Source of the DNA: a virus
Taxonomy: Duplodnaviria; Heunggongvirae; Uroviricota; Caudoviricetes
Direction: 5' to 3' (one strand)
Virus record (IMG/VR): IMGVR_UViG_2526164669_000023
Coordinates: 1 to 49,435 of that record
Length of the DNA: 49,435 bases
Shown piece after piece: positions 1-49,435 of this stretch. Numbering within the stretch: position 1 is the first letter of the stretch; the number at the start of each line of letters is the position of its first letter. The notes beneath the pieces were generated by a model, which was not told the DNA's origin, searched no databases, and was given only the letters and a program-made list of their open reading frames with translations. The position numbers were made by a program, and so were the translations under genes.

Positions 1-1236
1 CTACGATAACCGCGCATTCAACATGGCTACCTGTTCGTCGTTCATGTCATCAATCCACATACCGTAAATTTCATACACCATCTGCGCAGTTTCATGCCCC
101 ATCTGGCTGGCTATAAACGCCGGGTTCGCTCCTGCCGTCAACAGCCAGCAGGCAAAAGTATGCCGCGTATGGTACGGATTACGGCGGCGAATACCAGCAC
201 GTTTTACTGCTGCATTCCATCTCGCACCCAAACTGCTTACCGAGTAATAAGGTTTCTGTTTTCCGTTACACACTCTGGGCATGAAAACAAAATGCAGTTT
301 TTGCTTTTCGGTTCTGCCGTACTCCCGATGATAAAAAGTGATTTCGCTTTTGCGATGATGCCCGGTCAGTTTGTATTGCTCCTTCAGTGCTTCAAGAGCA
401 GGCTGCAGTAGTGTTACCGTCCGGATCCCCGCATTTGTTTTTGGGGGACCGAACATATCCAGTATCGTCAGGTTTCTTCTGACATTCACAACTCCCTTCT
501 CGAAATCCACATCCTCCCACGCCAGAGCAGCCAGTTCCCCGTGACGAAGCCCGGAGTAAACGGCAAATTTCCACAAGTTCTGGCTCTGTCCTTTTTCACT
601 TTCCATTAATGCATTGAATTCTGTTTTAGATAACGGATCAGGCTTTATTCTGTTTCGCTGTAATTTTTTTACTCCTTCAAATGGTTTGGTTGATATAAAT
701 CCCGACTGATACGCAAAACGCAACAGCGAACAGAGCTGGGCGATATAGTTATCAACTGTGCGCACGGTTCTTCCTTTTTTGTTGGATCTTGGATTATCCA
801 GGTAAAGCGTTTCTCCATGCAGCAGTTCATTCCGGTAGTTTAAGATATCGCTATAACGAATATGTGATATCGGGGTACTTTCACAAATTATTATTCTGAG
901 TGTTTTTAATTGTGATTTCGTTTTCTTCATTGTGTTTGTTGTTAACTCTGTCTCTTTAATTTTTGTCCAGATATCACAAAGCTCTCCGAACGTTTTTATG
1001 ACTCTCGTTGTCACCATTTTTGCCCCAGTGCTGGACTGGGGAAAACGTCTTAAATACTCAAATTCACCGGAGTTTATTTCATGAACTATCAGCGCTCTTA
1101 AATTTCCGGCCTTTTTAATATTACTGTTTGTAATCTCCCAGCCTTTTAATGTTTCCCGACATCGTTTTCCTCGAAACATGAACCAGATGCGAATGTATCT
1201 ACCTCTAATCTCGACACCTGTTGGTAATTTAGACAT
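1..1236 (-). CDS. intR: Phage integrase, tyrosine recombinase (Rac-type)
   Basis: 411-aa ORF; C-terminal tyrosine-recombinase region (HTRHTFA...ASQMGHE); first gene of a Rac-like early arm; window starts at its stop codon. Confidence 0.85.
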   Translation of the reverse strand: MSKLPTGVEIRGRYIRIWFMFRGKRCRETLKGWEITNSNIKKAGNLRALIVHEINSGEFEYLRRFPQSSTGAKMVTTRVIKTFGELCDIWTKIKETELTTNTMKKTKSQLKTLRIIICESTPISHIRYSDILNYRNELLHGETLYLDNPRSNKKGRTVRTVDNYIAQLCSLLRFAYQSGFISTKPFEGVKKLQRNRIKPDPLSKTEFNALMESEKGQSQNLWKFAVYSGLRHGELAALAWEDVDFEKGVVNVRRNLTILDMFGPPKTNAGIRTVTLLQPALEALKEQYKLTGHHRKSEITFYHREYGRTEKQKLHFVFMPRVCNGKQKPYYSVSSLGARWNAAVKRAGIRRRNPYHTRHTFACWLLTAGANPAFIASQMGHETAQMVYEIYGMWIDDMNDEQVAMLNARLS

Positions 1237-1237
1237 A

Positions 1238-1453
1238 TCATGAGTCTTTGATAAACTGATTTATCTTTGGATAGTTGTACCAGATAATCCCTCGTTTGCT
1301 GTCTGGCTTACCTAAAGGAGATACTCGTTTGAAGTGGAAGCCCTCCACCCAACAGTTCTGGCGGTATGCTTCAATTTGTCTGGCCCCCAGACCAGTGCGA
1401 AGCATCAGGCCGTATTCAACCATCCACTCTTCATTAAAGATTACTTGTGCCAT
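1238..1453 (-). CDS. xisR: Excisionase-like protein (Rac XisR/YdaQ-like)
   Basis: Small ORF immediately upstream of int on the same strand; 71 aa from the internal Met [10 protein letters not shown], matching the length I recall for Rac YdaQ. Confidence 0.6.
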
Positions 1454-1531
1454 CGCATCACCTCTGGCAGGCGCCAATGTTAGACTGAAATTGACGCCCG
1501 ATGTTGATTATTAATAATCAGCTATGAAGTT

Positions 1532-1741
1532 TTAATTTGAATACAATGCAATTCTCGAGGACTGAAGTTTCTCGCAATTAAAATTTATCAGTTTTACTTT
1601 CTGCTCTCTGGAAACGCCTGCTTCTTTTTTACCTGAGAGCATTTTTTCGCATTCTGATTTCGTTAGTTTAGATTTTGAATATCTTGTCCAGTTAGTAGGA
1701 GTGCCACCTTCCTTTTCAATAGTGGCGGTAATTTTATACAT
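1532..1741 (-). CDS. ydaC: Rac-type small protein YdaC-like
   Basis: 69 aa from MYKITATIEKEGG; position between lar and xis as in Rac; start chosen by length recall. Confidence 0.5.
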   Translation of the reverse strand: MYKITATIEKEGGTPTNWTRYSKSKLTKSECEKMLSGKKEAGVSREQKVKLINFNCEKLQSSRIALYSN

Positions 1742-1928
1742 GAACACCTCCATTATTATTTCCAGTGGTTCGTTTATTCCATCTTTCGAGTGCTTCTTTT
1801 TCACTTCCACCATAACCGGTTCGGGATTCGCATCCGTTACACTTCGCTCGGTAATATCCTGAAATGGCTTTCACCGTTACTGATGGACAACCACAAAATG
1901 GACATGGTTTAACATTGTCATATCTCAT
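1734..1928 (-). CDS. ralR: Restriction alleviation protein Lar (RalR)
   Basis: 64-aa product MRYDNVKPCPFCGCPSVTVKAISGYYRAKCNGCESRTGYGG with Lar-family Cys motif; directly upstream of recT as in Rac. Confidence 0.8.
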   Translation of the reverse strand: MRYDNVKPCPFCGCPSVTVKAISGYYRAKCNGCESRTGYGGSEKEALERWNKRTTGNNNGGVHV

Positions 1929-1984
1929 AATCTTTCTCATAAAAAATATTTCAAGTTGGCGGTGCATTACACCGCCAGGCTGAA

Positions 1985-2794
1985 TTATTCCTCTGAATTA
2001 TCGATTACACTGTATTCCCCGGTTAATACAGAGGAATCTGCAGGATCGATTGTCAGTGGTTCCTTTTCATCCATTGATACTGCACGCTGGATCTCAATTG
2101 ATACGGGCAGATATTTGAACAGGCGACGAATAGCCGTTTTCTTTGCCATTTCTTCCCAGTGAGTTACCCACGGCCCGTTATTACCAGCTTTACTCAGGCT
2201 GCGCACCAGCTCAATCTGTTTGCGCGTCATAACTTCAAACTGAGTACCTCCGTCTTTCAGTCTTGCGACAGCATAGACGTGGGTAACCGGGGCATCTTCG
2301 TTTTCTCCCGGGCGGTGTATTAACTTTTCATCAAGGCCAAATTCGAAGCTAAACTCGTCACCTTCACGGACAACACGGGCTGACAGGCTGGCGATTTGAC
2401 CAGAACGGCGAGCCAGATCAATCATGCCGCGATAGCCAATGATTAGCTGAACGTTCTTTTTACCGCTCTTTTCGTTTTTATTACCAAAAGGCAGTAAATA
2501 TGCATGACCGAGGGCGCTACCTGGCTCAAGTCCGAGCTGTGAACACTGTACGATCGCACTGACAAAACTCATAGTGTCACAGTTTCCTAACGCCGGAACT
2601 TTACGAATTTCTGTGGTGGCGATACGGATCATACGTTCAGCCGTCATATGGCGTGGAAGAGCTGCTGCCAGTTGCTCTTTCATTGATGGCTGGTTAATAA
2701 AACTAATCACGTCGCTATTTTTAACTGCTGCTGGTGCACGGTTTCCCTGAGTTTTTTGCAGATCGGCTTTTGCGATTGGTGGTTGCTTAGTCAT
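1985..2794 (-). CDS. recT: Recombinase RecT (single-strand annealing protein)
   Basis: 269-aa product from [16 protein letters not shown] matches the RecT sequence I recall; the track ORF extends 19 codons upstream of the likely start. Confidence 0.9.
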
Positions 2795-5387
2795 TTGCAT
2801 ATTCCTTAGCCCAGCGGGGCAGTGATAATGTCTTAATAGCTGGCCATTCATCGGTATTCAGGCAGTCAGACAGGGTTCGCAGATTGCGGTGATATTCCTG
2901 TTGACCTGCCAGTTTTGCTTCTTCGCCCATCATGAAAATTTCAACCGGATAACGTCCGCATTCAATAGTTGTGCTGGCAACCAGAAAAACGAAAGTTGGC
3001 TGCACTCCAAACTGTGCTTCATAACCGTCACTGTAGAATGCATCCTGAACGTGATAGCGGTAGTCGTAATAAGCGGTTTTGAATCGTTGAATATCCGCCG
3101 TAGTTTTCACGTCCATGATCCAGTGAAATTCAGGGATAATTTTGTCCGGACGGCACCGACACAAAATTCCTGTTTCAGGATCTTCCCAGTAAATTGATGA
3201 TTCAGCGTGTCCGGCGCTTTCAACAAGCCATTGCCCCAGCGGCAAAGCCATAACGCTTTGATACATGAGTTCAATTTTCCGGCCTTCTTCCGCAGTGATA
3301 ACCGTTTTTCCTGTGCTTGCGCATTCCATCAGAAACGCTTTCTCTTCTTCTTTTCCGGCGTTTGTACGGCGGTTAAATTCAGGTGCTACGATAAAGCGGT
3401 TACTGAATTCTTCCGGTTCAAGTACCCGGCAGTGGAAAGCAGTTCCTAAATCGAGCGTTTTTGTCTTTGTGGTGTCCACGGGGGCATTTTTACGCCACAA
3501 ATATAGTGCCGGAGTATCAGCAATGTCATCGAGCTGAGACTTACTGATACCGGGACCCGCGTGGTAATTCTCATTCGAAATTCCGTAATAAATACCTGGC
3601 TCTATGTCTTCTACGATTACGGGATCTGCGACTTCGCCAGTTTCATCACTGCAATCGCGATGCGGATCGCTACCAGCATTCTCATTGTGCGGATGTTCAG
3701 CGCCTTCCATTTCCTCCGGATCATTTTCCTTAGCTTCAACCTGACTCTCTTCATCGAATGTTTCCTGGTATGTTGCGTCGCCCATCACCGCACCACAGTC
3801 AGGGCAGTTATCCCCGCCAGTCTGGCCGCAGGCATTGCAGGCTATTTCCGGTTCCTGTTGCACTACTGGCTCAGGTTGATTCATATCTGGGCTGGTTTTT
3901 TCCGTTTCTGGCTGGTTCTGGTACACACAATCGCGAGTCTGGATCCCCTTTACCCATTTCGGATCGTTCGGGTCGCTAATTCCGTCAACAAATTCACCAC
4001 GTGATGCAGCAAGCAATTTATCGGCATCGACAGGATTTTTTGATGGAATGTTTTTCCGGGCTTCATGGAGTTCTGCCCGCAGTTCCTGATATTTCGCATC
4101 AACAGAATTTACCTGTGACTGAGCATCCAGCGGCTGCGTGTCCTGATGATGTTCAGTTGCGTCCGGTTCCATTGTTTCAGCCTCTCCCTGTTCAACTGCC
4201 GTTGTTCCAGATGGTTGCGGTTTTTCTTCATCATCCTGTTTTCCTTCTTCTGTTACTCGCTGCGGCATCGGGGCAGAGGAGCGACCGCAGGCAATATCCA
4301 CGATTTCCGGATCAGGGTTGGCATGATCGGTTTCAGTCAGTACTTTGTTCAGATATTCAGTGACGTGCGCGGGGATGACCTCGATCCCAATTGGTGCTTC
4401 TTTTACGGACGCAACCACGATGGCGCGGGAATAATCCAGCCCGCCAGGCATGGTGATGAATTTGTCGCGGAAAACAGAAAAGGGCGGTTTATTTTCAGCG
4501 ATAATTTCCTCAATGCGTTTAGCGTGTGCCGGATGAAGGTTATAGATGTCCAGATCCATTGAACGGGCCAGTACGCCAGTGGCTACGTCGCGCGCCAGTG
4601 ACGTCAGATCGTGTACGAAACCTTCGCCGCGATCGGTGAGGTTTCCGCCGCCAGCATTAGCACCGGAAGCCGTGCGAGTGATGTGTGAAACACGATTACC
4701 CTTCATCCACTCTTTTGTCAGCAGTCCTCGATCGGTGTAGTCAGCGTTCAGGTATGCTTCGAAAAAAGCAGTTATCAGTCCCAGGTTTGAATTACCAGGA
4801 TTAGGGAAAACTTTGTCAGTGTCACGAACCAGTTTGTGGAGTTCGCGAATTTCCAGCGGGTCGAGCAGGCTGGTTTTGTGGGAAACAGCCAGGGCAGTAA
4901 CAGCCGGTAGTTCTTCAGCCCGAGCAATGTGTAATGCCTGGAGTCCGTCGCGTGAAACGTGCGTTACCGGTTTTTCGCTGCCGTGTTGAGCAAGCCAACG
5001 AATGGGCAGTTCCTGGCCAGAAATTGGGAGTAGCATATTCTCCTCAATCTCAGTCATGTCTTCGCCGTTGACGTTGGTATTGCCTTGATAGTGAGCGTTG
5101 TCTGGTGCTGCTCCCGGTTTTAGTTCCCATGTCATGGAGTCTTTGCTGAGTTGATAGCGTTCACTCCAGGTAAAATCGATCTCACCTTCAGCGGGCAGGT
5201 CATTAACGACAGGAAAATTCGTGGCAACAGCTTTAAAATAGCTGCTCAGTTTTTTACCTGACTTAACGATCAGGTAGTCCAGAGTGGCACAGGTCGATTC
5301 AAAATCGTTGCTTGCCCACAGGACGACGTCAGGTTCACCGGATGATTTTTTCGCTTTCCGTAACAGGAAGAGTGGTTTTGTGCTCAT
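2787..5387 (-). CDS. recE: Exodeoxyribonuclease VIII RecE
   Basis: 866-aa ORF; N-terminus [24 protein letters not shown] and the length match K-12 RecE; overlaps recT start by 8 nt. Confidence 0.9.
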
Positions 5388-5488
5388 TGTTTTTTAACCT
5401 CAACTCAGATTAAAATTCGTTTTGTTCAGTGAATGATCTTGCCGGATACACACTGTTCATAGCCTGCGCCATACGCAGGCTATTTCTT

Positions 5489-5764
5489 TCAGATTTCACC
5501 TTTTAATTTCATTGCAATTAGAGTTGCCAGAAATTCGGCTTTTTTTTCTGCGGGCAGATTCTTTCCGATATGCACCAGGCACATTTTTTTGACACCTTCA
5601 TCAAGTGTTTTTACGTTGCCTGATGGACCATCGATATCAACCACAGTGAATGGGGTTTCTTTATTTTCTGTTTTAATTACGTAGCCAATGCGCTTTCCTT
5701 CCAGATTCACCTCGTGAACAATGTCATCGGTAGTTACAACAGTGGCTTCATAATTGGTAATCAT
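5489..5764 (-). CDS. racC: RacC protein
   Basis: 91 aa from MITNYEATVVTTDDIVHEV; Rac gene order. Confidence 0.8.
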   Translation of the reverse strand: MITNYEATVVTTDDIVHEVNLEGKRIGYVIKTENKETPFTVVDIDGPSGNVKTLDEGVKKMCLVHIGKNLPAEKKAEFLATLIAMKLKGEI

Positions 5765-5838
5765 GTTTTTCTCCTTAATTAAGGTTGAGCGAATACCTGC
5801 CATTTCTGGCATAAATTCAGTTTCGAATAGTCAATTAA

Positions 5839-6009
5839 TTAAAGTTCATGTGCCATCTGGTCTTTTTCGGCACAAGCTTCACTGCAATATTTTCTCGGTT
5901 CGTCTTTTGATAAAATCCCGTGCATGAAGTGAAGCATTCTTTCAATAGCTTTGCTTTCTTCAACGTCTTTTTTGCAAAGGTGGTAAGCACATTTTATTTT
6001 CTTAGTCAT
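5839..6009 (-). CDS. ydaE: Small Cys-rich protein, YdaE-like
   Basis: ORF below the track size cutoff, between racC and kilR; start codon overlaps the kilR stop. My reading gives a 56-aa Cys-containing product only if a T-run near 5938-5941 is T3; homopolymer count and the left boundary (5838/5839) are uncertain. Confidence 0.4.
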   Translation of the reverse strand: MTKKIKCAYHLCKKDVEESKAIERMLHFMHGILSKDEPRKYCSEACAEKDQMAHEL

Positions 6010-6230
6010 CACCATGACTCCGCCTTTACAGGTAAACCATCACGACCGAGGAAGACTTTAATCATGCGGTCAGTAATGCATGTTTTTGTGGTCAGGTTAC
6101 GAATATATAGTTTTCGCTTTTTAATATTGTTTGCCGAGGCAATATATGTCCGGCCTTCATGAAGAACATAATCGCCAGGAGTCACACACTGACGTGGTAT
6201 TTCATCAGTTCCGAAGTGATGTGCAATCAT
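6009..6230 (-). CDS. kilR: Cell-division inhibitor KilR
   Basis: 73 aa from [32 protein letters not shown]; matches recalled KilR; Rac position. Confidence 0.85.
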
Positions 6231-6671
6231 AATTATCTCCATTTTTACAAATGAACTTTGTTGATGCGGTGCCTGGTGCCTCCAGGTGACTGCAACCAGT
6301 TAACAATTACAGTCGGCTTTCCCACCCAAACCAATAAGGACTAACATGACTTTTAACTGTGCCACGTGCGCTTAGCCGCATTCACCGCATCACAAAATTC
6401 ACTTTAAAAAGGGCGGACATCAGCCGAACTTCAAGAAAAAAACTGATGCCGCCAGGACTACACACAGCAATGTCGTTATTTACAACCGGAGGCGCACTCC
6501 CACCATTTAAATTTAACAGACAAGACCGACTCTTTATGGATATCGGAAATGCGCCTTCGTGTTGTGCCCGGTTTTATTTCACCACCTCCGGGCTTCGGTG
6601 GTCTCGGCTATACCCCTACAGCGAGAGCTTGTGTTAACATTTCAATACCCTTACAGTTGAGAGTTATTGAT

Positions 6672-7160
6672 ATGTTGGATGTATTTACTCCATTGTTGAA
6701 ACTTTTTGCTAACGAGCCACTCGAAAGACTTATGTATACGATTATCATTTTTGGTCTCACTCTCTGGCTGATACCGAAAGAGTTTACTGTCGCATTCAAT
6801 GCTTATACTGAAATACCTTGGCTCTTTCAGATTATCGTTTTTGCCTTTTCTTTCGTGGTCGCCATTTCCTTCTCAAGATTGCGAGCACATATTCAAAAGC
6901 ATTATTCATTACTACCAGAGCAACGAGTATTGCTTCGTTTATCTGAGAAAGAAATCGCTGTATTTAAAGATTTCCTTAAAACAGGAAATCTTATTATCAC
7001 TTCTCCTTGCCGTAACCCGGTTATGAAAAAATTAGAACGGAAGGGCATCATTCAACATCAGAGTGATAGCGCAAACTGTTCTTATTATCTCGTCACCGAA
7101 AAATACTCCCATTTTATGAAGTTATTCTGGAACAGCAGGAGTAGACGTTTTAATCGTTAG
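6672..7160 (+). CDS. sieB: Superinfection exclusion protein B
   Basis: 162 aa from internal Met MLDVFTPLLKLFANEPLER; membrane-protein-like N-terminus; opposite strand to the early leftward operon as in Rac. Confidence 0.8.
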   Translation: MLDVFTPLLKLFANEPLERLMYTIIIFGLTLWLIPKEFTVAFNAYTEIPWLFQIIVFAFSFVVAISFSRLRAHIQKHYSLLPEQRVLLRLSEKEIAVFKDFLKTGNLIITSPCRNPVMKKLERKGIIQHQSDSANCSYYLVTEKYSHFMKLFWNSRSRRFNR

Positions 7161-7312
7161 CTTACTGTGTGCTTCTCCAACCATCGGCGCGCACCAGTTT
7201 CGGTTTTAAATGTTTTGCTTTTGGTATACGTCATGGCAGTGAACGTTCCATCCTGGTTGGGGAACACGCCGCACACCAGGGATTCGTTGTTGCCGAGGTC
7301 GATTTTTTGCAT
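7157..7312 (-). CDS. ydaF: Small protein YdaF-like
   Basis: 51-aa ORF MQKIDLGNNESLVCGVFPNQDGTFTAMTYTKSK... read by hand on the minus strand; below track cutoff. Confidence 0.5.
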   Translation of the reverse strand: MQKIDLGNNESLVCGVFPNQDGTFTAMTYTKSKTFKTETGARRWLEKHTVS

Positions 7313-7321
7313 TTTGCGAAT

Positions 7322-7456
7322 CTCACATCTTGTTGCTACGTATAGCGACTTCTGCCTGCCAGAGATCCCAGTCGTTGCTGCGTAAAGCCTGCACAGCCTG
7401 GTTGTAAGTGATACCGCAACAATCCATCAAATACTGAACTACTTCGTAATGCACCA
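7322..7456 (-). CDS. ydaG: Small protein YdaG-like
   Basis: 44-aa ORF MVHYEVVQYLMDCCGITYNQAVQALRSNDWDLWQAEVAIRSNKM; good RBS (AAGGGGAGAG) upstream; first gene of the leftward operon. Confidence 0.5.
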
Positions 7457-7619
7457 TCTTATCTCTCCCCTTAACGCCGGGTGGCGGAACTAACTGCTGC
7501 ACTGCAAAATTTGAATCCCGCCGTCATGTTCATACGCCTCGGGCTGGCTACTTAACCCCTTACCACTGCCTGGTAACTCGAAGTATTGCCCGGCGTTCTG
7601 TGGGGCGGGGTGGGTGGTA

Positions 7620-7680
7620 TGCTGGAACTATAGGTAATGCCTAATTGATTGTCAATAGGCTATGCCTAATGTTTTGAGCG
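7620..7680 (-). promoter_or_regulatory. Leftward early promoter (PL-like) with operator half of a 24-bp inverted repeat
   Basis: Minus strand shows TTGACA (7650-7655), 17-bp spacer, TATAGT (7627-7632); operator-like 24-mer at 7648-7671 is the near-perfect reverse complement of 8294-8317. Confidence 0.55.
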
Positions 7681-7765
7681 TAACCTAATAGGTGATGGCG
7701 ACAGCAGAAAGTGATGGGGGGGTTAAATAACGGAATCCAGGAGTTTTCCGTCAGACCATATAAGT

Positions 7766-8242
7766 TTAAGTTCCAGTTTTTGTGATGTTCTGGCTTTTCC
7801 GTTCAGATTCTAGAGCTTTCAGATACTTACCCACTTTCATTTCCATCGCTGCTATGTAGGCGCGAACATCGTGGTCAACCCAATCTGGTTCTGTAGCATT
7901 TCCAGATAACAGGAAAGCTACAATCGCTCTTATTTCATCAGAGGCTGCTTGATAAAGGTTGTTTATATCTAAAAGTTCACTTTTTGTATCTGAATTGGTG
8001 GGAGTTGGTATGGGGTATTCGTTAAGCCCCCAATGCTCTGGACCAACAACATCAGAAAAGAAACGCCATAATTCTGGAAGTTTATCTTTACTTATAGAGC
8101 CTTTCTTAATCCAGTCATAAATTGATGGTGGTTGGACTTTGAAGTGGCGTGCGACCTCCGCCTTTGATTTGACGGATCCCGATGCGATTTTTTTGTTAAT
8201 GGCCTGCTCTATCGCTCGGCCTAAGTCTTTACCACTAAGCAT
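7766..8242 (-). CDS. racR: Prophage repressor RacR
   Basis: 158-aa ORF; N-terminus MLSGKDLGRAIEQAINKKIASGS (HTH region); divergent from ydaS as in Rac. Confidence 0.85.
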   Translation of the reverse strand: MLSGKDLGRAIEQAINKKIASGSVKSKAEVARHFKVQPPSIYDWIKKGSISKDKLPELWRFFSDVVGPEHWGLNEYPIPTPTNSDTKSELLDINNLYQAASDEIRAIVAFLLSGNATEPDWVDHDVRAYIAAMEMKVGKYLKALESERKSQNITKTGT

Positions 8243-8365
8243 TGCTTAATATTCTCCTATGCGCATTACATTAGGCAATCCCTACCCTTACCGCATTAGG
8301 CACAGCCTATTGACAATTGCGTTAGGCGTCGCCTAATATTTCTGTGTGTTTTTGGAGTTCATTCG
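8243..8365. promoter_or_regulatory. racR-ydaS divergent promoter/operator region
   Basis: Repeated ATTAGGC / GCCTAAT motifs, palindrome TTAGGCGTCGCCTAA, and TTGACA (8310-8315) followed by TAATAT about 18 bp downstream, oriented toward ydaS. Confidence 0.55.
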
Positions 8366-8662
8366 ATGAAAAAAGAGAACTATTCATTCAAGCAAGCTTG
8401 TGCTGTTGTCGGTGGGCAATCAGCAATGGCTAGGCTTTTAGGTGTATCACCTCCAAGCGTAAATCAATGGATCAAAGGGGTACGTCAATTGCCTGCCGAG
8501 AGATGTCCAGCAATTGAACGTGCAACAAGAGGTGAGGTTCTGTGCGAAGAACTTCGTCCTGATATTGACTGGTCATATTTACGACGTTCGGCATGTTGTT
8601 CGCAGAATATGTCAGTGAAGCAACTAAATGACAGTAACAAATCCTCATTTGATCATACCTGA
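8366..8662 (+). CDS. ydaS: Cro-like HTH protein YdaS
   Basis: 98-aa ORF with HTH-like N-terminus; first rightward gene opposite racR. Confidence 0.8.
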   Translation: MKKENYSFKQACAVVGGQSAMARLLGVSPPSVNQWIKGVRQLPAERCPAIERATRGEVLCEELRPDIDWSYLRRSACCSQNMSVKQLNDSNKSSFDHT

Positions 8663-8684
8663 AACATCAAGAGGCAAATGATTC

Positions 8685-9107
8685 ATGAAAATCAAGCATG
8701 AGCACATCGAATCAGTGTTGTTTGCCCTAGCAGCCGAAAAAGGGCAGGCATGGGTAGCCAATGCAATTACTGAAGAATATCTGCGCCAGGGGGGCGGCGA
8801 ATTGCCCCTGGTTCCAGGCAAGGACTGGAACAATCAGCAGAATATCTATCACCGTTGGTTGAAAGGTGAAACGAAAACGCAAAGAGAAAAAATTCAGAAG
8901 CTGATCCCAGCAATTCTGGCAATCCTTCCGCGCGAGCTGCGTCACCGACTCTGCATCTTCGATACCCTGGAACGCCGTGCATTACTGGCGGCGCAGGAAG
9001 CGTTAAGTACGGCAATTGATGCGCATGATGATGCAGTCCAGGCCGTTTACCGGAAAGCGCATTTCAGCGGCGGCGGTTCTTCCGACGATTCTGTCATTGT
9101 TCATTAA
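8685..9107 (+). CDS. ydaT: YdaT (toxic early protein / CII-like position)
   Basis: 140-aa ORF following ydaS; Rac gene order. Confidence 0.75.
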   Translation: MKIKHEHIESVLFALAAEKGQAWVANAITEEYLRQGGGELPLVPGKDWNNQQNIYHRWLKGETKTQREKIQKLIPAILAILPRELRHRLCIFDTLERRALLAAQEALSTAIDAHDDAVQAVYRKAHFSGGGSSDDSVIVH

Positions 9108-9119
9108 GCAAAAGTTTCC

Positions 9120-9977
9120 ATGCTGTTTGTGCTTATTCTAAGCCACCGGGCAGCATCATACGGGGCAATTATGGCCGCATTACCATACATGCAACTGTAC
9201 ATAGCTGATTACCTGGCTGACACCATGCATTTGTCAGCAGAGGAGCATGGTGCGTATTTGTTGCTGATGTTCAATTACTGGCAAACAGGAAAGCCAATAC
9301 CTAAAAACAGGCTGGCAAAAATTGCCCGTCTGACTAACGAGCGATGGGCTGATGTTGAACCATCCTTGCAGGAGTTTTTTTGCGATAACGGCGAGGAATG
9401 GGTGCATCTTCGGATTGAGGAAGATCTGGCATCAGTCAGGGAAAAATTAACCAAAAAATCAGCCGCAGGAAAAGCATCTGTTCAGGCCAGAAGAAGCAGA
9501 AAGGAAGCAGATGTTCAAACAAAACAAGAGAGAAATTTAACAGGTGTTCAAACAGATGTTGAAGTGGTGTTTGAACATGATGTCAACACAAAGGCAACTA
9601 ATAAAGATACAGATAAAGATCTAAAAACAGATCCCCCCCTAAATCCCCCCCGGGGGAATCGAGGTGTTAAAAAGTTTGACCCTCTGGATATTGCTTTGCC
9701 GAACTGGATTTCTGTCTCGCTTTGGCGTGAGTGGGTTGAATTTCGCCAGGCATTGCGTAAACCGATTCGAACGGAGCAGGGCGCTAACGGGGCGATACGG
9801 GAGCTGGAAAAATTCCGCCAGCAGGGTTTTTCACCTGAGCAGGTGATTCGATACAGCATCGCCAATGAATACCAGGGCTTGTTCGCGCCAAAAGGTGTTC
9901 GACCTGAGACGTTACTCCGACAGGTTAACACCGTCTCGTTACCGGATAGTGCGATCCCGCCAGGCTTCAGGGGGTAA
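9120..9977 (+). CDS. ydaU: Replication-initiation-like protein YdaU
   Basis: 285-aa ORF in the lambda O-equivalent position upstream of the DnaC-like gene. Confidence 0.7.
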   Translation: MLFVLILSHRAASYGAIMAALPYMQLYIADYLADTMHLSAEEHGAYLLLMFNYWQTGKPIPKNRLAKIARLTNERWADVEPSLQEFFCDNGEEWVHLRIEEDLASVREKLTKKSAAGKASVQARRSRKEADVQTKQERNLTGVQTDVEVVFEHDVNTKATNKDTDKDLKTDPPLNPPRGNRGVKKFDPLDIALPNWISVSLWREWVEFRQALRKPIRTEQGANGAIRELEKFRQQGFSPEQVIRYSIANEYQGLFAPKGVRPETLLRQVNTVSLPDSAIPPGFRG

Positions 9978-9983
9978 CTGACC

Positions 9984-10718
9984 ATGAAAAATATTGCGGC
10001 AGGCGGCATTCTTGAACGTATCCGCAGACTGGCCCCGCCACATGTAACCGCCCCATTCAAAACGGTAGCGGAGTGGCGCGAGTGGCAACTTTCCGAAGGC
10101 CAGAAACGTTGTGAGGAGATCAACCGTCAGAATCGTCAGTTGCGGGTGGAAAAAATTCTGAACCGCTCTGGCATCCAGCCATTGCACCGCAAATGCTCGT
10201 TTGCGAATTACCAGGTGCAGAACGACGGTCAGCGATACGCGTTGAACCAGGCGAAATCTATCGCTGATGAACTGATGACCGGGTGTACAAATTTTGCGTT
10301 CAGCGGAAAACCTGGTACCGGAAAAAACCATCTGGCGGCGGCTATCGGGAATCGCCTGCTGAAAGATGGCCAGACAGTGATTGTGGTTACCGTGGCTGAT
10401 GTCATGAGTGCTCTACACGCCAGCTATGACGACGGGCAATCAGGCGAAAAATTTTTGCGGGAACTGTGCCAAGTGGATCTGCTGGTTCTTGATGAAATTG
10501 GCATTCAGCGCGAGACAAAAAACGAGCAGGTGGTGCTGCACCAGATTGTTGATCGCCGGACAGCGTCGATGCGCAGCGTGGGGATGCTGACAAACCTGAA
10601 CTATGAGGCCATGAAAACATTGCTCGGCGAGCGGATTATGGATCGCATGACCATGAACGGCGGACGCTGGGTGAATTTTAACTGGGAGAGCTGGCGTTCG
10701 AATGTTGGCTTGCGATGA
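9984..10718 (+). CDS. ydaV: DnaC/IstB-like replication ATPase YdaV
   Basis: 244-aa ORF with Walker A GKPGTGKNHL and Walker B LLVLDEIG; lambda P-equivalent position. Confidence 0.8.
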   Translation: MKNIAAGGILERIRRLAPPHVTAPFKTVAEWREWQLSEGQKRCEEINRQNRQLRVEKILNRSGIQPLHRKCSFANYQVQNDGQRYALNQAKSIADELMTGCTNFAFSGKPGTGKNHLAAAIGNRLLKDGQTVIVVTVADVMSALHASYDDGQSGEKFLRELCQVDLLVLDEIGIQRETKNEQVVLHQIVDRRTASMRSVGMLTNLNYEAMKTLLGERIMDRMTMNGGRWVNFNWESWRSNVGLR

Positions 10719-10826
10719 TTTTTATGAGGAAATAATCGACGAATGAGGGCTAATGTCTGGTCACCCGGTTGACAATTACAAATATTTTATTGACGATGAA
10801 TGGAAAATGCGTGACGATTACAATAT

Positions 10827-11960
10827 ATGACTTGTCAAAGTATAATGAGAGATTGCATGAAGATTAACCATGAGGATTTAATTGATCTTATAAAGGCATC
10901 ACTGGATGCGAATTACAGCGAAGTTCGTAGTGTTAGTAATCGCATTGTTCGCGCAATTAGCGCTCAGGATGCTGACTTAGCAAAGCAAATTAAGTCTATC
11001 ATCCGTAAAAAAGGGGTACCATTACGTAGCTCTGGTTATACGGACAGTTTGCCCTTAGATCCGAAATCAAGGATGCCTTTAGTGGAAGAAGTCGAATGGC
11101 CTGCAACGCCTTTATTTCTTTCTGATGAATCACAGCATATTTTTCATGCTTTTATTCAGAATGTTATCCATCAGAATGAACTTATAGAGAATGGAATTCC
11201 AGGTAAATTGAATTTACTTCTTTCTGGTCCGCCAGGAACAGGTAAGACATTAGTCGCTGGTCATATCGCATCCAAATTAAACAAACCGCTCTATGTTGTT
11301 CGGCTTGACTCTGTTATTTCTTCTCTGTTAGGTGATACAGCGAAGAACCTAAGACAGATTTTTGACTTCGTCCCGACAAAAGATGGTGTGTTATTTCTTG
11401 ATGAAGTAGATGCGGTTGCTAAGCTTCGTGATGACAATCAGGAAGTTGGAGAGTTAAAAAGAGTTGTTAACACATTAATCCAAGGACTGGATTCTCTTGA
11501 TGATTCTGCTATTGTCATTGCTGCAACTAATCATTCGAAGCTATTGGATCCAGCAATTTGGAGACGTTTCCCATATAAAATTAGCTTTGGTTTGCCTGGA
11601 CAAGATGTCAGATGTGCTATGTGGGAACATTTTTTATTTAGAGATGATACGGATTCATTTCTAAGTAAAATGTTATCTATCATATCAACTGGGCTAACAG
11701 GTGCTGATATTGAAAATATCAGTTTATCTGCAAGAAGGCATAGTGTTTTATCTGGCAATGGACTGGATATACCATCTGTTGTTTATGCTATATTGAATAG
11801 CGTTGCAGATAGTACAGCAATTCCTTTTGGTAAGGATATAAATTCGAGTGTTAAGAAAAATTTAGCGAAGGAATTATCTAAGTTTAAATTATCACAGGCA
11901 GATATCGGTAGACTTTTAAATGTGAGCAGGCAAACTATATCAGGTTATTTCAAGGAATAA
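10827..11960 (+). CDS. Classical-clade AAA+ ATPase with C-terminal HTH (candidate defense ATPase, IetA-like)
   Basis: Walker A LLLSGPPGTGKT, Walker B VLFLDEVDA, sensor-1 IAATN, Arg-finger region LDPAIWRRFPY; C-terminal XRE-like HTH LSQADIGRLLNVSRQTISGYF. AT-rich relative to flanks. Alternative start at Met11 (10857). Confidence 0.75.
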   Translation: MTCQSIMRDCMKINHEDLIDLIKASLDANYSEVRSVSNRIVRAISAQDADLAKQIKSIIRKKGVPLRSSGYTDSLPLDPKSRMPLVEEVEWPATPLFLSDESQHIFHAFIQNVIHQNELIENGIPGKLNLLLSGPPGTGKTLVAGHIASKLNKPLYVVRLDSVISSLLGDTAKNLRQIFDFVPTKDGVLFLDEVDAVAKLRDDNQEVGELKRVVNTLIQGLDSLDDSAIVIAATNHSKLLDPAIWRRFPYKISFGLPGQDVRCAMWEHFLFRDDTDSFLSKMLSIISTGLTGADIENISLSARRHSVLSGNGLDIPSVVYAILNSVADSTAIPFGKDINSSVKKNLAKELSKFKLSQADIGRLLNVSRQTISGYFKE

Positions 11961-11962
11961 TT

Positions 11963-12538
11963 ATGGTCAGTGAAAATAAAGCTAAAATTTTAAACCCAAT
12001 AATTACTTTATTGAAGCCACCAACGCCAGAGGCGATTCCTGTTGGAGGGAAAAGTCGTAAAAATATTGTTGATTCACGGTTGAAACAACAGCGTGAAGTT
12101 TTATCCTCAGAGATAGATTCCATATTAAGAACAGAAGGTGAAATAGTTAAACATCGTGGTAAGTATCATATAGTAACAAGTATGTTTGAGGACTCATATG
12201 CACCATCGTTTATACCAGATTCATTATTCTGTCCCAGTGTTGAATGTAAGATAGTTGCACCAGCATACAATGGATATTTAATTGAGGTCAATAGCAATGC
12301 TTTATTGAAGTTGAAAAATAAAATTAATAATGCAAAAGCTATTACTGATCTTGTGGATATTTCAAGGGTTAGAAGTGTTAGTCTTTTTGATTCATCTTGT
12401 ACATTGCGAAATAGTAGCCTTGATTCGCTCTGGAATACAGTTAAGGCTTTGAATACATTTCAATTTAATATGTGGCTTATGCCTTTTTTTGATGAGCTTT
12501 CTAGAGAGTCTGTAGTTTCAACTTTTTTAAATTTTTAA
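11963..12538 (+). CDS. Hypothetical protein, middle gene of ATPase/protease cassette
   Basis: 191-aa ORF starting 3 nt after the ATPase stop; AT-rich; no motif I recognise. Confidence 0.55.
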   Translation: MVSENKAKILNPIITLLKPPTPEAIPVGGKSRKNIVDSRLKQQREVLSSEIDSILRTEGEIVKHRGKYHIVTSMFEDSYAPSFIPDSLFCPSVECKIVAPAYNGYLIEVNSNALLKLKNKINNAKAITDLVDISRVRSVSLFDSSCTLRNSSLDSLWNTVKALNTFQFNMWLMPFFDELSRESVVSTFLNF

Positions 12539-12741
12539 ATGATGGTATCATCGCTTTTGGTTATTCAGATTTTGACATAAAAACTATAAATCAAGATGCT
12601 GCTGTTGGCGGGGATAATATAGTCATAGTTCCACCGTTACTTATTGAAGCGATAAAAAAGTATCGTAAATCAGGTCAAGCATCCGTTACCGTCACTGTAG
12701 AGACTAAAGATAGTTTAAACAGGATACTGAATAGCAGTGCT

Positions 12742-14229
12742 GTGTATCGTATAGATCCTGTATCACCGCTAAACGTAACAGATACTCCTCCTGGTAATGG
12801 GGCTGAACCTGTTCCACCAATATTGGGGGATAAGAAAATGCCAACTGTAGTTGTAATTGATGGTGGGTGTAATGCGAAATCATATTCAAATTTAAATATA
12901 TATAAACTAAATCCGCTAATTCCAGATCATGATGCAGATTGTAAACATGGTAATAAAGTTGTATCGTTGTTATGTCACGGTTATGCTTGGAATAATAATT
13001 TAAACTTACCTAAATTGCAATGTAGCTATATAAGTGCACAGGCTATTGCGAAAAGGGGAGTGTTGAAACAACCAACTCCGGATCAATTTTTAAATTATTT
13101 AAGAATGGTTGCTGACAAAACGTCATCTATCGCCAAGGTCTGGAATCTTTCGTTTAATGAAGACGCTCCTCATTATAACTGTAATGAGATAAGTTATCTG
13201 GGACATAAAATCAGTTTGTTGGCTCGAGAATTTGGTATTCTGCCTGTAATATCTATCGGTAATGTTTCAAAGAACGAAAAACAAAAAAATCTTTGTCCGC
13301 CCGCAGATTGTGAGTCAGGAATTACAGTAAGTGGGAGAACGGCCAATCATGAAGGAATGCCTTCAGATGGCTGTCCTTTAAGTCGGAAAGGCCCTGCTCC
13401 TGCAGGAATGAAAAAACCTGAGTTATCATGGTTTTCTCGAGTTAGGGTGATAGGTGGAACAGTAGATATCGGAACAAGTTTTAGTGCTCCATTAGTTTCA
13501 TCTATTGCTGCTCATACCTTTTCGAATATTAAAAATGCCACTCCTGATTTGGTTAGGGCATTATTGATTAACAGGAGTGAGTTGCTTTCTCATGATGATG
13601 CATTAGGATGGGGGACTCCTTGGGATGGCGATTTACTGCCATGGTATTGTAAAGATGGCAGTGTCACATTAACGTGGATATCTAAGTTAAAGGCTGGGGC
13701 TGCTTATTATTGGAACGATCTTCCATTACCTCCAGAGATGTTAGTTAATGGTAAATTAGTTGGTGAGATATCTCTGACAGCTATACTAAAACCTAAGGTT
13801 TCTGAGTTCGGAAGTGAGAACTATTTTTCGACAAGGCTCCAATGTTCGTTACAGGCAATAAAAGAAATTAACGGAACGCTAAAAACAGAAAGCCTTCTTG
13901 GGTCAATGAAAGAATCTTCTGTTGATGAGCGTAAAGCTAGAAATGAACTTTCTAAATGGAGCCCTATTCGCCATCATGCAGAGTCGTTTAAGAGAAAAGA
14001 TATAACAGGGTGTAAAATTCGGCTTTATGCTAGGATATATGCTAGAGATTTGTATCAGTATGGGTTAAATAACCAACGGGAGCTTGAAGAGCAAGAGGTT
14101 TCCTTTGTTTTAACTTTTAAAAGTGTATCAGGATCGTCCTCAATATATACATCAATGGTTCAGCAACTTGGTGTTTATGTTGAAAGTGCTGTTATAGATA
14201 ATCACATTAACATAGATGTTAATAAGTGA
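12742..14229 (+). CDS. Subtilisin-like serine protease (peptidase S8) with C-terminal extension (IetS-like)
   Basis: D-H-S triad motifs in canonical order: VVVIDGGC, CKHGNKVV, GTSFSAPLVSSIAA; about 250 extra C-terminal residues. Track start is GTG; an ATG (MPTVVVIDGG) lies 32 codons downstream; in-frame stop at 12616. Confidence 0.75.
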   Translation: MYRIDPVSPLNVTDTPPGNGAEPVPPILGDKKMPTVVVIDGGCNAKSYSNLNIYKLNPLIPDHDADCKHGNKVVSLLCHGYAWNNNLNLPKLQCSYISAQAIAKRGVLKQPTPDQFLNYLRMVADKTSSIAKVWNLSFNEDAPHYNCNEISYLGHKISLLAREFGILPVISIGNVSKNEKQKNLCPPADCESGITVSGRTANHEGMPSDGCPLSRKGPAPAGMKKPELSWFSRVRVIGGTVDIGTSFSAPLVSSIAAHTFSNIKNATPDLVRALLINRSELLSHDDALGWGTPWDGDLLPWYCKDGSVTLTWISKLKAGAAYYWNDLPLPPEMLVNGKLVGEISLTAILKPKVSEFGSENYFSTRLQCSLQAIKEINGTLKTESLLGSMKESSVDERKARNELSKWSPIRHHAESFKRKDITGCKIRLYARIYARDLYQYGLNNQRELEEQEVSFVLTFKSVSGSSSIYTSMVQQLGVYVESAVIDNHINIDVNK

Positions 14230-14268
14230 TGTACAGAAACTGATTTATTATTATGTTAATTAATGTAT

Positions 14269-14295
14269 TACCCGCTTCGGCGGGTTTTTGTTTTT
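14269..14295 (+). terminator. Rho-independent terminator after the cargo cassette
   Basis: CCCGC-TTCG-GCGGG hairpin followed by TTTTTGTTTTT. Confidence 0.7.
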
Positions 14296-14419
14296 ATTTT
14301 CAATACGTTTGAAGTTATGGACGATGCCGGAATAGAATCAAAAATACTTAAGTAGCGCGCAGGGAGAAGAGTGATGGACCCCGAAGGGGAAGAGCTATTT
14401 ATCTGGAAGGATTCTGAAG

Positions 14420-14593
14420 ATGAAAATCGAAGAATTGCGTGAAATTTTTAGTGAAAATGGCCTCTATGCTGTGCGCGTTGAGAATGGGAAAGTTGTCTAC
14501 ACAACGTTAATCCCTGATGATCATGTAATTTTATCTATCGAGGCATTCATTGAATACCTTGAAAGGCTCGGTTTCAAGGTGATTCGGGAATGA
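14420..14593 (+). CDS. Small hypothetical ORF (57 aa)
   Basis: Hand-read ORF MKIEELREIFSENGLYAVRVENGKVVYTTLIPDDHV... in the gap between the cassette terminator and the next gene; below track cutoff. Confidence 0.3.
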   Translation: MKIEELREIFSENGLYAVRVENGKVVYTTLIPDDHVILSIEAFIEYLERLGFKVIRE

Positions 14594-14659
14594 GTTATAA
14601 TTCGTAAGCCAGCCTGAACAACTGGCATCTGCTGCACTGCGCCATCGAGAGATTGAGAA

Positions 14660-15259
14660 ATGGCGCATATACAACTGGTCAAACAAACTTCTTCTGGTTT
14701 ACTTCTCCCGGCGACGCCGGAGAGTTGCGATTTTCTGCATCAAATCAAAATAGGTGAGTGGATACACGCAGACTTTAAGCGTGTGCGTAACTACGCATTC
14801 CACAAGCGTTTTTTCAAACTCCTGCAACTGGGATTCGATTACTGGACTCCGGTCGGTGGGGCGATCACGCCTCGCGAACGAGAACTGCTGTCTGGTTTCG
14901 TTGATTACCTGTGCGAATCAGTTGGTCGGGAACACACGCCAGCCCTGAGTGATGCCGCAGAGCAATATCTGAATACAGTTGCGACACGCAGAACCCGGGA
15001 TACGGCATTGCTAAAGTCGTTTGAGGCTTTTCGCGAGTGGGTAACCATTCAGGCTGGATTTTACACCGAACATTTTTATCCGGACGGTAGCCGTGGACGC
15101 CGGGCGAAATCCATCGCTTTTGCGAATATGGACGAAACCGAGTTTCAGCAGGTTTATAAATCTGTACTGAATGTGCTGTGGAACTGGATCCTGTTCCGTA
15201 AATTTTCCTCTCCGGAGGAAGTCGAAAATGTGGTCGCACAGTTACTGGAGTTTGCGTAA
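14660..15259 (+). CDS. Lambdoid NinR-region protein (DUF1367-like)
   Basis: 199-aa ORF; first of three tightly coupled genes ending in Q; family assignment by recall only. Confidence 0.5.
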   Translation: MAHIQLVKQTSSGLLLPATPESCDFLHQIKIGEWIHADFKRVRNYAFHKRFFKLLQLGFDYWTPVGGAITPRERELLSGFVDYLCESVGREHTPALSDAAEQYLNTVATRRTRDTALLKSFEAFREWVTIQAGFYTEHFYPDGSRGRRAKSIAFANMDETEFQQVYKSVLNVLWNWILFRKFSSPEEVENVVAQLLEFA

Positions 15260-15549
15260 TGGTGGATTTACGTAAAGCGGCGCGGGGGCAGATGTGCACC
15301 GTCAGAATTCCTGGCTACTGCAATCACAATCCCGAAACTTCTGTGCTGGCGCATTACCGACTGGCGGGGACGTGCGGAACAGCGACAAAACCACACGATA
15401 TGCAGGCAGCGATTGCCTGTAGATCGTGCCACGATTTAATCGACGGGCGGGTAAAAACCAGTGATTACACCAAAGAAGAATTACGCCTGATGCATGCAGA
15501 AGGTGTTTTTCGCACACAAGAAATCTGGAGAAAGGAGGGATATTTATGA
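15259..15549 (+). CDS. Lambdoid small Cys-rich protein (DUF1364 / YbcO-like)
   Basis: 96-aa ORF with Cys/His pairs (CTVRIPGYCNHN...CRSCHD); start overlaps the previous stop. Confidence 0.5.
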   Translation: MVDLRKAARGQMCTVRIPGYCNHNPETSVLAHYRLAGTCGTATKPHDMQAAIACRSCHDLIDGRVKTSDYTKEELRLMHAEGVFRTQEIWRKEGYL

Positions 15550-16088
15550 TTTACCCAACGAATACAGGAAAAAGCGGAGAACACCTTCGTCTCACTACGC
15601 TGGAAAGTGTCTGGATTCAGGGAAAACTACGTATGTGGGGGCGCTGGTCATATATTGGTGGTGGCAGGTCAGGAAATATGTTCAATCAGTTGTTGGCATC
15701 CAAAAAATTGACGAAAACAGCCATCAATGAAGCCCTGCGCAGAATGAAAAAAGCGGGAATAGAGAAACCTGAGCTGGAAGCGTTTTTGCGAGAGATGATC
15801 AATGGTAAGCAAAAGAGCTGGCTGGCGCATTGTACTGATGCAGAGGCGTTATGTATTGATCGGGTTATAAGTGAGGTGCTGGCAGAACATCCGGGATTGA
15901 TTAGCATCCTCCGACAACGGTATGAGGGGCGAGGAATGAGTAAGAGAAGGATGGCCGGGTTACTAAACGAACAGTATCCAGAGTGGTGTTTTAGCACATG
16001 CGAAAAGCGAATTGCTAATTGGTTGGCTGTTGCTGAGTGTGCGCTATACATTCCCATGCGAGAATCATTTGCTCAAAAAATGGCTTGA
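15546..16088 (+). CDS. Late-gene antitermination protein Q-like
   Basis: 180-aa ORF immediately upstream of a promoter-plus-short-terminated-leader arrangement; position between NinR-type genes and the lysis cassette. Confidence 0.6.
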   Translation: MIYPTNTGKSGEHLRLTTLESVWIQGKLRMWGRWSYIGGGRSGNMFNQLLASKKLTKTAINEALRRMKKAGIEKPELEAFLREMINGKQKSWLAHCTDAEALCIDRVISEVLAEHPGLISILRQRYEGRGMSKRRMAGLLNEQYPEWCFSTCEKRIANWLAVAECALYIPMRESFAQKMA

Positions 16089-16171
16089 TTTCTTACGCAT
16101 AAACTGCTTCAATTCCGATACGCTTCGCAAAGCTGTATCGCGTGGCGAATTAATCGCATGAACTTCACCAG

Positions 16172-16198
16172 AACCCGCCATTGAGCGGGTTTTGTTGT
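16172..16198 (+). terminator. tR'-like intrinsic terminator of the late leader
   Basis: CCCGC-CATTGA-GCGGG hairpin then TTTTGTTGTT, about 85 nt downstream of Q; candidate pR' (TTGATT, 17-bp spacer, TTCAAT) at about 16085-16113. Confidence 0.55.
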
Positions 16199-16541
16199 TA
16201 TGTTTAACCATCTACGGGAGAGCTGGCGCTCTACTGACTGGTATTTTGATAACGAAATCTTAAATATTTTATATTGTGATTGTTAGTTGTCTAAATTTTA
16301 TGTATGTTAAGCGGCACAGGATTCCTCCTGCGACGAAGTTTTAGTGGAATCATTATTTACTTTTCTTATGCCAGCCTTTCCTTGAGGTTGGTTTTTTTAT
16401 ACCTGAAAAAGCAGGTTGGTACGTTAAACTTTATGATGGCTATGCAATTTTAGTTTCTCCTTTCCTGAACCCTATTGACTACATGGAATTTTCTTTGTTA
16501 TGTAAAGCGAGTTAATGTTGTTAAGTTGTTAGAGGATGATT

Positions 16542-17255
16542 ATGAGTGACAGTACTCTGCTCAGGAATTCTTCACTTTTTGTTGCTTACATGGGGTGTCT
16601 TGGGTGGGGAAGTGCTTATTTCTATGGCTGGGGTACTTCCTTTTACTATGGCTTTCCATGGTGGGTTGTCGGGGCCGGTGTTGATGATGTGGCCAGAAGC
16701 CTGTTTTATGCTGTCACAGTTATCGTTATATTCTTGGCTGGATGGGGGATCGGTATTGTCTTCTTTCTGGGGATCAAACAAAAAAATAATATGAAGGATT
16801 TGAGTGCTGTCAGGCTTTTTCTTGCGATATTGTTGCTTTTTGTTCCTCCGGCTCTGGAGTTTTCGGTAATTCATCAGCACTTTGTGCCAGATGCATTGGT
16901 TTTATGCGCTATTGTGGCATTAATAATTACCATGTTCGTCAGAACGGGCAGGAAGTTTATTTACGTTAAATGTATTTCTGAAGTGTCTTTTATTCGGCAT
17001 CACAAGATTGAGTGTGTTATGGCCGGATTCATGCTCTATTTCTGGTTGTTTTCGCTTATTGCTGGATGGTACAAACCTCAGTTTAAGAAGGAGTATCAGA
17101 CACTTCACTATGAGAGCGTTTGGTATTACGTTCTTGCTCGCTATGGTGATCGCTTGGTTTTATCAAAATCGTACAGGCACGGTAGTACGAATTTCGTTAT
17201 ACTTAATAGCGCACATACAGATGAATTTGAAATTAATATAGTCAAAGTGCGCTAA
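16542..17255 (+). CDS. Multi-pass membrane protein (moron, unknown function)
   Basis: About 237-aa ORF, AT-rich, aromatic/Gly-rich hydrophobic segments (GWGSAYFYGWGTSFYYGFPWWVVGAG...); RBS AGAGGA upstream of the second ATG. Confidence 0.6.
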   Translation: MSDSTLLRNSSLFVAYMGCLGWGSAYFYGWGTSFYYGFPWWVVGAGVDDVARSLFYAVTVIVIFLAGWGIGIVFFLGIKQKNNMKDLSAVRLFLAILLLFVPPALEFSVIHQHFVPDALVLCAIVALIITMFVRTGRKFIYVKCISEVSFIRHHKIECVMAGFMLYFWLFSLIAGWYKPQFKKEYQTLHYESVWYYVLARYGDRLVLSKSYRHGSTNFVILNSAHTDEFEINIVKVR

Positions 17256-17395
17256 AACATTATGAGTAACCGGGATATAGACTTTTCTGCTTGTTGTTCA
17301 GATATTTTTACTTGATTGTAGCTGACATACAAGATTTAAACGGTTGTGTTGGGTGGATTACAGCGCTAAACTGATTCAGTCAATATTTTTCAATC

Positions 17396-17471
17396 GGCCC
17401 TTTAGCTCAGTGGTGAGAGCGAGCGACTCATAATCGCCTGGTCGCTGGTTCAAATCCAGCAAGGGCCACCA
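17396..17471 (+). tRNA. tRNA with CAU anticodon (Ile2/Met type, ileZ-like)
   Basis: 76 nt; acceptor GGCCCTT/AAGGGCC, anticodon loop CTCATAA, T-arm GCTGG-TTCAAAT-CCAGC, 3' CCA. Confidence 0.8.
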
Positions 17472-17473
17472 TT

Positions 17474-17550
17474 CCGCCACTAGCTCATCGGGATAGAGCA
17501 TCAACCTTCTAAGTTGATTGTGCGAGGTTCGAGTCCTCGGTGGCGGACCA
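17474..17550 (+). tRNA. tRNA-Arg (anticodon UCU)
   Basis: 77 nt; acceptor CCGCCAC/GTGGCGG, anticodon loop CTTCTAA, T-arm CGAGG-TTCGAGT-CCTCG, 3' CCA. Confidence 0.8.
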
Positions 17551-18034
17551 TTCCATGCAAGTTTAGCTGGCAGCGCTATTAGCTCGGCGTAATAGGGCTA
17601 TTCGTTAGGCTCTGTTAGTTCACCATATTTCGTCAAAACTTTTCTTTTCAACGCTACAGTTAACGTTAATCATTACAAAAACTACTGCTGATGTAAGTCT
17701 TGTGAACTGTTATTTCTGAAGAGCTTACTGTGATTTATTGCGACAACGGAGTTAGCGTACTCCCAATTTGTTCATTTTTATGTTGTTTTTTTTCACAATT
17801 TCCTGTGAGAAATCAGAAGTCTGGATGAAATAATGCAAAATGGCATCTGAATCGATCGCAGTTTGGCATTCGAATCGATCATGATTTGGCATCCATCTCC
17901 GATCACAGTTTGGCATCACAATCGATCACGATTTGGCATACTTCCGATCATTGATTGGCATTCGCCAGTCACTCCGGGAATTAACTCTTTTCACCACAGT
18001 CTCCATTGCCGTGTTTAAACCAGTGGAGACGTCA

Positions 18035-19600
18035 ATGTCCAAAAAGAGAAAATCCAGGAGCACTATGGAAACTTGTTTTAAGATCCTTCAGCTCAAGTTC
18101 GATAAGAAGCTGACTAACCGTTGTATCGGACTGACGTTACACATCAGCGCCTCAACCGTTTTTGAGGTTCTTGCCCGCTTCAAAGCCTCTTCTCTGTCAT
18201 GGCCATTACCTGCTGATATATCCCATGACACGCTGGAGAAACTCATTTTCCCGCCCAAAGACACCTCTGCGTCAGAGCTTGTTATGCCTGACATGCTGTA
18301 CTTCGATACGGAAATGAGAAAACCTGGCGTGACGCGCCAACTGTTGTGGATGGAATACAAGGCACAGGCGGGTGACAAAGCGATGGGATACTCACACTTC
18401 TGCCGTTGCTACCGGAAGTGGAAAAAAACGCGACGCCTCTCCATGCGACAGGAGCATCGTGCTGGCGAAAAGCTCTTTATCGACTTCTGTGGTCCTACGC
18501 TTCCTGTTATTAATCCGGACACCGGAGAGATACGCCGCGTGGCAATCTTCGTGGCTGTAATGGGGGCGTCCAACTATACCTATGTTGAAGCGTGCGAAGG
18601 TCAGGACATGATGTCATGGTTAAATGCCCACAGCCGTTGCCTGACCTTCCTGGGCGGCGTACCGAAGCTGCTCATCCCCGATAACCTCAGAAGCGCAGTG
18701 AAAAAAGCCGATCGCTATGAGCCTGTCATCAACGACAGTTATCAGGCGCTGGCTGAGCACTATGGCACGGTTATTATCCCGGCCCGCCCGCGCAAACCTA
18801 AAGATAAACCAAAAGCAGAAAACGGCGTCCTCATCGTCGAGCGATGGCTTCTTGCCCGCATCCGTAATGAAACCTTCCACACGCTCAGGGCGCTGAATGC
18901 ACGCCTTCGGGAGTTGCTGACGGACATGAATAACCGACCAATGAAGGGATACGGTAATCAAACCCGCGCAGAACGCTTCCGCATGCTGGATGCACCAGCA
19001 CTCTCTCCGCTGCCTCTGGAGCCTTATGAATACACGGAATACAAAGCCGTGAAGGTTGGCCCTGACTACCACGTTGAATATGCCCGTCACTGGTACTCCG
19101 TTCCACACGAACTGGTCGGTCAGCGTCTGTCACTGAAGGTGGGGCAGTCGGTGGTACAGCTCTGGCACAAGGGGCAGTGTGTGGCGCAACATCCGCGCAG
19201 CACACATGAATATAAACACACAACCAATCCGCTTCACATGCCAGAACGCCACCGGCGGCATGGGACATGGACACCGGAACGCCTTATCGAGCAGGGAAAC
19301 CGTACAGGTCCGTCCACAGGCCGGGTGGTTGAATCCATGCTGAAAGCCAAACCCCATCCGGAGCTGGCTTACCGTGCAGTCCTGGGTCTGCTGGCACTTC
19401 AGAAAAAATACGGCCCGGAACGGCTGGAAAAGGCCTGTTACGTTGCCCTGCACTATAACGCCCCGGACAGACGCTTTATCGACAATCTGCTGCGTCATCA
19501 TCGGGATAACGTTGAGCTTCCGTTATCCCGCCAGGGCGAACAACATCCGGCATATGCTTCAGAGCATGAAAACCTGCGTGGTCCTGGCTACTACCACTGA
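18035..19600 (+). CDS. istA: IS21-family transposase IstA
   Basis: 521 aa from MSKKRKSRSTMETCF; N-terminal HTH and DDE-type core; followed by an IstB ATPase. Confidence 0.8.
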   Translation: MSKKRKSRSTMETCFKILQLKFDKKLTNRCIGLTLHISASTVFEVLARFKASSLSWPLPADISHDTLEKLIFPPKDTSASELVMPDMLYFDTEMRKPGVTRQLLWMEYKAQAGDKAMGYSHFCRCYRKWKKTRRLSMRQEHRAGEKLFIDFCGPTLPVINPDTGEIRRVAIFVAVMGASNYTYVEACEGQDMMSWLNAHSRCLTFLGGVPKLLIPDNLRSAVKKADRYEPVINDSYQALAEHYGTVIIPARPRKPKDKPKAENGVLIVERWLLARIRNETFHTLRALNARLRELLTDMNNRPMKGYGNQTRAERFRMLDAPALSPLPLEPYEYTEYKAVKVGPDYHVEYARHWYSVPHELVGQRLSLKVGQSVVQLWHKGQCVAQHPRSTHEYKHTTNPLHMPERHRRHGTWTPERLIEQGNRTGPSTGRVVESMLKAKPHPELAYRAVLGLLALQKKYGPERLEKACYVALHYNAPDRRFIDNLLRHHRDNVELPLSRQGEQHPAYASEHENLRGPGYYH

Positions 19601-19616
19601 CAGAAGGAACAACCGT

Positions 19617-20372
19617 ATGAGTGATAATCTGTTAAACAAACTGACCCAACTGAAACTCCCGGCGATGGCCGGGAGCCTGATACGGCAACGGGAAACGCCT
19701 CAGACTTACGACGAACTGTCGTTCGAGGAAAGGCTGACACTGCTGGTTGATGACGAGCTTCTGAGCAGAGAAAACAGTCGTGTGGCACGGTTGAGAAAAA
19801 ATGCCTGCCTGAAATATCAGGCAACACCGGAAGGGCTGCGTTATCCGGCCTCAAGAGGTCTGCGGGCTGAACAGATGAGGGAACTGCTGAACGGCCACTA
19901 CATAATCCACAGGAAAAACCTACTGATAACCGGTCCGACAGGATGCGGTAAGAGCTGGATAGCCAATGCGCTGGGCGAACAGGCATGTCGACAGAAATAC
20001 AGCGTCCGGTACTGTAGAACCGGGCGATTACTGGAACAGTTGGCTCAGGGACGTGTTGATGGCAGTTGGCTGAAATATCTGAAACAGTTGCAAAAAATAC
20101 AGGTTCTAATCCTGGACGATCTGGGGCTGGAACAGTTAAGTAACGCCCAGTGTAATGACCTTCTGGAGATCACAGAGGATCGTTACGGACAAAGCAGCAC
20201 GATAGTGGTAAGCCAGTTCCCGGTAGATAAATGGCATGGTCTGATGGAGAACCCAACAACAGCAGATGCCATCCTGGACAGACTGGTACATAACTCACAC
20301 AGAGTGGTCCTTCAGGGAGAGTCCCTGAGGAAAAATCCCCCGACAGTGGAAAGCAGCGAAAAAACGAGTTAA
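19617..20372 (+). CDS. istB: IS21-family helper ATPase IstB
   Basis: 251 aa from MSDNLLNKLTQLKLPAMAG; Walker A GPTGCGKSWIANAL, Walker B VLILDDLG. Confidence 0.8.
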   Translation: MSDNLLNKLTQLKLPAMAGSLIRQRETPQTYDELSFEERLTLLVDDELLSRENSRVARLRKNACLKYQATPEGLRYPASRGLRAEQMRELLNGHYIIHRKNLLITGPTGCGKSWIANALGEQACRQKYSVRYCRTGRLLEQLAQGRVDGSWLKYLKQLQKIQVLILDDLGLEQLSNAQCNDLLEITEDRYGQSSTIVVSQFPVDKWHGLMENPTTADAILDRLVHNSHRVVLQGESLRKNPPTVESSEKTS

Positions 20373-21147
20373 AAAGCGGTAGAAAAAGTTAAGTTCCCGG
20401 TTGATCGAATGGATGCGAATCGCTGATCGAACTTCGATGCCAATCCGTGATCGAATAGAGCGGAATACGCAAATAACGTAAATTGTATGCGTATGATACA
20501 TATTTATACATATATTTAAATATGAAAACTAATTAGTTTTTGATGTCATATAAATTATCGGTAATATTACTCCCGACCCGAAAGGCAGCAAGTTTCTGTT
20601 CACAGGGGTGTTACCCGCTGTCTTGCGGGTCATTGCAGGCATCCGTTTAATCATAATGAAGGGCTGTTATCAGTATCAGTGTCATTATTGTGGTTACGGA
20701 GGCCTGCTCTATGTGCAGGTATCGTATAGTGGTTATTACATCAGCCTTAGGTTGGTAATGCCGGTTCGATTCCTGTTCTCCGCAACTTCATTGTTTTTTG
20801 GACAAGTTTTTACAGCACTGGCGGTTTTCGTGAGGAACAGATCTCTTTAATACCTTTATCGTCCCTCATTCTGTAATGGAGATCGGTTACAGACTCAGTG
20901 CTGTATTTTTTATGACACAGAAATGGCGCATTGCCCACGAAAGGAAGCAGGATTTAGCGTGGAGTAACCAGTGATGCGCCATCTCTGTGTCGGAAAACAT
21001 GAATTGGGGCGTTCCTCAGTGCGAGGGTGGTTTATAGAGTCGGTTTAGCGGGAAACCACAGTATCCACGTAAAGTGGAATACTTCGGGAGGCACCCGATG
21101 CCCCAAACCCAATAATCATTATAATATTGTGTCCTTTTATCGTTTTA

Positions 21148-21316
21148 GCCGCCGCCCCGGGCGGTTTTTTTATTCAGTTTTTTATGGCTCGCTCCGGCGG
21201 GCCTTTTTCATATCCGCGCCACGCCCGGCGCACATCACATCAGATAACACCACACAAAAGGCATCTGCGGGTGCCTTTGACAGGGTGTTTTTACGGGCCG
21301 CTGGTGGCCCTTTTTT
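21148..21316 (+). terminator. Cluster of three to four tandem intrinsic terminators upstream of the lysis cassette
   Basis: Hairpin plus T-run units at about 21148-21172, 21186-21208, 21259-21279 (weak) and 21292-21316. Confidence 0.5.
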
Positions 21317-21335
21317 ATTTGTGGGAGGAAAAAGC

Positions 21336-21728
21336 ATGTCTGAACCCTTATCCGGTTCCGGTACGGCTGCGGCGCTCGGTGGGGCGACGGTATTTGGACT
21401 GTTTACCGGAACGGATTTCGGGATTGTGTTTGGTGCATTCGCCGGGGCGTTGTTTGTGGCGACGATACCCCAGCAGATTTCTGTCTGGCGTGTGGCGGCG
21501 CATTTTCTGGTGTCGTTTATCGTTGGCGTGCTGGGGGCGGATGTCATGGCGTCTTATCTGGTCGAAAAACTGGGGCTACACAGCACATCTCTCGACGCGC
21601 TTTGCGCGGTACTGGTATCGGTGATTTCGGTGAAGATTCTGTCGTTCATCCACCAGCAGGATATTGCATCACTGGTATCCGGCCTGTTCTCCCGCCTGCG
21701 GGATGGAGGAGGCGGCAATGTCAGGTAA
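21336..21728 (+). CDS. Holin (putative)
   Basis: 130-aa small protein with Gly/Ala-rich hydrophobic segments; RBS GGGAGGAA; first gene of the lysis cassette. Confidence 0.6.
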   Translation: MSEPLSGSGTAAALGGATVFGLFTGTDFGIVFGAFAGALFVATIPQQISVWRVAAHFLVSFIVGVLGADVMASYLVEKLGLHSTSLDALCAVLVSVISVKILSFIHQQDIASLVSGLFSRLRDGGGGNVR

Positions 21729-21993
21729 CCTTCCCGGATTGCTGAATGTGGCGTTATGCACGGTTATCGTACTGACGCTCTTTTTTTACCGTCGTCGTGA
21801 TTCCAGACATAAACCGCTGATGTCATGGCTGGCCTGGCTGTTGATGCTGCTTTATGCCTTTGCGCCACTCAGCTATCTGTGTGGTCGTCCGTTAGCAATG
21901 GGCTGGCTGGAAGTGTTTTTTAATCTGTTGTTCTGCGTGCTGGTAATACGCGCACGCGGGAACGTCACAAAAATCTTTCCATTGTTGAGGTGA
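21718..21993 (+). CDS. Second small lysis membrane protein (holin/antiholin-like)
   Basis: About 91 aa from MSGNLPGLLNVALCTVIVLTLFFY; two hydrophobic segments; overlaps the holin stop; RBS GGAGGAGG. Confidence 0.5.
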   Translation: MSGNLPGLLNVALCTVIVLTLFFYRRRDSRHKPLMSWLAWLLMLLYAFAPLSYLCGRPLAMGWLEVFFNLLFCVLVIRARGNVTKIFPLLR

Positions 21994-21995
21994 AT

Positions 21996-22373
21996 ATGTC
22001 GGGTAAATTCAGATTCAGCCGTCGCAGTGAAAAAAATCTGGAGGGCGTCAAACCACAGCTGGTTGCTGTCGTTCGCCGTGCGCTGGAGCTGACGGAGGTT
22101 GATTTCGGTATTACGGAAGGCCTGCGCAGTAAGTATCGCCAGAAACAGCTGGTTGCAGAAGGCAAGAGCCAGACCATGAACAGCCGCCACCTGACAGGTG
22201 ATGCGGTGGATGTTGTTGCCTACATTGGTAGCCAGGTGTCATGGGACTGGCCTCTGTACGAGAAAATCGCGCAGGCATTTAAGCAGGCTGCCGCAGAGCT
22301 GGGAACTGCCATCGAATGGGGCGGGGACTGGAAAACACTGAAAGACGGACCTCACTTTCAGTTGAAACGCTGA
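21996..22373 (+). CDS. Endolysin, peptidase M15-like (L-alanyl-D-glutamate peptidase type)
   Basis: About 125-aa ORF following the holin genes; motifs SRHLTGDAVDV and WGGDW fit my recollection of M15 endolysins; start 21990 (GTG) or 21996 (ATG). Confidence 0.6.
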   Translation: MSGKFRFSRRSEKNLEGVKPQLVAVVRRALELTEVDFGITEGLRSKYRQKQLVAEGKSQTMNSRHLTGDAVDVVAYIGSQVSWDWPLYEKIAQAFKQAAAELGTAIEWGGDWKTLKDGPHFQLKR

Positions 22374-22387
22374 TAACCAGGTGTGTT

Positions 22388-22570
22388 ATGAGCAGAAAAC
22401 ACTGGACACACAGAACGCCGCGAACAGCGGCGAAATGGGCACTGGTAGCGATACTGGTGCCTTTTTTATTGGTGGGATGCGTTAGCCTGGATAAGGCGCG
22501 CCAGCTTTTCGATACCGCGTCTCAGGTCTGTCAGCTTATTGATGGTGTTCGGCAGTGTATGCAGAACTGA
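22388..22570 (+). CDS. Lysis-associated lipoprotein (Rz1/o-spanin-like)
   Basis: 60 aa from MSRKHWTHRTPRT; signal peptide and lipobox LLVGC; downstream of the endolysin. Confidence 0.45.
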   Translation: MSRKHWTHRTPRTAAKWALVAILVPFLLVGCVSLDKARQLFDTASQVCQLIDGVRQCMQN

Positions 22571-22743
22571 TCGCCTGTAATAGCAGAATATTTTGCTGAA
22601 AAATGAAGGGTGCGCCAGCGTCCGGAAAGCATGAAATTCTGCTGCGTGTGCCAATTTTATCTTATTCATTCTAAATCTTGCCGAATCAAGATGAACTTTG
22701 ATCAACTGCCTGGCGGCAAGGGGCATTAAAACAGGAGAAAATT

Positions 22744-22851
22744 ATGTGGAAACCTACAGGTGACAAGTTAATCACCGCGTTGATTGACGGCAAGCCACAA
22801 TACTTACGCATTGAAATGAGTGGTCAGCATGCTCGTTTGATTCGTGAGTAA
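22744..22851 (+). CDS. Small hypothetical ORF (35 aa)
   Basis: Strong RBS AGGAGAAAATT before ATG; MWKPTGDKLITALIDGKPQYLRIEMSGQHARLIRE; below track cutoff. Confidence 0.35.
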   Translation: MWKPTGDKLITALIDGKPQYLRIEMSGQHARLIRE

Positions 22852-22974
22852 CAGGCATTACAGCAGCCCTTCATGGTGAGGGGTTGCGATAATGCCAAAG
22901 CTCGTCATCGGCACCCGCCGCGCACCCAGCGTACTGGCCGATAGCGGGCTTTTTTATTCATAAAGCGAGGCTGT

Positions 22975-23766
22975 ATGAGCGAGAAATTGAAGATCGTCTA
23001 TCGCCCGTTACAAGAACTGTCTCCGTATGCACACAATGCCAGGACACACAGCCCTGAGCAGGTGGCACAACTGGTAGAAAGCATTAAGCAATTCGGCTGG
23101 ACTAATCCAGTGCTGATTGATGAAAAGGGCGAAATTATTGCTGGTCACGGTCGCGTTATGGCGGCTGAGGCGCTCAAAATGGATTCGGTTCCGGTTATTG
23201 TTCTGTCTGGTCTGACGGATGATCAGAAAAAGGCGTACCGCCTGGCAGATAATCGCCTGCCGATGAATGCTGGCTGGGATGAAGATCTGTTACGGATGGA
23301 GCTGTCGGACCTAATCAATGCTGATTTTGATATCTCCCTGACAGGATGCAGCCCGACAGAAATTGATGAACTGTTGACGGATGTTTTGCCCGGTACAGGA
23401 AATGAGGAGGAACCGTACACGACGAAAATTGATACGCCTGTTTATGAGCCGTCGGGCGATAAACCAGATATCAGTGAACTGTACGACGATACGAAAACTC
23501 AGGAGTTGATCAGCCGGATACGTTCGGCGTCCCTTGATCCTGATATTGAGAAATTCCTCCTGTGTGCGGCAGAACGTCATACGGTGTTTAATTTCAGCAG
23601 AATTGCGGACTATTACGCTCACGCCCCCGCTGAAATTCAGTGCTTTTTCGAGGAATCGGCGCTGGTGATCATTGATTATCAGCAGGCTATTGAAAATGGA
23701 TTTGTCCGGATGACGCAGCGTATGGTGGAGATCATGCATGGCGGGGAGGAGGAGGAATATGCGTGA
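22975..23766 (+). CDS. ParB-like nuclease domain protein
   Basis: 263-aa ORF; N-terminal ParB/Srx-type motif (LIDEKGEIIAGHGRVMAA); acidic C-terminus; upstream of terminase genes. Confidence 0.6.
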   Translation: MSEKLKIVYRPLQELSPYAHNARTHSPEQVAQLVESIKQFGWTNPVLIDEKGEIIAGHGRVMAAEALKMDSVPVIVLSGLTDDQKKAYRLADNRLPMNAGWDEDLLRMELSDLINADFDISLTGCSPTEIDELLTDVLPGTGNEEEPYTTKIDTPVYEPSGDKPDISELYDDTKTQELISRIRSASLDPDIEKFLLCAAERHTVFNFSRIADYYAHAPAEIQCFFEESALVIIDYQQAIENGFVRMTQRMVEIMHGGEEEEYA

Positions 23767-24697
23767 TGATTTTTGCGCCTTTATTCTGACTCACGGGCGA
23801 CCGGACAAAGTTCTGACTTACCGGACGTTGCGTCGTGCTGGCTATACCGGGAAAATTTTTATCGTTGTTGATGATGAAGATAAAGATAATACACGGCATC
23901 ACTACATAGCTGAATTTAGTGAACAGGTGCTGGTGTTTTCCAAAGCCGATATCGCCAGTCGTTTTGACGAAGCCGATAATTTCGGTGACCGCCGATCAAT
24001 TTTTTACGCCCGTAATGCCTGTTTCGACCTGGCAAAACTGGTCGGGTGTAAATACTTCATTCAGCTCGATGATGATTATCACGAGTTCCAGTTTCGGGTG
24101 GATCGCAACTATGACCAGGCCTATTTCCCGATAAGAAAACTGGATGCGATCCTTTCTGAAATGCTGGCGTACTACGAATCAATACCTGCGCTTTCCATCG
24201 CTATGTCGCAGGGCGGAGATTTTCTTGGTGACAATGGCGGCCATGCTTCGTGGGTGAAACGCAAGGCAATGAACAGTTTTATCTGTTCCGTTGATCGACC
24301 GTTCTCATTCATGGGGCGCATTAACGAGGATGTGAATACGTATACGAATCTTGGTCGCTGTGGTGAATTGTTTATGACGATCGGTGCTGTCCAGTTAGGG
24401 CAGAAACAGACGCAGAAAAACAGCGGCGGAATGACCGAGCTGTATCTGGACTCCGGAACCTACGTTAAAAGTTTTTACTCCGTCATGTATGCGCCGTCGT
24501 GCGTAAAAATCTCACTGATGGGTGCCAGCCATAAACGCATTCACCATCAGGTCACCTGGAACAACGCTGCAGTAAAAATCCTTCACGAAAAATACAGGAA
24601 GAAGACACCCTGCATATCAATGGGGGTGACAAATGATTCCGTATTCGAAAGTAGAGTCTCTGGCAGCGTGCCGGATGACTGCACAACAAATCGCTGA
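23759..24697 (+). CDS. Hypothetical protein, possible GT-A-like glycosyltransferase
   Basis: 312 aa from MRDDFCAFILTHGRPDK; candidate DXD motif FIQLDDDY; RBS GGAGGAGGAA; overlaps the ParB-like gene by 8 nt. Function is a guess. Confidence 0.4.
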   Translation: MRDDFCAFILTHGRPDKVLTYRTLRRAGYTGKIFIVVDDEDKDNTRHHYIAEFSEQVLVFSKADIASRFDEADNFGDRRSIFYARNACFDLAKLVGCKYFIQLDDDYHEFQFRVDRNYDQAYFPIRKLDAILSEMLAYYESIPALSIAMSQGGDFLGDNGGHASWVKRKAMNSFICSVDRPFSFMGRINEDVNTYTNLGRCGELFMTIGAVQLGQKQTQKNSGGMTELYLDSGTYVKSFYSVMYAPSCVKISLMGASHKRIHHQVTWNNAAVKILHEKYRKKTPCISMGVTNDSVFESRVSGSVPDDCTTNR

Positions 24698-24884
24698 CGT
24701 TCTGGATGTTGATCTGAACCGACTGAAAGAAAATCGGGAAGCAATGACAGATTTTTACGCATCCATCCGTAAGGGCAGAGCGAAAGGTGAAGCCGAACTA
24801 CGGGCGGCATTGTTTAAGCTTGCCAGAAAAGGGGATGCCTTTGCCCTGCGTGAACTACTCAGGGTGGATAAAAATCAGGACTAA
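24675..24884 (+). CDS. Small hypothetical protein (possible HTH)
   Basis: Track ORF 24633-24884; likely start at MTAQQIADVLDVDL; immediately precedes the small terminase gene. Confidence 0.35.
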   Translation: MTAQQIADVLDVDLNRLKENREAMTDFYASIRKGRAKGEAELRAALFKLARKGDAFALRELLRVDKNQD

Positions 24885-24887
24885 CTA

Positions 24888-25979
24888 ATGAGCAGACCGG
24901 ACTGGGGGGCGTTGCAGCAGGAATATATTGCTGAATACACCCGCTCCGGTGTATCCCCGGTGGCATGGTGTGAGGCAAGGGGACTGAATTACGCAACAGC
25001 CCGTCGTTACATCAAAAAACCTCCGAAAAATGCGCAGACAGAAATGCGCAAAACTGCGCAACAAAGTGCGCAGAAAAAATCTGCGCAGACTGCGCAAAAG
25101 CGGAACGGAAAATCTCAGAAAAAAAAGCCAGTATCCGATGCGTGCCTGAATGAGGGCGACGCGGAGGAATTTTCGTTCTGCCCCGATGAATTCGGCATTT
25201 CTGACCAGCAGGCTAAGTTTGCGATGCTTGTTGCTCAGGGGAAAAAGCCGACAGAGGCATACCGACTGGCTGGTTATGAGGGGCAAGGTGCGACAGCTAA
25301 CAGCAACGCCAGCCGTATGCTTAGAAATGCCAGGGTTTATCGTGCTATCAGCTACTTCCGCAATCAGTATCAGAAACGCTATACCGCAGACCTGGATTTA
25401 CTGGTGAGTCAGTTGATGGCCATTGTCCAGGCCGACCCCAATCAGTTGGCACAATTTCGCCGTGTTAACTGCCGTTATTGCTGGGGCGAGAATCACCTCT
25501 ACCAGTGGCGTGATATTGCAGAATTCGATAAGGCAGCGGCACAGGCCTCCAGAGATGGCAAACCCGAGCCGGAATATGGAGGCCTCGGCTTTGTTGATAA
25601 CGCCATACCCAATCCGGATTGTCCGAAGTGCTGCGGTGAGGGAACGGGACAGCTTTATATGGCTGATACCACTCTGCTTGATGGGGATGCACGACAATTA
25701 TATGCAGGGGCAAAGCTCGGGAAATTTGGTGTTGAGATCCTGCTGGAGGATAAGGCTGCCGCCCGGCGCGAACTTATCAAGCTGATAATGGCGACGAAAG
25801 GAAGTTCTGCTGGTGGTGCAACTGACAGTCGCAATGATCTGGAGCTTGAAGGACTGAGGCTTCGCAACGAAAAGCTGCGCACTGAGATTGAAAACCTCAA
25901 AAAAGGCGTGGGTGGTGAGAATAACGAAATAATTATCCACAACTCTCTGCCGATGCCGGGAGTGGATAATGTCGATTGA
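24888..25979 (+). CDS. Terminase small subunit
   Basis: 363-aa ORF; HTH-like signature AKFAMLVAQGKKPTEAYRLAGYEG; Cys pairs (CRYCWGEN...CPKCCGEG); directly upstream of the large terminase. Confidence 0.6.
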   Translation: MSRPDWGALQQEYIAEYTRSGVSPVAWCEARGLNYATARRYIKKPPKNAQTEMRKTAQQSAQKKSAQTAQKRNGKSQKKKPVSDACLNEGDAEEFSFCPDEFGISDQQAKFAMLVAQGKKPTEAYRLAGYEGQGATANSNASRMLRNARVYRAISYFRNQYQKRYTADLDLLVSQLMAIVQADPNQLAQFRRVNCRYCWGENHLYQWRDIAEFDKAAAQASRDGKPEPEYGGLGFVDNAIPNPDCPKCCGEGTGQLYMADTTLLDGDARQLYAGAKLGKFGVEILLEDKAAARRELIKLIMATKGSSAGGATDSRNDLELEGLRLRNEKLRTEIENLKKGVGGENNEIIIHNSLPMPGVDNVD

Positions 25980-27297
25980 AATCTACCTCCCAAAACCTCA
26001 TGAGGGGCAAATAGCTGCATGGACGGCGGCAATAGAGGAACGCTTCCACGCGGTATGCTGTGGTCGTCGCTGGGGTAAAACGGTGATGCTGGTAAACATC
26101 GCTACCAGTTTCGCTACGCGGAAATTTGCCGTTCCTACCACCGGGCAACTTATCGCGGGTAGGGTGGGGATTTTTACCGCACAATACCGCCAGTACCAGG
26201 AAATCTGGGATGAAATTAGCGCCGTTCTGCAACCGCTGATCCTCAGCCAGTCAAAAAATGAAAAGCGCATTATTCTCCGTAATGGGGGGCGCATCGACTT
26301 TTGGGTAACGGACAATAACAAACTGGCCGGGCGTGGGCGTAAATATCACGCTGTGCTGATTGATGAGGCAGCATTCACTAAATCGCCGGAAATGCTCGAG
26401 GAAATCTGGCCCCGAGCTATACGCCCGACGCTTGTCGATTACCGCGGCTGTGCGTGGGTATTTTCCACACCAAACGGTATCGACGAGAGCAATTTTTTCT
26501 ACGCGATATGCCACGATGAATCCCTGGGATTTGTCATGCACCATGCGCCAACTTCATCGAATCCGTATATTCCGAAAGAAGAACTGGAGGAAACGGAGAA
26601 GAAATCCGATCCGCGCGTCTGGCAGCAGGAATATCTTGCCGAGTTCGTGGACTGGTCCAAAGACGCGTTACTCGATGTCGATAAGCTGCTGGTGGACGGT
26701 CAGCCGATTGAGATGCCGCCGTACTGCGACATGATTTTCGCAGTGATGGATACGGCGCTGAAAGGCGGGACCGAAAATGATGGTACTGGCGTGTTGTATT
26801 TCGCTTATGAGTCAACGTATTCGGAAGAGCCAAAACTGACGATTATTGACTGGGATGTGACGCAAATTAAAGCGTCATTGCTTCCTGAATATATCCCCGG
26901 CGTTTATGACAACCTTGAGCGCCTCGCGAAATTATGCCGTCCGCGTCTGGGCAGCCAGGGAATTTTTATGGAAGACGCCGCGATGGGGGCAATCCTCAAC
27001 CAGAAGGCGGAAACCGAAGGCTGGGATATGACGCCGATTAAATCGGCACTAACCAGCAAGGGCAAAGACGAACGGGCGGTGATGGCATCCAGCTACCACT
27101 ATCAGGGGATGTGCAAAATCGTCCGGGAGGCTTACGACAAGACCGTTTCATTCAAGCGCACCACCGCAAACCACCTCATAAAACAAATCGCCGGATTCCA
27201 CCTGGCGGATAAAGACGCGCATAAACGTGCTGATGACCTTTTCGATTGTTACACCTATGGATTGATCATCGCGCACGGTAATTACGCGGAGTTGTAA
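25969..27297 (+). CDS. Terminase large subunit
   Basis: 442-aa ORF; Walker A VCCGRRWGKT; Walker-B-like HAVLIDEAAF; position between TerS and portal. Confidence 0.7.
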   Translation: MSIEIYLPKPHEGQIAAWTAAIEERFHAVCCGRRWGKTVMLVNIATSFATRKFAVPTTGQLIAGRVGIFTAQYRQYQEIWDEISAVLQPLILSQSKNEKRIILRNGGRIDFWVTDNNKLAGRGRKYHAVLIDEAAFTKSPEMLEEIWPRAIRPTLVDYRGCAWVFSTPNGIDESNFFYAICHDESLGFVMHHAPTSSNPYIPKEELEETEKKSDPRVWQQEYLAEFVDWSKDALLDVDKLLVDGQPIEMPPYCDMIFAVMDTALKGGTENDGTGVLYFAYESTYSEEPKLTIIDWDVTQIKASLLPEYIPGVYDNLERLAKLCRPRLGSQGIFMEDAAMGAILNQKAETEGWDMTPIKSALTSKGKDERAVMASSYHYQGMCKIVREAYDKTVSFKRTTANHLIKQIAGFHLADKDAHKRADDLFDCYTYGLIIAHGNYAEL

Positions 27298-27311
27298 AAA
27301 TCAGGATATTT

Positions 27312-28751
27312 TTGATGGCAGAGATCGAGATTACTGGCGGCCTCGGTTCAGCACTGATGCGTATTCTTGAGGCTGAAGAAATTCAGCCGGGAACCGATAT
27401 TGGCTATGAATTGTGTAAGCTGCTGTGGCAATTCCATCCTCTGGGCGGAAAACTTGTCGAAAAACCCATACTGATGGCGATGTGTAAGCCGCGACAGTAT
27501 AACGTGGAGACAGATCCTGACGAGAGGGTTGTGCGGCGTTTCCAGGAGGTATGGGAACGTATGAGGGTCAACGAGAAGATAAAAAATCTGTTTTTTCTGT
27601 CTCGTTGCTACGGTGCTGCAGCGATCGGCGTGGGCACCGACAGTGTTTCATGTCGTGAGCCGCTTCCGACATTCGGGCTGACAGAAGAGGATGTGTATAT
27701 CAACGCGTGGGATCCGTTGAACGCTTCCGGTTCGATGGTGACTGACCAGAACCCAAACAGTCCGTTTTTCCAGGAAGCCAACAAAAGGCTGAAGATTGGC
27801 GGAAAAGACTGGCATCCGTCACGCACACTGAAAATCTTCAACGGCACACCGATTTATCTGGAGTTTCAGAGTTCATCGTTCGGATTCACCGGACGAAGTG
27901 TGTTTCAGCGCGTTCTTTATTCCCTGAAATCCTATATCAACACGATGGAGGCGAATGATCTCGTCAGTCAGAAGGCGGGCGTACTGGTAGCTAAAGTTGT
28001 GCAGTCCGGTTCGAAAATGGACGGGATCATGGCTGCTGCCACGGGGCGTAAAAGGGAAAACGTGAAAGCCGCCAAAAATAAAGGCGTGTTGAGTATTGGA
28101 AAAGACGAAGACGTAAGTTCACTGAACCTGCAAAACATCGACGGGGCGCTGAATACTGCCCGCGACAATATCATTGCTGATATTGCCGCCGGGAGTGACG
28201 TTCCGGCCATTATTATCAAGGAAGAAGCATTCAGTAACGGATTCGGTGAAGGTAAGGAGGACTCGAAAGCCATCAGCCAGTATATCGATGGTGTACGCCA
28301 GCAGATTGAACCTGTGATGGATTATTTCGAACGCCTGGTGCAGTACATCGCCTGGAACGAGGAATTTTATCAGTCGCTGAAAAATGATTACCCGGACATC
28401 ATAACCGAGGACTATAAAACCACGTTTTACCAGTGGCGGCGCGAGTTTACCGCGACGTGGCAGGAGCTGGTGGAGGAGTCGCCGGACAAACGCCGGGAAA
28501 GCGACAGTAAAGTGATTCAACAGGCGATAGCACTTTTCTCTGCCGTGTCGCTACAGGTTGATCCTGAAAACCGTGCCGCCGTCACTGAATGGCTGGCAAG
28601 CCTTGTTAATGCCACGCAGACCTATGGCGAAGCTCCACTCATCATTGATGTGGACGCCCTGGCGAATTATGAACCACCGAAGCAGGAGACGCCTGATGGC
28701 AATTTCCAGCCGGGCGGGGAGGAAGAAGAAACGGATCAGGACGCTGTATGA
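27312..28751 (+). CDS. Portal protein (putative)
   Basis: 479-aa ORF immediately after TerL; acidic C-terminus; assigned by position and size. Confidence 0.5.
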   Translation: MMAEIEITGGLGSALMRILEAEEIQPGTDIGYELCKLLWQFHPLGGKLVEKPILMAMCKPRQYNVETDPDERVVRRFQEVWERMRVNEKIKNLFFLSRCYGAAAIGVGTDSVSCREPLPTFGLTEEDVYINAWDPLNASGSMVTDQNPNSPFFQEANKRLKIGGKDWHPSRTLKIFNGTPIYLEFQSSSFGFTGRSVFQRVLYSLKSYINTMEANDLVSQKAGVLVAKVVQSGSKMDGIMAAATGRKRENVKAAKNKGVLSIGKDEDVSSLNLQNIDGALNTARDNIIADIAAGSDVPAIIIKEEAFSNGFGEGKEDSKAISQYIDGVRQQIEPVMDYFERLVQYIAWNEEFYQSLKNDYPDIITEDYKTTFYQWRREFTATWQELVEESPDKRRESDSKVIQQAIALFSAVSLQVDPENRAAVTEWLASLVNATQTYGEAPLIIDVDALANYEPPKQETPDGNFQPGGEEEETDQDAV

Positions 28752-37292: not shown

Positions 37293-39367
37293 TGGCTGGT
37301 AACCAGATGCCAGTTCTGACGCTGGATGTTAATGAAGAACACCTCAGGCGGCTTGAGGCGATATTTGAAAAGTATCGCAACGGACTGATGATTGGCCCTG
37401 CCGGTACGCCGCTTAAAATACCTTCAAATACAGGTCCGGGAGGTGGCTCCTGGCAGACAACCACAGGCGGAGAAGCCAATCAGGCTCCCAGGAAACCATC
37501 TTCACCTGCGCCAGTTCCGACTGCGTCCACTGATGGACGTTTAAGGGATGAAAAAGGGCGCTTTGTTGGCAGCGGGAAAACACCTGATTCGCTGGTGAGC
37601 AACTATAAAGGTCGCGGCGAAACGATGTTTGATAAGTACCTCAGCGGACTGGGGAAAAACGCCAAACAGACGCTGAAAACTTACAAGCAGATCAATTCTA
37701 CGCTACGGACGACCACTTCGAGATTAAACAACCTGTTTAAAACCACCGTATCGTGGGGGACAAAACTTGCGGTTATGGGCGTTGCCGGGCCGTTTGGCTT
37801 TGGCATGATGGCTCGTAATGTTGTAGAGAAACAGAAAAATGCTGATGAATTGCAGGCAACGCCAGGAGAGTTAAAGGCGGCAGAAAGCACTTATTCGCCT
37901 TATTTTTCCGGTGTTGGTAATTTGCTCAATACACTGGCAGCCGCGCAAAATGACACTCAGCATCCTGCCTACAACGGGCTAATTGGATTAGGGATAAATC
38001 CTAAAAAAGGGGCAGCAGAAAATCTTCCTGTATTGTTAGAAAGAGTTGCTGCTCTTGCAAAGGAGTATGAGGGAACCGGACTTACTCAGAGCATGCTCAG
38101 GGGTCGTGGCCTTGGATGGGTAAATTTTGGTATTGCTAACCAGTTAGTCAAATATCAGGACAAAATACCTGAACTCAACAAAGAGTTTTTATCGCGAGCT
38201 TCTCAGAATGACTCGTTGCTCACCTCTGGACATACAAGCCAGTATCAGAATCTTACCAGCAACTTAGAAAATAACTGGGATCAACTTACCAGCGGATTTC
38301 AGGGGGCAATGTCGGGTAACTCTGTACAGCTAATTAGAATATCTAATGGTGTAAAGAATGCTGGTCTAAATTTCCTTAACGGTGAGAACTTTAAAAGAAT
38401 TTTGACTGATGTTGAAACAGGTCTGGATAAACTTGGTAAGTATGTAAATGGCCCGGATATTAATAACGACCTGAATAATTTTGCCGAAAATGTTGCAAAG
38501 GTTGTTAAGGCACTTAGCGGGTTTGTTGGTTTTGCGGTTGAACATCCCTGGCTTTTTGGGGCCGCAGTACTTGCTGGACCATCGAGAGTTGGTGCTGTGG
38601 CAGCCACAACGACCGGAGTTGCCGCCCGTGTTGTTGGTGGAAGTCTTCTTGGGGCTACAGCCGGAACAGTAGCTGGATTGGCTATTCCTACAAATGACAC
38701 ACCTACCACCAGTGAGGAAATGAAAGGGCTGGAGGGGCGTTTCAACTTTGATTATTTTAACGAAGTGCAGGAGTGGCAAAAAAACAATCCGGGTAAGGTC
38801 TGGCCTGGAGGATTGCAGGGATTTTCAAATCAAGTAAACAGATCTGCATATTTATCCAGAGGGATCAGGAATAACAATCCCGGAAATCTTAATTTCGCAG
38901 GACAAAAAGGGGCTACCCTGGAATCGGGGCCAAATGCCCGTTTTGCCAGCTTCCCGACGATGCTGGAAGGCATTGCTGCCTTAGATCGGCAGGTAATGCT
39001 ATACCTGAAACGCGGCAAAAATACGATTGATCAGATTATTGATATTTATGCCCCTTCATCTGATGGAAATAACACATCGTCCTATAAAAGCTATCTCTCT
39101 CAGTACACCGGATTAGGTGTTAAGGAGAAAATCGATGGTTCTAATTTTAAGATAATGAGAAAGCTAATTCAGGGCATTATTAACCATGAAAATGGGGACG
39201 CCGCTCGTGCAGTAAGTGGCGATGATGTGATGCGGGCGCTGGCAATGAACCGGGGAAACGTATATTCACCAAATAATACTTCTCAGGTAATCAGGCTCGA
39301 CGTTCAACAAAAACCAGGTTCCGACATACTGGCACAACTCGCCGGAATGCAACAAATACCGGGGTAA
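37289..39367 (+). CDS. Tail tape measure protein (putative)
   Basis: 692-aa ORF, largest tail gene, directly after the chaperone pair; Gly/Ala-rich hydrophobic segments. Confidence 0.55.
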   Translation: MMAGNQMPVLTLDVNEEHLRRLEAIFEKYRNGLMIGPAGTPLKIPSNTGPGGGSWQTTTGGEANQAPRKPSSPAPVPTASTDGRLRDEKGRFVGSGKTPDSLVSNYKGRGETMFDKYLSGLGKNAKQTLKTYKQINSTLRTTTSRLNNLFKTTVSWGTKLAVMGVAGPFGFGMMARNVVEKQKNADELQATPGELKAAESTYSPYFSGVGNLLNTLAAAQNDTQHPAYNGLIGLGINPKKGAAENLPVLLERVAALAKEYEGTGLTQSMLRGRGLGWVNFGIANQLVKYQDKIPELNKEFLSRASQNDSLLTSGHTSQYQNLTSNLENNWDQLTSGFQGAMSGNSVQLIRISNGVKNAGLNFLNGENFKRILTDVETGLDKLGKYVNGPDINNDLNNFAENVAKVVKALSGFVGFAVEHPWLFGAAVLAGPSRVGAVAATTTGVAARVVGGSLLGATAGTVAGLAIPTNDTPTTSEEMKGLEGRFNFDYFNEVQEWQKNNPGKVWPGGLQGFSNQVNRSAYLSRGIRNNNPGNLNFAGQKGATLESGPNARFASFPTMLEGIAALDRQVMLYLKRGKNTIDQIIDIYAPSSDGNNTSSYKSYLSQYTGLGVKEKIDGSNFKIMRKLIQGIINHENGDAARAVSGDDVMRALAMNRGNVYSPNNTSQVIRLDVQQKPGSDILAQLAGMQQIPG

Positions 39368-39370
39368 ACC

Positions 39371-40039
39371 ATGTCACTTAATTACTTTGGACAAGCTTTC
39401 AAACTGGCGTTTGAAGTATCGCCCATTCTTTTAGTTGATGGCATAGCGTCGAAAATTCCCGGCGGGGTGATGCCGATTGCTGTTTTGACCGAAGGCCTAA
39501 GCATTGTGAACGGTCTGCTGCATGGCGAGATTCGTACACGCTCGATGGCGGCATTTACCCCGATGGCGGGGACAACGTTGGTTCAGCAGGATATTTGCAA
39601 CCTGAATTTCTATAACCAGGTAACGGCAGCGAATGCGACCGTCAAGAAGCCTAACCGGGTAGTCATGCAGATGATCCGTCCGGCATCAACGGAGGACGGT
39701 GGCTACATCACTAAGGGGATGACATTCACGGCGCTGAAAATGGCGCTCGATATGCATAACCAGTATGGCGGTTGTTACACCGTAATGACGCCATCTTTCA
39801 TCTACACGCGCTGTCTGATGCGGTCGTTTATCGATACATCCGGTTTCTCTGAGCAGAACAAGCAGGTTCAGCACACCTGGCAGATTGAGTTTGAGCAACC
39901 ATTGTCGTCTGTCGAACAAACGGTAAAAACGCTGGCGAGCGTTCTGGATAAATTTGATAAAGGGATGCCGTCAGACGGGGCGCTATCGTGGTCAGGTATT
40001 AAGAACCAGGTCGTGCAGGAGTTTGGTTTTGGCTTATGA
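39371..40039 (+). CDS. Hypothetical tail protein
   Basis: 222-aa ORF after the tape measure. Confidence 0.45.
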   Translation: MSLNYFGQAFKLAFEVSPILLVDGIASKIPGGVMPIAVLTEGLSIVNGLLHGEIRTRSMAAFTPMAGTTLVQQDICNLNFYNQVTAANATVKKPNRVVMQMIRPASTEDGGYITKGMTFTALKMALDMHNQYGGCYTVMTPSFIYTRCLMRSFIDTSGFSEQNKQVQHTWQIEFEQPLSSVEQTVKTLASVLDKFDKGMPSDGALSWSGIKNQVVQEFGFGL

Positions 40040-40302
40040 CAACGTTAATTCCTTTCAAACCTGACGGGCGAGGACCATTTCAGTTCACGGCCAGAATCGG
40101 AGAATATGAAACATTCGCCCGCGTTCCGTTTAATCTGTATGCAAATCGTTACTACCTGGAACTGAAAGACAGTTCAGGCGACGTGATTGTATACATGCCT
40201 TTGATCGCGTCACCTGACAGTTACGACATCAATCTGGCGCTGCCTTGCTCACCGGGGAAACTTGTTTTTCGCAAAAGTACGAATCAGTTTGAGGTTTCGT
40301 AA
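40036..40302 (+). CDS. Hypothetical small tail protein
   Basis: 88-aa ORF, overlapping start/stop with neighbours. Confidence 0.4.
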   Translation: MTTLIPFKPDGRGPFQFTARIGEYETFARVPFNLYANRYYLELKDSSGDVIVYMPLIASPDSYDINLALPCSPGKLVFRKSTNQFEVS

Positions 40303-41309
40303 TGCGTTATTACCGACTGGAAATTATTAATCCTAAAACAGGCAAGCCGCCAGTGGATAGCAATGGAAAACCCATTGGACCTTTTGATACCAATGAAACA
40401 CCAGGATGTGGGTTGCATGTTGAATTTGACTTTGAAGTAACCGGCCTGGATGTAGTCTGTTCGGGTACGATGCTGACGATCTATGGATTACCAATTGACA
40501 TGCTGAAGCAAAGCGTAAGTTTGCAGGGTTGTCTGGTACGTATGAAAGCAGGCTTTGTTCAGGGGTTACCACTGGCAAATAAGGATCAACAGGGGGAGGT
40601 AATCTATGGTGAAATTTATCTGGCCTATGCCAACTGGATCGGCACGAACCAGACTTTAAACCTGGTAATAAATCCAAGCATACGCAAAACCGATGACGGT
40701 AAACCTTTTTCAATTGAGGGGCAGGGGGAAGCAGGGGAAAGGGTGGGCGATGTTTTAGTCCGCGCTTTGCAAAAAGCATATCCCAATAAACTTATTGATT
40801 GCACAGTCAGCGACAACCTGGTTTTGCCAGAGCCGTGGACGGGCAAATATACGGAGATTGGTTCGCTGGCTATGGTCGTAAAAAACGCCTCTATTGCGAT
40901 GATGCGTAATGAAAGGTATAGCGGAATCGCCATCAGTATTCTTTCCGACAGAATACGAATCTACGATAACGCATCGGCAAAGTGGGGTGAGCCAAAAACA
41001 ATTCATGCCCATGAACTGGTCGGGCAGCCGACATGGATAGCGCCGTTTACCGTCAGTTTCAAATGCCCTATGAGAGGCGATATCAGATGTGGTGATGTGG
41101 TTAAACTGCCGGAGGGGCTATATTCTGGCGCTGCGTCGATTGTGATGGCTAATACAACGGTACCCAGCGTTATCGCAAAAAATTCGACCACGTTCACCGG
41201 GAAATTTCTTGTGAAATCAGTCAGACACATTGGTTCGTATCTGACAGCCGATGGCGATGCCTGGGTGACGGTATTTGAGGCATATGCTGAGAACTGGGCG
41301 AGGGTGTAA
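40302..41309 (+). CDS. Hypothetical tail/baseplate hub protein
   Basis: 335-aa ORF upstream of the spike-like gene. Confidence 0.45.
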   Translation: MRYYRLEIINPKTGKPPVDSNGKPIGPFDTNETPGCGLHVEFDFEVTGLDVVCSGTMLTIYGLPIDMLKQSVSLQGCLVRMKAGFVQGLPLANKDQQGEVIYGEIYLAYANWIGTNQTLNLVINPSIRKTDDGKPFSIEGQGEAGERVGDVLVRALQKAYPNKLIDCTVSDNLVLPEPWTGKYTEIGSLAMVVKNASIAMMRNERYSGIAISILSDRIRIYDNASAKWGEPKTIHAHELVGQPTWIAPFTVSFKCPMRGDIRCGDVVKLPEGLYSGAASIVMANTTVPSVIAKNSTTFTGKFLVKSVRHIGSYLTADGDAWVTVFEAYAENWARV

Positions 41310-42022
41310 TGTCAAACGCTCAAAAATTACCGTTTCTCCGAACACTGTCGGAGATGATGACCAGTTCTGGTAACCAGCAAGCCGAGCTTAAAGGCCGCGA
41401 ATTGCCCTGCCATGTTGTCGATATCTGCGGGCAAATAGTGACAGTTCAGTTTGATATGCTGCCGGAGGGGATCAACTTCCCGCAGATAACAATCCCTGTC
41501 GCCACATTCCCGTATATCCGTTACCCGATACAGCCGGGCGATCGAGGAGTAACAATTGCCGCTGATGTATCACTGCGCGGTGTGTCCGGATTGGGAACCG
41601 GTATGGCAACGCTTTCTTACTCGATGTCGCTCACTCCCCTGTTTTTCGTGCCACTGGCAAACAAGGAGTGGTCCGACGAAGATCCGCAAAAAATCGTTTT
41701 GTACGGTCCGGATGGCGCGATCCTCAAAACAGAGGACGGCAGTAGCTCGGTAATGGTGGCTCTGGAAGAAATCAGGCAAAAGTCGAAAGCTGTTTACCTC
41801 GAGGCCGAAGATATTTTCCTGAACGGGAAAATTCACCTCAACGGACCGATCGTCCAGGACAAAGCCCAGATGAAGGATACAACCGCTTCGCTGATTGGTC
41901 CTCTTAATGTCGAGATGGATGCAGTTATCAACGGCGTGAGCGTCAGCGGCCACAGCCACGATGTGACTGGTGTTCAAAGCGGCAGCAGCACGATTACGTC
42001 GAAGAAACCAAATCCTGGTTAA
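41309..42022 (+). CDS. Baseplate spike protein (gpV-like, putative)
   Basis: 237-aa ORF; position before W/J/I-like genes; followed by a terminator. Confidence 0.45.
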   Translation: MSNAQKLPFLRTLSEMMTSSGNQQAELKGRELPCHVVDICGQIVTVQFDMLPEGINFPQITIPVATFPYIRYPIQPGDRGVTIAADVSLRGVSGLGTGMATLSYSMSLTPLFFVPLANKEWSDEDPQKIVLYGPDGAILKTEDGSSSVMVALEEIRQKSKAVYLEAEDIFLNGKIHLNGPIVQDKAQMKDTTASLIGPLNVEMDAVINGVSVSGHSHDVTGVQSGSSTITSKKPNPG

Positions 42023-42064
42023 TACCGGTTCATTTCACTTTAAATTCTAACCATAAAACGAAAA

Positions 42065-42095
42065 CCCCGACTGTTGGCCCAGTCGGGGTTTTCTG
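42065..42095 (+). terminator. Intrinsic terminator inside the baseplate gene cluster
   Basis: Perfect 9-bp stem CCCCGACTG / CAGTCGGGG with 6-nt loop followed by TTTTCTGTTTCT. Confidence 0.65.
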
Positions 42096-42104
42096 TTTCT
42101 CACC

Positions 42105-42308
42105 TTGAATACGCAAGGGATGATTACGTATGTTTGGAGGTCTTCCGTGATTAATTTTAGCGGAGGAGACTGGATTGTGAAAGCCTTAAAATTAGTGGCA
42201 AAAAGCAATACCTTACGACGCATGTATTACACCGCTGCACTCGTAGCTTTAGCATTTGCCTTTTCACCAGTACTGACAGAGTTAGTTAAAGTGATGGGGG
42301 CACGATGA
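42105..42308 (+). CDS. Small hypothetical protein (67 aa)
   Basis: ORF with one hydrophobic segment (YYTAALVALAFAFSPVL); stop overlaps the next start (ATGA). Confidence 0.35.
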   Translation: MNTQGMITYVWRSSVINFSGGDWIVKALKLVAKSNTLRRMYYTAALVALAFAFSPVLTELVKVMGAR

Positions 42309-42652
42309 GAACATGGGGCCGCGTCACCGACGCGAACGGCAACAAAAAATGGGTTACAGTAGAATCTGACGCCAACGGTGATTTCTCCTATGGCTGGCTG
42401 ACGACGCTCATTCAGACGTTAAAGCTGGGATTGGGGGAGTCGCCGTTTTACGCGAATTACGGTATTCCTGCACAGCAGTGCATCGTGCAGCAGATTTACC
42501 CAGACTACTATGTGAACATGGTTCAGCAACAGTTTGCTGGGTATTTTGCATCACTGGCAATTTCAAAGGTAGATGGAGCAGATAACCCCACCTATAACAT
42601 CGATGTTGTGTTTTTTAATGGGACCAGTTACCGGACGCAGGTGCCGGTATGA
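42305..42652 (+). CDS. Baseplate protein (gpW/gp25-like, putative)
   Basis: 115-aa ORF, size and position as for gpW-type baseplate wedge proteins. Confidence 0.4.
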   Translation: MRTWGRVTDANGNKKWVTVESDANGDFSYGWLTTLIQTLKLGLGESPFYANYGIPAQQCIVQQIYPDYYVNMVQQQFAGYFASLAISKVDGADNPTYNIDVVFFNGTSYRTQVPV

Positions 42653-42802
42653 ATCACAGTTTTATGATAAAACTTTTACCTTGGTTTGGAGTGCTGTAGA
42701 GAGATATTTTAGGGGGGGCGAGTAATTTTCTAAGCTGGAGCATATTGACATATATTATTTCGGATTTGCAAAATACATATTGTTACCATGGAGGAGACAA
42801 GC

Positions 42803-43963
42803 ATGGAAAATTTTGCAAATAAGTTAAAAATACACACAGAGCATGTTGCAAAAATGGGGGTGTTTTGTACAACTGAAGAAACGACAAAACAAGCACTCAT
42901 TATGCCATTACTAGATATTCTTGGTTTTACTCCGTATGATCCAAGAAAAGTCAAAGCTGAGTATAGTGCTGACTTCCCCGGGGTTAAGGCTAATGAACGG
43001 GTTGATTACGCTTTATTTTGTCATGATGTTCCTGTGATGTTCATTGAGGCGAAATCGTTTTCAGAACAAATTGATAATCACTGCCCACAGCTATCAAGAT
43101 ATTTTAATTCAACACCGGAAGTTACTATATCAGCCATTACAAATGGTGTTGAATGGCGTTTTTTTACGGATTTGAAACAAAAAAACATAATGGATTCAAC
43201 GCCGTTTTTAAAAATAAGAATGGATTCTCTAACTCACTCCGATATTACACAATTATTTCGTTTTCGTTATGATAAATTCAAACCAGAGGCTTTACGGACA
43301 CTGGCTGAAGAAAGTGTTTATTTGAATTCATTTACTAAAACAATCAGTTCTAGTCTTCGTGAAGTTGATCTGGAGTTTGTTCGATATGTTGCTAGTCGTT
43401 CAAATATTGAGAGACAACTTAATCAGAGATTTCTTGAGTTCGTGACTCCATTAGTTAAACAGGCCGTTGAGCGCGCTGTTAGCGCAATGGTGGTTTCCGG
43501 GCTATCTACACAACCGGTAGAGCAAACTAAAGAAAATGATGCAACGGATACACAAGTTAATAACGCCATTGTTGATGAAGAAAACCCCAACATAATAACC
43601 ACAGCCAAAGAATTGGAGCTATTTGAAAGGGTAAAACAAATCATACAAACAGAAGATAATATAGAATATAAAGATACTGAGTCATATTTTGGTGTACTAT
43701 TGAATGGTAAAACTAATAGATGGCTGTTAAGATTTTATGATAAAAAATCTTCATTTATAACTTTACCTATTTCGCTTAGTGAAGTTCAGTTGAATGAAAT
43801 AAGACGAGCTCGACTTGATACGGATGGTAAAAGGATACATATAACTAATCCGGAAGATATACTTCGCATATCTGGTTTGATTCTGGATTCATACGAGTAT
43901 GTTAAAAATGATGATAATTTCCGCCGAGGGTCCAGAGCGAGCAGTTTAGAAGAGGTTGAATAA
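42803..43963 (+). CDS. PD-(D/E)xK nuclease-fold protein, HsdR N-terminal-like domain (moron; candidate defense gene)
   Basis: About 386-aa ORF; motif ERVDYALFCHDVPVMFIEAKSF (D...E-A-K); AT-rich, own RBS GGAGGAG, promoter-like AT-rich upstream region with TTGACA at about 42745, own terminator. Confidence 0.65.
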   Translation: MENFANKLKIHTEHVAKMGVFCTTEETTKQALIMPLLDILGFTPYDPRKVKAEYSADFPGVKANERVDYALFCHDVPVMFIEAKSFSEQIDNHCPQLSRYFNSTPEVTISAITNGVEWRFFTDLKQKNIMDSTPFLKIRMDSLTHSDITQLFRFRYDKFKPEALRTLAEESVYLNSFTKTISSSLREVDLEFVRYVASRSNIERQLNQRFLEFVTPLVKQAVERAVSAMVVSGLSTQPVEQTKENDATDTQVNNAIVDEENPNIITTAKELELFERVKQIIQTEDNIEYKDTESYFGVLLNGKTNRWLLRFYDKKSSFITLPISLSEVQLNEIRRARLDTDGKRIHITNPEDILRISGLILDSYEYVKNDDNFRRGSRASSLEEVE

Positions 43964-43965
43964 GT

Positions 43966-43992
43966 AAAAAACCCGCGAAAGCGGGTTTTTTA
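43966..43992 (+). terminator. Intrinsic terminator after the nuclease moron
   Basis: CCCGC-GAAA-GCGGG hairpin followed by TTTTTT. Confidence 0.75.
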
Positions 43993-44003
43993 ATGGAGTA
44001 AAT

Positions 44004-45230
44004 ATGTCAGAAATACCAATTACTATGACCAGTGCGGGGGCGCAGCCTACGCCACCCAATGATTTGCTTGCAAATCTTATCATCAGAGTTGCTGAAAAAG
44101 TACCTGGATATACAGCCAACCTTCCGGCGGGGCTTATTACTGACCTTGCCAGCACGGCAGTCGGGGCGCTGGCATTAATAGACCAGGCGCGGGTGGACCT
44201 TATTAACTCCGTAAGCCCATACGGCGCAAATATTCCGTTACTGATGCAACTCGGAAACATTTATGGAGCACAGAAGGGATTAAGTACAAATACGGCGGTA
44301 TACGTGGTGTTTGAGGCGTTGCCGGGGTTTGGTATCCCTAAAGGATTTGTTGTCGGTGACGGCAACTACCAGTATGCAGTTTCCCGCGATACGGTGGTGC
44401 CGGAAAGCGGGCAGACTGAGCCAGTCTACTGTGTGGCCACAACGTCAGGCTCATGGGCTGTACCGGAAGGAACCGTAACGCAGGTCATTACATCGGTACC
44501 CAAAGATCAGCCTGTAAAATGCACGAACCTTACCGCAGGGATGCCAGGTCAGGAGGCGCAAACGTGGGCATCTTACCGCGCCGAAGTCATGGAGTCCGGC
44601 ATGTTTGGTGTGCAGGGAACACCGGATTGCTTTAAAGCGATGCTCAAATCAGTAAGCGGTGTGCGAGAAAACCTGATTTCTTTCCGGCAGTCGTCGCTGG
44701 GGAAATGGGTTGCGGTTGTTGGTGGCGGTGATCCGTATGATGTGGCTTATGCTATTTACAAATCTGTACCGGATATTTCGAAACTGACCAACGATGTTAG
44801 CAATCCATCTGGTGCGGCAGTGGAAAAACGCACGGTTTCAATAACCGTTTCGCCAGATGTTTATCAGGTACCGTTCGTTATCCCGTCATCACAAAACGTC
44901 ATGGTGCTAATCACCTGGAACACTGTATCTGATGATTATGTTGATCCGGCGGGTATTGCTATGGCTGTGCAGCAAAACGTTGCTGATTACATCAATTCTA
45001 TTGAAGTCGGACACCCGATAAATCTGCTGCGAATCCAGGATATTTTTACCAGTTCCGTCAGATTGTTGGTTGATGCGACGTTGATCTCAACAATCAGTGT
45101 GAGCATTGGCATTAATGGCCATATTGTTCCTCCGGCAAAAGACACAAGCCTGGTTTATGGCGATACCTATTCCTATTTTTCGACGGTGGTATCACAGGTT
45201 CAAGTTAACAAGTATGCAATATCTGACTGA
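44004..45230 (+). CDS. Baseplate J-like protein (putative)
   Basis: 408-aa ORF; position after W-like and before I-like/tail-fiber genes. Confidence 0.5.
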   Translation: MSEIPITMTSAGAQPTPPNDLLANLIIRVAEKVPGYTANLPAGLITDLASTAVGALALIDQARVDLINSVSPYGANIPLLMQLGNIYGAQKGLSTNTAVYVVFEALPGFGIPKGFVVGDGNYQYAVSRDTVVPESGQTEPVYCVATTSGSWAVPEGTVTQVITSVPKDQPVKCTNLTAGMPGQEAQTWASYRAEVMESGMFGVQGTPDCFKAMLKSVSGVRENLISFRQSSLGKWVAVVGGGDPYDVAYAIYKSVPDISKLTNDVSNPSGAAVEKRTVSITVSPDVYQVPFVIPSSQNVMVLITWNTVSDDYVDPAGIAMAVQQNVADYINSIEVGHPINLLRIQDIFTSSVRLLVDATLISTISVSIGINGHIVPPAKDTSLVYGDTYSYFSTVVSQVQVNKYAISD

Positions 45231-45840
45231 AAAAATTCTCCCTGCTTATCCGTTTGTGCAGTACAGAGATGATCCGAATGTTGTTGCGTTCTTTGATGCA
45301 TACAATGAAATTGCTCAGGAATACCTCGATTCACTCAACAATCTGGCATTGCCATGCTGGACATCGGAATCAATAACCGGGCAATTGCTGGACTGGATTG
45401 CTCTCGGGATTTATGGCGTTGAAAGGCCTTTACTACAGGTTTCCGAGGAGGCTATTGCACGCGGCGCATACGATACCATTGAATACAATACAATCCCTTA
45501 TGCGGCAATGCGGAATTATGTTCCGGGGCAGGCATCGTATGTTCCGGATGATTATTTCAAGCGAATATTAACTTGGAATTTTTATAAGGCTGACGGTTCG
45601 CATTTCTGCATTGACTGGTTAAAGCGCCGTGTGGCACGGTTCATTCATGGGAAAAACGGAATAGACCCGCCGTTGCAGCACACTTTTGATGTGAGCGTGA
45701 CTGTATCGGACAGTGTTTTTTCTATTCAGATACCAGAATATGGTGATGGTATAGGCTATTTTCTGAAAGATGCCATTGACCAGAAATATGTAAAACTCCC
45801 TTTTATTTATTCCTATGCAACAACGGTGATTCAAAAATGA
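45214..45840 (+). CDS. Baseplate/tail protein (gpI-like, putative)
   Basis: About 208 aa from MQYLTEKILPAYPFV; overlaps the J-like gene end; precedes the tail fiber gene. Confidence 0.45.
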   Translation: MQYLTEKILPAYPFVQYRDDPNVVAFFDAYNEIAQEYLDSLNNLALPCWTSESITGQLLDWIALGIYGVERPLLQVSEEAIARGAYDTIEYNTIPYAAMRNYVPGQASYVPDDYFKRILTWNFYKADGSHFCIDWLKRRVARFIHGKNGIDPPLQHTFDVSVTVSDSVFSIQIPEYGDGIGYFLKDAIDQKYVKLPFIYSYATTVIQK

Positions 45841-47222
45841 TTCTTGGATTCGGAAATAACGTTGTTTCAGCACTGGCTGGTGATATTACGACGATTCAGA
45901 CTGATATTCCGGTGATGCCGGGCACGGGAGCTAAATTTGCAAAATTGCTTTCTGCCGATTTTGAAAATAAATCGAACGGGCAACGCGTCTATGCAAAAAT
46001 TACGCTTACCGATAATAAAGAGTCTGCATTTGAGATTTGTCATTTGGTATCGGTAAGCGGTGATGTGTTGAAAGTCATTCGTGGGCAGGAAGGAACAACC
46101 GCGAAAGGTTGGTCCCTTAATGATGTTGTGGCTAACTTTGCCACGCGTGGTTCGGAAAACTATTTCGTACAGATAGCGCAGCTTCAGAGCGGTCATTATA
46201 TTGCGGGTGTTGCTGGCGGCACTGCAAACGCACTGACGCTGGAACTTCCCTCGACGTTTTTTGTTAATGGAGGTACAGATTGGACGCTACGAACTCCGAT
46301 TATCGTTTTCCCCGTTCAGAACAATACCAACGCCGCGACGCTTCAATTAACACTAGGCGGAAAGGTTCTTGGTTCGTTCCCACTTTATAAGGGGAACAAG
46401 TCCGAGCTGGTAGCGAATGATATCATTAAGGGTATTCCTTTGATTTGCCTTCTTGATAGCGAGAAAAGCTATTTCAGTGTGATAAACCCCGGCAATATCT
46501 ATTCAGATTTTGATCTGCGATATGTAAAAAAATCTGGTGATTTGATGACCGGGGAGCTGAAAATCCGTGGTGTTAATGCGCTGAGGATTTTCAACGAAGC
46601 CTTTGGTCTGATTTTTCGTCGTTCGGAAGAGTGCCTGCATCTCATTCCTACCAGGGAAAATCAGGGCGAAAACGGCGATATTGGTCCACTTCGCCCGTTC
46701 ACTATTAATCTGCGGACGGGCGAAATATCCATGTCGCATAAAGTGTCTGTTGGCGGTGGTTCGCAGGTCAATGGTGCGCTGGGTATCGGCGTTCAGAACG
46801 CGCTGGGCGGAAACTCAATTGCTTTCGGGGATAACGATACGGGTATAAAGCAGAATGGCGACGGCCTGCTGGATATTTATGCCAATGGCCAGCATATATT
46901 CCGTTTTCAGAACGGGACGCTACAAAGCAACAGGGCCATGAACATTTCTGGTAGGGTAACACCGTCAGACTACGGAAACTTTGATGCAAGGTATAAGCAG
47001 CGAACAGAGGGAGTGCAGGATGTGCGCTATGGTTCCGAAATGTATTACAACCCTGGCAGCAATGTAATCTCCTGGACATATCACGCTCCTGCGGGACACG
47101 GATTGTCAGGGATATCGATATCGGATACTGGTAAAAATTCAGCGGATAACGTCAACGGCGTGTATTACCGACCGCTTCAGAAACTGATTAACGGCACCTG
47201 GTATAACGTGGCGAGTGTTTAA
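45837..47222 (+). CDS. Tail fiber protein
   Basis: 461-aa ORF directly upstream of a Tfa-type chaperone; Gly-rich C-terminal half. Confidence 0.55.
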   Translation: MILGFGNNVVSALAGDITTIQTDIPVMPGTGAKFAKLLSADFENKSNGQRVYAKITLTDNKESAFEICHLVSVSGDVLKVIRGQEGTTAKGWSLNDVVANFATRGSENYFVQIAQLQSGHYIAGVAGGTANALTLELPSTFFVNGGTDWTLRTPIIVFPVQNNTNAATLQLTLGGKVLGSFPLYKGNKSELVANDIIKGIPLICLLDSEKSYFSVINPGNIYSDFDLRYVKKSGDLMTGELKIRGVNALRIFNEAFGLIFRRSEECLHLIPTRENQGENGDIGPLRPFTINLRTGEISMSHKVSVGGGSQVNGALGIGVQNALGGNSIAFGDNDTGIKQNGDGLLDIYANGQHIFRFQNGTLQSNRAMNISGRVTPSDYGNFDARYKQRTEGVQDVRYGSEMYYNPGSNVISWTYHAPAGHGLSGISISDTGKNSADNVNGVYYRPLQKLINGTWYNVASV

Positions 47223-47224
47223 CA

Positions 47225-47770
47225 ATGTTGCATTTAAAAAATATTACTGCAGGCAATCCGAAAACCGCAGAACAATATCAGATGACAAAACAACATGGTA
47301 TCACCTGGCTTTTTTCGGAAGATGACAAAAACTGGTATGAAGAGCTGAAAAATTTTGCCAGTGACACCATAAAAATGGTTTACACCGGAGACGGGCGCGT
47401 GGTTTGGGTTGGTAAGGATGTGACAGGCATTGAACCCCGTAACGCCAGTGTTATTGAAGTTCCTGATATTACCGCTAACCGCCGTATTACCGTGCCTGGT
47501 TACTGGTTTTACCGCGACGATAAATTTGTCTTCGACTACAAACTTAAAGCGGAAGATGAGCGCGATGCCCTGTTACAACGGGTCAGCATCATGACCAGCG
47601 AATGGGAAAAAGACCTGCTGCTGGGATTAATCAGTGACGACGACAGGGAGAAGCTGAAAGCGTACCGCATTTACGCGAAATCGCTGCAGGCGATGGATTT
47701 CAGCACCATCACTGATAAAACCTCATATAACGCCATTGAATGGCCCGTCTCTCTGGAAGCCTCTTCCTGA
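47225..47770 (+). CDS. Tail fiber assembly protein (Tfa-like chaperone)
   Basis: 181-aa ORF; C-terminal region YRIYAKSLQAMDFSTITDKTSYNAIEWPV resembles the conserved ...DIEWP... C-terminus I recall for lambda-type Tfa proteins. Confidence 0.6.
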   Translation: MLHLKNITAGNPKTAEQYQMTKQHGITWLFSEDDKNWYEELKNFASDTIKMVYTGDGRVVWVGKDVTGIEPRNASVIEVPDITANRRITVPGYWFYRDDKFVFDYKLKAEDERDALLQRVSIMTSEWEKDLLLGLISDDDREKLKAYRIYAKSLQAMDFSTITDKTSYNAIEWPVSLEASS

Positions 47771-47793
47771 TTTAATTTATCGCGAGAAAAACT

Positions 47794-48527
47794 ATGTCTG
47801 TAGTGATATCAGGTGCACTGATTGATGGCGCAGGCATCCCCATGTACGGATGCCACATAACTCTGAAATCCCGGGTAAACACCTCAGAGGTGTGATGCGC
47901 ACAGTTGCCGATGTGGTGACAGGAAACTGTGGTGCAGGCGCAGCAGAGCGCGAAACAGCACAGGGACGAGGCGCAATGGATAGTTGATGATCTGAAGGGA
48001 AGCAATGCTTCCACGACAAAAAAGGTCTGGCGCAACTCTGTAGTGATACAGACAACGACAGCGAAGAACTGGCAGCCACGCCAAAGGCTGTCAAAACCGT
48101 CACGGACGAGACGAAAACAAAAGCGCCACTGGACAGCCCTGCGTTCACCGTCACGTCAGAACTTATCGCCGTGGGAAAGGATGCCAGAAAGCGGGAAATC
48201 GAGGTGTGGAGCACAGAACAGGAAGCGCAGCCGTTCACGTTCGAATGGAACGGTCGCACCTGGAATGCTGGCCCCGACTCAATGGCTCGTCTTTATCCGG
48301 CAGTAATGGCATCAAAGTCTGACACAGCGCGAAAAACCATGGTATGGGGCGATGCGGAAAACCAGCAGGTGAAGCTGTCAATGCCGGAACCGGAAGAACT
48401 GGCAGCAGCAATGGCGCAGGCTGTTGTTGAACGCAATGACGAGATTTATCGCCGTCAGCGAGAGAAGAAAGAAGCGTTAGACACTCTGGAGGATTTAGAT
48501 GCGATACGAGCATTTAATGTTGAGTAA
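47794..48527 (+). pseudogene. Degraded lambda-type side tail fiber (stf-like) remnant
   Basis: 33-codon ORF MSVVISGALIDGAGIPMYGCHITLKSRVNTSEV resembles the Stf N-terminus and ends at a stop; a shifted frame carries the collar motif SEELAATPKAVKTVTDETKTKAPLDSPAF and continues as the 48171-48527 ORF. Confidence 0.45.
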
Positions 48528-48763
48528 CGAATAGGTCGCAGTGAGTTGTTCTGGTATCTGAAGAATGAGGCTCCGGTTGCTGGCTGCAGTCGGAGGTTTA
48601 TGATGTGTACTCTCACATTGTTGAAGAAATCAATTGCGCAATTGGAGAGCAGGAACGTAAGAAAACAAGAGAAAGTCTACAATCGCTTGTAGGGTGTCAC
48701 TTCTTGATTTTTTCATAAATTTTATGATAAAATCATGAAGTAAAAGTGATGGGAGAAACTTTC

Positions 48764-49435
48764 ATGAATATGCCTCATTGTGTTCTGCATACAGGAATTG
48801 ATTCGGATTTTGTACTTAGTAAACTGGGCTTTACAGAAAATGATATTCGCGATGCGTTAATGTCTGCTTTATACGAGCGACGCAAATCCAGTAAGCTCCA
48901 CCCTAAAGTGGATGCTGGATTCCGCTTTTGGAGTGAGATGGTTGCCGCGCTTCGCCGTATTCTGATTGGTAAGGGTAACGGCTGGTCTTCTGAAGTAGTC
49001 AATCGCATGGAAATGGTCGTTAATTCAAGCAAAGGGGTTAATCTGATTATTACCTCAGGTGACGGACATACCGGGCGTCCTGATGGATTGCCTAAAACCA
49101 AAAATGCAAAGGGAGAGGCAACTCGCTCGATTGTTCACAACAATCCGGGTACATTCGATATGTTCCAAGCAGATACCTTACATTCAGGCAAAGCTGAGAT
49201 CACGCCGATAGATAGCACCCGAACTTATATCGTTCTGTATTATTATGATGCGGCAAATAAAGAAATTCGCTGTGAGGTGTCGTATCCGGTAGGGATGGTG
49301 AATCAGGACGGATTTGCCAGAGTAAGCGCGTGGAGTGAGCGAATTATTTTAGCTCCTCTGCAATTTGAAGGTGCGGATATTTTCCCTGAACAGGATTTTG
49401 ATGATGACATATCAATTTCAGTTGAAAGCAAATGA
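48764..49435 (+). CDS. Hypothetical protein (accessory gene at prophage right end)
   Basis: About 223 aa from MNMPHCVLHTGIDSDF; RBS GGGAGA; sigma70-like promoter (TTGATT ... TGATAAAAT) at about 48700-48735; stop is the last codon of the window. Confidence 0.55.
   Translation: MNMPHCVLHTGIDSDFVLSKLGFTENDIRDALMSALYERRKSSKLHPKVDAGFRFWSEMVAALRRILIGKGNGWSSEVVNRMEMVVNSSKGVNLIITSGDGHTGRPDGLPKTKNAKGEATRSIVHNNPGTFDMFQADTLHSGKAEITPIDSTRTYIVLYYYDAANKEIRCEVSYPVGMVNQDGFARVSAWSERIILAPLQFEGADIFPEQDFDDDISISVESK

Follow-up and report, generated by a model that had tools for sequence, protein, structure and literature searches.

Four hairpins, each followed by a T-rich tract, are stacked on the plus strand directly upstream of the holin gene in the analysed window (the whole stretch of 49,435 nucleotides), and they resolve into two conserved pairs. 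We hold it probable that all four (T1 to T4) are genuine Rho-independent terminators, termination itself being predicted. Pair A (T1 and T2) is read here as the end of a phage tRNA/small-RNA cassette, and pair B (T3 and T4) as the closing element of a variable moron slot which lies before the lysis cassette. The array would block transcription that has not been antiterminated while a Q-modified polymerase would pass it; this role is plausible and fits the conserved layout of the region.

The window is a lambdoid Escherichia coli prophage, identical over the tested kilobase to a prophage of strain OkiPb01675. Its plus strand carries DUF1367, a YbcO-like nuclease and a Q-like gene (14660-16088), the last being an intact late antiterminator gene (15546-16088) whose DUF1133-type product matches Pfam DUF1133 at 353 bits and is weakly Q-like by Phage_antitermQ (28.6 bits). 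A promoter-like site was found after this gene by sequence and scan (16085-16113, plus strand), followed by a candidate tR′ hairpin (16169-16194, plus strand) with a poor T tract, for which reason the true first target of Q is uncertain. Also past the Q-like gene, another promoter-like site lies at 16246-16275 (TTGATA-18-TATATT) and a strong hairpin followed by T7 at 16370-16399; together they may form a small RNA unit of about 115 nt. Further along the plus strand come a membrane-protein moron (16536-17255) and two tRNA genes (17396-17550), and then an IS21-like element (ISSso4 family, istA/istB, 17834-20470, with a duplication of about 6 bp), which sits between the tRNA pair and the RNA cassette and splits the tRNA genes from the RNA domains downstream. 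The element is absent from a near-identical prophage (L002, strain RM11911) and is a recent insertion. After it lies a weak tRNA-like gene (20715-20784, plus strand; Rfam tRNA model, 31.8 bits), which is uncalled by ARAGORN and missing from the RefSeq annotation; it aligns with tRNA-Gly(TCC) of the relatives and looks degenerate. The lysis cassette, also on the plus strand, opens with the holin (Phage_holin_8, 21336-21728; Pfam and the RefSeq annotation of the identical prophage) and continues with a second holin (Phage_holin_3_7, 21718-21993) and an M15 endolysin (21996-22373). The order of Q gene, late promoter, terminators and lysis genes on one strand is found here and is the same in the relatives.

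The preliminary description had noted three to four hairpin and T-run units before the holin, and reading and folding of the sequence gave four. T1 has a 7-bp stem with a 6-nt loop (21147-21166, AGCCGCC/GGCGGTT; -11.4 to -12.5 kcal/mol) and a T7 tract at 21165-21171, and T2 has a 7-bp stem closed by a UCCG tetraloop (21186-21203, GGCTCGC-TCCG-GCGGGCC; -13.4 to -14.6 kcal/mol) with T5 at 21204-21208. Next to T2 is a conserved G+C-rich hairpin, Hx (21216-21231, plus strand; -10.1 kcal/mol), which is not counted as a terminator because it has no T run. T3 is a composite in which a 9-bp core with a tetraloop (21257-21278; -13.4 kcal/mol) is enclosed by an outer helix (21246-21251/21284-21289), the whole reaching about -21 kcal/mol, with T5 at 21288-21292 and a C/A-rich single strand on the 5′ side of the outer helix. 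T4 has a stem of five G-C pairs with a 6-nt loop (21295-21310, GGGCC/GGCCC; -9.4 to -10.8 kcal/mol) and a T6-A-T3 tail (21311-21320). The Shine-Dalgarno sequence of the holin (GGGAGGA, 21323-21329) begins 3 nt past this tail, before the ATG at 21336. The in silico prediction that had been proposed as a check calls T1, T2 and T4 by the built-in scan; T3 is missed because of its internal loop and is recognisable as an intrinsic terminator only as a composite hairpin. The thermodynamic weakness named beforehand as an objection was not observed, as the hairpins range from -9.4 to -21.6 kcal/mol against a level of about -8 kcal/mol or lower. T4, with 5 bp and about -10 kcal/mol, or T3, with its unusual 5x5 internal loop, could be inefficient.

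All four units are oriented with the late genes, T3 alone being terminator-like on the minus strand too. The permissive terminator scan was too noisy for statistics, and a census of a strict motif (5 bp or more with no fewer than 4 G-C pairs, a loop of 3-8 and 5 or more consecutive T) together with a matched-control census was used instead. The strict motif occurs at 10 plus-strand sites in the whole 49.4 kb and three of the ten (T1, T2 and T4) are inside these 170 nt, where 0.034 are expected (Poisson P of at least three about 7e-6 per interval). The units are stacked directly 5′ of the holin as had been described. A repeat search found that T1 to T4 are not copies of each other, with only 16 nt at 81% shared between the 3′ arms of T2 and T4, and tandem duplication was rejected. 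Host palindromes of the REP/BIME type were rejected as well, since every carrier locus whose annotation was read belongs to the late region of a prophage and no consensus is common to the hairpins; the matches fall in a median of one place per carrier genome. The scan found no promoter-like site on the plus strand between 17834 and 23952. A hidden promoter inside the array driving the holin was also looked for and none was found, the TATAAT at 21120-21125 being without a -35 element and not conserved.

The division into pairs is seen by comparison with the relative L003. Window positions 21181-21239 align to L003 3182-3240 with 56 of 59 positions identical, and 21244-21328 align to L003 3918-4003, while the 677 bp between them in L003 (3241-3917), which hold a structured leader, terB and a DUF3927 gene, have no counterpart in the window. 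The junction of the empty slot is thereby placed at 21239-21244, with the 3′ side of Hx as the left edge of the slot. The order T1, T2, Hx, structured leader, terB, DUF3927 gene, T3, T4 and holin is found in L003 and in several IMG/VR contigs, and the TerB/DUF3927 cassette also follows T2 and Hx in L106, L166, L177 and L205. Phages thus differ in whether a cassette, closed on its 3′ side by a terminator, interrupts otherwise collinear sequence, as at the boundary of a moron, and all four terminators abut here because the slot holds no TerB/DUF3927 cassette. T3 adjoins the stop codon of whichever gene fills the slot in the relatives (the DUF3927 gene in L003). Over 48 distinct sequences the pairing of T3 is kept in 97% of cells and the stem of T4 in 98.8%, the T4 loop varying freely. 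In the isolated phage vB_EcoS-683R6, T3 and T4 stand in front of a holin of the lambda S type, and in E2348/69 the S holin likewise has a T4-like hairpin before it; since the holin family differs, the pair belongs to no single holin gene but shows where the variable region ends. A literature search with the hairpin sequences gave a sole match, a knockout primer in a paper on the Stx2e holin, and this primer sequence places the same T3 tail and T4 before this holin in Stx2e prophages (PMC12571312).

Several other features of the slot were observed in the relatives. The leader of the terB moron, between Hx and the terB start codon, is long and strongly self-complementary (ACCACAGAGCC...GGCTCACCC; L003 3241-3346), and a self-complementary leader is present in L106, L166, L177 and L205 as well. 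A non-systematic look at the sequences that were read showed no consensus promoter between T2 and terB. In many relatives, among them vB_EcoS-683R6 (L210 3660-3900), L005, L056 and L081, T1 is separated from Hx by a further conserved block of about 250 nt that is rich in hairpins; it includes a terminator-like hairpin on the minus strand (L210 3713-3690) and is missing from the window. Just before T3, about 60-100 nt upstream of the holin, the relatives L023, L025 and L035 carry one to three tandem copies of a C/A-rich unit of 10 nt, CACCAGAAAA.

It is also conceivable, though we think it unlikely, that T3 and T4 with the preceding C/A-rich stretch chiefly make up an Hfq-binding regulatory RNA, as its body and 3′ end, for which termination is secondary; such an RNA could be derived from a 3′ UTR or processed, like those flanking the toxin cassettes in Stx phages. 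An A-R-N-rich single strand before a hairpin with a U tail, and the expansion of the 10-nt unit in three relatives, agree with such an RNA, and so do two positional parallels, namely that the same DUF3927-to-holin position in E2348/69 holds the validated small RNA PasD1 and that EcOnc42 flanks stx1 on its 3′ side (PMC7547250). On the other hand, the scan shows no promoter-like site before T3 and T4, they have no Rfam match and no sequence similarity to PasA, PasC or PasD, and their conservation is concentrated in the stems and T runs rather than in a putative seed. Identity of T3 and T4 with PasA, PasC or PasD was rejected directly, the sequences being unrelated and PasA and PasC lying on the opposite strand. 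The probabilities that we attach to this and the other alternatives are not meant to add up to one, because an Hfq-binding RNA is compatible with T3 and T4 being terminators.

Terminators close to the holin are strongly conserved in the wider set of relatives. Counted per 400 nt, simple terminator motifs have a mean of 2.34 in 68 distinct holin-upstream regions and 0.455 in 701 control intervals drawn from the same loci, an enrichment of about five-fold, and at least three motifs are present in 40 of the 68 regions against 5 of the 701 controls. Hairpin-plus-T runs without homology to these occupy the same place before distant holin homologues of Enterobacter, Silvania and Leclercia, with two in tandem before the holin in Silvania and Leclercia. 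The stack could instead be a neutral by-product of mosaic recombination, each terminator having arrived with its module and the conserved boundaries serving only as homology patches for module exchange with no selected insulation. The mosaic junctions do fall exactly at the hairpins, the sequences upstream of T1, T2 and T3 differ across loci, and the four units adjoin here only through the missing moron. This explanation is nevertheless quite improbable, more so than the Hfq-binding RNA, given that terminators without homology to each other are found again in front of holins of distant genera and of another holin family, that wobble or compensatory changes preserve the stems whereas the loops drift, and that the enrichment is about five-fold over controls from the same loci.

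Within pair A, many relatives have T2 about 20 nt past T1, while in L022, L050 and L067 T2 comes after other, unrelated genes, and its stem is kept through wobble and compensatory changes (for example GGTTCG..CGGACC and GGCTCGC..GCGAGCT). T2 would be a back-up terminator which catches the read-through of T1. T1 itself is predicted to be the terminator of an STnc100-like small RNA, and it is probably the Hfq-binding 3′ end of an sRNA of about 165 nt. D3, a spacer and T1 (21006-21172) make up a divergent sRNA gene of the STnc100/PasD group of prophage sRNAs, presumably an expressed one. D3 is a 5′ domain with a four-way junction (21006-21104, plus strand), built of helices P1 (21006-21011/21099-21104), P2 (21014-21017/21023-21026), P3 (21027-21033/21053-21059), P4 (21060-21067/21075-83) and P5 (21084-21088/21094-21098), all on the plus strand. 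The AT-rich spacer (21105-21146, plus strand) varies in sequence and in length among the relatives, from about 40 to about 110 nt, and by analogy with PasD it is a candidate seed region.

The relatives were found via the holin protein and via an invariant 16-mer, TTCGGGAGGCACCCGA, and alignment of 46 distinct D3/T1 homologues (alignment A2) supports the fold by covariation. In D3, 93.7% of cells are paired against about 45% when the partners are slid, and compensatory changes occur at 17 of 35 pairs; none of 500 shuffles reaches the observed values. That P5 does not vary is due solely to the search motif, which selected for it. T1 is always downstream of D3 in the aligned relatives, and its stem is kept in 99% of cells, covarying from CCGCC/GGCGG to CCACC/GGTGG or CAGCC/GGCTG. 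Copies of D3 on plasmids are in IS-ridden fragments and are uninformative, and a literature search for the D3 sequence found nothing. Though D3 is cloverleaf-like, a true tRNA was rejected, as it is called neither by ARAGORN nor by the Rfam tRNA model at E up to 10.

The homology to STnc100 and PasD rests on intermediates, because Rfam misses the window copy and the model built here misses PasD1. The window copy gives only fragments of 10.1 and 9.4 bits with the Rfam STnc100 model (RF02076), below its gathering score of 47, and a 1-kb Rfam search at E up to 10 returned no STnc100 match to it. The same model matches other members of A2 at 38.1 (L049), 27.3 (L079), 26.8 (L097), 26 (L108) and 23 bits (L009), and the cmscan alignment has the same layout of P1, P2, P5 and terminator with identical P2 and P5 loops. 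In the other direction, a model built here from A2 (R1) matches a bona fide STnc100 of 84.6 bits at 27.3 bits (E 2.6e-4); this copy (L010) is in an Enterobacter genome, beside a tRNA and upstream of a holin homologue. R1 gave no match on L211 at E up to 1, and no similarity to PasD1/PasD2 of E2348/69 was detected. PasD1, a validated Hfq-dependent sRNA of EPEC E2348/69, itself matches STnc100 at 37.7 bits and is located between a DUF3927 gene and the holin, so the relation of the window sRNA to PasD is indirect. Membership of D3, spacer and T1 in the STnc100/PasD group follows from the RF02076 matches to A2, the R1 match to STnc100, and the match and position of PasD1. PasD and STnc100 are expressed and Hfq-associated in other strains (PMC8550237, PMC12370729).

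A conserved multi-helix RNA directly 5′ of a conserved terminator also resembles a sensor (riboswitch or attenuator) which would decide termination at T1 and so regulate read-through to the lysis genes. This is very improbable and was rejected as a riboswitch for T1, since the D3-T1 spacer is not conserved in length and P1 covaries (C-G to U-A) with no matching change in T1, from which it follows that there is no conserved antiterminator pairing; moreover, three more terminators come after T1 anyway. In phage HK022 the put element is a structured RNA that is followed by terminators. A put-like action of D3 in cis, making the polymerase terminator-resistant so that the array is crossed without Q, is suggested by the similar layout of structured RNA, several terminators and essential late genes, and has just as little probability in our judgement, for every carrier examined also encodes a Q-type protein and the relatives PasD and STnc100 are discrete Hfq-associated sRNAs that end at their own terminator in other strains (PMC8550237).

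Beside the STnc100/PasD-like sRNA two further RNA domains were found on the plus strand, between the tRNA-like gene and the sRNA. D1 (20811-20905, then T6 at 20906-20911) is a three-way junction closed by TACAGCACTG/CAGTGCTGTA, and D2 (about 20905-21000) is a long irregular hairpin. In an alignment of 21 sequences (A4), 96.6% of their cells are paired against 30-57% with the partners slid, and compensatory changes are seen at 15 of 32 pairs, which none of 500 shuffles reaches. Neither domain has a match in Rfam at E up to 10. The RNA region of 386 nt is present in all or in part in 290 of 5426 complete E. coli genomes (about 5%) and is never annotated as RNA among the matches listed. Tentatively, and with rather low expectation, 20811-21172 (about 370 nt; D1, D2, D3 and T1) may be one multi-domain RNA, co-transcribed with the tRNA genes and released by processing of the tRNA type, with a cloverleaf-shaped, STnc100-like domain at its 3′ end; it would be a large non-coding phage RNA of a new class, and the terminators would be stacked because a heavily transcribed cassette lies beside a lethal gene. 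In its extreme version, D3 may act as put RNA does and modify in cis the polymerase that transcribes it.

For the preferred reading, in which the array is a barrier of terminators, the proposed working is as follows. T1 would end the sRNA with T2 as its back-up, and T3 and T4 would end whatever moron occupies the slot, so that in the lysogen ordinary RNA polymerase is kept from the holin, whether its source is leakage past tR′, the tRNA/sRNA cassette, a moron or the IS. Once the prophage is induced, the Q-like protein would modify polymerase at the late promoter, and this polymerase would ignore all the terminators and transcribe the lysis genes; the read-through is inferred from the lambdoid model, in which PR′ is constitutive, terminated in the lysogen and read through with Q (PMC7547250). 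The role fits with the intact Q-like gene in the same orientation, the conserved terminators next to the holin and the lack of a promoter-like site between array and holin. The preliminary description had thought of transcription coming out of the IS or morons; insulation from upstream transcription is retained, but the main transcription to be stopped probably comes from the tRNA/sRNA cassette and not specifically from the IS, a recent insertion that L002 lacks.

Silencing of lysis genes beside active morons, tRNAs and sRNAs matters for the stability of the lysogen, because expression of the holin kills the host. In related Stx2e and LT-II prophages the toxin genes are in or next to the interval from Q to the lysis genes (those for Stx2e lie upstream of the holin and those for LT-II downstream of the endolysin), and from this position the barrier of terminators may also bear on toxin release. 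Conservation of the barrier extends over holins of different types, and its build is modular.

As kinds of element, intrinsic terminators stacked in the Q-to-lysis interval, sRNA genes located there and terminators that border morons are already known, and the window offers a clear, well-conserved example of them. The array shares with the PR′-tR′ system of lambdoid and Stx phages the intrinsic terminators between Q gene with late promoter and lysis genes in the same orientation, and the presumed logic, by which termination is constitutive in the lysogen and induction brings read-through that depends on Q (PMC7547250). It is not tR′ itself, as the first hairpin after the Q gene is at 16169-16194 and the array is 5 kb further. 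In comparison with the lambdoid Q terminators it is separated from the Q gene upstream by about 5.2 kb (about 2.6 kb if the IS is left out) with morons, tRNAs and RNA genes in between, it forms a four-fold stack directly at the holin, and the Q protein is of the DUF1133 type. With lambdoid morons the region shares a TerB/DUF3927 or other cassette that is present or absent between collinear sequences and bounded by terminators, whereas here the slot is empty, the bounding terminators alone remain and no moron promoter was identified. PasA and PasC of EPEC/EHEC prophages are likewise small RNA genes, in the intergenic space immediately before a holin-lysozyme operon; those two are encoded on the opposite strand, flanked by an esterase gene and the holin, and share no sequence with T1 to T4. 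STnc100 (RF02076) and PasD (EcOnc13) have in common with the window sRNA a multi-helix 5′ domain with the same loops in P2 and P5 (..CAGUGCG.. and CGGGAGGCACCCG), a single strand after it, an intrinsic terminator and the place between Q and holin, often after tRNAs, DUF3927 or stx2 (PMC12370729; bioRxiv 10.64898/2026.05.13.724894). The window sRNA differs in P3, P4 and the spacer, has no evident promoter of its own and follows the extra domains D1 and D2 and the tRNA-like gene. What is new is modest: the resolution of the four-fold stack into two conserved pairs around an empty moron slot, a divergent and unannotated STnc100/PasD-like branch undetected by Rfam 15, and two extra covarying RNA domains upstream of it, which current Rfam-based annotation likewise misses.

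Some minor observations were made elsewhere in the window. Just after the endolysin, a strict terminator motif (22437-22462, 11-bp stem and T5) lies inside a lipoprotein ORF of 60 aa (22388-22570). Near the integrase end, the RalA antitoxin sRNA was matched at 1557-1735 (Rfam, 225 bits), so the prophage carries a toxin-antitoxin locus of the RalR/RalA type. At the 5′ end of the small-terminase gene there are four overlapping TGCGCA-based palindromes with T runs on the minus strand (25031-25098), which could be a packaging-site-like repeat or could have arisen by chance.

Follow-up and report, generated by a model that had tools for sequence, protein, structure and literature searches.

We analyzed a gene pair in a 49,435-nucleotide virus sequence (IMG/VR record IMGVR_UViG_2526164669_000023; this whole stretch is called the window), where it was placed in a Rac-like Escherichia coli prophage with the lysis cassette on one side and the terminase genes terS and terL on the other. 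Both open reading frames, encoding a ParB-like protein of 263 amino acids (aa) and a second protein of 312 aa, were present as described earlier (Table 1), and they are followed by orf83, terS, and terL, consistent with the position upstream of the packaging genes given in the original prediction. RefSeq places the start of orf83 at 24675. The 8-nucleotide overlap reported for the two genes was seen by inspection of the sequence, with the ATG of the second gene at 23759-23761 and the TGA of the first at 23764-23766. The G-E-E-E-E tail of the ParB-like protein encodes a strong Shine-Dalgarno sequence for the downstream gene, GGGGAGGAGGAGGA (23743-23756), and the two genes are translationally coupled. 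An in-frame ATG at 23738, which gives a longer form of the 312-aa protein, was rejected as its start; the true start is 23759, because all of the homologs open with MRDDF and RefSeq uses the same start. A stop/start overlap was also found in the equivalent pairs of phi jlb1, HHTV-2, c5, NTR1, and Porphyromonas phage005b.

Table 1. Features of the gene pair and of the genes downstream (positions in the window)
Feature	Position	Strand	Basis or remarks
ParB-like adaptor gene, 263 aa	22975..23766	+	RefSeq: ynaK or "ParB/Srx family N-terminal domain-containing protein"
ParB-CTPase-fold nucleotide-binding domain (NBD), aa 1-95	22975..23259	+	Pfam ParB_N, Spo0J alignment, Foldseek
Short helix-helix segment between NBD and linker, aa 103-134	23281..23376	+	AF2 helices 103-115, 120-123, 127-134
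TAGT-partner module, aa ~145-255	23407..23739	+	Conserved linear motif in disordered acidic linker, then helical domain
Linear motif Y148-T-x-K-x-x-x-P155-x-Y157-E-P-x-G-x-x-P164	23416..23466	+	Alignment of representatives
Coupling junction	23743..23766	+	Shine-Dalgarno GGGGAGGAGGAGGA, glycosyltransferase ATG 23759, ParB stop TGA 23764-23766, overlap 8 nt
TAGT-family GT-A glycosyltransferase gene	23759..24697	+	PF20691, PHROG 842; "GREB1-related protein" in RefSeq
D104-D105-D106, metal and NDP-sugar binding motif within FIQLDDDY	24068..24076	+	Invariant
orf83, 83-aa HTH protein, terS-segment-related	24633..24884	+	PHROG 309 1.7e-22
terS, terminase small subunit	24888..25979	+	Pfam Terminase_2 7.6e-9; PHROG 51 2e-71
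terL, terminase large subunit	25969..27297	+	Pfam/PHROG profile searches

The 312-aa protein had been taken for a possible GT-A glycosyltransferase on the basis of its DXD-like FIQLDDDY motif, and was said to have no other recognizable features. The latter statement does not hold, as we found a whole-length match to the curated family PF20691 (TAGT; aa 8-224 on profile positions 4-205 of 205, 9.6e-33, 114.3 bits versus a cut-off of 27.5), and a match to PHROG 842 over aa 1-300 (5.6e-101). The TAGT family was reportedly defined by Iyer et al. in 2013. More than 7,830 homologs were retrieved, and PF20691 was found in all of those listed. The motif itself was confirmed, with D104-D106 being invariant among 20 homologs, down to 60% identity, and R14 and N189-E190-D191 were likewise invariant. 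Together, these residues make up the R...DDD...ED pattern, and all of the published TAGT motifs were found in the protein. The pattern has been described as the motif of experimentally validated GT-A enzymes with which phages glycosylate DNA (bioRxiv 2023.12.21.572611). The AF2 model, one of two that were mediocre overall (pLDDT 65 and 61 for the two proteins), has a GT-A fold, with a pLDDT of mostly 80-97 in the N-terminal half and low confidence in the C-terminal half. Foldseek matched it to viral TAGT models (E 3e-20, TM 0.63-0.69) and, in the PDB, to the generic polysaccharide-acting GT-A enzymes SpsA, K4CP, and glycogenin. PADLOC has no model for the protein. The profile and structure searches gave no assignment to a non-transferase family, and the 312-aa protein is a full-length TAGT-family GT-A glycosyltransferase (GT), which bears out the GT-A call of the original prediction.

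The closest PDB folds, all of them polysaccharide GT-As, are consistent with a GT that acts on an envelope glycan or on a pool of small-molecule sugars or nucleotides, for instance in superinfection exclusion or interference with defense signaling, with the ParB-like protein as its regulator. Related phage GT-A models also resemble the prophage teichoic-acid GlcNAc-transferase TarP (bioRxiv 2023.12.21.572611). However, the host range of the pair spans envelopes that have no common acceptor, a membrane segment or signal is not apparent, the pair would be expressed late in the lytic cycle and not during lysogeny, and a ParB-fold partner shared with methylases would be left unexplained. We consider this function of the GT quite improbable.

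The ParB-like protein (the partner) is strongly acidic, with a net charge of -26 and a pI of 4.45, and this acidity was found in every lineage. Its ParB/Srx-type N-terminal motif, as originally predicted, was recovered by several methods. Pfam ParB_N (PF02195) matched aa 23-88 marginally (1.3e-6; 28.8 bits versus a cut-off of 26.3), a phmmer search of the PDB found Spo0J (1vz0) at 3e-4 with GERR aligned to GHGR, and the matches of the partner model in Foldseek included Noc, PadC, ParB, KorB, and Srx. TIGR00180 matched the NBD only (2.4e-9), at 37.2 bits versus a cut-off of 58.45. Set against the reference nucleotide-binding boxes I to III (N/Q-x-R, G-E-R-R, and E-N-x-x-R), the NBD has N21-A-R23, G57-H-G-R60, and D92-N93-R94, with N21, G57, G59, R60, D92, and N93 being invariant. 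Box II keeps one Arg and has His at the position of the catalytic Glu. Nucleotide binding and specificity of the ParB-CTPase fold are not predictable from sequence (PMC12704722). We failed to find any HTH or other DNA-binding domain in the AF2 model of the partner, and this, together with its strong acidity, fits poorly with a DNA clamp.

GenBank phage records label the gene as a "chromosome (plasmid) partitioning protein," which would make it an ordinary partition ParB of a plasmid-like prophage stage, with the adjacent GT being incidental. Both architecture and synteny refute this: apart from the absent HTH and the TIGR00180 score below its cut-off, the prophage has no ParA gene and is integrated, with an integrase of its own, and a TAGT gene was adjacent in 28/28 and 80/80 loci of the two surveys given below. 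The probability left to a partition function is negligible. The N-terminal module (aa 1-144) shared 40 to 55% identity with the N-terminal parts of DNA methylases from phages. Its aa 3-141 matched positions 31-171 of the 633 in PHROG 498 (2.1e-50), and aa 10-144 matched the PADLOC MTase_II model PDLC03229 (1.7e-37). The partner has no methyltransferase domain C-terminal to this ParB module, the remainder being the TAGT-partner module. Our literature search on ynaK returned no functional information.

The C-terminal ~110 aa of the partner are an undescribed conserved module, which we call the TAGT-partner module or C-module. A scan of Pfam and NCBIfam assigned no family to it; a short, sub-threshold match to PF23887 (L5 gp47-like; E 0.008-0.05) was not taken as homology. 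A search of 1.84 billion representatives returned 1,189 clusters with the module at E<=1e-3, and R201, H202, E226, S228, and D234 are its invariant residues, although the confidence of the AF2 model is low in this region. The linear motif of the module is housed in a predicted disordered linker (aa 136-170, pLDDT <50) and was highly conserved among the representatives (Y148 in 148/148, P155 in 147/149, Y157 in 149/149, and P164 in 148/149), so that it may serve for docking or, alternatively, be a candidate acceptor site. Vibrio phage pv27 and several metagenomic loci have the C-module alone, with no NBD, and in Vibrio phages the C-module and the GT lie amid replication genes. Correlation with GT distances was 0.90 for the C-module versus 0.78 for the NBD overall, and 0.68 versus 0.27 for distant pairs. 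The C-module thus follows the evolution of the GT more closely than does the NBD of the same polypeptide.

The two genes were found together in every locus sampled. A ParB gene was directly upstream of the GT gene in 80/80 IMG/VR loci found via the GT, and a TAGT gene was directly downstream of the C-module in 28/28 diverse loci found via the C-module. Equivalent pairs were present in phages of Lactobacillus gasseri, L. delbrueckii, Nocardia, and Porphyromonas as well as in the haloarchaeal virus HHTV-2, so that the viral hosts include Gram-negative, Gram-positive, actinobacterial, Bacteroidota, and haloarchaeal ones. Among the complete E. coli genomes, 1,565/5,426 (approximately 29%), including that of the widely used laboratory strain E. 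coli W (NC_017635.1, 1520763-1522476, 97.5% identical), carry the pair, which was full-length in 889. Adjacency in bacterial and archaeal viruses alike, combined with translational coupling, strongly supports the original view that the ParB-like gene and the TAGT gene are a single module. We also looked for natural fusions of the ParB C-terminal domain with the GT, and the long proteins in the databases were deletion or assembly chimeras (GT-terS and others) or low-quality reads. In the literature, we found no paper that deals with this pair, whether under TAGT plus ParB or under PF20691.

Both genes are under purifying selection, with a dN/dS of 0.06 to 0.16, at saturated synonymous sites (0.09 to 0.14 for the ParB-like gene and 0.06 to 0.16 for the GT gene). 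This bears on whether the pair is a decayed, nonfunctional remnant of a TET/JBP-ParB-GT hypermodification system that has lost its dioxygenase, as might be suggested by the name of the TAGT family, which comes from its association with TET/JBP, and by the dioxygenase missing here. However, every catalytic residue is invariant, pairs without a dioxygenase are found again in distant phyla and in viruses of archaea, and the published ParB-dependent dioxygenase clusters pair with kinases and amino-acid:DNA transferases, not with GTs. Selection and distribution already largely refute such decay, which we regard as very improbable.

Among the neighbors of the pair in 35 diverse loci, terminase was the most common, and the pair was nearly always located just 5' of terS or terL. 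In enterobacterial phages, the pair is accompanied by orf83, which is kept 3' of the GT gene (loci L002-L074), and many loci have exchanged terL for other terL families yet retain ParB, GT, orf83, and terS. The pair might accordingly be a packaging accessory, in which the ParB-like protein aids the recognition or cutting of pac/cos by the terminase, as the HNH proteins of HK97-like phages do, and the GT modulates this step. Its position directly 5' of the terminase genes across phyla, its retention with orf83 and terS despite the exchange of terL, and the Nocardia phage NTR1, which has no annotated terS between the pair and terL, are all consistent with this. On the other hand, the partner has no DNA-binding domain and is strongly negative, no motif found here supports the label of a "ParB-like nuclease," the Vibrio phages carry the C-module and the GT among replication genes, and no packaging role is known for any glycosyltransferase. 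Moreover, phage DNA methylases and hypermodification clusters are equally typical of the late operon, and the same terminase neighborhood has been reported for phage DNA hypermodification clusters (Burke 2021, PMC8256090; bioRxiv 2023.12.21.572611). A packaging function is improbable in our view.

The main obstacle to a DNA substrate, which the original prediction had overlooked, is the acceptor. In the prophage, we found no TET/JBP, C5-methyltransferase, hydroxymethylase, dCMP hydroxymethylase, or alpha- or beta-GT, and the annotated regions of phi jlb1 (approximately 90% read) and c5 (approximately 68% read) had no acceptor-making enzyme. TET_JBP was not among the families matched by at least 2 of the 150 neighboring open reading frames in the 35 loci. 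A check for a hydroxymethylase in the first 50 kb of the 191-kb Vibrio phage pv27 found a thymidylate synthase; it is likely to serve ordinary dTMP synthesis, because it adjoins DHFR. To our knowledge, all of the characterized DNA-acting relatives in the TAGT family require a hydroxymethyl group or a pre-existing sugar on DNA, and we know of no GT-A enzyme that glycosylates canonical DNA directly. Because the phage makes no 5-hydroxymethylcytosine (5hmC) or 5-hydroxymethyluracil (5hmU), the acceptor on DNA could only be a canonical base or some other universal group.

Since there is no acceptor-making enzyme and the partner is acidic and without a DNA-binding domain, protein glycosylation stays live as the main rival, although we rate it as rather unlikely. 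The GT would then glycosylate the partner at a hydroxyl (Y148, Y157, or T/S149), or else some other protein of the phage or the host, with the helical domain presenting the acceptor peptide. The two tyrosines, where aligned, are conserved without exception within the predicted disordered segment, the linear motif and helical domain survive the loss of the NBD, and the polyanionic partner resembles DNA, the usual substrate of the TAGT family; a hydroxymethylated base, beyond the capacity of the phage, would also become unnecessary. There is a precedent in GREB1, a protein with a TAGT-family domain, which O-GlcNAcylates ER-alpha at T553/S554 (PMC7968844). However, every characterized viral TAGT member has DNA as its substrate, the partner shares its N-module with DNA methylases, a glycosylated ParB-like protein has no evident function, and a docking peptide predicts invariant linear motifs equally well. 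Position 149 may be T, S, or A, which leaves the tyrosines as the only candidate acceptors in the linker.

We tentatively favor, at somewhat less than even chances, the pair being a DNA glycosyltransferase of two subunits that is expressed late and has a ParB-type activator and possibly a new acceptor, because the characterized viral TAGTs act on DNA, phage methylases share the N-module, and ParB proteins activate phage dioxygenases. The catalytic subunit would be the 312-aa protein, an inverting-type GT-A that may bind an NDP-sugar and a divalent metal at D104-D106, and the C-module of the partner (aa ~145-255) would dock onto it, the predicted contact being the basic, low-confidence C-terminal half (aa 225-290). 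The ParB-CTPase-fold N-terminal domain may be a nucleotide-gated activator or a targeting device, following the precedent of ParB proteins that turn on the thymine dioxygenases of phages on double-stranded DNA. The pair would be produced with the terminase from the late operon and would add sugars to replicated phage DNA shortly before packaging, possibly shielding the injected DNA from restriction or other nucleic-acid-targeting defenses in the next host. The physical interaction of the two proteins, the DNA substrate, and the protective role are what we infer from the comparisons above. A more specific form of this proposal, in which the pair is self-sufficient and puts the sugar after replication directly on a canonical non-hydroxymethylated base or another universal group of DNA, seems doubtful to us. 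Of the original module reading, the GT and its pairing stand, and DNA modification or anti-restriction is its best interpretation, as a presumed function.

Sugar-decorated phage DNA is a major factor in whether phages or the restriction, CRISPR, and type IV defenses prevail, and all of the routes to it known to us begin with phage-made 5-hydroxymethyl-cytosine or -uracil. The module found here has no hydroxymethylation step and yet is strongly conserved and widespread among viruses of bacteria and archaea. Were DNA its substrate, it would define a new acceptor chemistry, and the GT would be the second enzyme class, after dioxygenases, that relies on a repurposed ParB protein. If it glycosylates the partner, it would be a new viral protein-glycosylation system built on a DNA-modification scaffold. 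Should the self-sufficient form hold, a DNA modification chemistry so far undescribed would operate in temperate and lytic viruses of Proteobacteria, Firmicutes, Actinobacteria, Bacteroidota, and haloarchaea, including prophages in approximately 29% of the complete E. coli genomes. Either reading, DNA or protein, would provide a function for many "solitary TAGTs" and for a domain family of over 1,000 clusters that has no name.

Among the known systems, the trypanosome base-J glucosyltransferase JGT glucosylates 5hmU made by JBP and, unlike the GT here, has no ParB-like partner; phage GT-A models are structurally similar to it, as reported elsewhere (bioRxiv 2023.12.21.572611). The GT is called "GREB1-related" in RefSeq, and GREB1, which O-GlcNAcylates protein (PMC7968844), likewise has no ParB-like partner. 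The beta-glucosyl-HMC-alpha-glucosyltransferase of T2/T6 belongs to the same PF20691/PHROG 842 family and shares the GT-A fold and the DDD and ED motifs, and it is similar also in being phage-encoded and working after replication. However, the T-even TAGT adds a second glucose onto glucosyl-5hmC previously made by other phage enzymes (PMC13216743), its T4-like relatives are only 22 to 26% identical to the GT, and we found no partner module with the T4-likes, whereas the partner is obligate here. Solitary TAGT homologs, without an alpha- or beta-GT and with a function described as undefined, were found in 288 of 753 GT-bearing phage genomes (NAR 2026, PMC13216743). The GT here is one of these solitary TAGTs, for which that study reports neither an obligate ParB-type partner nor the C-module.

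The GT-As associated with 5mYOX (TET) have in common with the GT the R...DDD...ED motif, a viral origin, and frequent terminase and ParB neighbors (Burke 2021, PMC8256090; Pyle 2024, bioRxiv 2023.12.21.572611). They differ in glycosylating 5hmC or 5hmU supplied by a neighboring methyltransferase and dioxygenase, genes of which the prophage has none and which were not recurrent in the 35 sampled neighborhoods, and GT contigs without 5mYOX or ThyS were set aside as less likely to modify DNA (bioRxiv 2023.12.21.572611). The fusions of ParB with N6/N4 DNA methyltransferases (PHROG 498; PDLC03229) have homologous N-terminal 144 aa and are often found close to where the late or packaging region begins. 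In contrast to these fusions, the effector here is unfused and not a methylase, with the ParB module joined to an adaptor domain for a separate GT.

The closest parallel for the partner is found in the ParB proteins that activate phage thymine dioxygenases on double-stranded DNA, as with 5mYOX176/ParB176 (O'Toole et al. 2026, PMC13229309). ParB176-type proteins and the partner both consist of an NBD, a short helical segment, a disordered linker of ~50 aa, and a C-terminal domain, with no HTH, and both are encoded beside their client enzyme, ParB176 being a cognate-specific helper. Even in this precedent, the role of the NBD is uncertain, because mutations of the NTP-binding residues of ParB had little effect (PMC13229309). 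The client enzyme is a TAGT glycosyltransferase here versus a TET/JBP-type dioxygenase in the 5mYOX system, and some lineages of the pair lose the NBD altogether, unlike the 5mYOX ParBs. The C-terminal module of the partner also forms a family separate from that of the 5mYOX ParBs, one that was linked to a TAGT in every locus sampled.

ORF calling of the window recovered both genes of the predicted pair, which overlap by 8 nt as proposed, with the ATG of the glycosyltransferase (GT) gene at 23759 and the TGA of the ParB-like gene at 23764-23766. Upstream of this ATG lies GGGGAGGAGGAGGA, which is coded by the G-E-E-E-E tail of the ParB-like protein, a textbook layout for translational coupling. 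The MRDDF start is common to all GT homologues and identical to the RefSeq start. Consistent with the original prediction, the first protein carries a ParB/Srx motif (profile and Spo0J matches), the DDD motif of the second is invariant among its homologues, and Pfam/PHROG annotation of the neighbors places the pair upstream of the terminase genes. The second protein had also been described as featureless beyond its DXD motif, which was wrong: it belongs to the TAGT family over its full length (PF20691, 9.6e-33, 114 bits where the cut-off is 27.5; PHROG 842, 'beta-glucosyl-HMC-alpha-glucosyltransferase', 5.6e-101) and is named 'GREB1-related protein' in RefSeq. A database search gave over 7830 matching proteins, and every one of those listed carries PF20691. 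Among 20 homologues down to 60% identity, R14, D38, D41, D70-E71-x-D73-N74-F75, D104-D105-D106, Q151-G-G-D154, N189-E190-D191, and R260-x-H262-H263 are invariant, and they include the R...DDD...ED pattern known from phage GT-A DNA glycosyltransferases that were validated by experiment (bioRxiv 2023.12.21.572611). The AF2 model of the GT (pLDDT 65 overall, mostly 80-97 in the N-terminal half and <50 in the C-terminal half) matched SpsA, glycogenin, and further GT-A enzymes in the PDB, and viral TAGT models with an E of 3e-20 and TM of 0.63-0.69. Both genes are under purifying selection (dN/dS 0.06-0.16, synonymous sites being saturated in more distant comparisons).

The ParB-like protein divides into four parts (see table), with a TIGR00180 match of aa 1-95 that is below threshold, Foldseek matches to Noc, PadC, ParB, KorB, and Srx, and a box II of GHGR, not GERR. 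Its identity as a partition ParB was ruled out because no HTH was found in the model, no ParA gene was found in the prophage, and the net charge is -26; partition is one of the less likely explanations of the pair. Residues 1-144 match PHROG 498 (2.1e-50) and PADLOC MTase_II (1.7e-37) and are 40-55% identical to genes of Vibrio, Streptococcus, and cyanophages named 'DNA modification methylase'; they are the same module as the one found fused to DNA methylases in phages.

The C-terminal ~110 aa (the C-module) are a separate family without a Pfam or NCBIfam model. With aa 141-263 as query, an exhaustive phmmer search returned 1189 clusters (50% identity) at E<=1e-3, of which 1009 reached E<=1e-10. 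The consensus of 150 representatives is Yt.ki..P.Yep.g..P....L.d..kt..L...I...FL..AA.RHtvf....IAe.Yaha....Q.LmE.SALVIiDf..Aie.Gf, with Y148, P155, Y157, P164, R201, H202, E226, S228, and D234 near-invariant, a polar conservation that exceeds the need of a plain dimerisation domain. The module is mostly joined to a ParB-like N-domain, and some members are the module alone (128-160 aa), such as the protein encoded directly upstream of the TAGT gene in Vibrio phage pv27. In these 191-kb Vibrio phages, the 139-aa partner is the module alone, and the pv27 pair lies among replication genes (primase, exonuclease, helicase), not beside terminase.

Coordinates of the features discussed (window positions unless residues or another locus are named)
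Feature	Position	Assignment	Evidence
IetA	10827-11960	Iet anti-phage pair (10827-14229)	PADLOC PDLC02196 5e-100
IetS	11963-12538 + 12742-14229	S8 peptidase, two ORFs	PADLOC PDLC02197 1e-58
IS21-family element	~17396-20372	ISSso4; istA, istB	
Spanin-ParB gap	22570-22975	400 bp; short ORFs only, incl. 35-codon ORF 22745-22852	
ParB-like gene	22975-23766 (+)	263 aa	
ParB-like part 1	aa 1-95	ParB-CTPase-fold nucleotide-binding domain (NBD)	Pfam ParB_N, Spo0J 3e-4, Foldseek
ParB-like part 2	aa 103-134	short helix-helix segment	
ParB-like part 3	aa 136-170	acidic linker	predicted disordered
ParB-like part 4	C-terminal	helical domain	model
GT gene	23759-24697 (+)	312 aa	
ParB-GT-83-aa HTH-terS block	24633-25979 (83-aa HTH and terS)	loci L006-L048	
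Portal-position gene	27312-28751	RefSeq 'anti-CBASS protein Acb1 family protein'	
HSDR_N gene	42788-43963	nuclease-like domain (type I restriction R-subunit N-terminal)	Pfam HSDR_N 5.6e-14; PHROG 4225 'endonuclease' 4.7e-149
Vibrio phage pv27 pair	L086 7459-8888		
GT2 gene runs	L088 17837-20316; L089 8659-11138	four consecutive genes	

The pairing of the two genes was conserved from either side. A ParB gene lay directly 5' of the GT gene, usually overlapping it, in 80/80 IMG/VR loci from a GT-based search (59-99% identity), and a TAGT gene lay directly 3' of the C-module in all 28 loci searched from two distant C-module representatives, several of them without a recognisable NBD. Overlapping ParB-then-TAGT pairs also occur in GenBank phages from several host groups, namely, Lactobacillus gasseri phi jlb1 (GT identity 43%), L. 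delbrueckii c5 and relatives, Nocardia NTR1 (47%), Porphyromonas phage005b (27%), and haloarchaeal virus HHTV-2 (42%). In pairwise comparisons of 51 loci, GT distances correlated with those of the C-module at r 0.90 versus 0.78 for the NBD over all pairs, and at 0.68 versus 0.27 for distant pairs only, which is supportive but not conclusive because linked genes share ancestry. Many database 'proteins' (e.g., P0008, P0033, P0035, and P0037) are the GT fused in-frame to terS or other late-gene fragments; they are internal deletions in decaying prophages, consistent with a full-length pair in only 889 of the 1565 complete E. coli genomes, out of 5426, that carry the locus. K-12 Rac presumably keeps no more than a ynaK remnant.

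The window, a Rac-like lambdoid E. coli prophage, is identical over 2976-44697 to NZ_AP042478.1 (strain OkiPb01675) save for 1 missing base. Its order is integrase, recT, recE; racR, ydaS, ydaT; replication genes; the IetA/IetS defence pair; nin and Q genes; two tRNAs; an IS21-family element; holins, M15 endolysin, and spanin; the ParB-like and GT genes; and the 83-aa HTH protein, terS, terL, and portal, followed by a myovirus-type head and tail module. The missing base, a single T at 12532, breaks IetS into two ORFs and is either a true frameshift or a sequencing error. The IS21-family element separates the tRNA-Ile/tRNA-Arg genes, which follow Q, from the holin genes. It thus lies within the late-operon leader ahead of the pair and may weaken late transcription, and with it the inducibility of this one prophage. 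The spanin-ParB gap is without a RefSeq feature, and prediction gave no clear promoter or terminator there. Among the baseplate genes, the low-GC (39%) HSDR_N gene, with no match in a PADLOC search, is a moron. Judging from its size and place after terL, the portal-position gene seems to have received its Acb1 name as an artefact, through a shared domain model.

Across viruses, the pair is directly upstream of terS or terL in almost all loci. Terminase large-subunit and portal families dominated a Pfam scan of 150 ORFs that neighbor the pair in 35 diverse loci, and TET_JBP was absent from the families matching at least two of these ORFs. Enterobacterial phages keep the ParB-GT-83-aa HTH-terS block even with a terL from another family; it is ~85% identical in many such prophages, and the similarity stops ~15 codons upstream of the terS stop codon, which points to a joint made by recombination in the terS C-terminus, the part contacting terL. 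No TET/JBP, C5-methyltransferase, or hydroxymethylase was found in the prophage gene set, whose unnamed genes are head/tail proteins or unannotated structural-module PHROG families, plus the HSDR_N endonuclease; nor is a dioxygenase or hydroxymethylase annotated in the first 34.3 kb of phi jlb1 (38 kb) or the first 21.7 kb of c5 (32 kb). An HK97-like metagenomic phage (L088/L089) with the pair upstream of terS carries a run of GT2-family genes directly 3' of the capsid gene, which may be a virion-glycosylation cassette apart from the pair.

The best-supported reading, which we hold only tentatively, is that the pair encodes a late-expressed, two-subunit glycosyltransferase acting on replicated phage DNA. 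A catalytic TAGT subunit would depend on a dedicated adaptor whose C-module binds the GT, and the ParB N-module would play the same poorly understood role as it does for phage DNA methylases and dioxygenases. Analogy and co-expression with terminase are the reasons for proposing replicated phage DNA as the target and protection in the next host as the gain. This reading has serious weak points: a source of the hydroxymethyl acceptor is absent, which would require a new chemistry, and the adaptor is polyanionic, without a DNA-binding domain. Both facts lend support to the main rival, a protein-glycosylation system with the invariant tyrosines of the acidic, DNA-like linker as acceptor, which we consider unlikely; a packaging accessory, envelope modification, and a pathway remnant are also less likely than DNA glycosylation. 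The outcome at stake is a new DNA modification versus a new protein-glycosylation system.

The GT gene family itself is not new, and E. coli genomes very commonly carry the locus. Three features appear undescribed, namely, that this TAGT clade is obligately coupled to a ParB-type adaptor, that the C-terminal domain of the adaptor forms its own family, and that an acceptor-making enzyme is consistently absent; our literature search found no published description of a ParB-module/TAGT pair. The T2/T6 enzyme adding a second glucose to glucosyl-5hmC is a TAGT member, and in a survey from 2026, 288/753 GT-bearing phage genomes had 'solitary' TAGT homologues, whose function was termed undefined (PMC13216743). 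Phage GT-A enzymes beside methyltransferase and TET genes glycosylate 5hmC, and ParB-like and terminase neighbors have been recorded for such enzymes, with GT contigs lacking a dioxygenase or ThyS gene judged less likely to be DNA-modifying (bioRxiv 2023.12.21.572611). GREB1 contains a TAGT-family domain and acts on a protein, which it O-GlcNAcylates (PMC7968844). Orphan ParB-CTPase folds on mobile elements, often methylase-fused, bind various NTPs (PMC12704722). Phage ParB proteins were shown in 2026 to activate thymine dioxygenases on double-stranded DNA in a cognate-specific manner; the ParB-dependent dioxygenase clusters carry kinases and amino-acid:DNA transferases, whereas GTs go with the ParB-independent subclass, and these activators have an NBD, short helices, a ~50-aa linker, a CTD, and no HTH, exactly the architecture of our ParB-like protein (PMC13229309).

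What the first reader, a model, noticed from the sequence alone, without database searches (positions are those of the whole stretch)
42700..43992. Autonomous nuclease-like moron inserted between baseplate genes
An AT-rich gene with its own promoter-like region, strong RBS and a perfect terminator interrupts an otherwise tightly coupled W-like to J-like baseplate operon. Its N-terminal region carries a PD-(D/E)xK-type signature (DYALF...MFIEAK) resembling the N-terminal domain of type I restriction R subunits; the C-terminal 200 residues are unassigned. A solitary nuclease-fold gene at this position is a candidate defense or abortive-infection gene.
Basis: partly seen in the sequence, partly recalled or inferred. 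Interest (0 to 1): 0.7.

Follow-up and report, generated by a model that had tools for sequence, protein, structure and literature searches.

The report
Solitary prophage nuclease cargo gene
A foreign, self-contained gene for a two-part DNA-cutting enzyme sits in a cargo slot between tail-baseplate genes of an E. coli Rac-type prophage; its relatives usually lie right behind the prophage repressor gene, so it is probably an untested anti-phage restriction protein.

Summary
A 1.33-kb AT-rich cassette (42664-43995) carries one gene, most likely starting at 42803 (386 aa). It has a GGAGGAG ribosome site, a promoter-like site and a 12-bp terminator hairpin.

The N-terminus is an HsdR-N-type PD-(D/E)xK nuclease. 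E25, D68, K84 and Y100 are invariant, and E82 and Q96 nearly invariant, across 94 relatives of about 30% identity. The previously unassigned C-terminus is now assigned: a helical spacer, an acidic linker and a YjbR/YdhG/MotA-CTD-like "double-wing" domain.

It is not a type I R subunit. It has no motor domains and no HsdM/HsdS partners. No PADLOC defence model matches, and I found no paper on the family.

The W-like/J junction is a standing cargo hotspot; relatives carry Ant plus small unknown genes there. The family is very large. In 56 of about 72 other viral loci the gene lies directly downstream of the prophage repressor, in the rexAB position. It also occurs alone in chromosomes. One natural variant has the C-domain replaced by DUF4357.

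Best reading: a methyltransferase-less restriction or exclusion nuclease expressed in the lysogen (about 0.55). The function is untested. Interest is moderate.

The parts
42305..42652 (+). Upstream conserved flank: 115-aa 'W-like' gene (left homology arm of the hotspot)
   Evidence: ORF. It matches phrog_7986 (unknown function, 1.3e-64) and has no Pfam hit. It is 94% identical to Rac-SA53 and pPE4 up to ~42663.
42664..43995 (.). Cargo cassette: the DNA that differs from related prophages (boundaries +/- ~5 bp)
   Evidence: blastn homology with Rac-SA53 and pPE4 ends at 42663 and resumes at 43996 (alignments). GC is 0.30-0.39. The cassette is present at >=98.8% identity in 25 of 5426 complete E. 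coli genomes; other cargo occupies the same site elsewhere.
42745..42774 (+). Promoter-like site TTGACA-18 nt-CAAAAT
   Evidence: Consensus scan, 10 of 12 matches. Not tested. Promoter-like sites are about twice as common as expected throughout this AT-rich stretch.
42790..42796 (+). Shine-Dalgarno GGAGGAG, 6 nt before ATG 42803
   Evidence: Read directly from the sequence.
42803..43963 (+). CDS, 386 aa (alternative in-frame ATG at 42788 gives 391 aa): solitary two-domain nuclease, phrog_4225
   Evidence: ORF. phrog_4225 matches at 4.7e-149 over the full length. PGAP calls it WP_000426901.1 from the same start. dN is 0.09-0.30 with synonymous sites saturated, and dN/dS is 0.15 where computable.
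42803..43267 (+). N-terminal PD-(D/E)xK nuclease domain (aa 1-155); catalytic codons D68 43004-43006, E82 43046-43048, K84 43052-43054; Q96xxxY100
43268..43516 (+). Helical spacer (aa 156-238; three helices, two of them long)
   Evidence: AF2 secondary structure: H161-186, H190-199, H208-235, pLDDT 90-97. It stays with the nuclease domain in the natural domain swap.
43517..43588 (+). Acidic, disordered linker (aa 239-262)
   Evidence: pLDDT is 44-75. Net charge is -6 here; the family median is -4. This is the point of domain exchange in P0163 versus P0327.
43589..43927 (+). C-terminal alpha+beta 'double-wing'/CyaY-like domain (aa 263-375); conserved T266, T267, E270, D291, Y295, R310
43965..43992 (+). 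Intrinsic-terminator hairpin (12-bp stem, GAAA loop, A6/U6 arms; looks bidirectional)
   Evidence: RNA fold: dG -17.4 kcal/mol, z -5.8.
44004..45230 (+). Downstream conserved flank: baseplate J-like gene (right homology arm); its GGAG ribosome site (43995-43998) lies at the cassette edge
   Evidence: Pfam Baseplate_J 7.1e-8 and phrog_6 baseplate wedge 2.9e-37. Homology among relatives starts only a few bases before the ATG.

Best explanation
The cassette is horizontally acquired cargo in a Rac-family E. coli prophage. It encodes a single-protein DNA endonuclease that works without a methyltransferase or any other partner.

The protein has two modules. The first is an HsdR-N/type IIG-like PD-(D/E)xK cleavage head followed by a helical spacer. 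An acidic flexible linker joins it to the second module, a YjbR/MotA-CTD-like double-wing domain.

The most likely role is restriction or exclusion of incoming phage or other foreign DNA while the prophage is resident. On this reading the C-terminal domain chooses the target, most plausibly modified bases or another feature absent from host and prophage DNA, and the N-terminal domain cuts.

Shown here: the cassette and its boundaries, the nuclease fold and invariant active-site residues, the fold of the C-domain, the absence of partners, the hotspot, the family's position behind repressor genes, and the modular C-terminus.

Inferred, not shown: expression in the lysogen, DNA binding by the C-domain, the nature of the target, and any anti-phage phenotype.
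For: - Modularity: P0163 is 78% identical to P0327 over aa 1-251. Beyond that point P0163 carries DUF4357 where P0327 has the usual C-domain.
- Context in Enterobacterales prophages: in 56 of about 72 non-window viral loci the gene is the next gene after a prophage repressor on the same strand. The repressor is RacR-type, cI/S24-type or short HTH-type, and the gap is 5-21 bp for cI-type. This is the rexAB position.
- Context elsewhere: between repressor and integrase in Streptococcus, Lacticaseibacillus and Clostridium phages; beside HicAB in a Porphyromonas phage; opposite to late transcription between Q and stx in an Stx2 prophage; alone among housekeeping genes in Gilliamella and Edwardsiella.
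- No conserved neighbour other than the repressor side.
- Strong purifying selection.
- The window site is a cargo hotspot with at least five other cargo sets.
- The same prophage carries other defence cargo: IetAS and sieB.
Against: - There is no experimental phenotype for any family member in the literature I could search.
- No PADLOC model matches.
- The C-domain is not basic (net charge about 0). Its fold also occurs in proteins that do not bind DNA, such as frataxin/CyaY and YdhG, so DNA reading is not established.
- In the window the gene is co-oriented with the late tail operon, so it would also be transcribed during lytic growth. Its promoter is only a consensus match.
- Position behind a repressor is compatible with other lysogen functions.
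Confidence: 0.55

Rival explanations
1. Abortive-infection or toxin-type nuclease. The C-terminal domain, with the acidic linker, holds the nuclease inactive or senses a phage protein. Infection releases an indiscriminate nuclease that destroys host and phage DNA and kills the cell.
For: - It is a solitary nuclease with no methyltransferase and no obvious way to tell self from non-self.
- The CyaY/frataxin-like fold is often a protein-binding fold, and the C-domain is not basic.
- The acidic disordered linker could act as a DNA mimic or autoinhibitor.
- The exchangeable C-terminal module resembles the sensor modules of other defence proteins.
- It lies next to HicAB in a Porphyromonas phage.
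Against: - No antitoxin or partner gene is conserved nearby.
- The closest fold matches that have a known ligand bind DNA (MotA-CTD; YjbR is predicted to).
- Nothing here distinguishes this from direct restriction.
Confidence: 0.2
2. A nuclease that serves the phage's own life cycle, for example host-DNA degradation, recombination or replication-intermediate processing, or attack on competing elements during lytic growth. It would not protect the lysogen.
For: - In the window it is co-oriented with the late operon and would be read through during lytic growth.
- In lambdoid prophages it borders the early-left recombination genes recE/recT, gam and kil.
- PHROGs files it under 'DNA, RNA and nucleotide metabolism'.
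Against: - With cI-type repressors it lies 5-21 bp after the repressor gene and is separated by 100-550 bp from the early-left genes. This is the rexAB slot, not the PL operon.
- It is dispensable: close relatives of the window phage lack it.
- It occurs alone in non-prophage chromosome contexts.
- It lies opposite to late transcription in the Stx2 prophage.
Confidence: 0.1
3. A selfish homing-type endonuclease gene that spreads by cutting the empty W-like/J junction of related phages and being copied in by repair.
For: - It is a free-standing nuclease gene wedged exactly between two conserved genes, with foreign composition and its own signals.
- Related copies occur at several unrelated genomic positions.
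Against: - The junction is a general hotspot that holds unrelated, non-nuclease cargo in most relatives. No empty site was seen.
- The family's dominant position is operonic with repressor genes, and some copies are stable chromosomal genes.
- Upstream sequences differ between contexts, so only the CDS moves.
- 293 clusters at E<=1e-30, with the gene at full length in most representatives and under purifying selection where tested, do not fit short-lived homing genes.
Confidence: 0.07
4. A truncated, non-functional remnant of a type I restriction R subunit, as the database name 'type I restriction endonuclease' suggests, or a structural tail protein.
For: - Automated names in NCBI say so.
- The gene is located among tail genes.
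Against: - Most of the 150 best representative clusters are 330-430 aa and match over most of the query, and 127 of them carry the distinct C-domain.
- The active site is invariant and dN/dS is low.
- It has no helicase domains and no HsdM/HsdS nearby.
- It has no similarity to any tail family, and it is absent from sister phages that make the same tail.
Confidence: 0.02

Closest known systems
Nuclease domain of type I restriction R subunits (HsdR; Pfam HSDR_N PF04313/PF13588; e.g. EcoR124I HsdR, PDB 2w00; 3h1t)
   Same: - PD-(D/E)xK fold, with Pfam matches above the cut-offs.
- D...ExK motif followed by QxxxY.
   Different: - It has no SF2 translocase domains and no C-terminal HsdM-contact domain.
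- No hsdM or hsdS genes lie nearby.
- It is 386 aa against about 1000 aa.
- It carries its own C-terminal double-wing domain.
N-terminal cleavage heads of type IIG/IIL enzymes (DrdV 7lo5, BpuSI 3s1s, MmeI family)
   Same: - 21 of 94 family members weakly hit the PADLOC type IIG REase-MTase models through this domain.
   Different: - No methyltransferase or target-recognition domain is fused.
- The reader module here is a small YjbR-like domain.
Methyltransferase-less, modular 'reader + nuclease' restriction enzymes (type IV: McrBC, MspJI/SRA, EVE- and YjbR-EVE-nuclease fusions; END nucleases, PLD + inactive EndoIII)
   Same: - A solitary nuclease with no cognate methyltransferase.
- Cleavage module and separate C-terminal module joined by a linker.
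- Natural exchange of the C-terminal module.
- The YjbR fold has precedent in predicted modified-DNA restriction fusions (PMC7641849) and is a structural neighbour of McrB-N (PMC3424535).
- END nucleases show that the same logic works as a single-gene defence (PMC12191111).
   Different: - The domain combination (HSDR_N head + YjbR/YdhG-like domain) is not among those described.
- No EVE, SRA, PUA or EndoIII reader is present.
- Dependence on DNA modification is untested.
Lambda rexAB / sieB / BstA-type cargo of prophage immunity regions
   Same: It occupies the same genomic slot in most relatives: immediately downstream of the repressor and co-directional with it, so it is expected to be made in lysogens.
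   Different: - There is no sequence or fold relationship.
- The resemblance is positional only.
- In the window itself the gene is in a tail-module hotspot instead.
phrog_4225 ('endonuclease')
   Same: Full-length match, E 4.7e-149. This is the phage protein family the gene belongs to.
   Different: The PHROG label is a homology-based annotation only. No function has been tested.

Membership tests
PD-(D/E)xK nuclease superfamily, HSDR_N branch (PF04313/PF13588) | Profile match above the curated cut-off | tested here: met
   HSDR_N scores 52.9 bits (cut-off 25.1) and HSDR_N_2 scores 37.7 bits (cut-off 25). 94 of 94 and 93 of 94 family members match.
PD-(D/E)xK nuclease superfamily, HSDR_N branch (PF04313/PF13588) | Catalytic D...(D/E)xK residues conserved, on an alpha-beta-beta-beta-alpha core | tested here: met
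   [not shown]
Type I restriction enzyme R subunit (HsdR) | SF2 helicase/translocase motor domains after the nuclease domain | tested here: not met
   The protein is 386 aa. Pfam finds only the two HSDR_N families. NCBIfam PRK11448 scores 18.9 bits against a cut-off of 729.
Type I restriction enzyme R subunit (HsdR) | Encoded with hsdM and hsdS partner genes | tested here: not met
   None is present in the window prophage annotation. None recurs among the neighbours in 96 loci.
Type IIG/IIL restriction-modification enzymes | Nuclease head fused to a gamma-class methyltransferase and target-recognition domain | tested here: not met
   Only the head and connector resemble DrdV and BpuSI. No methyltransferase domain is found.
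Type IV (modification-dependent) restriction enzymes | Nuclease without a cognate methyltransferase | tested here: met
   Solitary in Gilliamella and Edwardsiella chromosomes and in the window. No conserved partner.
Type IV (modification-dependent) restriction enzymes | A domain that reads modified bases | tested here: inconclusive
   [not shown]
Type IV (modification-dependent) restriction enzymes | Cleaves modified DNA but not unmodified DNA | not testable with these tools
   This needs in vitro cleavage assays or plating assays with phages of defined modification.
Known anti-phage defence systems (PADLOC-DB v2.0.0) | Match to a defence-system protein model | tested here: not met
   No family matches the window protein at E<=1. 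Other members only hit type IIG, Cas4 and methyltransferase models weakly, through the nuclease head.
DefenseFinder 'FS_HsdR_like' (PICI-borne system; recalled from memory) | Homology to its HsdR-like protein | not testable with these tools
   The model and the paper are not available here. A literature search for the name found nothing.
Homing endonuclease genes | Cuts the cognate empty site and is copied into it | not testable with these tools
   Context argues against it: the site is a general cargo hotspot and the family is mostly operonic with repressors.
Phage tail/baseplate structural proteins | Homology to a tail family and conservation among phages sharing the tail module | tested here: not met
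   No tail family matches. Sister phages at about 95% flank identity lack the gene.

The most novel reading that the evidence does not exclude
This is one copy of a very widespread but uncharacterised single-protein immunity family. The family would be the usual occupant of the 'rexAB slot' behind the repressor in many enterobacterial lambdoid prophages, and of the repressor-integrase interval in Gram-positive temperate phages. It would use a YjbR/CyaY-like double-wing domain as a previously unrecognised reader of modified or otherwise phage-specific DNA to direct an HsdR-type nuclease head. That would make it a new architecture of methyltransferase-less restriction enzyme.
Probability: 0.35. 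Interest if true: 0.7.

Novelty: new variant of a known kind. Interest (0 to 1): 0.5.

Why it matters
If it is a defence gene, it adds a compact, single-gene restriction architecture: an HsdR-type head, a spacer and an exchangeable small reader domain.

The family is very common. The exact protein is on at least 1000 public contigs. The representative library holds 3369 clusters (at 50% identity) matching at E<=0.001. Members occur in Enterobacterales, Firmicutes and Bacteroidota phages.

Databases currently name it 'type I restriction endonuclease', which is misleading.

It could explain part of the superinfection resistance that Rac-like, lambdoid and Stx prophages confer. It could also give the YjbR/YdhG-like fold a concrete role.

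The work also maps a cargo hotspot inside a tail-baseplate module. Its other occupants, Ant plus small unknown genes, are further candidates for study.

Tried and rejected
**Searches that found nothing useful**
- Sequence searches of the PDB with the protein and with the family profile found nothing relevant.
- PADLOC had no match for the window protein.
- The search for related loci with the deep alignment A1 failed because it has no conserved stretch. It worked with the closer set A3.
- The AlphaFold-DB Foldseek library was not installed.
- The C-domain had no significant match in BFVD; MotA and Alc appear only at E>0.1.
- A profile search with the C-domain alone returned only fragments of the same family, so it showed no new architectures.
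- Two look-ups of distant homologs gave contigs too short to show context.
- The alternative cargo genes at the hotspot have no Pfam or PADLOC match apart from AntA.
- Net-charge analysis of the domains was uninformative about DNA binding.

**Literature**
- No paper on this family was found.
- GiPD474 is an ATPase protein.
- END nucleases are PLD + iEndoIII.
- The 'HsdR N-terminal' entries in the DefensePredictor supplement are 825-971 aa proteins.
- Brenes & Laub 2025 is not held.

**Ideas rejected**
- Pairing in trans with the prophage's ParB_N + TAGT genes as an R-M-like system: the family mostly lives in phages without them, and the host chromosome would be unprotected.

**Tool-call errors**
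- Searches were coordinate errors. They arose from a 1-bp indel between the window and the reference genome.

Full report
**1. What is in the sequence**

The finding's ORF exists at 42788..43963 on the + strand, 391 aa from the first ATG. The likelier start is the second ATG at 42803, giving 386 aa. A GGAGGAG lies 6 nt upstream of it (42790-42796). Both RefSeq (WP_000426901.1) and the database cluster representative (P0001) use this start.

The region is compositionally foreign. GC is 0.30-0.39 over 42650-43999 and 0.44-0.56 on either side. A TTGACA-18-CAAAAT promoter-like site lies at 42745-42774. Such sites are about twice as frequent as expected throughout this AT-rich stretch, so this is weak evidence.

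One base after the stop codon there is a perfect 12-bp hairpin with a GAAA loop and A6/U6 arms (43965-43992). Its dG is -17.4 kcal/mol, z = -5.8, and none of 200 shuffles folds as well.

**2. Where the window comes from and what the site is**

The window is collinear with, and essentially identical to (one 1-bp indel), a complete Rac-family prophage at the ttcA site of E. coli OkiPb01675. That prophage runs intR, xisR, ralR, recET, kilR, sieB, racR and onward to the tail fibres.

Two deposited phages, Rac-SA53 and 'Actinobacillus' vB_Apl-pPE4, share the flanks at about 95% identity but not the gene. Homology runs through the stop codon of the upstream 115-aa gene to about 42663. It resumes at about 43996, a few bases before the ATG of the Baseplate_J gene. 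The cargo cassette is therefore 42664-43995.

In relatives the same interval holds other cargo, mostly on the opposite strand:
- Ant plus two unknown genes;
- Ant plus one unknown gene;
- Ant plus one unknown gene on each strand;
- Ant plus two unknown genes and an IS1;
- Ant plus two small genes.

Among 5426 complete E. coli genomes, 91 have the flanks and 25 have this cassette at >=98.8% identity. So the gene does not interrupt a pristine operon. It is one of several alternative occupants of a standing hotspot, exchanged by recombination in the conserved flanking genes.

The 'W-like' label for the upstream gene is unverified: it matches phrog_7986, of unknown function, and has no Pfam hit. 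The downstream gene is a true Baseplate_J protein.

**3. What the protein is**

Pfam gives HSDR_N (5.6e-14) and HSDR_N_2 (2.4e-9), both above their cut-offs. PHROGs gives a full-length match to phrog_4225, 'endonuclease' (4.7e-149). PADLOC gives nothing. The NCBIfam type I endonuclease model scores 18.9 bits against a cut-off of 729.

The family is large:
- 3369 representative clusters at E<=1e-3 and 293 at E<=1e-30;
- the exact protein occurs on at least 1000 public contigs.

In an alignment of 94 homologs averaging about 30% identity, E25, D68, K84, Y100 and G115 are invariant. E82, Q96 and others are >=90% conserved. This gives D68-x13-E82-x-K84 followed by Q96xxxY100. From memory, that is the motif layout of RecB-like and HsdR nuclease domains; I could not verify the residue-by-residue correspondence with EcoR124I here.

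AlphaFold2 with this alignment gives pLDDT 92.4. The model has four parts:
- an alpha/beta nuclease core (aa 1-155);
- a helical spacer (aa 156-238);
- a disordered acidic linker (aa 239-262, net charge -6);
- a compact alpha+beta domain (aa 263-375).

**4. The formerly unassigned C-terminus**

Modelled alone, the C-domain has pLDDT 92.8 and pTM 0.83. It is most similar to:

No Pfam model matches it in any member.

The C-domain is a separable module. 127 of 150 representative relatives have it, and a few have unrelated tails. P0163 is 78% identical to P0327 over residues 1-251. Beyond that point P0327 has the usual C-domain (E 1e-33) and P0163 has DUF4357 (PF14267) instead.

**5. Where the family lives**

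This is the most informative evidence for function. I clustered the neighbours in 96 loci. About 24 are the window type. Of the other roughly 72 loci, 56 have a prophage repressor as the immediately preceding gene on the same strand, with a cro-like gene divergent upstream:
- 28 have a RacR-type repressor, at a gap of about 155 bp;
- 23 have a cI-type HTH_3 + Peptidase_S24 repressor, at a gap of 5-21 bp in most;
- 5 have other HTH or S24 repressors.

Annotated examples from Citrobacter, Providencia, Pectobacterium and Salmonella show the same order: cro, then cI, then this gene, then a gap, then kil/recET or gam, then int. That is the place rexAB occupies in lambda.

Other contexts:
- In Streptococcus, Lacticaseibacillus and Clostridium temperate phages it lies in the lysogeny module, between repressor and integrase and on their strand.
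- In a Porphyromonas phage it sits next to HicAB.
- In an Stx2 prophage it lies between Q and the methylase/tRNA/stx region, on the opposite strand.
- In Gilliamella and Edwardsiella it is a lone chromosomal gene.

Nothing downstream is conserved, and no methyltransferase or other partner recurs. The coding sequence is under strong purifying selection: dN is 0.09-0.30 with synonymous sites saturated, and dN/dS is 0.15 where computable.

**6. Most likely mechanism**

Shown: an intact, conserved PD-(D/E)xK nuclease head; a spacer and linker; an exchangeable C-terminal double-wing domain; no partner genes; residence in cargo slots of temperate phages that are typically expressed from the prophage.

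Inferred: the protein is made in lysogens and cuts incoming foreign DNA. The C-domain would select the substrate. Because there is no methyltransferase, the target must be something that host and prophage DNA lack. The most economical candidate is modified bases, which would make it type IV-like. I give the overall defence or exclusion reading about 0.55 and the modification-dependent sub-reading about 0.3.

Rivals:
- a trigger-activated, abortive nuclease in which the C-domain is a sensor or autoinhibitor (0.2);
- a nuclease used by the phage itself during lytic growth (0.1);
- a homing-type selfish nuclease (0.07);
- a remnant of a type I R subunit or a tail protein (0.02, effectively refuted).

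**7. Comparison with what is known**

The protein works most like modular methyltransferase-less restriction enzymes: McrBC/MspJI-type readers fused or coupled to nucleases, YjbR-EVE-nuclease fusions, and the recently described END nucleases (PMC12191111).

It is a member of the HSDR_N branch of PD-(D/E)xK nucleases and of phrog_4225.

It is not a type I R subunit, because it lacks motor domains and HsdM/HsdS. It is not a type IIG enzyme, because it lacks methyltransferase and target-recognition domains. It is not any PADLOC-listed system. The database name 'type I restriction endonuclease' is therefore misleading.

I could not check the DefenseFinder model FS_HsdR_like, which I recall from memory. 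I also could not read Brenes & Laub 2025. Either could change the novelty call.

**8. Verdict**

- the start codon moves to 42803;
- the site is a hotspot with alternative cargo, not an insertion into an intact operon;
- the C-terminal fold is now assigned.

The function is still a candidate, not a result. Novelty is a new variant of a known kind. Interest is about 0.5: a strong, testable candidate in a crowded field. It is made more attractive by the size of the family, its consistent association with prophage repressors across phyla, and an unusual reader fold.

Noticed in passing
window 10857-14229: An IetA/IetS (Gao_Iet) defence pair lies between the replication genes and the nin-like region. 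IetA matches PADLOC at 4.8e-100. In the window IetS is split by a 1-bp frameshift into ORFs 11963-12538 and 12742-14229, but it is one intact 2268-bp gene in E. coli OkiPb01675.
   Followed up: partly
window 22975-24697: A ParB_N-domain protein is followed by an overlapping TET-associated glycosyltransferase (TAGT, PF20691, 9.6e-33; PGAP calls it 'GREB1-related'), just upstream of the small terminase. This may be a DNA-modification module of the phage. No TET/JBP gene was noticed.
   Followed up: partly
L001 3297-5165; L002 3297-4352; L019 3192-4970; L020 2342-4822; L021 2829-4190: The same W-like/J hotspot in related prophages holds an AntA-type antirepressor plus one to three small genes, once with IS1. 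These small genes have no Pfam or PADLOC match. They are uncharacterised cargo and possible further defence or counter-defence candidates.
   Followed up: partly
window 42060-42290: A second small variable spot lies between the V-like baseplate gene and the W-like gene. It has a 14-bp GC-rich hairpin that reads as a terminator on both strands (42060-42093). Homology to Rac-SA53 is lost over 42119-42290, where the window has a 67-aa ORF (42105-42308) with no family match.
   Followed up: no
L002 (PP818812.1): 'Actinobacillus phage vB_Apl-pPE4' is about 95% identical in its tail module to E. coli Rac-type prophages. The stated host may be wrong, or the phage may derive from an E. coli contaminant.
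   Followed up: no
L005 8002-9159 (E. coli JNEC-KY177, Stx2 prophage): A copy about 78% identical at the DNA level lies between the Q antiterminator and the methylase/tRNA/stx2 region. It is on the opposite strand to late transcription. The same layout appears in IMG/VR loci L044 and L096.
   Followed up: partly
window 42658-42674: A perfect 8-nt inverted repeat (AGTTTTAT g ATAAAACT) sits exactly at the left cassette boundary. It may be chance.
   Followed up: no
window ~27315-28751 (L004 5016-6452): PGAP labels the 478-aa protein next to the large terminase, in the portal position, as 'anti-CBASS protein Acb1 family'. The label looks doubtful and was not checked.
   Followed up: no
window ~17396-20373: tRNA-Ile and tRNA-Arg genes are followed by an IS21-family element (ISSso4 istA/istB), inserted upstream of the lysis genes.
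   Followed up: no

Follow-up and report, generated by a model that had tools for sequence, protein, structure and literature searches.

Among the closest described systems is laboratory lambda. In lambda PaPa, stf is split by a frameshift into orf-401 and orf-314 (the gene is intact in Ur-lambda), through which the phage has no side fibres and is still viable (PMC12617516). The locus described here resembles this case in that an accessory fibre gene has been inactivated and another adsorption device kept (PMC12617516), and the remnant shares the N-terminal domain family and the collar motif of lambda stf. The two differ in the extent of the damage and in their surroundings. Lambda PaPa carries a single frameshift and retains the whole coding sequence together with Tfa, whereas around 88% of the gene is deleted here and the downstream gene is truncated and fused to what is left. 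The downstream partner is a Caudo_TAP-type Tfa in lambda versus a DUF4376 protein here, and the lambda-type tail contrasts with a contractile tail with baseplate.

The Rac prophage of K-12 (stfR-tfaR-pinR) occupies the same chromosomal site, and its early genes bear the same names (intR, recET, kilR, racR, ydaS/T). StfR has the N-terminal domain (41% identity over 123 aa) and the collar motif in common with the prophage family treated here, but stfR is annotated as one undisrupted CDS of 1,120 aa, with a Tfa-family gene and the recombinase gene pinR downstream, and its fibre shaft and tip as well as its partner gene are unrelated. The tail3/tail4 genes of Rac-SA53 and the stf/DUF4376 pair of ETEC1716 belong to the same prophage family, with the same site beside uspF and the same gene order (ttcA was seen only at the left end of the window, i.e., the complete stretch of 49,435 nucleotides that was analysed). 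Those loci are intact, while the window keeps 365 nt of stf (out of 3,135 in ETEC1716) and 386 nt of the DUF4376 gene. The same four-gene arrangement is found in phiP27 (L54-L57) at the right end of the genome, beside attR, with 77% identity between L57 and the portion of the remnant that stems from DUF4376; the phiP27 cassette is intact, with a short Stf-type fibre of 490 aa, and the phage backbone is otherwise different. Finally, chaperone activity on the fibre is documented for DUF4376 proteins of the Alteromonas phages V22 and A5, which are encoded beside fibre genes (PMC7289586, PMC10579305). Like the E. coli proteins, V22 gp27 and A5 gp9 are encoded directly after the fibre gene and carry a C-terminal DUF4376 domain, yet this Pfam domain alone is in common, and the gene in the window is truncated. 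The region at 47794-48527 very probably represents a non-functional relic of a second host-recognition module in a contractile-tailed temperate phage of the Rac family.

The prophage and its intact relatives

The window corresponds, at 99.998% identity, to a Rac-family prophage of E. coli OkiPb01675 (NZ_AP042478.1) located at ttcA/uspF, a single base being the sole difference in the 48.8 kb compared. In OkiPb01675, the prophage spans ttcA/intR to uspF/ompN, with its right end abutting uspF-ompN-nifJ, and this integration site is the one held by the cryptic Rac prophage in K-12. The early genes are lambdoid and bear Rac names (intR, xisR, recET, kilR, sieB, racR, ydaS/T/U/V). The late region is not lambda-like: matches to a tail sheath (phrog_205, E = 1.7e-52), a baseplate hub and Baseplate_J point to a contractile tail, and over 83% of the 23-kb structural region the prophage has 95.6% identity to Escherichia phage Rac-SA53, which the literature searched mentions only in passing. 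A further record, PP818812.1 ('Actinobacillus phage vB_Apl-pPE4'), shows 96% identity to the E. coli prophage over 89% of this region; its named host, Actinobacillus, looks doubtful.

In intact relatives, the baseplate genes are followed by a fibre gene, its Tfa gene, a gene for a long fibre (~1,044-1,061 aa) in which a collar repeat accompanies the lambda-Stf N-terminal domain, and a gene for a DUF4376 protein (187-190 aa). These four genes correspond to tail1-tail4 in phage Rac-SA53 (KU052037) and to L54-L57 in phiP27. In the intact loci of Rac-SA53 and ETEC1716, stf measures 3,135-3,186 nt and the DUF4376 gene 564-573 nt. At the same site in ETEC1716, the Tfa gene precedes a 3,135-nt gene (1,044 aa; WP_001384004.1), whose product is annotated as 'prophage tail fiber N-terminal domain-containing protein', and then a 573-nt DUF4376 gene (WP_213763168.1). 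E. coli C7 carries a short Stf allele (477 aa) and a DUF4376 gene, behind which it has the downstream genes of the window. By analogy with the Alteromonas proteins, the DUF4376 protein is probably the chaperone of the long fibre.

The ETEC1716 fibre comprises PF08400 (1-134) and Phage_fiber_2 according to Pfam. Its identity to lambda orf-401 is 43% in the N-terminal 123 residues and 45% in the collar region; for K-12 StfR, the corresponding values are 41% and 44%. The rest of the fibre has no match to lambda orf-401 (the first 401 lambda residues were compared) or to K-12 StfR. Given these identities, 'lambda-type side tail fibre' is a fair name for its N-terminal third. The ETEC1716 DUF4376 protein shows no significant similarity to TfaR. 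The K-12 comparison was made directly with MG1655 stfR; a match labelled 'DH5alpha' (NZ_CP026085.1) was rejected as K-12 stfR, as its annotation shows the full Rac-SA53-like cassette. This 4.83-Mb record, labelled E. coli DH5alpha, has an intact stf of 3,141 nt along with a DUF4376 gene adjoining uspF, unlike MG1655, which has stfR-tfaR-pinR at the uspF-side site; the label or the assembly of NZ_CP026085.1 may be wrong.

The first two members of the cassette are retained in the window (Table 1), downstream of a baseplate J-like gene (44004-45230) and a gene in the gpI position (45214-45840). The first fibre is the counterpart of tail1 in Rac-SA53 and is matched by PHROG tail-fibre families up to the profile end (phrog_6859, 111-346/346). 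The Tfa gene differs in 4 of 543 bases from that of the EC11-type prophage, the second carrier of the remnant allele (see below). A preliminary description of the region, made from the sequence without database searches, had placed a functional fibre/Tfa pair next to the decayed gene. This assignment is supported as far as homology can tell, since both genes appear intact: the fibre match extends to the end of its profile, and the Tfa match covers nearly all of Caudo_TAP. With this pair, the phage may still adsorb, as laboratory lambda does without side fibres.

Table 1. Features of the fibre region, in window coordinates; stf positions refer to ETEC1716.
Feature	Position	Strand	Evidence and annotation
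First-set tail fibre gene, 461 aa	45837..47222	+	Single ORF, apparently intact; PGAP CDS WP_000600271.1
Tfa, tail fibre assembly gene for the first fibre, 181 aa	47225..47770	+	Apparently intact; PF02413 Caudo_TAP, E = 6.4e-22, profile 2-129/131
33-codon ORF and TGA, start of stf	47794..47895	+	PF08400 positions 1-33, E = 3.9e-11; PGAP WP_369698927.1
Stf fragment A, stf nt 1-140 (codons 1-46)	47794..47932	+	134/140 identities (96%), blastn against ETEC1716
Stf fragment B, stf nt 332-351, 20-nt island between the 191-nt and 303-nt deletions	47933..47952	+	
Stf fragment C, stf nt 644-861, end of coiled coil and collar	47942..48158	+	208/218 identities, one gap; first 11 nt are the repeat AGCAGAGCGCG, beyond which 47953-48158 equals stf nt 655-861 at 95% identity
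Chimeric ORF, Stf collar and DUF4376, 166 aa, CTG start	48027..48527	+	PGAP WP_050552954.1
Junction of the 2.5-kb deletion, CGTTCACCGTCACGTCA, 17 nt	48142..48158	+	Two blastn HSPs overlap here
3' two thirds of the DUF4376 gene	48159..48527	+	PF14301, E = 1.6e-13, profile 3-104/106

Lesions and fusion in the stf remnant

The surviving parts of stf are 95-96% identical at the DNA level to the intact 3,135-nt gene of ETEC1716, a similarity far above chance. The reading of the region as a decayed lambda-type side tail fibre gene stands. Five lesions separate it from this reference: two 1-nt deletions and deletions of 191 nt, 303 nt and ~2.5 kb, the sizes being estimates, as they are measured against ETEC1716 instead of the parent allele, with identity to this reference of 95-96% for stf and 80% for DUF4376.

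The first lesion, the loss of one G of GTGGTG at 47892/47893, results in a TGA at codon 34 and ends the Stf-like ORF of 33 codons, as the preliminary description had noticed. Of the 134 positions of PF08400, 1-33 lie within this ORF, 13 more codons follow out of frame, and the remainder (stf nt 141-331) is deleted. Taken together, the 33 residues and the 13 Stf-derived residues beyond the frameshift show 51% identity to the first 39 residues of lambda Stf/orf-401. Fragment A closes with an exact match of 23 nt (47910-47932, stf 118-140), and its end forms the left edge of the second lesion, an out-of-frame deletion of 191 nt (stf nt 141-331). The junction falls in GTGG, inside an imperfect 11-nt repeat (GGAAACTGTGG / GGAAATGGTGG). 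Fragment B contains an exact match of 19 nt (47934-47952, stf 333-351) within a blastn HSP that aligns 47921-47955 to stf 320-354. It is followed by the third lesion, an in-frame deletion of 303 nt (stf nt 352-654) flanked by the perfect 11-nt direct repeats listed for fragment C, which corresponds to 101 codons of an Ala-rich coiled coil. A natural short allele was considered as an explanation of this deletion and rejected: with a synthetic junction query, all matches listed span 501 nt in two pieces, and no intact allele without the 303 nt occurs among them.

The fourth lesion is a G lost at 48018/48019, by which ACAGAAAAAGG becomes ACAAAAAAGG. Further on, the collar motif SEELAATPKAVKTVTDETKTKAPLDSP (48060-48140) lies in a frame that differs from that of the 33-codon ORF. 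It is recognised as PF03406 Phage_fiber_2 (E = 5.7e-10, profile 9-40/42), and the collar (…LAATPKAVK…KAPLDSP…) is 64% identical over 33 aa to residues 363-395 of lambda orf-401. The similarity to lambda Stf and StfR by which the preliminary description proposed to check its reading is found in both the N-terminal domain and the collar.

The fifth lesion is a deletion of 2,492 nt across a 17-nt near-repeat, which fuses Stf in phase to residue 63 of the DUF4376 protein. It takes Stf from residue 282-287 (the crossover lies within the shared repeat) to its end, including the receptor-binding end, together with the start codon and the first 62 codons of the DUF4376 gene. The junction sequence matches both parents, i.e., stf nt 845-861 (AFTGTP) and DUF4376 gene nt 188-204 (PFTVTP), with CGTTCACCG(G/T)CACG(C/T)C as consensus. 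Both parental junction positions are second codon positions, so that Stf …KAPLDSPAF runs in frame into DUF4376 TVT(S)ELIA…. All three larger deletions are located at direct repeats with perfect stretches of 4-11 nt, and may have arisen by slippage or illegitimate recombination at these short repeats. The proposed loss of a long central repeat region is too narrow. The missing sequence comprises most of the N-terminal domain, the 101 coiled-coil codons, all of Stf from residue 282-287 onwards and 62 DUF4376 codons.

The sequence beyond the junction is the counterpart of tail4 in Rac-SA53 and L57 in phiP27. It shows 80% DNA identity to nt 188-542 of the ETEC1716 DUF4376 gene and ~94% to the intact C7 gene over 48195-48524 (19 differences in 330 nt). 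A GTG-initiated ORF of 118 aa (48171-48527) indeed lies in the frame of the collar motif, open to the TAA at 48525-48527, as had been described. It was taken for a continuation of Stf, which is contradicted by its PF14301 match and its DNA identity to the ETEC1716 DUF4376 gene; judged by this homology, it derives from the neighbouring DUF4376 gene, from residue 63 onwards. The DUF4376 domain itself is present, and a full-length protein of ~187-198 aa, starting from an ATG of its own right behind the fibre gene, is absent.

Among the 120 homologues listed from 1,775 homologue clusters in a protein collection, PF03406 and PF14301 occur together in the four best-scoring only; the other 116 are DUF4376-only and mostly 187-198 aa long. 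A longer intermediate such as PF08400 + PF03406 + PF14301 is not present among these best 120 of 1,775. The chimeric ORF had no match in a PADLOC scan. Antisense and alternative-frame ORFs (47792-48259, 47772-48035 and 48235-48513 on the minus strand, 47929-48306 on the plus strand) have no Pfam support, the best E-value of 0.021 being sub-threshold. A scan for promoters and terminators within the remnant gave nothing above shuffled expectation, and an internal repeat scan returned short chance-level pairs only.

No single uninterrupted Stf frame with a shaft and a receptor-binding region was found. As expected of a pseudogene, disabling lesions go together with close homology to a gene that is intact at this locus in relatives (ETEC1716, Rac-SA53, C7). 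The feature is of a familiar kind: an ordinary pseudogene, the inactivated accessory fibre gene of a prophage. In this lineage, the third and fourth genes of the cassette were destroyed by the five lesions. Direct observation covers the similarity to the intact genes, each lesion at base level, the repeats that flank the junctions and the recurrence of the allele across many genomes. No useful product would be made, as the attachment domain ends at residue 33, the receptor-binding end is gone and the chaperone remnant has neither its own start codon nor a ribosome-binding site. The phage would tolerate this loss because the first fibre/Tfa pair remains, just as laboratory lambda tolerates the stf frameshift. 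On sequence grounds, the remnant most likely has no function.

Distribution of the allele and alternative readings

Of 5,426 complete E. coli genomes, 15 have the allele with all five lesions, uninterrupted and in two downstream contexts (five genomes of the window type and ten of the EC11 type). These genomes were independently assembled and come from Japan, China, South Africa and other sources, some with unstated origin. The allele is also found on at least 58 contigs in the protein collection. The remaining matching genomes among those listed show the intact arrangement. In the comparison with related prophages that had been suggested, the locus is intact in ETEC1716, Rac-SA53 and C7, and in the EC11-type prophage every lesion is identical base for base. 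The remnant allele is of single origin and moderately widespread.

The two allele types carry different first fibres (461 aa or 517 aa). The window and the EC11 type are ~98% identical up to ~48255 and ~78% identical thereafter, a drop that marks ~48255, by sequence comparison, as a recombination breakpoint inside the DUF4376 core. Downstream, a defence pair is present in the window, and an adhesin gene of the YadA-like (Eib-like) kind in the two EC11-type genomes that were inspected (EC11 strain). Separately, C7 was aligned to 48194-49435 of the window (1,242 nt; L005 8001-8334 equals 48194-48527), and 19 of the 22 differences fall in the last 330 nt of the DUF4376 gene. The region of the defence pair (Rosmer) is almost identical to C7, another sign of the DUF4376 core as a recombination boundary.

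In both allele types, the fused frame (47997-48527) runs for 176 codons without a stop, which raises the question whether the in-frame Stf-collar::DUF4376 ORF is a functional new gene kept by selection. Its product could be a shortened chaperone or adaptor that serves the remaining fibre, or have an accessory role in the prophage. We regard a functional new gene as improbable. The DUF4376 domain is nearly complete (profile 3-104/106), the allele persists at ~98% identity in two prophage variants with differing first fibres and downstream cargo, and it occurs on dozens of contigs. However, the ORF has no ATG, and three gene callers make three different choices of start (CTG 48027, GTG 48171 or GTG 48204), none with a well-placed Shine-Dalgarno sequence by eye. 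The N-terminal 62 residues of the parent protein are missing and the cognate fibre is destroyed. Moreover, recombination with intact alleles has exchanged the 3' half, and this alone is enough to account for the persistence of an open frame. Since the two allele types diverged, the ORF has acquired mostly non-synonymous changes (5 versus 2 synonymous, omega ~0.7; 2 versus 2 in tfa); the dN/dS rests on 9 substitutions for the remnant, too few to inform on selection.

A related suggestion, to which we likewise attach very little weight, is that the Stf-collar::DUF4376 fusion is an expressed small protein kept through module exchange on both sides (the 461-aa or 517-aa first fibre on the left, the Rosmer pair or the Eib-like adhesin on the right), or that the DUF4376 core serves as a homology arm for swaps of the right-end cargo. 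As the frame is open and PGAP calls a protein, there is a small chance that the chimeric ORF is expressed.

Sequencing or assembly artefacts in a truly intact stf have next to no likelihood. One of the 1-nt deletions does lie in a homopolymer run (A6, 48018-48023), and elsewhere the window differs from OkiPb01675 by one T in a T-run. But the same five lesions recur in 15 independently assembled complete genomes and on at least 58 contigs, and ~3 kb of deleted sequence cannot come from homopolymer errors. The identical lesions in 15 complete genomes mean that these are not sequencing errors, and the artefact reading is effectively refuted. The frameshifts noted in the preliminary description are genuine, and reverting both 1-nt deletions does not restore a single frame. 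Hardly any credence is left for a phase-variable or programmed-frameshift fibre gene re-activated by slippage at short runs: the second frameshift does sit in the slippage-prone A6 run, but restoring both bases still leaves the out-of-frame 191-nt deletion and neither shaft nor receptor-binding domain, the intact alleles are plain single ORFs, and no combination of frames gives a fibre. A non-functional relic of the second fibre module remains by far the best account of the region.

Variable neighbours and significance

Directly after the remnant lie genes that match the Rosmer defence pair (48746-49435 and beyond; L001 7150-8939). The 229-aa ORF for RmrT (PADLOC, E = 1.3e-59) stops at the last position of the window, and RmrA is the next gene in the identical genome (PADLOC, E = 6.6e-143). 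This slot is a cargo-exchange spot, holding Rosmer in the window, a YadA-like adhesin in the EC11 type and nothing in ETEC1716. Just upstream of rmrT, an AT-rich imperfect palindrome (48682-48759, arms of ~20 nt, centre near 48720) overlaps the sole promoter-like site of the region (48704-48733) and may be an operator for the HTH partner. In an Rfam scan of 47200-49000, sub-threshold miRNA-like matches were the only result, and they fall on this palindrome.

A second variable (moron) site is located inside the tail operon. At 42788-43963, between the baseplate genes and the Baseplate_J gene, the window has a gene of 391 aa annotated as 'type I restriction endonuclease', which has no PADLOC match; at this position, ETEC1716 and Rac-SA53 carry antirepressor and hypothetical genes. 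Just upstream of the terminase genes (22975-24697), a ParB/Srx-domain protein and a 'GREB1-related' protein are encoded, the N-terminal part of the former matching a type II methyltransferase model (PADLOC, E = 1.7e-37). The early region holds an Iet defence pair (10827-14229) with an IetA AAA ATPase (PADLOC, E = 5.2e-100). In the window, the gene for IetS (an S8 peptidase; the scan used the intact copy of OkiPb01675) is broken into two ORFs. The T-run at 12532-12537 is one T shorter than its OkiPb01675 counterpart, which is the single-base difference mentioned above and may be a real frameshift or a homopolymer error. Finally, an inserted IS21-family element (ISSso4 istA/istB, ~18065-20372) separates the prophage genes for tRNA-Ile and tRNA-Arg (~17396-17550) from the lysis cassette. 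Expression of the late genes may be disturbed by this insertion, as would be in keeping with incipient decay of the prophage.

The value of the finding lies chiefly in annotation and interpretation, and it will come as no surprise to specialists. In RefSeq, the fragments WP_369698927.1 (33 aa) and WP_050552954.1 (166 aa, CTG start) are entered as ordinary proteins rather than pseudogenes, and the chimera puts a spurious 'Phage_fiber_2 + DUF4376' architecture into protein databases. For host-range prediction, the prophage should be scored with one fibre set, not two. The locus offers a clean, base-resolved example of the decay of a prophage fibre gene, in which a dead allele is carried across module exchanges by recombination in conserved flanks. 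If the DUF4376 core did act as a homology arm, the remnant would be a useful recombination scaffold.

Follow-up and report, generated by a model that had tools for sequence, protein, structure and literature searches.

The DNA analysed here (the window, 49,435 nucleotides, IMG/VR record IMGVR_UViG_2526164669_000023) stops at the final base of the stop codon of an open reading frame located after the tail-fibre genes. An earlier note, made from the sequence alone, described this ORF as an unknown gene without recognisable motif, equipped with its own promoter and RBS, in a region that classically carries lysogenic-conversion or defence cargo. What does this gene encode, and does it stand alone? 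Sequence comparisons point to rmrT, the toxin gene of a RosmerTA system, carried as a self-contained cargo cassette by a Rac-family prophage integrated at ttcA. We give this reading a probability of about 0.8.

The ORF itself is real. It runs from an ATG at 48764 to a TGA at 49433-49435 and encodes 223 residues. RefSeq places the start at 48749, giving a 228-residue protein. The shorter form, used by many public records, was preferred because the methionine at 48764 is the aligned start in all 17 homologues of the first alignment. As the earlier note had seen, the gene follows the tail-fibre and Tfa genes and a degraded tail-fibre remnant, and an RBS is found at the proper place (Table 1). A terminator-like hairpin after the DUF4376 gene forms the left border of the cassette, which it may shield from read-through of the late operon; the number of terminator-like sites (1 found, 1.1 expected in shuffled sequences) is not above chance.

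Table 1 Features at the right end of the window (L001 is the E. coli locus)
Feature	Position	Strand	Description or evidence
Tail-fibre gene	45837-47222		Upstream of rmrT
Tfa gene	47225-47770		Pfam Caudo_TAP, 6.4e-22
Tail-fibre N-terminal remnant, 33 aa	47794-47895		
DUF4376 gene	ends 48527		Pfam DUF4376
Terminator-like hairpin	48571..48595	+	After the DUF4376 and tail-fibre-remnant genes; 10-pair stem, 6 G-C pairs, weak T-tail
Inverted repeat, 43 bp	48699..48741	.	Repeat finder; two 21-nt arms, 90% complementary, 1 nt apart
-35 hexamer TTGATT	48704..48709	+	Promoter scan; invariant in 9/9 Enterobacterales loci
-10 hexamer TAAAAT	48728..48733	+	TG at 48725-48726; spacer 18 nt; AAAT invariant in the nine-genus alignment
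RBS GGGAG	48751..48755	+	8 nt before ATG; GGAG kept there in related loci
rmrT	48764..49435	+	PADLOC RmrT PDLC03935 and similarity to verified RmrT; hydropathy
ATGA overlap	49432..49435	+	rmrA start 49432-49434, rmrT stop 49433-49435; L001 8903-10009

Scans of the ORF against Pfam, NCBIfam and PHROGs gave no match, and a Pfam scan of 62 diverse members of the family gave scattered chance matches only. For these collections, the absence of a recognisable motif is confirmed. It does not hold for PADLOC, whose RmrT model PDLC03935 is matched over its full length (E = 1.4e-59), residues 12-223 of the protein aligning with positions 10-206 of the 207-position model. The verified RmrT of E. coli OLC-716 is recognised by the same model (E = 1.1e-52). 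The two toxins share 29% identity over 211 residues (E = 4e-19), and hhalign aligns the verified one with the family profile with a probability of 99.6% (E = 1.3e-24). The gene therefore has known relatives, and the word “unknown” no longer applies. It is a divergent addition to the catalogued RosmerTA systems, one that standard defence-finding tools would flag. No DNA match to the region was found in the INPHARED phage genomes.

RosmerTA was described in the preprint of Millman et al. (2022) as a Zn-peptidase antitoxin accompanied by “a toxin of unknown function”. The operon sequences of the verified system, SG158 of E. coli OLC-716, are given in supplementary file 11 of that preprint. SG158 protects against phages from its native promoter at 37 °C. 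Its rmrA deletion could not be transformed, possibly through toxicity (Millman et al.).

The antitoxin gene starts 4 bases before the window end and otherwise lies outside it. Over the final 8,906 bases of the window, the sequence NZ_AP042478.1 agrees with it at 100% identity, and the two differ by one base over the whole length. When the window is extended with it, as the earlier note had advised, one meets an overlapping rmrA, then a hairpin, then attR. The 368-residue gene begins at the ATG of the terminal ATGA of rmrT (window 49432), and its remaining 1,103 bases fall outside the window. Its product matches the PADLOC RmrA model with E = 6.6e-143 and contains the Pfam domains HTH_3 (3.8e-10) and Peptidase_M78 (4.6e-21), with an intact HExxH motif at residue 207. 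rmrT and rmrA form a two-gene operon on the same strand, of which the window holds the toxin half only. About 55 bases after the rmrA stop codon, direct folding reveals a hairpin of 15 pairs (-24.6 kcal/mol, z = -4.9) flanked by an A-run and a T-run; the terminator scanner made no call for it. rmrA, this hairpin and attR (L001 8903-10379) are absent because the window ends where rmrT does, at the stop codon. A prophage boundary set at a gene end can thus split a two-gene defence system and leave an orphan-like toxin annotated as “hypothetical protein”.

Gene order and gene sizes are shared with SG158, where RmrT has 239 residues and RmrA 370. The toxins share only 29% identity, as indicated above; the antitoxins are 44% identical over their full length (E = 1e-106), both with the HTH and M78 domains and the HExxH motif. 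Where a conserved loop of the present toxin has SGDGHTG...PKTKNAKGE, the verified protein has RGCDQTG...PESRMKKGD. Both operons have a palindrome between the -35 and -10 elements, but the predicted operator sequences differ. Unlike SG158, the present system forms the last cargo of a Rac-type prophage.

The domain content of RmrA is familiar. CapH/CapP of CBASS, ImmR/ImmA and DdrO/IrrE also combine a Xre-type HTH repressor with an M78 Zn-protease. Residues 138-277 of RmrA match the PADLOC capP model (1.3e-19) and residues 14-91 match capH (1e-5), so that RmrA looks like a fused repressor-protease. Unlike in those three systems, both modules are in one polypeptide, and the gene under control is a toxin that the same protein must also neutralise. 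In ImmA/ImmR and CapP/CapH, it is established that the protease cuts the repressor upon a stress signal. PD-lambda-2 (Vassallo et al. 2022) resembles RosmerTA in that an anti-phage system places a protein with Xre-HTH and ImmA/IrrE-peptidase domains beside a toxin-like gene. The two were judged to be different systems, since PD-lambda-2 comprises three genes and begins with a HigB-like component. Its toxic member is the peptidase protein, and PD-lambda-2 matches the present RmrA with E = 0.0078 only.

The window corresponds to a full-length Rac-family prophage integrated at ttcA, from the intR stop codon to the rmrT stop codon. It contains intR, xisR, ralR, recET, kilR, sieB, racR and ydaSTUV; the genes for lysis, head, tail and baseplate come next. 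The true ends of the prophage lie beyond the window, the prophage call having been trimmed at gene ends. A 43-bp att core (93% identity) is found at the ttcA 5' end beside intR and again 330 bp after rmrA, and attR is located about 0.9-1.3 kb (1,330 bases) past the window end. In genomes with an empty site, the match starts exactly at the att core. The Rac prophage of K-12 matches only from 178 bp before the att core (L001 10159-10337), and all the DNA between the tail-fibre genes and this 178-bp segment differs between the two prophages. Among 5,426 complete E. coli genomes, only 8 carry the cassette; in these eight chromosomes, the 906-base region is at least 99.7% identical. On the basis of these comparisons, the cassette is variable cargo, the last before a conserved terminus. 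It measures about 2.16 kb, starting at window position 48528 and reaching some 720 bases beyond the window (NZ_AP042478.1 1692106-1694265), and is made of promoter/operator, rmrT, rmrA and the strong hairpin, after which come the conserved 178-bp prophage end and attR. The slot between tail-fibre genes and attR looks like a cargo-exchange site in Rac-type prophages, to which a Rosmer variant can now be added. The earlier suggestion of defence cargo behind the tail-fibre genes is supported by the finding of a RosmerTA toxin in a variable slot inside attR.

A promoter specific to the gene had been proposed earlier. By itself, the pattern TTGATT-18-TAAAAT (48704-48733), in which a TG precedes the -10 hexamer, is not above chance, with one sigma-70-like occurrence found and 2.0 expected in shuffled sequences. 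Alignment of the upstream regions from nine genera, in which the toxins are 52-87% identical, gives a different view. A 44-bp block (48698-48741) is almost invariant, while the DNA on either side cannot be aligned. The block reads CACTTCTTGATTT...CAT.A...TTATG...AAATCATGAAGT and includes all of the -35 hexamer and the AAAT end of the -10 hexamer. We consider the promoter real because this block, with both hexamers, is conserved across nine genera and its flanks are not. The proposal is thus upheld by conservation rather than by the pattern.

The inverted repeat spans the whole promoter, both hexamers included. More distant loci and the SG158 operon show the same arrangement: a CTTG(T/A)T -35 element, then a spacer that contains a palindrome, then a -10 element rich in A and T. 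The arms of the palindrome covary between loci, as in ACATCA-AA-TGATGT, ACCTCA-AA-TGAGGT and TCATAAA-T-TTTATGA. The 43-bp palindrome is probably an operator, predicted to bind a dimer of the RmrA HTH domain and to make the operon self-repressing. An operator of this kind laid across the promoter would reproduce the layout of type II TA operons.

The toxin-antitoxin pairing is conserved in related loci. A word-indexed search with the toxin retrieved 19 close clusters only, all from Enterobacterales where the organism is named. An exhaustive profile search retrieved 1,485 representatives at E <= 0.001, nearly all of 210-230 residues. We examined 13 loci, from E. coli, Rouxiella, Kluyvera, Atlantibacter, Pragia, Enterobacter, Enterobacillus, Pantoea, Yersinia, Serratia and three metagenomes, one of the latter being a Syntrophales contig. 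In each of them, the toxin is followed by an HExxH protein of 368-371 residues; in locus L008, this partner leaves the contig end after 296 codons. The two genes overlap by 4 bases in ten loci and by 8 bases in two, and are separated by 8 bases in the remaining one. Precomputed Pfam annotations describe the partner as HTH_3 plus Peptidase_M78 in five of the loci. Neighbours of related loci include Gabija-like OLD-TOPRIM/UvrD, type I R-M, Mrr and HEPN/NTase genes, which are typical of defence islands. The 90%-identity cluster of the present RmrT is spread over far more than a thousand contigs from E. coli and Salmonella enterica, some of them serovar Typhi records. Public sources consulted in this look-up always name it “hypothetical protein”, and its partner is variously an XRE regulator or an ImmA/IrrE metallo-endopeptidase.

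How RmrT may act was considered from conservation and predicted structure. The literature searched gives no mechanism for this RmrT family. Eleven residues are invariant among sequences of about 26% identity (R64, W74, T103, G104, P110, G117, N127, E167, E171, P175 and R193), and D100, K116, R169 and S173 are nearly invariant. This pattern suggests an enzyme, with R64, D100, K116, E167, E171 and R193 as a tentative active site. The predicted secondary structure comprises a helix (50-70), three strands (74-79, 82-87, 92-99), a helix (118-126) and a strand (153-162). The predicted order of these elements is alpha-beta-beta-beta-alpha-beta, as in the PD-(D/E)xK core. Comparison with known folds returned Hjc (4.7) and a RecU-like protein (4.9), each across some 100 residues; the other matches in this comparison were all short and helical, with poor rmsd. 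As to the structure search advised earlier, Foldseek against the PDB found nothing significant with either of the two RmrT models, the top rows being histidine kinases with a TM of about 0.15. PDB sequences gave no match with family profile A1. Two non-significant matches were obtained with profile A2 (E about 0.08-0.09); one is a restriction endonuclease, and they were given no weight.

In enzymes of the PD-(D/E)xK fold, strand 2 begins with an acidic residue and strand 3 carries (D/E)xK. This canonical D...(D/E)xK motif could not be placed on the expected strands of RmrT. One subclade has S or P in place of E83, the best candidate on strand 2. D100 follows strand 3, and E167 and E171 belong to an extra C-terminal beta-hairpin which, like the N-terminal helical bundle of RmrT, is foreign to the PD-(D/E)xK fold. 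With the members of this fold (NaeI, ThaI, BglI, SfiI, SwaI and EcoRV, as well as the Hjc/Hje resolvases), sequence identity is 6-13%. We tentatively propose, at somewhat less than even odds, that RmrT is a divergent PD-(D/E)xK-like enzyme acting on nucleic acid. More doubtful is the fuller proposal that the family would be an unrecognised, divergent branch of this fold with a relocated active site, controlled doubly by RmrA, a fused CapH-CapP-like repressor/protease that would close the promoter via the 43-bp palindrome and also keep the nuclease inactive until a phage cue comes. If true, this proposal would give the founding Rosmer toxin family its first mechanism. About as likely as the nuclease-like enzyme itself is that the resemblance to endonucleases reflects a general alpha/beta architecture and that RmrT has a non-nuclease target, for example a protein, the nucleotide pool or tRNA modification. 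The Foldseek result, the absence of PDB-sequence and Pfam matches to the profile, the unplaced catalytic motif and the position of E167 and E171 count against a nuclease; the invariant residues, the absence of a membrane-like segment and the order of elements favour an enzyme-like toxin.

Under the RosmerTA reading, transcription of the operon in the lysogen would start at its own sigma-70 promoter and would not depend on the late tail operon. RmrA would occupy the operator over the -35 and -10 hexamers and repress its own synthesis, as the palindrome and the analogy with type II TA, ImmR/ImmA and CapH/CapP suggest. It would also keep RmrT harmless, as shown for relatives. During infection by a competing phage, some cue may end this control, perhaps via the protease domain. 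Freed RmrT would then stop the cell and abort the infection, so that the lysogen population and its prophage would be protected.

The same pair could serve mainly as an addiction or stabilisation module that penalises loss or excision of the Rac-type prophage. The overlapping genes and the palindromic operator across the promoter are the classic layout of type II TA modules, and genetic observations speak of toxin pressure. In a Tn-seq study, rmrA was essential in three Pectobacteriaceae, which implies a constitutive pressure without phage. The same study bears on control of the toxin, since clpX was essential only in Rosmer-carrying strains. Rousset et al. showed that clpP becomes essential in E. 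coli E101 through a prophage-borne, domain-less toxin (WP_001179380.1) together with the partner encoded downstream, an effect relieved by T46S in the toxin; Millman et al. cite this pair as having the same configuration as Rosmer, and the likeness is one of configuration. However, the verified homologous operon gives phage protection from its native promoter, and related loci sit in defence islands, not only on elements in need of stabilisation. We therefore consider addiction improbable as the main role of the pair. The two roles are compatible with each other.

That the toxin of the present RosmerTA system kills by membrane depolarisation, like the toxin of Gordonia phage Kita, is much less probable still. 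Ernits et al. (2023) showed depolarisation and permeabilisation of membranes by the Kita toxin RmrT(D5), and later papers extend this activity to “RmrT” generally. The Kita system is anti-phage and its antitoxin has the Xre-HTH and ImmA/IrrE-peptidase domains, as here, but its toxin is unrelated; according to Ernits et al., the toxins of Rosmer systems belong to families with no relation to one another and have only the antitoxin in common. In the Kita toxin, a membrane segment is predicted at the C terminus. The RmrT of the window differs from it in being acidic (pI 5.7) and devoid of a membrane-like segment, its maximal Kyte-Doolittle hydropathy over 19 residues being 0.76, a value on which the membrane-toxin reading was rejected. 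It is predicted to be globular from the structure model and is described as soluble. The idea that the ORF, which directly follows degraded tail-fibre pieces (the 33-residue remnant and the DUF4376 fragment), is itself a remnant related to tail fibres or chaperones, or a relic without activity, is effectively refuted by its RmrT match in PADLOC, its similarity to the verified toxin, an intact frame with every invariant residue of the family and the intact rmrA partner. The near identity of the ORF in the eight genomes and the conserved promoter block also speak against it; Pfam, PHROGs and the homologue searches showed no similarity to tail-fibre or chaperone families, whereas the neighbouring genes do match Caudo_TAP and DUF4376.

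New in this work are the artefact at the window boundary, a conserved promoter within an operator-like palindrome, and a fold tentatively assigned to the RmrT family. The conserved residues, the nuclease-like fold, tentative as it is, and the palindromic operator open the way to specific mutants and binding assays.

Other parts of the prophage deserve mention. IetA, an AAA ATPase (PADLOC 4.8e-100), and then IetS, an S8 subtilase (PADLOC 1.4e-65), are encoded at 10857-14229. Together they constitute Gao_Iet, a second known defence system in this prophage, after ydaU/ydaV. At 12532-12537, a run of five T in the window corresponds to six T in NZ_AP042478.1; this is the sole difference between the two sequences. 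The shorter run shifts the frame of IetS, which appears as two ORFs (11963-12538 and 12742-14229) instead of a single 755-residue gene. The frameshift reflects either a real inactivation or a sequencing error in the homopolymer. Between baseplate genes, a 391-residue protein (42788-43963) carries the N-terminal nuclease domain of type I R-subunits (Pfam HSDR_N, 5.6e-14; no match in PADLOC). It is preceded by a 115-residue ORF (42305-42652) without matches, and the two look like another cargo insertion in the tail module.

According to the RefSeq annotation of NZ_AP042478.1, genes for tRNA-Ile and tRNA-Arg are located at about 17396-17550. An IS21-family element, ISSso4 (istA, istB; 18065-20372), lies between the tRNA and lysis genes. 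Just upstream of the terminase genes (22975-24697), a protein with a ParB/Srx N-terminal domain is followed by an overlapping “GREB1-related” gene; the first 144 residues of the former match a PADLOC model for type II methyltransferases (1.7e-37). The 479-residue gene next to the large terminase gene on its downstream side (27312-28751) is annotated by RefSeq as “anti-CBASS protein Acb1 family protein”. This label may be wrong, since the gene holds the position expected for the portal.
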